Source of the DNA: a virus
Lineage: Duplodnaviria > Heunggongvirae > Uroviricota > Caudoviricetes
IMG/VR virus record: IMGVR_UViG_648276652_000008
Span: 1 to 7,211 of that record
Strand: one strand, 5' to 3'
Length of the DNA stretch: 7,211 nucleotides
In this document: in pieces, positions 1 through 7,211 of the stretch
Numbering within the stretch: the first letter of the stretch is position 1
Layout of the letters: every line of letters begins with the position of its first letter
Notes under the pieces: generated by a model
What the model saw: the letters and a program-made list of their open reading frames with translations, nothing else
What the model was told of the DNA's origin: nothing
Databases searched by the model: none
Made by a program: the position numbers and the translations under genes

Positions 1-159
1 CCGAAAGCGCACGAACATACTACAAACTGTTGATTTTGGTACACCCAGGCGACGCCCGGCCACAACCCGGGGTAAATGTTCTTCAAAGTGAAGACGTAAA
101 GCTTCAGTGATCCAGGTCCGGTGTTTCATACGATAGTGTCCATTAAAAATGATGGACAT
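1..159 (-). CDS. Partial ORF of unknown function (N-terminal 53 aa, runs off window start); translation MSIIFNGHYRMKHRTWITEALRLHFEEHLPRVVAGRRLGVPKSTVCSMFVRFR has a helix-turn-helix-like segment; possibly a transposase or regulator N-terminus
   Basis: Hand translation of the minus strand. First in-frame ATG after the D stop is at 159, with a second ATG at 129. No stop before the window edge. No clear Shine-Dalgarno. Below the length cutoff of the ORF track. Family not recognised. Confidence 0.3.
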   Translation of the reverse strand, partial: MSIIFNGHYRMKHRTWITEALRLHFEEHLPRVVAGRRLGVPKSTVCSMFVRFR

Positions 160-195
160 TATTTTTGTAGAGCCGGAGGAAACAGACCAGACGGT

Positions 196-486
196 TTAAA
201 TGAGCCGGTTACCAGCCTCCGGCCAGAGCACATCCTCATAACGGAACGTGCCGGACTTGTAGAACGTCAGTGTGGTGCTGGTCTGGTCAGCAGCAACTGC
301 AAGAATGCCAACGGCAGCACCGTCGGTGGTGCCATCCCACGCAACCAGCTTACGGGTGGAGGTGTCCAGCATCAGCGGGGTCATTGCAGGCGCTTTCGCA
401 CTCAACCCGCCGGGCGCGGTTGCGGTATGAGCCGGGTCACTGTTGCCCAGCGGCTGGTAATGGGTAAAGGTTTCTTTGCTCGTCAT
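196..486 (-). CDS. D: Head decoration protein D, lambda-like but 3'-truncated/fused (96 aa vs 110 aa in lambda); probably a pseudogene remnant
   Basis: Translation [40 protein letters not shown]...[11 protein letters not shown] matches lambda gpD almost residue for residue, then ends GNRLI* instead of lambda's ANDETKKRTAFAGTAISIV. ATG at 486 is preceded by AAGGGA. The ORF-track start at 492 (MFM...) is 2 codons upstream of the lambda-equivalent start. Confidence 0.85.
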
Positions 487-495
487 AAACATCCC

Positions 496-1101
496 TTACA
501 CTGGTGTGTTCAGCAAATCGTTAACGGCATCAGATGCCGGGTTACCTGCAGCCAGCGGTGCCGGTGCCCCCTGCATCAGACGATCCAGCGCAGTGTCACT
601 GCGCGCCTGTGCACTCTGTGGTGCTGCGGCCAGAATACGGCGGGCCGTTTCCACGGTCATACCGGGGGTTTCGGCCAGCACGCATGCCTGTTCTTCGCGT
701 CCGTGAGCCTCCTCACAGTTGAGGATCCCCATAATGCGACTGTTTTCTGCCGCAACCGCTGCGGTGATCTGCGCGTTCACGTCCGGCTGCGCAGCGCTGG
801 CGTTCTCGCCCTCCGTCGCTTGCACCACGCCAGTAACGTCAGCCTGCGAAGCAGTGGCTGAAACAGTTGTTGATTGAGTCTCTTTGGTCATTCGCCCTCC
901 TGAGAGACGGGATTTACGTGCATCCAGTGCATCACGCATGACGGTGATCGCATCGGTACTGTTCACAAGTTCATCAGCCAGTCCGGCATCAATGGCCTCC
1001 TGACCGCTGTACACTGCAGCCTCGGTATCCAGCACAGCCTGCACGGACAGGCCGGTATATGCCGACACCTTCTGTGCAAACATCCGGCGGGTTGCATCCA
1101 T
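496..1101 (-). CDS. nu3: Scaffolding protein Nu3, nested in-frame in the 3' part of C (201 aa)
   Basis: In-frame ATG at 1101 (MDATRRMFAQKVSAYTG...) lies exactly 714 nt downstream of the C start, as in lambda where Nu3 shares the C reading frame. No strong Shine-Dalgarno seen, so the call rests on lambda precedent. Confidence 0.7.
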   Translation of the reverse strand: MDATRRMFAQKVSAYTGLSVQAVLDTEAAVYSGQEAIDAGLADELVNSTDAITVMRDALDARKSRLSGGRMTKETQSTTVSATASQADVTGVVQATEGENASAAQPDVNAQITAAVAAENSRIMGILNCEEAHGREEQACVLAETPGMTVETARRILAAAPQSAQARSDTALDRLMQGAPAPLAAGNPASDAVNDLLNTPV

Positions 1102-1795
1102 CCGGGACTGCAGTGTTTCCCGGACATCATCCGGTAGATGGCTGTAGGGGTTGCCATCCACCTTATGGCTGCCGCTGTAAATCAGCGTGATTTCCACGCC
1201 CTGTTTCTCCAGCGCAGCACCGTAATTACTGTGAGCCATCATGACGCCGATGGAGCCTGTCCGGGCGGTCTGCGTGACCAGACGCCGGGAGGCGGCGCTG
1301 GCAAGCAGCTGACCTGCACTGCAGTTCATGTCGTTGGCCAGCGCCCATACCGGTTTTATGTCTCGCACACGGGCGATGATGTCAGCACAGTCAAATGCTC
1401 CCGCCACCATCCCGCCCGGTGTGTCCATATCCAGCAGAATGCCGTCCACCATCGGATCGCTGGCAGCCTGTTGCAGACGGGCGATAATGCCGTTGTAACC
1501 GGTCATCCCCGAATACGGCTGCAGCGCCCGCGTCCGGCTGACCAGCGTGCCGGACACCGGCAGCACGGCGATGCCGTTCATGACCTGATAACTGCGGGCC
1601 TGTCGTGGTCCGTCATCATCAACGGATAACGCCAGCGCCGCGGGTGCCTCTCCGGCAGTCAGGCTGTCGCCGGACACCGCATCCGTCAGGCGGCTGATCC
1701 CAAGCTGGCCTGCAAGCGCACAAAAGAAAACCCGCGCATAGGCGGGTTCAAGCATCAGCGGCTCATTAAAGGCCATACTGGCAATATGCGGGAGA

Positions 1796-1815
<20 letters not shown>
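496..1815 (-). CDS. C: Minor capsid protein C (prohead protease, S49/ClpP-like peptidase family), 439 aa
   Basis: Translation from VTAELRNLPHIASMAFNEPLMLEPAYARVFF... is near-identical to lambda gpC as recalled. GTG start at 1815 preceded by GGAGGAG. The 20-nt overlap with the B 3' end matches lambda geometry. The 484-aa ORF-track version (start 1950) is an upstream read-through extension inside B. Confidence 0.9.
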
Positions 1816-5493
<3,678 letters not shown>

Positions 5494-5522
<29 letters not shown>

Positions 5523-6000
5523 CCGCAAATTCCTTCATTTTTTCAGCGGACTCAACGCATTTATTAGCCCCCTTCGCAACCAGCTCTTTTAGATAAGCCA
5601 ATTGTCTGCCTGTCAATTCAGGGAATTTTCTTTGCATCGAAAGCGGAATACTGTCCAAAACAGATGCCAGTTCTCCGGATAACCGAGACAGGGCAAAAAT
5701 AGAGAAAGCTGTATCAATCACCTTATGCTCTGCAACCTGGTTTTTTAACCGCTGAGCAATAGCCTGTTCTTCCGTCAGGTTAACCCTGGCCTGAAGTAGC
5801 CTTTCCTCAAGATCATTTTCACCACCTGAAGATTTCTGGTTTTGTTGACGTCGCTCGCGATCTATCTCCAGTACAGTTTTAACGTCATAGAAAACCTCTC
5901 TCCCCCGGCGCTCAACAGGAGGAACACCCCATTTATCAAATGCCTGTACTGAGATACCGATGGAGGAGGCCATGTCGCTTTTATTCAATAAAAAGGCCAC
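5494..6000 (-). CDS. Terminase small subunit, Nu1-like but divergent from lambda Nu1 (phage 21 / NohA-NohD type suspected); about 168 aa
   Basis: C-terminal half ...KVIDTAFSIFALSRLSGELASVLDSIPLSMQRKFPELTGRQ... aligns with lambda Nu1 ...ETAFCTFVLSRIAGEIASILDGLPLSVQRRFPELENRH.... N-terminal LNKSDMASSIGISVQAFDKWGVPPV aligns with the Nu1 winged-HTH VNKKQLADIFGASIRTIQNWQEQGMPV. The 3' end overlaps the A start by 29 nt (26 nt in lambda). Start is uncertain: in-frame GTG at 6000 follows GGAGG and is preferred over the ORF-track TTG at 6024 or the ATG at 5973. Confidence 0.8.
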
Positions 6001-6033
6001 AGCCCCTCCATAAACCACCGGCAAAAAAGCAAT

Positions 6034-6042
6034 ACAACAACC
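6034..6042. promoter_or_regulatory. cosB candidate small-terminase binding element (ACAACAACC), R1-position equivalent
   Basis: 9-bp motif ACAACAACC, about 35 bp upstream of the Nu1-like start; one of three copies spaced like lambda R1/R2/R3. Confidence 0.45.
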
Positions 6043-6099
6043 ACGTTTTTTGTAAAACCCTCTGATTTTACATGCTTTTTCGTATAAGAAAGATCATCA

Positions 6100-6108
6100 G
6101 GTTGTTGT
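6100..6108. promoter_or_regulatory. cosB candidate small-terminase binding element, inverted copy (GGTTGTTGT), R2-position equivalent
   Basis: Exact reverse complement of the 9-bp motif at 6034..6042 and 6159..6167, located between them. Confidence 0.45.
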
Positions 6109-6158
6109 GTTTATTTTTCTTTCTTATTACTTATCAAGTAGATATATCAAACGATAAA

Positions 6159-6167
6159 ACAACAACC
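6159..6167. promoter_or_regulatory. cosB candidate small-terminase binding element (ACAACAACC), R3-position equivalent
   Basis: Second direct copy of ACAACAACC, 39-47 bp from the cohesive-end sequence. An AT-rich stretch with ATCAA cores (about 6110..6155) lies between this copy and the inverted copy, where lambda has the IHF site I1. Confidence 0.45.
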
Positions 6168-6205
6168 ATCACCTCAAAAAAACTCGTAAATAGCGAAAAC
6201 CCGCG

Positions 6206-6217
6206 AGGTCGCCGCCC
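6206..6217 (-). other. cos: cosN cohesive-end sequence (12-nt GGGCGGCGACCT on the minus strand), the lambda-type cos site
   Basis: Plus strand AGGTCGCCGCCC is the reverse complement of the lambda 12-nt cohesive end. Flanking bases (minus strand GGGCGGCGACCTCGCGGGTTTTCGCTATTTA) match the lambda left terminus for about 31 nt before diverging. Confidence 0.85.
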
Positions 6218-6249
6218 CGTAGCCTGCCGGATCACCGGAAAGGACCCGC
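6218..6249 (-). other. Conserved lambda right-terminus segment adjoining cosN (expected to contain cosQ)
   Basis: Minus strand GCGGGTCCTTTCCGGTGATCCGGCAGGCTACG matches the last ~32 nt of the lambda right end as recalled (GCGGGTCCTTTCCGGTGATCCGACAGGTTACG) with 2 mismatches; similarity is lost beyond about 6250. Confidence 0.5.
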
Positions 6250-6391
6250 AAAACCGAGAATAAGTATCAATACTATTTGTGATTTGAATGATGCACATCA
6301 TTGAAACGCCATTCATCCATATACCAGCAGCATTCGGTGTTGCACTTCGTAACTCTGTGACTACGGTTATAAAAGCATTGGCAACTTTTGC

Positions 6392-6438
6392 CACCGGCAA
6401 GTCTTCAATGGATTTCCCCTGCCGGTTTTTTATTTTCG
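6392..6438 (+). terminator. Weak hairpin plus T-tract (possible intrinsic terminator on plus strand)
   Basis: ACCGGCA / TGCCGGT 7-bp stem with a ~20-nt loop, followed by TTTTTTATTTT. Stem is short and loop long, so this is weak. Confidence 0.2.
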
Positions 6439-6524
6439 TCGATGCATAACATTGCATTTACATCAATAGCAGCTATTGTCATTAGTATGTTGCATCGATG
6501 CATGGGTGGTATTGGCGGTCTTCG

Positions 6525-6560
6525 CCGACCGGTTCTGTGTAGCTCCCTATGACCGGTTTT
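6525..6560 (+). terminator. Weak hairpin plus T-tract (possible intrinsic terminator on plus strand)
   Basis: Self-complementary ACCGGT copies around 6528..6533 and 6550..6555 can pair across an ~18-nt loop, followed by TTTTTTATTT. Confidence 0.2.
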
Positions 6561-6562
6561 TT

Positions 6563-6599
6563 ATTTCTAAGATTACAGAAGCCCTTCACTGTATGAAGG
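6563..6599. repeat. Perfect 16-bp inverted repeat with 5-bp spacer (TTACAGAAGCCCTTCA ctgta TGAAGGGCTTCTGTAA)
   Basis: Read directly: arms 6563..6578 and 6584..6599 are exact reverse complements. No clean U-tract follows on either strand (plus: AACTCTTCTTACTT; minus: AATCTTAGAAATAAAAAACC). Confidence 0.6.
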
Positions 6600-6777
6600 G
6601 CTTCTGTAACTCTTCTTACTTAGTAATTTTCGCACCTTCCGGTATTTCCATGAGTTGAGAAATCCTCATACTATCCGACAATAATCATCAATATACGATA
6701 AAGACATCTGACCAGATTGCAGTATTAAAAGCACTCATGCAGACTACGCCCCTCATATCATATACAAGGGGATACTG

Positions 6778-7188
6778 ATGGCTCAGGTTGCCATTTTTAA
6801 AGAAATATTTGATCAAGTGCGGAAAGATTTAAACTGTGACCGGTTTTACTCTGAACTAAAACGCCACAATGTCTCACATTACATTTACTATTTAGCCACA
6901 GGTAATATTCACATTGTATTTGAGAGCGATAACACGGTGTTAATAAAAGGTTTCCATGATGTTATTCATGTTAGCTTTTGCAGAGACACGCGACTTATAG
7001 AAACTTACCTTCATAAGTTGAAATCAAGAGAAATCACATTTCATGAATACAGGGTAAATCTGGCTAAAGCTGGAGTTTTCCGATGGGTTACAAATATCCA
7101 CGAACACAAAAGATATTACTATACCTTTGACAACTCATTATTGTTTACCGAAAGCATCCAGAACACGACTCAAATTTTTCCACGCTAA
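6778..7188 (+). CDS. ybcV: DUF1398 family protein (YbcV/YdfO-like prophage accessory protein), 136 aa
   Basis: ATG at 6778 preceded by AAGGGGA at the right spacing; clean ORF with stop at 7186..7188. Translation [47 protein letters not shown]...[24 protein letters not shown] matches my recollection of E. coli DLP12 YbcV / Qin YdfO. Symbol is from memory, not a search. Confidence 0.75.
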
Positions 7189-7211
7189 ACCATAACGTCC
7201 GGTTTGATCCG

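Follow-up and report, generated by a model that had tools for sequence, protein, structure and literature searches.

The window analyzed here, a stretch of 7,211 nucleotides, carries the left arm of a lambda-like Escherichia coli prophage in which the head-decoration gene D breaks off exactly where one end of the insertion sequence ISCro1, a member of the IS66 family, begins. We consider it likely that ISCro1 entered D by simple insertion, with duplication of the octamer CAGCCTCC. The coincidence of the breakpoint with the known terminus of this element is far beyond chance. The features around the junction are as follows.

1-212, minus strand: right-hand, tnpA-proximal 212 bp of ISCro1 (IS66 family), running off the left edge of the window
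191-212, minus strand: terminal inverted repeat (IRR) of ISCro1, GTAACCGGCTCATTTAAACCGT read from the tip, recognized by alignment with the other end
1-159, minus strand: tnpA, codons 1-53 (the complete IS66-type accessory protein has 225 aa), with its ATG at 159-157
213-220, strand not applicable: CAGCCTCC, the 8 bp of D adjoining the IS tip; predicted target-site duplication
196-486, minus strand: truncated head-decoration gene D', made up of gpD codons 1-91, GNRLI and a TAA at 198-196
213-7211, minus strand: prophage left arm with cosN, Nu1, A, W, B, C and D'

The breakpoint is the terminus of ISCro1

A preliminary description of this DNA had placed the end of lambda identity at 212/213, inside D, and had read a lambda-like product up to ...EDVLWPEA followed by a five-residue foreign tail and a TAA stop. 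Translation, alignment and BLAST bear this out. Identity to the DNA of lambda, and to that of a closely related prophage in Escherichia coli EC43, begins exactly at base 213 (CAGCCTCCGGCC...), while bases 1-212 are other DNA, and query base 213 is also the start of the BLAST matches in 81 phage records and in most E. coli genomes.

The comparison of bases 1-212 with bacterial genomes that the preliminary description had proposed was carried out by BLAST and returned ISCro1 at 100% identity. The E. coli records with a match number 2,418, chromosomes and plasmids together, and in 1,848 of these the identity is 99% or higher; copies identical over all 212 bases occur in well over a thousand. The 212 bases are exactly the last 212 bp of a 2,699-bp ISCro1 in the enterotoxigenic E. 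coli (ETEC) strain H10407, and in the NCBI annotation the matching stretch belongs to an 'IS66-like element ISCro1', at its tnpA end. By the ISfinder convention, two sequences belong to the same IS at a DNA identity of at least 95%; here 212 of 212 bases agree with copies that NCBI annotates as ISCro1. The element was first named in Citrobacter rodentium and is common in E. coli chromosomes and plasmids.

To locate the terminus we used seven complete copies, that of H10407 and six others at unrelated sites (a plasmid IS3 remnant, a prophage C gene in two cases, a chromosomal island, the int/xis region of another prophage and a RepB-type gene). The H10407 copy is 2,699 bp long, has the ends GTAAGCGACTC... 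and ...GAGCCGGTTAC, and is flanked by an 8-bp direct repeat, GATCAAAC. All seven copies share the length of 2,699 bp and the terminal sequence ...GGTTAC, and each has its own 8-bp target duplication. Since the break in the window falls at the same base as the tip in all seven, 212/213 coincides with the IS terminus to the nucleotide; the tip ...GGTTAC (base 212) directly adjoins the D sequence CAGCCTCC... (base 213). The ends are also of the IS66 type, which have GTAAGCG or a similar sequence at the exact end: the tip reads GTAACCGGCTC... inward from base 212, and the opposite end reads GTAAGCGACTC... When the IRR, GTAACCGGCTCATTTAAACCGT, is aligned with the opposite end, GTAAGCGACTCGTCAGAACCGT, the two agree at 16 of the first 22 positions.

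ISCro1 has been described as an IS66-family element of 2,824 bp that disrupts or alters E. coli loci and inserts in regulatory regions (PMC8764528); this length differs from the 2,699 bp that lie between the target duplications in each of the seven copies measured here. In the complete copies, the tnpA-proximal end, the terminal sequence and the start of tnpA are all identical to the 212 bases of the window, whose copy differs from the known ones solely in its insertion site.

Lambdoid phages are mosaic and sharp borders of identity are common among them, so that a border such as this one might be read without any mobile element, bases 1-212 being either a divergent 3' end of D with a spacer or a mosaic joint with another phage. 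Against this, BLAST finds no match to bases 1-212 in phage records, the match to ISCro1 is 100%, the ORF is tnpA and the break lies at the exact IS terminus. We therefore regard this reading as refuted, with only the slightest chance of being correct. Of the three origins that had been put forward for the foreign DNA (an IS insertion, a deletion joint and a recombination joint with another element), the first was thus right as to what the DNA is, namely an end of ISCro1, and the far side of the element lies outside the window.

The start of tnpA

The preliminary description had also noted an ORF in the same frame after the D stop, resembling the N-terminal DNA-binding domain of a transposase or regulator. 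Translation confirms the ORF: the minus strand of bases 1-159 reads MSIIFNGHYRMKHRTWITEALRLHFEEHLPRVVAGRRLGVPKSTVCSMFVRFR, in the frame of D and after its TAA. The start agrees with that of the annotated protein WP_001339397.1 in the loci designated L001 and L004-L008, and tnpA begins 37 bp inside the foreign DNA. The proposed assignment holds in kind, but not with regard to a helix-turn-helix (HTH) in the visible part. In the complete ISCro1 TnpA of 225 aa (L001 8482-9159), the Pfam domain HTH_Tnp_1 covers residues 102-159, outside the window, while the 53 visible residues give sub-threshold HTH signals only (HTH_23, E = 0.07; Sigma70_r4, E = 0.08). The N-terminal extension of about 100 residues may contain a second, divergent DNA-binding motif.

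The complete copies that are identical to the window over the 212 bp contain the three-gene set tnpA-tnpB-tnpC, of which the window has only the 53 codons of tnpA. The Pfam entries matched in complete copies are HTH_Tnp_1 in tnpA, TnpB_IS66 in tnpB and, in tnpC, DDE_Tnp_IS66 (PF03050), zf-IS66, LZ_Tnp_IS66 and the IS66 C-terminal element.

A 7-bp inverted repeat, TGTCCAT (137-143) and ATGGACA (152-158), overlaps the ATG at 159-157, as had been pointed out, and the corresponding hairpin (UGUCCAU/AUGGACA in the minus-strand RNA, 137-158) appears in the predicted minimum-energy fold. It is internal IS sequence that is kept in every ISCro1 copy and is distinct from the terminal repeat of the element. 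The repeat is statistically unremarkable. There is one repeat with 7-bp arms and a loop of 3-10 nt in bases 1-212 and there are 11 in the window, and at least one occurs in 7% of shuffles; the fold z-score of the repeat region is only -2.09. With a chance-level frequency and a weak z-score, the repeat is not evidence for translational control. We rejected it as a control hairpin at the start of tnpA, and any such role for bases 137-158 is speculation.

The truncated gene D

Lambda gpD is a well-characterized head-decoration protein (PF02924; PDB 1C5E, 1VD0 and 7VII), and the D' product shares its residues 1-91 at 98% identity, with two substitutions (Q13L and S44T); over the same residues it matches the gpD of the EC43 prophage exactly. 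After ...EDVLWPEA the D' product ends in GNRLI*, where lambda has ASDETKKRTAFAGTAISIV*. The product is thus 96 aa long compared with 110 aa for the full-length protein, the last 19 residues (92-110) having been exchanged for GNRLI. It scores 64.8 bits against the Pfam HDPD profile (PF02924, cut-off 29.1), with residues 3-91 aligned to profile positions 2-98 of 116, and the gpD chains in the PDB align with it over residues 1-93 only. It is reasonable to conclude that gpD is damaged by the interruption; the broader suggestion of the preliminary description, a head module that does not function at all, would be an inference beyond this.

The chimeric protein has already been deposited at NCBI (WP_000200992.1 / WWX32603.1), where it is found on a contig of 5.10 Mb. 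Its NCBI name is 'head decoration protein', with no flag for a pseudogene or for truncation by an IS. The 90% cluster of WP_000200992.1 has 716 members, which are mostly partial gpD fragments at contig ends. In the Logan assembly of SRR088908, a contig of 1,751 bp is identical to bases 185-1935 of the window and stops 28 nt into the IS.

These records bear on whether the junction might be an artefact in which the assembly joined the prophage path wrongly to a repeated IS end. Copies of an IS are classic points of breakage and mis-joining in short-read assemblies, and the window and the Logan contig both end within the element. However, the IS tip is the exact point of the join, as it would be after transposition, whereas a mis-join caused by repeat collapse is expected inside the repeat and not at its border with unique DNA. 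In addition, the chimeric protein is recorded twice, on the 5.10-Mb contig and in a separate run. We consider an artefact very improbable.

The prophage arm and its uninterrupted counterpart in EC43

The remainder of the window has the following features.

496-1815, minus strand: gene C, S49 head protease/scaffold, 439 aa, intact (protein identical to the EC43 copy; annotation)
1796-3397, minus strand: gene B, portal, 533 aa, intact (one substitution relative to EC43; annotation)
3394-3600, minus strand: gene W, head-tail joining, 68 aa, intact (identical to EC43)
3597-5522, minus strand: gene A, large terminase, 641 aa, intact (identical to EC43)
5494-6000, minus strand: small terminase in the Nu1 position, 168 aa according to the EC43 annotation (identical to EC43 WP_000874941.1)
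6206-6217, minus strand: cosN, 12-nt cohesive-end sequence GGGCGGCGACCT (exact and single match in the window)
6778-7188, plus strand: DUF1398 gene (ORF list and EC43 annotation)

The genes stand in the lambda-type order cos-Nu1-A-W-B-C-D, and the products of A (641 aa), W (68 aa), B (533 aa) and C (439 aa) have the same lengths as in lambda. By BLAST, bases 213-700 are 98.2% identical to lambda DNA. The 12-mer GGGCGGCGACCT, the cosN of lambda, precedes the small terminase gene by about 200 bp, in an AT-rich stretch (6025-6777) that has no annotated gene in EC43. The small terminase starts with GTG and has 168 aa in the EC43 annotation, and the longest ORF here (5494-6024) would give 176 aa. 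In the otherwise similar prophage of H10407 the small terminase has 181 aa (L001 14672-15217), which indicates that the Nu1 position holds different alleles beside near-identical A genes. An Rfam scan of the whole window found no RNA family.

E. coli EC43 (NZ_CP196712) has the same prophage without the IS, and the two differ by 4 mismatches in 6,999 bp over window bases 213-7211 (99.94% identity). The C, W, A, small terminase and DUF1398 proteins are identical. The four differences are at window bases 2801, 2906, 2917 and 6663, and the only one that changes an amino acid is that at base 2917, in codon 161 of the portal gene B (P here, S in EC43). In EC43, D is intact and encodes all 110 aa; E, FI, the head-tail joining genes and the tail genes come after it. 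The octamer CAGCCTCC is present as a single copy at the empty site in EC43, which corresponds to the point of IS insertion, as well as in lambda.

The proposed insertion

From the junction and the empty site we propose the following course of events. Codons 91 and 92 of D were most likely separated by the transposition of an ISCro1 of 2,699 bp, with tnpA, tnpB and tnpC, oriented like the phage late operon. Read-through from D adds GNRLI and a stop, yielding a gpD that lacks its last 19 residues. A simple insertion, by a cut-and-paste or a copy-in route, would leave an 8-bp target duplication. The window holds one IS end, with one copy of CAGCCTCC, and the second copy is a prediction. It should be found at the far end of the IS, about 2.5 kb to the left of the window, and beyond it the remaining 57 bp of D should come first, then E and the genes for the tail. 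The DNA left of the window would accordingly be expected to contain 2,487 more bases of ISCro1 and a far junction that reads ...GTCGCTGG, CAGCCTCC and then GTAAGCGACTCGTCAG...; under simple insertion, ...GTCGCTGGCAGCCTCC would pass directly into GTAAGCGACTCGTCAG... about 2.7 kb left of base 212.

ISCro1 is present in the same head module in four other strains or positions, with a target duplication and with prophage sequence on both sides, which makes simple insertion the likely reading here as well. The insertion appears to be recent, given that the IS end is identical to active copies, that the flank is 99.94% identical to an uninterrupted prophage and that the upstream head genes are intact.

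The far side of the element could have had a different history, in which ISCro1 entered D and a later deletion, inversion or recombination between ISCro1 copies replaced the DNA beyond it. What remains would be a truncated, defective prophage that has lost its connection with the 3' end of D, with E and perhaps with the tail genes. As the window stops within the IS, nothing in it contradicts such a rearrangement, and carrier genomes often have many copies of ISCro1 (in up to 18 places) that could serve as substrates for recombination. On the other hand, the 8-bp duplication has been kept in all seven complete copies, prophage sequence continues on either side of all four other copies in lambda-like head modules, and the flanking prophage shows no decay. 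We judge such a rearrangement to be rather unlikely. The deletion joint that had been suggested earlier finds nothing in its favor within the window, and the accompanying statement that there is no E gene overreaches: the window ends 212 bp into an element of 2.7 kb, and with a simple insertion E would be expected about 2.5 kb past the left edge. Under our preferred reading of a simple insertion of ISCro1 into D, E may well be intact beyond the IS.

We looked for both junctions in public collections. The near junction, as an exact pattern of 33 nt, has no match in the IMG/VR viral contigs, the GTDB representative genomes or the JGI metagenomes, and none of the 5,426 complete E. coli genomes compared by BLAST has an insertion at this site in D. 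The far junction as predicted was looked for with two queries: an exact pattern of 32 nt has no match in the GTDB genomes or the JGI metagenomes, and a synthetic query of 101 nt has no continuous match in the same 5,426 E. coli genomes, which are the complete ones in RefSeq. These collections lack the near junction too, so the absence of the far junction is uninformative either way. The absence of the junctions from the genome and metagenome collections searched indicates that the allele is rare.

Consequences for the prophage and its annotation

Lambda phages that are defective in D cannot stabilize heads containing a full-length genome. In the prophage described here, functional gpD is probably absent and the genome is probably 2.7 kb longer. 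For both reasons, the prophage is probably defective or, as a phage, of poor viability.

Both the IS and the phage gene are known, and the chimeric protein was already deposited; this is an ordinary event and does not represent a new kind of feature. Beyond annotation, its importance is small. WP_000200992.1 should be understood as the product of a truncated pseudogene fused to five IS-encoded residues, and catalogues of prophages should score this one as IS-disrupted and probably defective. It also illustrates cleanly how an IS terminus can account for an abrupt drop in identity within a phage gene.

ISCro1 in other lambda-like head modules

The other insertions in closely related head modules are located as follows, with the coordinates of the complete ISCro1 copies on the last line.

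5' end of E: ETEC H10407 and four similar genomes
Middle of C: E2865
3' end of C: 94_0962
Complete ISCro1 copies in C-D-E blocks: L001 6514-9212; L005 514-3212; L010 4943-7641

The prophages of H10407, E2865 and 94_0962 are closely related to the one described here and have the same IS in the same C-D-E block, with 8-bp duplications. Their insertion positions differ from the D site in the window, which indicates independent insertion events, and the E2865 copy has the opposite orientation relative to the head genes. Including the D insertion of the window, there are five independent ISCro1 insertions within about 1.3 kb in different strains.

Such recurrence could simply reflect the abundance of both ISCro1 and lambda-like prophages in E. 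coli, and we think it quite doubtful that the element prefers the C-D-E part of these head modules as a target. If such a preference were real, ISCro1 would repeatedly inactivate (domesticate) prophages of E. coli rather than hit them at random.

What the first reader, a model, noticed from the sequence alone, without database searches (positions are those of the whole stretch)
6034..6217. cos site with three copies of a 9-bp motif arranged like lambda R3-R2-R1 but with a different sequence
ACAACAACC occurs at 6034..6042 and 6159..6167 and as its exact reverse complement at 6100..6108. The copies sit roughly 40, 100 and 165 bp from the cohesive-end sequence, the last about 35 bp upstream of the small-terminase start. 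This spacing mirrors the lambda cosB layout as I recall it, while the motif differs from the lambda R elements. An AT-rich stretch with ATCAA cores lies between the first two copies, where lambda has the IHF site I1. This looks like the cognate binding array for the divergent small terminase.
Basis: partly seen in the sequence, partly recalled or inferred. Interest (0 to 1): 0.5.

Follow-up and report, generated by a model that had tools for sequence, protein, structure and literature searches.

The report
Known N15/Monarch-type phage packaging site
The three 9-bp repeats are real and are almost certainly the small-terminase binding sites (R3, R2, R1) of a lambda-like E. coli prophage's DNA-packaging site, but both the motif (phage N15's R3) and the three-site layout ("Monarch" prophages) were published in 2015, so this is ordinary.

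Summary
GGTTGTTGT, read on the minus strand in the packaging direction, lies at bp 51-59, 110-118 (inverted) and 176-184. Numbering starts at a lambda-identical cohesive end (window 6217..6206). The third copy ends 33 nt before the GTG start (6000) of a Phage_Nu1 small terminase (TerS). The 9-mer occurs nowhere else in the window or in the 40.8-kb prophage region.

The 9-mer is the core of phage N15's R3 site (bp 48-59, GAGGTTGTTGTT). Scrambling GTTGTT there cut phage yield about 100-fold (PMC4669245). The window's TerS has the same recognition-helix segment as N15 gp1 (GISVQAFDKWGV). Feiss et al. (2015) already described "Monarch group" prophages with exactly this layout:
- an N15-type R3, then an IHF site, an inverted R2 and R1;
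- no rR2, the remote inverted copy inside the N15 TerS gene.

Every one of those features was tested here and met.

Comparative data agree. The motif is exact upstream of TerS in 24 of 26 protein-selected loci. R1, which played no part in locus selection, is 99% conserved against 69-80% in its flanks. About 297 of 5,426 complete E. coli genomes carry a full-length version.

Most likely mechanism: TerS dimers dock on R3 and R2 across an IHF bend and position the large terminase (TerL) to nick cosN. Binding itself is untested. Verdict: already known, low interest.

The parts
6241..6247 (-). cosQ (GGGTCCT), the packaging-termination subsite upstream of cosN.
   Evidence: The minus strand reads tgcGGGTCCTttccggtgatcc...acg|GGGCGGCGACCT. 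The cosQ-cosN block is 90-95% identical to lambda-group phages. Phage 21 annotates the same block as 'R4'.
6206..6217 (-). cosN, the 12-nt cohesive-end sequence GGGCGGCGACCT. Bp 1 = window 6217.
   Evidence: Exact match to the lambda and phage 21 cohesive end.
6174..6205 (-). Conserved cosN-proximal block (CGCGGGTTTTCGCTATTTACGAG TTTTTTT), in the position of the lambda/21 I2 region.
   Evidence: The ...CGCTATTTATGA... block is conserved across the whole family, including distant Pseudomonas and Aeromonas loci. Phage 21 annotates I2 here.
6159..6167 (-). R3: GGTTGTTGT at bp 51-59, the critical TerS site by analogy with N15.
   Evidence: N15 carries the same 9-mer at bp 50-58, inside the mutationally defined R3-N15 at bp 48-59. 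It is exact upstream of TerS in 24 of 26 TerS-selected loci.
6132..6144 (+). Candidate IHF site I1 (TATCAAGTAGATA, 12/13 to WATCAANNNNTTR) at bp 74-86, bottom strand relative to packaging. A second 12/13 match lies at 6145-6157.
   Evidence: same strand and position as the match inside phage 21's annotated I1, and close to the lambda match at bp 79-91. The TTGATAAGTAA core is conserved in all three-site relatives. The surrounding region is 75-85% A+T.
6100..6108 (+). R2: GGTTGTTGT in the opposite orientation, at bp 110-118.
   Evidence: It is exact in E. albertii, Escherichia sp. and Aeromonadaceae-MAG relatives found through the protein and in a BLAST-found E. coli O103 relative. It shares a 19-nt, 84% extended match with R1.
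6034..6042 (-). R1: GGTTGTTGT in direct orientation, at bp 176-184, 33 nt before the TerS start.
   Evidence: In 28 distinct three-site sequences selected only on R3 and R2, mean pairwise identity is 0.992 in R1 against 0.69 and 0.80 in its flanks.
5494..6000 (-). Small terminase subunit TerS: 168 aa, GTG start, N15 gp1-type winged helix-turn-helix N-terminus.
   Evidence: Pfam Phage_Nu1, E = 2e-21. Identity is 49% to N15 gp1, with GISVQAFDKWGV identical, 37% to lambda Nu1 and 26% to phage 21 gp1. RefSeq annotates the same 507-nt CDS.
3597..5528 (-). Large terminase subunit TerL (gpA family), the nuclease/ATPase that TerS positions at cosN.
   Evidence: Pfam GpA_ATPase and GpA_nuclease. RefSeq places the start at the equivalent of window 5522.

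Best explanation
The region 6034-6247 on the minus strand is the cos site of an integrated lambda-like E. coli prophage. Its cosB subsite is of the 'complex' (R3-I1-R2-R1) architecture but carries phage-N15-type R sequences. This is the 'Monarch group' cosB of Feiss et al. (2015).

Proposed mechanism:
1. The winged helix-turn-helix domain of the adjacent small terminase (TerS, 6000..5494) recognises GGTTGTTGT, with a T-rich 3' flank.
2. IHF bends the A+T-rich DNA between R3 and R2, at or near 6132-6144.
3. The bend lets a TerS dimer dock on R3 and the inverted R2.
4. That complex anchors TerL (gpA) so that it nicks cosN 51 bp upstream and produces the 12-nt cohesive end.
5. R1 acts as an accessory site.

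Shown here: the anatomy, the homology to the mutationally defined N15 R3, the identical recognition-helix segment, and selective conservation of all three sites. Inferred: actual TerS and IHF binding, the hairpin geometry, and the relative importance of R2 and R1.
For: - **Anatomy:** exact copies at bp 51-59, 110-118 (inverted) and 176-184 from a lambda-identical cohesive end. Lambda R cores are at 53, 114 (inverted) and 155.
- **Same motif as N15 R3:** N15 has GGTTGTTGT at bp 50-58. R3-N15 is bp 48-59; scrambling GTTGTT (bp 54-59) lowered yield about 100-fold and scrambling GAGGTT about 7-fold (PMC4669245).
- **Cognate protein:** TerS is a Phage_Nu1 family member. Of its first 40 residues, 35 are identical to N15 gp1, including GISVQAFDKWGV.
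[quoted passage not shown] The window's TerS gene has no rR2-like copy with two or fewer mismatches.
- **Conservation in loci chosen by protein:** the motif is exact upstream of TerS in 24 of 26 loci, from Enterobacteriaceae to Pseudomonas, Aeromonas and Halomonas, always with ..SVQAFDKWG...
- **R1 footprint:** mean pairwise identity 0.992 against flanks of 0.69 and 0.80.
- **IHF consensus:** 12/13, at the same place and on the same strand as phage 21 I1.
- **Motif rarity:** absent elsewhere in 40.8 kb of the prophage.
- **No competing signal:** no promoter-like site in cosB and no Rfam family.
Against: - No binding, footprinting or packaging data exist for this prophage or, as far as I could read, for any Monarch-type cosB. 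Only the N15 R3 was mutated.
- N15 works with R3 alone, so R2 and R1 may contribute little.
- The R2-R1 distance (66 bp here, 78 bp in the other subtype, 41 bp in lambda) is not conserved, which argues against a rigid role for R1.
- The IHF match is only a 12/13 consensus hit in A+T-rich DNA, and a second equal match lies 13 bp away.
- I could not read the Virology 2015 paper that shows the Monarch sequence. Identity with Monarch rests on matching every described feature, not on a sequence comparison.
- The invariance of R3 and R2 in the IMG/VR set is by construction, because they were the search pattern.
Confidence: 0.88

Rival explanations
1. Only R3 is functional. R2 and R1 are dispensable remnants or weak accessory sites, because an N15-type TerS needs a single R3.
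For: N15 and most TerS-selected relatives have a simple cosB with R3 only, plus a remote rR2 that is not critical. Variants with R3 and R2 but no R1 exist (L003, L011, L044, L111, L089, L039). The R2-R1 spacing varies by 12 bp between subtypes.
Against: R1 was not used for selection, yet it is exact in 27 of 28 distinct three-site sequences while its flanks are 69-80% identical. R2 is exact in relatives found by protein or BLAST. The R3-R2 gap is fixed at 50 bp across both subtypes. Three-site forms lack rR2, which suggests R2 and R1 replace it.
Confidence: 0.2
2. The repeats are operators for a transcription regulator or for a satellite (PICI Rpp-type) protein, not for TerS.
For: PICI Rpp proteins bind cos-proximal DNA at an R3-equivalent position (PMC9026076). 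The repeats lie just upstream of a gene start.
Against: No sigma-70-like promoter is found in 5990-6260. The motif co-occurs with one TerS recognition-helix sequence across 26 diverse loci. The same motif in N15 has a packaging phenotype. The prophage late operon reads through cos from upstream.
Confidence: 0.03
3. Chance recurrence of a T/G-rich 9-mer in A+T-rich intergenic DNA.
For: With two mismatches allowed, the motif is no more frequent in the window than in shuffles (21 observed against 20.1 expected). With one mismatch allowed, 47 of 200 whole-window shuffles reach three hits.
Against: Three exact copies within 134 bp arose in 5 of 20,000 mononucleotide and 71 of 20,000 Markov shuffles. 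Cross-genus conservation of sequence, orientation and position is strong.
Confidence: 0.01

Closest known systems
cosB of the 'Monarch group' prophages (Feiss et al. 2015, Virology 482:260; described again in PLoS One 10:e0141934, PMC4669245)
   Same: Lambda-like cosQ and cosN. R3 strongly matches R3-N15. The TerS recognition helix is identical to N15's. [quoted passage not shown] All were checked here.
   Different: No difference detected. I could not obtain the Monarch sequence, so I cannot say whether the window belongs to the Monarch subtype. Two subtypes exist: R1 58 nt or 70 nt after R2, about 76% identical in cosB.
Phage N15 cosB (simple: R3 plus remote rR2)
   Same: Same R core, GGTTGTTGT, at bp 50-58 in N15 and 51-59 here. 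Same TerS family (49% identity overall), with 35 of the first 40 residues identical and the same length of 168 aa.
   Different: N15 has no I1, R2 or R1, and gene 1 starts at bp 89 against bp 218 here. N15 has rR2 inside gene 1 (bp 249-260), absent here. The N15 cohesive end differs at bp 9 and 12. N15 is a linear-plasmid prophage, whereas this one is integrated in the chromosome.
Phage lambda cosB (R3-I1-R2-R1) with gpNu1
   Same: Same architecture, orientation pattern and R3/R2 positions: 53 and 114 in lambda, 51 and 110 here. Identical cosN. IHF-consensus match between R3 and R2. TerS is homologous at 37% identity.
   Different: The R sequence is unrelated (lambda core CGTTTCC). R1 lies 21 bp further out. 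The TerS recognition helix differs. According to PMC4669245, N15-specific terminase packages lambda DNA, but lambda terminase does not package N15 DNA.
Phage 21 cosB with gp1
   Same: Same three-site layout. The I1 consensus match falls at exactly the same position (bp 74-86).
   Different: The R boxes (CGTGTCGG/CATGTCGG core) are unrelated. TerS identity is only 26%.

Membership tests
Monarch-type complex cosB (N15 packaging specificity) | Lambda-like 12-nt cohesive end with cosQ upstream. | tested here: met
   GGGCGGCGACCT at 6217..6206 and GGGTCCT at 6247..6241. The block is 90-95% identical to lambda-group cosQ-cosN.
Monarch-type complex cosB (N15 packaging specificity) | R3 at about bp 48-60 with a strong match to R3-N15 (GAGGTTGTTGTT). 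| tested here: met
   Window bp 49-60 reads ATGGTTGTTGTT, 10 of 12 against N15 bp 48-59 when offset by 1 bp. The 9-mer core is identical, at bp 51-59 here and 50-58 in N15.
Monarch-type complex cosB (N15 packaging specificity) | Three R sequences, with R2 opposite in orientation to R3 and R1. | tested here: met
   Direct at bp 51, inverted at bp 110, direct at bp 176.
Monarch-type complex cosB (N15 packaging specificity) | [quoted passage not shown] | tested here: inconclusive
   A 12/13 consensus match at bp 74-86 has a conserved core and the same position as phage 21 I1. Sequence match only; IHF binding cannot be tested with these tools.
Monarch-type complex cosB (N15 packaging specificity) | TerS recognition helix identical to that of TerS-N15. 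| tested here: met
   GISVQAFDKWGV is identical in both proteins.
Monarch-type complex cosB (N15 packaging specificity) | rR2, the inverted copy inside the TerS gene, is absent. | tested here: met
   No copy with two or fewer mismatches lies between 5494 and 6000.
Monarch-type complex cosB (N15 packaging specificity) | Sequence identity with the published Monarch cosB. | not tested
   The Virology 2015 paper is not held. The PLoS One text gives no sequence or accession.
Monarch-type complex cosB (N15 packaging specificity) | TerS binds the R sites and they are required for packaging. | not testable with these tools
   Requires EMSA, footprinting or helper-packaging assays.
N15-type simple cosB | Single R3, TerS start about 30 bp after it, and rR2 about 200 bp downstream inside the TerS gene. 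| tested here: not met
   The TerS start is at bp 218, R2 and R1 are present, and rR2 is absent. By contrast, N15, the Trabulsiella loci and Enterobacter phage MStein-2023a are of the simple type.
Lambda-specificity cosB | R sequences matching the lambda R consensus (core CGTTTCC). | tested here: not met
   The lambda cores at bp 53, 114 and 155 have no counterpart here; the window motif is GGTTGTTGT.
Phage 21-specificity cosB | R boxes matching those of phage 21 (CGTGTCGG/CATGTCGG). | tested here: not met
   Comparison with the annotated R3, R2 and R1 of M81255 shows no match. DNA similarity ends at bp 43, within the I2 block and before R3 (H60).
Phage_Nu1 small terminase (PF07471) | Profile match above the curated cut-off covering the N-terminal DNA-binding region. 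| tested here: met
   76.7 bits against a cut-off of 30, covering profile positions 4-162 of 164.

The most novel reading that the evidence does not exclude
The site itself is known, but the survey suggests something that may not be written up. One invariant TerS recognition helix (SVQAFDKWG) is paired with one invariant R core (GGTTGTTGT) across Gammaproteobacteria.

This pair appears in a graded series of cosB architectures:
- R3 plus an intragenic rR2;
- R3 plus R2 without R1, with a GC-rich spacer lacking an IHF-like site;
- R3-I1-R2-R1, in two spacing subtypes.

A sister class in E. coli O157:H7 prophages has a changed helix (VSATAFDKWG) together with changed R2/R1 cores (GGTTGGTGT and AGTTGGTGT). 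That would be a natural covariation series for dissecting packaging specificity and how complex cosB sites are built or lost.
Probability: 0.2. Interest if true: 0.4.

Novelty: already known. Interest (0 to 1): 0.15.

Why it matters
cosB sequence determines which terminase can package which DNA. It therefore governs cross-packaging among co-resident lambdoid prophages, phages and satellites.

This prophage can be assigned N15/Monarch packaging specificity. It would be predicted to be packaged by, or to interfere with, N15-specificity terminases, and not by lambda or 21 terminase. The site is unannotated in RefSeq, although a full-length version is present in about 5% of complete E. coli genomes, including O111, O103 and O55:H7 strains. 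Flagging it has annotation value but adds no new biology.

Tried and rejected
the R boxes are unrelated, and DNA similarity ends at bp 43, within the I2 block and before R3.
- **DLP12 and Qin:** not examined separately.
- **Megablast and blastn of cosB+TerS against 50,697 phage records:** no full-length relative. Only the cosQ-cosN block (lambda group) and the N15 gene 1 N-terminus (74% identity) matched.
- **PDB sequence search with TerS:** no hit at E <= 0.01. Homology to lambda Nu1 rests on Pfam and BLASTP instead.
- **Rfam scan of the window:** nothing.
- **Promoter scan:** nothing in cosB.
- **Feiss et al., Virology 2015 (PMC4461450, PMID 25956737):** not held, so the Monarch sequence could not be compared.
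- **Viral-contig hits with 80-82-bp spans and no TerS (for example L056):** the one inspected lies in ORF-covered DNA of an unrelated environmental contig, and the rest have no cosN or TerS nearby. I dismissed them as unrelated.
- **ORFs spanning cos (6072-6263 plus strand, 6134-6457 minus strand):** the 6134-6457 ORF has no Pfam match; the other was not scanned. Neither is annotated in RefSeq. I treated both as spurious.
- **Structure prediction of TerS:** not run, because it would not change the verdict.

Full report
**Context.** All head genes in the window are on the minus strand. From right to left they are:
- a Phage_Nu1 small terminase (TerS);
- a gpA-type large terminase (TerL);
- gpW;
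- a lambda-family portal;
- an S49 protease.

A DUF1398 gene lies on the plus strand at 6778-7188. An 851-bp segment covering cos and the TerS gene is 100% identical to an integrated lambdoid prophage of E. coli EC43. That prophage has a LexA-family repressor, Cro/CI, Q, lysis genes, Bor and DUF1398, followed by TerS and the lambda-like head and tail genes. RefSeq annotates TerS there as a 507-nt CDS, which corresponds to window 6000..5494 with a GTG start.

**Observation.** The 9-mer coordinates are exact, and even with one mismatch allowed there are no other copies in the window. On the minus strand the sequence reads ...GGGTCCT(cosQ)...acg|GGGCGGCGACCT..., identical to the lambda cohesive end. 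Bp 1 is window 6217. In that numbering GGTTGTTGT lies at bp 51-59, its inverse at bp 110-118, and a direct copy at bp 176-184. TerS starts at bp 218.

The lambda R cores (CGTTTCC) are at bp 53, 114 (inverted) and 155, with Nu1 starting at bp 191.

Three copies of any 9-mer in shuffles of the 218-bp region occurred in 5 of 20,000 mononucleotide shuffles and 71 of 20,000 Markov shuffles. The motif occurs nowhere else in 40.8 kb of the prophage region.

**What the motif is.** The N15 left end reads ...ATGAGGTTGTTGTTTAATC..., with the same 9-mer at bp 50-58. According to PMC4669245:
- R3-N15 is bp 48-59;
- block mutation m2 (GTTGTT, bp 54-59) cut yield about 100-fold;
- block mutation m1 (GAGGTT, bp 48-53) cut yield about 7-fold.

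The window's TerS is 49% identical to N15 gp1 over 162 aligned residues and has the same length. Of the first 40 residues, 35 are identical, including GISVQAFDKWGV. It is 37% identical to lambda Nu1 and 26% to phage 21 gp1. The annotated R boxes of phage 21 are unrelated.

[quoted passage not shown] Each of these features was tested here and met:
- R3, R2 and R1 positions and orientation;
- the recognition helix;
- no rR2-like copy with two or fewer mismatches in the TerS gene;
- an IHF-consensus match of 12/13 (TATCAAGTAGATA, window 6132-6144) at bp 74-86 on the bottom strand. This is the same strand and position as the consensus match inside phage 21's annotated I1, and close to lambda's match at bp 79-91.

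The primary Virology paper could not be read, so sequence identity with Monarch itself is unverified.

**Comparative support.**

*Loci found through the TerS protein, not through the motif* (26 loci):
- GGTTGTTGT is exact upstream of TerS in 24 loci and has one mismatch in the other 2.
- It lies about 25-30 bp after the conserved CGCTATTTATGA block, always with ..SVQAFDKWG..
- The hosts range from Escherichia, Pluralibacter, Trabulsiella and Erwinia to Aeromonas, Pseudomonas, Halomonas, Oceanimonas and Marinobacter.
- Most are N15-like simple sites with an inverted copy about 150-160 nt into the TerS gene (rR2).
- E. albertii, an Escherichia sp. and one MAG have the three-site form.

- In 60 of them a TerS signature follows the R3-R2 pair.
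- Nearly all of those show a lambda-type cosN-like 12-mer 50-52 bp upstream, an R3-R2 gap of exactly 50 bp, and R1 either 58 nt (window subtype, GTG start) or 70 nt (ATG start) after R2.
- R3 and R2 invariance in this set is by construction. R1 was not selected, and its mean pairwise identity is 0.992 against 0.69 and 0.80 for its flanks.

*Relative found by BLAST:* an E. coli O103 relative has AGTTGTTGT at R3 and exact R2 and R1.

*Frequency in E. coli:* a blastn search with cosB alone finds full-length versions in 297 of 5,426 complete E. coli genomes. Of these, 22 are of the window subtype. None is annotated.

1. TerS winged helix-turn-helix domains bind R3 and the inverted R2 across an IHF-induced bend centred near bp 80.
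2. This anchors TerL to nick cosN.
3. R1 is accessory.

The R3-to-cosN distance (51 bp here, 50 in N15, 53 for the lambda core) is conserved, which fits its known criticality in lambda. The binding steps are inferred.

The main open question is how much R2 and R1 matter, given that N15 manages with R3 alone. The conservation of R1 and the fixed 50-bp R3-R2 gap argue that they are under selection.

**Rivals.**
- Chance is excluded by the statistics and the conservation.
- A transcriptional-operator reading has no promoter support and ignores the N15 packaging phenotype.
- An RNA element is not indicated.

**Verdict.** The 'different sequence' is the known N15 R sequence, and the three-site arrangement with it is the published Monarch-type cosB. 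I rate it already known and of low interest.

- the breadth of the motif-helix pairing across taxa;
- two spacing subtypes of the three-site form;
- two-site intermediates;
- a possible sister specificity class in O157:H7 prophages.

Noticed in passing
L155 (E. coli O157:H7 MB9-1) 439-620; L154 (E. coli FDAARGOS_1296) 439-620: A possible sister cosB class. The cosN and I2 block are the same, but R2 is ACACCAACC (the inverse of GGTTGGTGT) at bp 110-118 and an R1-like AGTTGGTGT lies at bp 133-141. The R3 region is GGTGGTGGT-rich. TerS starts right after, and its recognition helix is changed (RVSATAFDKWGV). This may be covariation of helix and site, meaning a distinct packaging specificity. It is common in O157:H7 genomes.
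   Followed up: partly
L044/L131, L111, L089, L039 (IMG/VR); L003 (Pluralibacter gergoviae); L011 (Pseudocitrobacter): Two-site cosB variants. R3 and an inverted R2 are present, R1 is absent, and TerS starts 24-47 nt after R2. In L044 and L111 the R3-R2 spacer is GC-rich with no TTGATAAG IHF-like core. L044 has a tandem partial duplicate of R2 (ATAACAAC TAACAACAACC).
   Followed up: partly
L006-L028 (TerS-selected loci): The intragenic inverted copy (rR2, ACAACAACC) sits at a constant +149 to +161 nt from the TerS match start. It is exact in L006-L008, L010, L013, L014, L016, L023, L025 and L026, and has one mismatch in L012, L017 and L019-L021. These hosts range from Trabulsiella and Erwinia to Pseudomonas, Aeromonas and Halomonas. 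A binding site inside a coding sequence is thus conserved far beyond N15.
   Followed up: partly
window 6187-6500, compared with Escherichia phage phiSTEC1575-Stx2k (OQ243220): A mosaic joint. Identity of 96.8% runs from upstream of cos through cosN and stops at about bp 31 of the left end. cosB and TerS have no counterpart in that phage. The packaging-specificity module (cosB plus the TerS 5' end) appears to be exchanged as a unit, with a junction between cosN and R3.
   Followed up: no
L069, L094, L105, L119, L062, L136, L049 (IMG/VR): The same three-site cosB and TerS N-terminus occur behind quite different 12-mers at the cohesive-end position (for example GGTCGGTGGACG, GGTCAGAGGACG, GTGCGTATACCC). 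cosN sequence and cosB specificity therefore assort independently.
   Followed up: no
window 6084-6093 and 6118-6127: A perfect 10-bp inverted repeat (ATAAGAAAGA / TCTTTCTTAT) symmetrically brackets R2, which sits in the 24-nt interval. In the other subtype a shorter, differently placed inverted repeat (GTAAGG...CCTTAC) flanks R2. Its significance is unknown.
   Followed up: no
window 6573-6609: A strong 16-bp-stem hairpin (TTACAGAAGCCCTTCA...TGAAGGGCTTCTGTAA) lies in the 470-bp non-coding stretch between the DUF1398 gene and cos. It is terminator-like but lacks a clean T tract.
   Followed up: no
window 6778-7188 (+): A DUF1398 gene is oriented against the late operon, between Bor and cos, in a moron-like position as in other lambdoid prophages.
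   Followed up: no
L031, L038, L055, L056, L059-L061, L066, L091, L095 and others (IMG/VR metagenome contigs): GGTTGTTGT-N(62-64)-ACAACAACC pairs, spanning 80-82 bp, occur with no cosN and no TerS nearby. In L056 the pair lies in DNA covered by ORFs on both strands. These look unrelated to packaging. Several contigs share the same surrounding sequence.
   Followed up: partly

Follow-up and report, generated by a model that had tools for sequence, protein, structure and literature searches.

A perfect palindrome between cos and a ybcV-like gene of a lambdoid prophage as a member of a hairpin family of temperate enterobacterial phages

The R1.1-type sites of phage T7 are intercistronic hairpins in which an internal loop separates an upper stem of approximately 10 bp from the lower stem, and after cleavage the upstream message retains the hairpin at its 3' end. 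The classical RNase III substrate is a helix of about two turns (approximately 20 bp), often with an internal loop. The sib/tI hairpin of lambda is found in read-through transcripts, where it governs the decay of the upstream message, and its effect depends on the joining of DNA at att. REP/BIME elements stabilize the upstream mRNA against 3' exonucleases, and in the nut site, which belongs to early operons, boxA precedes a stem of 5 bp capped by a GNRA-like pentaloop. Ever since modular evolution was proposed, it has been argued how lambdoid and related temperate phages exchange modules with their operons still working, with conserved linkers on one side and random illegitimate joints on the other. 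In T4-type phages, PeSLs are short conserved stem-loop motifs that flank small accessory genes in plastic regions and act as the linkers through which modules are shuffled (Arbiol et al., 2010; PMC2839356). They contain a strong sigma-70 promoter and a stem-loop that terminates transcription effectively (PMC2839356).

The palindrome described here lies in a stretch of 7,211 nucleotides, called the window throughout, which is a segment of a lambdoid prophage read in reverse. Its features are as follows:

up to 6024, minus strand: head and terminase genes C, B, W, A, and Nu1
5494–6024, minus strand: terminase small subunit (Nu1-like), according to the RefSeq annotation of an identical prophage
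6206–6217, minus strand: presumed cosN, the 12-nt cohesive-end sequence (GGGCGGCGACCT on the minus strand)
6241–6247, minus strand: presumed cosQ core GGGTCCT, conserved in all cos-bearing relatives
6288–6572, no strand assigned: conserved, apparently non-coding module from the hairpin to cosQ
6569–6614, minus strand: extended helix, with four extra pairs (AAGA/UCUU) beyond a 1-nt bulge and a total of approximately 21 bp
6573–6609, minus strand: core hairpin, with arms at 6573–6588 and 6594–6609 and the spacer at 6589–6593
6616–6651, minus strand: gene remnant of the last 11 codons (MEIPEGAKITK) and the stop, from alignment with relatives
6655–6682: candidate ybcV promoter, beyond the hairpin
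6778–7188, plus strand: DUF1398 (ybcV-like) gene, a neighbor in this lineage only and outside the element

The sequence at 6206–6217 is taken to be a lambda-type cos by its match to the lambda cos sequence, and related records carry an annotated "cos site"; the heptamer at 6241–6247 is presumably cosQ, judged by the right-end sequence of lambda. Along the minus strand, the order is lysis genes, bor/ybcV (on the opposite strand), the hairpin, cos, Nu1, and A, and the Nu1-like gene is the first packaging gene 3' of the hairpin in the sense of the late transcript. A minus-strand open reading frame (ORF) at 6134–6457 crosses cos, and its length varies from 61 to 110 amino acids. The plus-strand ORF at 6288–6449, listed as hypothetical in some RefSeq records, was rejected as a conserved coding sequence, being broken by a 2-nt indel in four relatives (L002, L004, L005, and L011).

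The inverted repeat is composed of perfect 16-bp arms around a 5-nt spacer, TTACAGAAGCCCTTCA-CTGTA-TGAAGGGCTTCTGTAA, which is exactly the form given by the initial annotation, while the position given there (6563–6599) was 10 bases too far to the left of the true span, 6573–6609. As proposed, it is located between cosN and the DUF1398/ybcV-like ORF and upstream of the start of the latter, at a measured distance of 169 nt instead of the approximately 180 bp first estimated. There is no second perfect inverted repeat of at least 9 bp with a 3–10-nt spacer across the 7,211-bp window, and in first-order Markov simulations of the window (n = 200), the longest perfect repeat was 12 bp in a single case and at most 10 bp otherwise. 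Chance, which had already been thought an improbable source of the palindrome, does not account for it, since the 200 simulated sequences reached 12 bp at most. Folding energies computed for both strands predict a stable hairpin on each, with z-scores near −8: −25.5 kcal/mol for the core on the plus strand (z −7.7) and −26.6 kcal/mol on the minus strand (z −8.9). In the minus-strand RNA, an additional U.G pair reduces the loop of the core to 3 nt, and with the flanks included, a 21-bp helix with one bulge is predicted across 6569–6614 at −30.3 kcal/mol. Neither strand has a clean U-tract downstream of the stem, in agreement with the initial annotation; the tail after the hairpin is UCUUAGAAAUAAAAAA on the minus strand, and the plus-strand tail, CUCUUCUUACUU, is an interrupted T-run. 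A terminator scan flags the plus strand solely because CTCTTCTT has five T in eight bases.

The palindrome was then sought in other phages, as had been suggested, and it is present in relatives with diverse flanks. In the alignment of close relatives (n = 11), the hairpin is kept in all 11, and the sequence diverges immediately on either side of it. Two of the relatives (L005 and L011) have lost 130 bp between two CCGGTTTTTTATT repeats (6422 and 6553) with the hairpin still present, and in another (L010), only the hairpin and the gene to its right remain. The module at 6288–6572 travels with the hairpin in approximately 250 E. coli genomes and adjoins both Nu1-type and DUF1441-type small terminase genes, and many E. 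coli matches to this cos-side module end precisely where the palindrome does on its outer side (query position 340, which is window position 6609). The segment 6270–6700 taken alone is likewise found in approximately 250 genomes. Few genomes carry the complete cos-to-ybcV arrangement, which is present in 15 of 5426 complete E. coli genomes. Lambda and most lambdoid prophages have ylcI/ybcW-type genes at this place and lack the hairpin element, which is therefore dispensable for the lifestyle.

On the side away from cos, relatives with annotated coding sequences (L002–L005 and L010) possess an intact minus-strand gene of 98–130 amino acids that ends in GMELPEGAVVTE, with its stop just before the hairpin. 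In the window, the same gene is cut to its last 11 codons, the remainder having been replaced by ybcV/bor, and the stop of the remnant (TAA, 6616–6618) lies 6 nt before the TTACAG of the hairpin. Since relatives carry unrelated minus-strand genes on that side, the association of the hairpin with ybcV is evidently incidental. The pyrimidine-rich plus-strand tail, CTCTTCTTAC, is also peculiar to this lineage, and relatives have TGCC..., TGTC..., or TATC... in its place.

With the preceding gene down to 11 codons, the window copy may be a passenger of the cos-side module; it is of a minority form, fully paired over approximately 21 bp, and may perhaps be partly vestigial. A stronger version, compatible with any other reading of the family, is that this copy is a functionless relic, kept by linkage to the cos-side module after bor/ybcV replaced the preceding gene, and that its perfection came from hairpin-templated correction rather than selection. 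The truncation of the upstream gene, the rarity of the full arrangement in E. coli, and the low share of closed-loop perfect forms (8 of 70 variants) all agree with such a history. However, the stem of the closest diverged relative (L006) differs from that of the window by two compensatory changes from C-G to U-A (T-A in DNA) with the helix still perfect, which argues for ongoing constraint, and the hairpin is present in every relative of the cos-side module, even where the 130-bp internal deletion has occurred. A relic is considered possible on this evidence, although doubtful.

The palindrome is best classified as an unusually perfect copy of a hairpin family of approximately 40 bases that is carried by hundreds of temperate enterobacterial phages. 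Two pattern scans recovered the element from at least 239 viral contigs. The first used a degenerate pattern of both arms and matched at least 119 contigs; the second was anchored on the flanks only (GCATTACAG ... GATAATG), with a non-canonical stem base required, and matched at least 120. Among the matches listed for the second scan, 57 of 72 distinct sequences had the same architecture with other upper stems, and the rest were non-folding chance matches. The commonest forms among the matches listed were ATTATCGCAGCCCCTCAnTGAAGGGCTGCTGTAATG and its GAAG.../...CTTC variant, found within many unrelated flanks. By BLAST, unannotated copies were identified in phi80 (5 nt after rha), phiP27 (after L33), cdtI (after orf60), Fels-1, and phi458, and the element was also found in temperate phages of Klebsiella, Citrobacter, Enterobacter, and Edwardsiella. 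A scan of species-representative genomes returned mostly chance matches in unrelated phyla, with genuine copies in Citrobacter, Klebsiella, Pantoea, and Apirhabdus. E. coli genomes with any copy have it in one to three places each, all of them in prophage contexts among those examined.

Covariance models of the family, whose training rows included a sequence (L068) identical to the window hairpin, detected one copy in the window on the minus strand, with scores of 51.7 bits for R1 (E = 1e-10) and 45.0 bits for R2 (E = 2e-10); the plus strand scored 38.4 and 32.8 bits, respectively. The model match (6568–6613) shows that the extended helix at 6569–6614 corresponds to the lower stem and flanks of the family model. 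The family is widespread and apparently uncatalogued. Rfam 15, searched at permissive thresholds with the window and two typical members, gave no credible match (E of at least 0.24, far below gathering scores), and its best hits were chance-level ones to Atu_C9 and snoRNA models (E 0.24–0.73). No description of the element was found in the literature searched on lambdoid boundary sequences and stem-loops, on RNase III processing of late transcripts, and on phi80 rha; motif strings of 15–16 nt had no match in the papers searched, shorter 11-mers matched only unrelated eukaryotic primers, and the phage records examined contain no annotation of it. Prophage Pas sRNAs were considered and rejected as unrelated, since those end in U-tailed terminators, and the preprint describing them makes no mention of terminase or cos.

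In the minus sense of the window, the consensus of the family is 5'-(G)GCAUUACAG-[C/A]AGCCCUUC-loop-GAGGGGCU[G/U]-CGAUAAUG-3', which can be outlined as 5'-GCAUUACAG, a stem, a loop of 3–7 nt, the returning stem, and (C/U)GAUAAUG, with a total length of 36–46 nt. The lower stem comprises five AU-rich base pairs (CAUUA/UAAUG), three of which are invariant in 70 of 70 sequences. It is followed by a 2x2 internal loop, CA/GA, in 62 of the 70; in the other eight, including the window, this loop is closed to a C-G and an A-U pair. The upper stem is 10–11 bp long and has a U.G pair in 60 of 70 sequences, and the terminal loop is free in sequence. Where the family has the flanks (G)CAUUACAG and GAUAAUG, the window has GAGUUACAG and CUGUAAUC, so that UUACAG and UAAU are retained, a change of GA to UG closes the internal loop, and the outermost C-G pair is replaced.

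The pairing was evaluated over 70 distinct sequences, in which 86.9% of the alignment cells were paired, compared with 33–50% when the partners were slid. Cells with both partners changed numbered 108 against 42.7 in shuffles, and the covariation score was 0.285 against 0.118, with the observed score reached in 0 of 500 shuffles; these cell counts overstate the number of independent events because the sequences share descent and were collected by pattern. The pairs 11-35, 12-34, 14-32, and 16-30 each occur as two to six pair types. Moreover, entire upper stems are swapped under fixed flanks, as in AGCCCUUC/GAGGGGCU, CAGGCAUUC/GAGUGCCUG, and GUGGCAUUC/GAGUGCCAC, with further variants such as AUGGCUUUC/GAGAGCCAU and GUGGUCUUU/GAGGGCCAU. 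Such wholesale replacement of the stem under fixed flanks would be hard to explain without selection for pairing. Outside the internal loop, G.U cells number 118 at 12 stem positions, in contrast to 17 A.C cells at five positions, and the late-sense (minus) strand folds better in 35 of 36 variants, by a mean of 3.7 kcal/mol. The excess of G.U over A.C and the better folding of the minus sense indicate that the folded strand is that of the late-operon sense and not the plus strand.

These features bear on the proposal, also made in the initial annotation, that the palindrome is a binding site for a dimeric protein. An operator-like site for a phage or host dimer, which might regulate ybcV/bor or assist packaging near cos, would suit the perfect dyad symmetry of the window copy and its location near cos, 169 bp upstream of ybcV. 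However, the arms of most members are asymmetric, with the conserved U.G pair and the CA/GA internal loop, and the polarity of this asymmetry with respect to the genes is fixed; the sequence of the central stem varies freely while remaining self-complementary. The element also adjoins unrelated genes and at least five terminase types, headful-type enzymes included, and the candidate ybcV promoter at 6655–6682 lies beyond the hairpin. An operator is the most improbable of the explanations considered.

In approximately 155 of 195 distinct contexts (approximately 80%), a co-oriented ORF has its stop 0–6 nt before GCAUUACAG. The genes that precede the hairpin are diverse, encoding Rha, DUF826, Rz-like spanins, and many small proteins of unknown function. 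Approximately 20 nt downstream, there are small terminase (Terminase_2), HNH, or ParB-like genes, or the cos module as in the window, and large terminases of the GpA, TerL/HK97, Terminase_6, and Terminase_3 types follow 0.6–2.6 kb downstream. The terminase genes downstream thus represent at least five Pfam types, and the element marks the end of the lysis/accessory segment before the packaging genes, whatever the packaging machinery. The window hairpin has the same location, between lysis/accessory and packaging genes in the late-operon sense, and a co-oriented stop is present just upstream of it, though the ORF is the 11-codon remnant. In 29 of 211 loci, the element forms arrays of two to four co-oriented copies, 311–354 nt apart, which bracket small ORFs; one phage (L086) carries four copies.

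Other signals were looked for within the element and rejected. The AUG of GAUAAUG is out of frame with the downstream genes and at a variable distance from them, and it was discounted as a start codon. No promoter was found inside the element by scanning, and its hexamer-like TTACAG and GATAAT are approximately 22 nt apart; on the other strand, direct reading of the sequence shows that TGcTGTAAT has a G as the second base of the −10 hexamer, which is a critical one.

A transcription terminator has to be weighed here as well, either a weak intrinsic one on the plus strand, as the initial annotation suggested, or one on the minus strand that would stop read-through in the lysogen and be overridden by Q-modified polymerase in lytic growth. 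The strong G+C-rich stem and the position just after gene ends are what such a signal would show, and a simple scan lists the plus strand with its tail CTCTTCTTAC. However, there is no U-run in the late sense, neither in the family (GAUAAUG...) nor in the window (UCUUAGAAAUAAAAAA), the plus-strand tail is lineage-specific and not conserved, the plus strand folds worse, and no plus-strand transcription into the hairpin from the cos side is known. In L086, a neighboring lipoprotein gene in the same region ends with a canonical GC stem and a U8 terminator, which suggests that these phages use canonical terminators where termination is wanted. Termination on either strand is accordingly held to be highly improbable, and the plus-strand version finds no support in the relatives.

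The sequences on the two sides of the hairpin are combined in many ways. Clustering of the flanks gave 100 upstream and 117 downstream clusters in 153 combinations; 21 upstream clusters are each joined to two or more downstream ones, and seven four-gamete squares occur. The hairpin flanks are reticulate in this sense and recombine freely. Near-identical DNA of approximately 40 bp that recurs at equivalent junctions would act as a short homology patch, or "linker," for exchanging the modules on either side, and this is presumably why the hairpin is found at mosaic breakpoints and would serve as a homology patch in addition to any other role. The element could even be a recombination linker only, that is, a conserved 40 bp without an RNA role, kept as a Botstein-type patch of micro-homology for swapping cassettes between lysis and terminase genes. 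Breakpoints on both sides of the hairpin, the reticulate flank combinations with their four-gamete squares, and the arrays that bracket small accessory genes would all be expected of it, and PeSL-mediated shuffling offers a precedent (PMC2839356). However, a homology patch needs neither a hairpin nor compensatory pairing, one-strand G.U tolerance, or a position after stop codons, and replacement of the upper stem lowers the usable homology, yet the structure is kept. A pure linker is therefore judged unlikely.

The fixed polarity and the G.T-tolerant folding would be compatible, too, with extrusion of the hairpin from one strand of the DNA, and a folded single-stranded DNA site recognized by a recombinase or nuclease could move cassettes site-specifically, as integron attC sites do. 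In outline, the element is attC-like, in that the base helix is conserved, the central bases are unpaired, and the distal stem varies; it abuts the 3' ends of ORFs in co-oriented arrays of gene and hairpin, and strand-specific tolerance of G.T is equally compatible with such a site. However, the GTTRRRY/RYYYAAC core is missing, the length is 36–46 nt compared with at least 57 nt for attC, and neither an integron integrase nor another dedicated recombinase was seen beside the arrays in annotated phages. This explanation is very unlikely, and the active form would sooner be RNA than single-stranded DNA. A broader idea joins the two kinds of role: a dedicated cassette-boundary element, being a structured, strand-specific site recognized by a nuclease or recombinase on folded RNA or single-stranded DNA, might both punctuate the late message and catalyze the gain, loss, and exchange of accessory genes before the packaging genes. 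It is speculative and is regarded as quite unlikely.

With family membership, structure, folded strand, gene-relative position, and reticulate flanks established here, the element is read, with moderate confidence, as a hairpin that acts in cis on the processing or stability of the late mRNA and doubles as a recombination linker, a function that we infer from anatomy alone. A processing or stability hairpin in the late transcript was one of the options raised in the initial annotation, and it is the one favored, because the structure co-varies, G.U pairs are tolerated in the late sense only, and the hairpin lies 0–6 nt after co-oriented stops. The long late transcript, with the hairpin read within it, would extend from the lysis genes through cos and on into the genes for terminase and head, and the fold in this mRNA would begin within a few nucleotides of the stop of the preceding gene. 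There, it could act in cis as a processing or decay-barrier structure, either as a cleavage site for a double-strand-specific (RNase III-type) enzyme or as a hairpin protecting 3' or 5' ends. The late polycistronic message would in this manner be divided at cassette boundaries, and the stability of the lysis/accessory part would be uncoupled from that of the packaging segment.

The window helix has 21 bp with one bulge, while the family helix, with 5 bp, 2 unpaired positions, and 10–11 bp, is borderline by the RNase III helix length of approximately 20 bp, and the usual form (5 bp, 2 mismatches, and 10 bp) is short for a classical substrate of this enzyme. The conservation of the stem ends and flanks goes beyond what a simple exonuclease barrier would need and hints at a specific binding partner, as is also suggested by the invariant lower stem and the internal loop. 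RNase E sites follow the rule RN↓WUU, and GC↓AUU in the 5' flank is put forward, as an idea only, as a candidate site of this type.

For the window alone, the significance is modest, in that a familiar object, an intercistronic hairpin, is assigned to a family and to the correct strand. If control of late-mRNA processing or decay is true, the family would represent a widespread phage cis-regulatory RNA that has so far gone uncatalogued, one that prophages of pathogenic E. coli and Klebsiella also carry. In annotation, the hairpin can be used to locate where genes end and where cassettes meet in the region before terminase genes, which is poorly annotated. It is also a concrete and testable linker candidate, being short, structured, conserved in sequence, and located at one functional junction, that of lysis or accessory genes with packaging genes, across at least five unrelated terminase types and several enterobacterial genera, and it brackets small cargo genes. 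The old question of modular evolution becomes testable through the breadth of the family, the features specific to its sequence, and its link with mosaic junctions.

Among the known systems, Rho-independent terminators are similar in having a stable G+C-rich stem-loop immediately 3' of a gene, but the present element has no U-tract on either strand, in the window or in the family, and its conserved flanks are not needed by terminators. The lambda nut site (boxA/boxB) differs from it, as the stem here is 15–17 bp long with a variable loop and belongs to the late region. REP/BIME elements are likewise imperfect palindromes of approximately 35–40 nt located just past stop codons and transcribed with the upstream gene. 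However, they have another consensus and hundreds of copies per chromosome, whereas the present family is confined to late regions of phages and prophages with one to four copies per phage and has no evident association with a RAYT transposase.

Integron attC sites share with the family a strand-specific imperfect palindrome at the 3' end of a cassette ORF, co-oriented arrays, a conserved base, and a variable distal part. They differ in that the consensus here has no R''/R' cores (RYYYAAC ... GTTRRRY) and is half the minimal size, no integron integrase is found in the annotated neighborhoods, and there is no sign of site-specific strand exchange. Lambda sib/tI, too, is a lambdoid phage hairpin that follows a gene, with the joining of DNA at att in that case and at cos in this one. 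Unlike the present element, which is multi-copy, is located in the late region, and has no U-tract, sib is single, int-linked, unrelated in sequence, and overlaps a real terminator.

The T7 R1.1-type RNase III sites resemble the family in lying between genes of a long phage mRNA, in having related copies within a genome, and in the same plan of stem, loop, and stem. In contrast to them, the lower stem of the family is mostly 5 bp, the sequence is unrelated, the carriers are lambdoid-type temperate phages transcribed by the host polymerase, and cleavage by RNase III is putative; the window copy, having no internal loop, would be a fully double-stranded substrate cut on two strands. The PeSLs of T4-type phages differ in their promoter, for which the present element has only hexamer-like pieces approximately 22 nt apart, and in the terminator function of their stem-loop, the element having no U-tract; they are similar in that both bracket small ORFs, and the present family has reticulate flanks and copies at the boundaries of insertions, deletions, and replacements. 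If the less probable idea of a dedicated cassette-boundary element were true, the family would be the phage counterpart of integron attC sites and T4 PeSLs and a molecular form of the linkers postulated by Botstein.

Comparison with relatives of the lambdoid segment brings out a conserved stretch, henceforth the module, between cosQ and the hairpin, a perfect 16-bp inverted repeat.

Features of the module
6288-6572: conserved module of approximately 285 bp, apparently non-coding, between cosQ and the hairpin
6288-6301: 14-bp palindrome ATGATGCACATCAT
6288-6449, plus strand: 53-aa ORF (MMHIIETPF...), with homologue WP_157777103.1
6422-6435 and 6553-6566: two copies of the exact 14-bp direct repeat CCGGTTTTTTATTT
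6434-6447: TTTCGTCGATGCAT
6490-6503: TTGCATCGATGCAT, which includes the palindrome TGCATCGATGCA

The module neighbors Nu1-type small terminase genes in some genomes and DUF1441-type genes in others, and it could serve as a cos accessory element, encode an RNA, or have another role. In some genomes RefSeq labels the homologue of its plus-strand ORF (WP_157777103.1) a hypothetical protein; the ORF is probably an over-prediction because a 2-nt indel shifts its frame in the aligned relatives L002, L004, L005, and L011. The stretch between the two CCGGTTTTTTATTT copies is absent from L005 and L011. In the alignment, the L002 counterpart of the palindrome ATGATGCACATCAT reads ATGACGCACGTCAT, which is a compensatory change. 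TTTCGTCGATGCAT and TTGCATCGATGCAT form a related pair with a spacing of 56 nt; these three elements might be protein-binding sites.

The other side of the hairpin carries two features.

Features between the hairpin and the ybcV-like gene
6616-6651, minus strand: MEIPEGAKITK*, the eleven codons remaining of a late-region gene that relatives carry intact
6655-6682, plus strand: promoter-like site TTGAGA-16-GACAAT

The remnant left behind shows that the bor/ybcV module displaced most of this late-region gene in the lineage of the window. The promoter-like site was the only one found on the plus strand of the intergenic region by sequence scan, and since the hairpin is beyond this site as seen from the ybcV-like start, the ybcV transcript probably excludes the hairpin.

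Elsewhere in the family, co-oriented hairpin arrays of three to four copies each were found between terminase and lysis genes in L086 (positions 9900-11400, on the minus strand of that locus), L198 (6638-7322), and L265. Each copy is located 3' of a small ORF, and the upper stems vary within a single array, with constant flanks.

A second hairpin, AAAAAGGCCGCAGAGCGGCCTTTAT, unrelated to the family hairpin, was observed approximately 15 nt to its right in L007, L008, and L011. It is flanked on both sides by A/T runs, giving it the shape of a bidirectional terminator, and it directly adjoins the family hairpin in some relatives.

High-identity lambda-like sequence or the enterobacterial hairpin also occurs in four records assigned to non-enterobacterial hosts, which may reflect wrong host assignment or contamination.

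Records assigned to non-enterobacterial hosts with lambda-like sequence or the enterobacterial hairpin
MW057783.1: Campylobacter phage CJLB-4
PP818812.1: Actinobacillus phage vB_Apl-pPE4
OM284015.1: Elizabethkingia phage EKP1
L146 (genome contig): Chryseobacterium sp. 18061

The family consensus has a conserved G-C-A-U-U directly 3' of the stop codon. If RNase E cut there, the downstream fragment would have a fully paired 5' end. The cleavage preference of RNase E is RN|WUU, and the G-C-A-U-U of the 5' flank fits it as a putative RNase E site.

Follow-up and report, generated by a model that had tools for sequence, protein, structure and literature searches.

The open reading frame (ORF) at positions 6778 to 7188 of the window, i.e., the whole 7,211-nt stretch of viral DNA that was analyzed, is by sequence comparison an ortholog of lambdap78 of phage lambda and of YbcV/YdfO of Escherichia coli. 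We consider it to be a prophage accessory (moron-type) gene, with a probability of roughly 0.8. The arrangement was already known, and the finding adds little: the reference genome of lambda and E. coli K-12 already have the gene on record, as well as its family, structure, and placement. Its relevance lies elsewhere: carried by lambda and by at least 55% of the complete E. coli genomes, kept under purifying selection, and encoding an orphan fold in the PDB, the gene is still without a known function.

Identity of the gene

The ORF lies on the plus strand and encodes 136 amino acids plus a stop codon, which falls inside the range. No start codon occurs between the upstream in-frame stop and its ATG, which is preceded, at a distance of 5 nt, by the Shine-Dalgarno sequence AAGGGGA (6766 to 6772, plus strand; read from the sequence), where the orthologs have GGAAGG. 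The Pfam profile DUF1398 (PF07166) matched the translated protein with an E value of 9.8e-43 and a score of 145.4 bits (cut-off, 22), and the alignment covered profile positions 1 to 119 of 119 and residues 8 to 126 of the protein. A run of 136 codons in DNA of 35.5% GC, together with a family match at an E value of 1e-42, shows that this is not a chance ORF. The protein was 76% identical to YdfO (PDB 2HH8; E = 3e-65, all 136 residues aligned) and 84% identical both to lambdap78 (136/136 residues aligned) and to YbcV of the cryptic prophage DLP12. An identical protein, RefSeq WP_000079499.1, is encoded at matching coordinates in a prophage of the bovine E. coli strain EC43, which matched the window at 99.9% over positions 6000 to 7211.

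An earlier note on this DNA, made from its letters alone, had described a DUF1398 (YbcV/YdfO-like) gene with a Shine-Dalgarno sequence of its own and had taken it for a member of a known family without an established function, not a new system. The Pfam search that the earlier note proposed as a check confirmed the family, the Shine-Dalgarno sequence is present as given above, and the rest of that description holds as well.

Placement beside cos and relation to bor

The window contains a lambda-type head module on the minus strand, consisting of genes for head decoration, an S49 protease/scaffold, portal, W, terminase A, and Nu1. Terminase A (3597 to 5528, minus strand) has GpA ATPase and nuclease domains according to Pfam, and the small terminase subunit Nu1 (5494 to 6024, minus strand; the RefSeq start corresponds to window position 6000) matched Phage_Nu1 with an E value of 2e-21. 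The late head operon starts, after cos, with Nu1. At the other end of the module, within the first ~210 bases of the window, 168 of the 172 mismatches to the EC43 prophage were found; the segment from 1 to 212 is a mosaic junction at the head decoration/major capsid end.

The cosN site was located on the minus strand at 6206 to 6217, where the 12-base cohesive end of lambda, GGGCGGCGACCT, occurs with 0 mismatches and as the sole exact match in the window. It lies ~190 bp upstream of Nu1 and 560 bp from the ATG of the DUF1398 gene, an interval that contains no annotated gene in the near-identical EC43 prophage. Two further ORFs were seen around cos. One of 53 codons (6288 to 6449, plus strand), between cos and a hairpin described below, corresponds to the hypothetical protein WP_157777103.1 of strain 442/2 (L005 2791 to 2949) and is unannotated in EC43. 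The other, of 107 codons (6134 to 6457, minus strand), was not taken as a gene: it matched neither Pfam nor PHROG, and because it runs across cosN it would be cut in virion DNA, so that it is probably not a gene.

The DUF1398 gene is thus placed as the earlier note had it, beside cos and on the strand opposite to the terminase and head genes. The accompanying statement that this is the position of bor in lambda did not hold, since the slot is that of lambda's own DUF1398 gene (lambdap78, complement of 47045 to 47452 in NC_001416/J02459). The order in lambda is Rz, bor (complement), the DUF1398 gene (complement), a ybcW-like gene, a ylcI-like ORF, cos, and Nu1. The window gene and lambdap78 therefore share the slot between cos and the lysis genes, the antisense orientation, a downstream bor, and an upstream region of ~85 bp, whereas the ylcI-like and ybcW-like genes that lambda carries between cos and its DUF1398 gene are both missing from the window. 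In EC43, a spacer of 224 bp separates the DUF1398 stop codon from bor, its immediate neighbor on that strand, and the lysis genes come after bor on the other strand. With that spacing, bor of the matching prophage lies outside the window. The DUF1398 gene has not replaced bor and is no stand-in for it. The arrangement in DLP12 (nohD, ylcI ybcW, ybcV borD, lysis genes) mirrors that of the window and its continuation in EC43.

Among 10 loci surveyed, one of them with a different small-terminase family (DUF1441), the DUF1398 gene was found between the small terminase and the lysis genes and antisense to both in every case (10/10), and bor adjoined it in five. The DUF1398 gene thus appears as the constant occupant of the slot and bor as an optional neighbor. 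The other neighbors also vary: ylcI/ynfO (DUF3950) lies upstream on the same strand in 7 of the 10 loci, directly upstream (~57 bp) in 4 of those, and a ybcW-type gene is divergently upstream in 4 of the 10. Neither is present in loci of the window type. In Qin, ydfO follows ynfO (DUF3950) by 57 bp on the same strand, and the gene downstream is gnsB, not bor.

The recurrent proximity of bor suggests that the two genes could form an operon in which the DUF1398 protein works with Bor, e.g., by helping or regulating the lipoprotein. In EC43, A2, lambda, DLP12, and O157 strain 2571, bor lies 224 to 291 bp downstream on the same strand. In the EC43 prophage, the spacer before bor contains no terminator-like site, and a terminator-like hairpin followed by a T run (GCTGCCCAT-CAAT-ATGGGCAGT; L001 10716 to 10737) is situated directly after bor, so that cotranscription is possible where both genes are present. 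A functional partnership is nevertheless quite unlikely, given that bor is not the neighbor in 5 of the 10 loci, gnsB, IS3, or lysis genes coming directly after the DUF1398 gene instead; that DUF1398 proteins are also found in Flavobacteriia at sites with no Bor gene nearby; and that the DUF1398 protein is cytoplasmic, as opposed to the outer-membrane location of the Bor lipoprotein. The two proteins are also unrelated. Lambda bor resembles the DUF1398 gene in occupying the same intermodule gap with an orientation antisense to the late operon, and is expressed in lysogens according to work cited in PMC7067206, but its product is a 97-residue outer-membrane lipoprotein with a lipobox. The N terminus of the window protein contains no lipobox, and tblastn searches of the window with Bor of lambda, DLP12, and EC43 returned only noise (E above 1), so that membership in the Bor family was rejected.

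An exchangeable cassette under purifying selection

Comparison with related prophages revealed that the DUF1398 gene is part of a cassette that is present in some genomes and absent from others. The prophage of strain 442/2 has Nu1 and cos in common with the window up to position 6609, then continues with unrelated small genes, and lacks both the DUF1398 gene and bor. In strain A2, a DUF1398-bor cassette (90% identical) is joined to a different terminase, with homology starting near cos. The cassette is therefore inserted between modules, as expected of a moron. Its base composition is also unlike that of the neighboring phage genes, with 35.5% GC in the DUF1398 gene compared with 53 to 60% across the head genes (terminase A through D) and 51% in the lysin gene. 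As for a promoter and terminator of its own, the region before the gene holds only chance-level sigma-70-like matches, and in EC43 the first terminator-like site downstream of it comes after bor.

Pairwise comparisons of five copies, including those of the decayed prophages DLP12 and Qin, yielded dN/dS values of 0.12 to 0.36 at dS values of 0.05 to 0.74. The gene is under purifying selection, in decayed prophages too. The C-terminal repeat of the protein is the most constrained part (omega, 0.04 to 0.16). Residues 45 to 86, the most diverged segment between the window protein and lambdap78, gave omega values of 0.11 to 0.72, which indicate relaxed constraint and, being never above 1, no diversifying selection in that segment. 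The AT-richness, the purifying selection, the absence from a sister prophage, and the dispensability of the ortholog for lytic growth of lambda (see below) fit a moron gene, and the accessory character suggested in the earlier note is supported by the presence or absence of the cassette, its low GC content, and the selection acting on it.

At least 3,007 of 5,426 complete E. coli genomes (at least 55%) carry a DUF1398 copy as detected by megablast, and in at least 3,002 genomes the match extends over 80% or more of the gene at 80 to 100% nucleotide identity. The allele of the window (at least 99% identity) was found in 11 records. Only 43 phage records contain the gene, nearly all of them lambda relatives of E. 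coli. One record of another name, MW057783.1 (Campylobacter phage CJLB-4, 48,361 bp), has a YbcV gene at 46965 to 47372 that scores as lambda's does against the window protein; the coordinates of this gene and the length of the genome are lambda-like, and it seems that lambda DNA was submitted here under a different name.

The absence of a known phenotype and the dispensability for lytic growth would also be expected of a decaying remnant without current function. We regard such decay as extremely improbable: the copies examined have an uninterrupted frame of 136 codons, coverage of 80% or more is retained in the at least 3,002 genomes mentioned above, dN/dS stays at 0.12 to 0.36 even where dS reaches 0.74, and conservation extends to the upstream block and the Shine-Dalgarno sequence.

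Upstream region

An upstream leader or promoter region of ~85 bp (6693 to 6777, plus strand) can be aligned among the window, lambda, DLP12, and Qin, although the genes beyond it differ among the four. Pairwise identities over the upstream 90 nt were 67 to 74% between lineages, with an invariant block that reads GACCAGATTG...TGCA.ACTACGC.CCCTC.TATCA. In lambda, DLP12, and Qin, the block includes GGTCAGACC, followed by a GATAAT hexamer at about -46. The former is the core of the boxes recovered by SELEX with PdhR for ybcV/ybcW and ynfO/ydfO (PMC7660256), and ybcV of the decayed prophage DLP12 combines such a site with PdhR-dependent mRNA (PMC7660256). The window differs from lambda in having neither element upstream of its gene: in both the window and strain A2, CATCTGACC and ACTCAT replace GGTCAGACC and GATAAT. 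The counterpart of the PdhR box in the window, AAGACATCTGACCAGAT (6701 to 6717, plus strand), is degenerate, with CAT in place of GGT in the left half-site; it was identified by sequence comparison with the boxes upstream of ybcV and ydfO. Since the box and the hexamer are both altered, regulation of the window allele may differ from that of its orthologs, and the allele may have escaped PdhR control.

A promoter scan recorded a weak sigma-70-like match, TTGAGA-16-GACAAT (9/12), at 6655 to 6682 on the plus strand as a candidate promoter. The scan found 2 sites upstream of the gene against 3.8 expected by chance from shuffled sequence, so that the match is no evidence of function; no convincing sigma-70 promoter could be called in silico upstream of the window gene.

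Farther upstream, a strong 16-bp hairpin (6573 to 6609, assigned to neither strand) has a predicted energy of -28.6 kcal/mol (z = -7.2) and a terminator-like score on the plus strand. On its left side, the exchangeable DUF1398(+bor) cassette is bounded by this hairpin, the homology to 442/2 stopping at 6609. A hairpin is also present upstream of the DUF1398 genes of lambda and DLP12, at a similar distance; its core (CTT..CTGTATGAAG) is shared with that of the window, whereas its stem differs in a compensated manner. The hairpin may act as a plus-strand terminator or an insulator, or it may mark a recombination boundary. An Rfam search of positions 5900 to 7211 returned no match.

Protein fold and distant homologs

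The window protein (16.4 kDa; pI, 8.9; GRAVY, -0.34) has no predicted membrane segment, the highest 19-residue Kyte-Doolittle mean being 0.68, and its N terminus is unlike a signal peptide. The YdfO homolog (2HH8) is soluble, and its structure was solved by solution NMR. Structure prediction, another check proposed in the earlier note, depended on the depth of the alignment: AlphaFold2 gave a pLDDT of 46 with a shallow alignment of close homologs and a pLDDT of 89.6 (pTM, 0.82) with an alignment of 61 sequences from E. coli, other Enterobacterales (24 to 34% identity), and Flavobacteriia (~18 to 20%). The confident model has a YdfO-like fold, built as an internal duplication of a helix-helix-strand-strand-strand unit. 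No relatives of this fold beyond YdfO were found in the PDB.

Seven residues (L27, Y35, G99, V100, W103, Y114, and E125) are invariant in the 61 sequences from the three lineages, all of them present in the window protein, and R112 is nearly invariant among the enterobacterial members. Most of the conserved residues lie on beta-strands of the model, where their placement would be compatible with a binding surface.

Distant homologs are chromosomal single genes in Flavobacteriia and other Enterobacterales. They have no conserved neighbors, so that genomic context gives no functional lead. In Muricauda, one of them has an HNH nuclease gene and a HicAB toxin-antitoxin pair as neighbors; in Pseudocitrobacter, another follows an aryl-polyene-type cluster; and in E. 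coli, a third is next to IS66. The Muricauda and E. coli contexts, together with the accessory slot beside bor, the orientation antisense to the late genes, and the variable presence of the cassette, are consistent with a single-gene antiphage or superinfection-exclusion factor supplied by the prophage. Such a role is unlikely in our assessment. The window protein matched no model of PADLOC-DB 2.0 at E values up to 1 (NCBIfam searches likewise returned only noise), a published defense phenotype was not found, and the neighborhoods of the distant homologs are not consistently defense islands. Lambda itself carries a DUF1398 gene, yet exclusion of phages through this region is not known from lambda lysogens. 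It would be reasonable to include the gene when accessory genes of prophages are screened for phage exclusion or for phenotypes in the host.

Expression of orthologs and proposed role

Published data on the orthologs provide clues about when the gene is used. Transcripts of ybcV can be measured in K-12, at a level that mutation of pdhR reduces 10-fold (PMC7660256). Expression of the T4 protein MotB, which alters H-NS-dependent repression, raises ybcV and ybcW more than 1,000-fold (PMC7827196). Upregulation has also been reported for ydfO in ionic liquid (117-fold by quantitative PCR; PMC4077768) and for ybcV in a sabinene-tolerant strain (PMC7181518). Lambdap78 was nonessential for lytic growth and plaque formation of lambda in a CRISPR interference study (PMC10695390). 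For the paralog YcgX, a survey published in 2025 on hypothetical proteins of E. coli arrived at no functional inference (PMC12356324). By analogy with these orthologs, we infer that the window copy is expressed from the prophage; the statements on regulation and on dispensability for lytic growth are likewise taken from the orthologs.

We favor an explanation in which the DUF1398 gene is of the moron type and has a constant place in lambdoid prophages, with cos/small terminase on one side and the lysis genes on the other, and is transcribed opposite to the late operon. The AT-rich cassette would be largely silent in the lysogen, probably through H-NS, and host factors or stress would switch it on via a weak, activator-dependent promoter within the ~200 bp upstream. 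Its product would be a small, soluble, cytoplasmic binding module for a protein, a nucleic acid, or a small ligand. It would be neither an enzyme nor part of the virion, and it would presumably benefit the lysogen without taking part in phage assembly. Any particular biochemical role can be assigned only with low confidence.

A more specific version holds that the protein is a conditionally expressed effector of lysogenic conversion, binding a host target and thereby altering physiology or blocking competing phages. This is a speculative and rather unlikely proposal. The aromatic and charged residues Y35, W103, R112, Y114, and E125 on the strands would then bind host nucleic acid, protein, or a metabolite, and in the first of these two cases the stress or carbon physiology of the host would be reprogrammed in a manner tied to control by PdhR and H-NS. 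If true, it would provide a function for one of the last unexplained genes of lambda.

Annotations attached to the gene

Several public labels on the DUF1398 gene are without evidential support. PHROG 413 is named "head protein" and placed in the category "head and packaging," a label also found on the RefSeq lambda genome (NC_001416.1, 47045 to 47452) and several other phage records, and older records call the same lambda gene a "putative envelope protein." These labels are what would speak for a structural or morphogenetic phage protein, which is very improbable. The late operon lies on the other strand, the lambda ortholog is nonessential as judged by CRISPR interference, and the gene is kept under purifying selection in the cryptic prophages DLP12 and Qin, both of which have lost the head genes. 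The protein has no structural similarity to capsid proteins, and some homologs reside on chromosomes in nonphage contexts. "Head protein" was rejected on this evidence, and "putative envelope protein" was rejected for a soluble protein with neither a signal peptide nor a membrane segment. Both look like annotation by neighborhood.

The third label, oxidative-stress resistance, is equally unsupported. Resistance upon overexpression of YdfO is stated in PMC4077768 with a citation of Wang et al. (2010), and was not accepted here: the cited source names YfdK, YfdO, and YfdS of CPS-53, whereas its main text (PMC3105296) contains no mention of "ydfO." The statement appears to result from a confusion of gene names with YfdO of prophage CPS-53.
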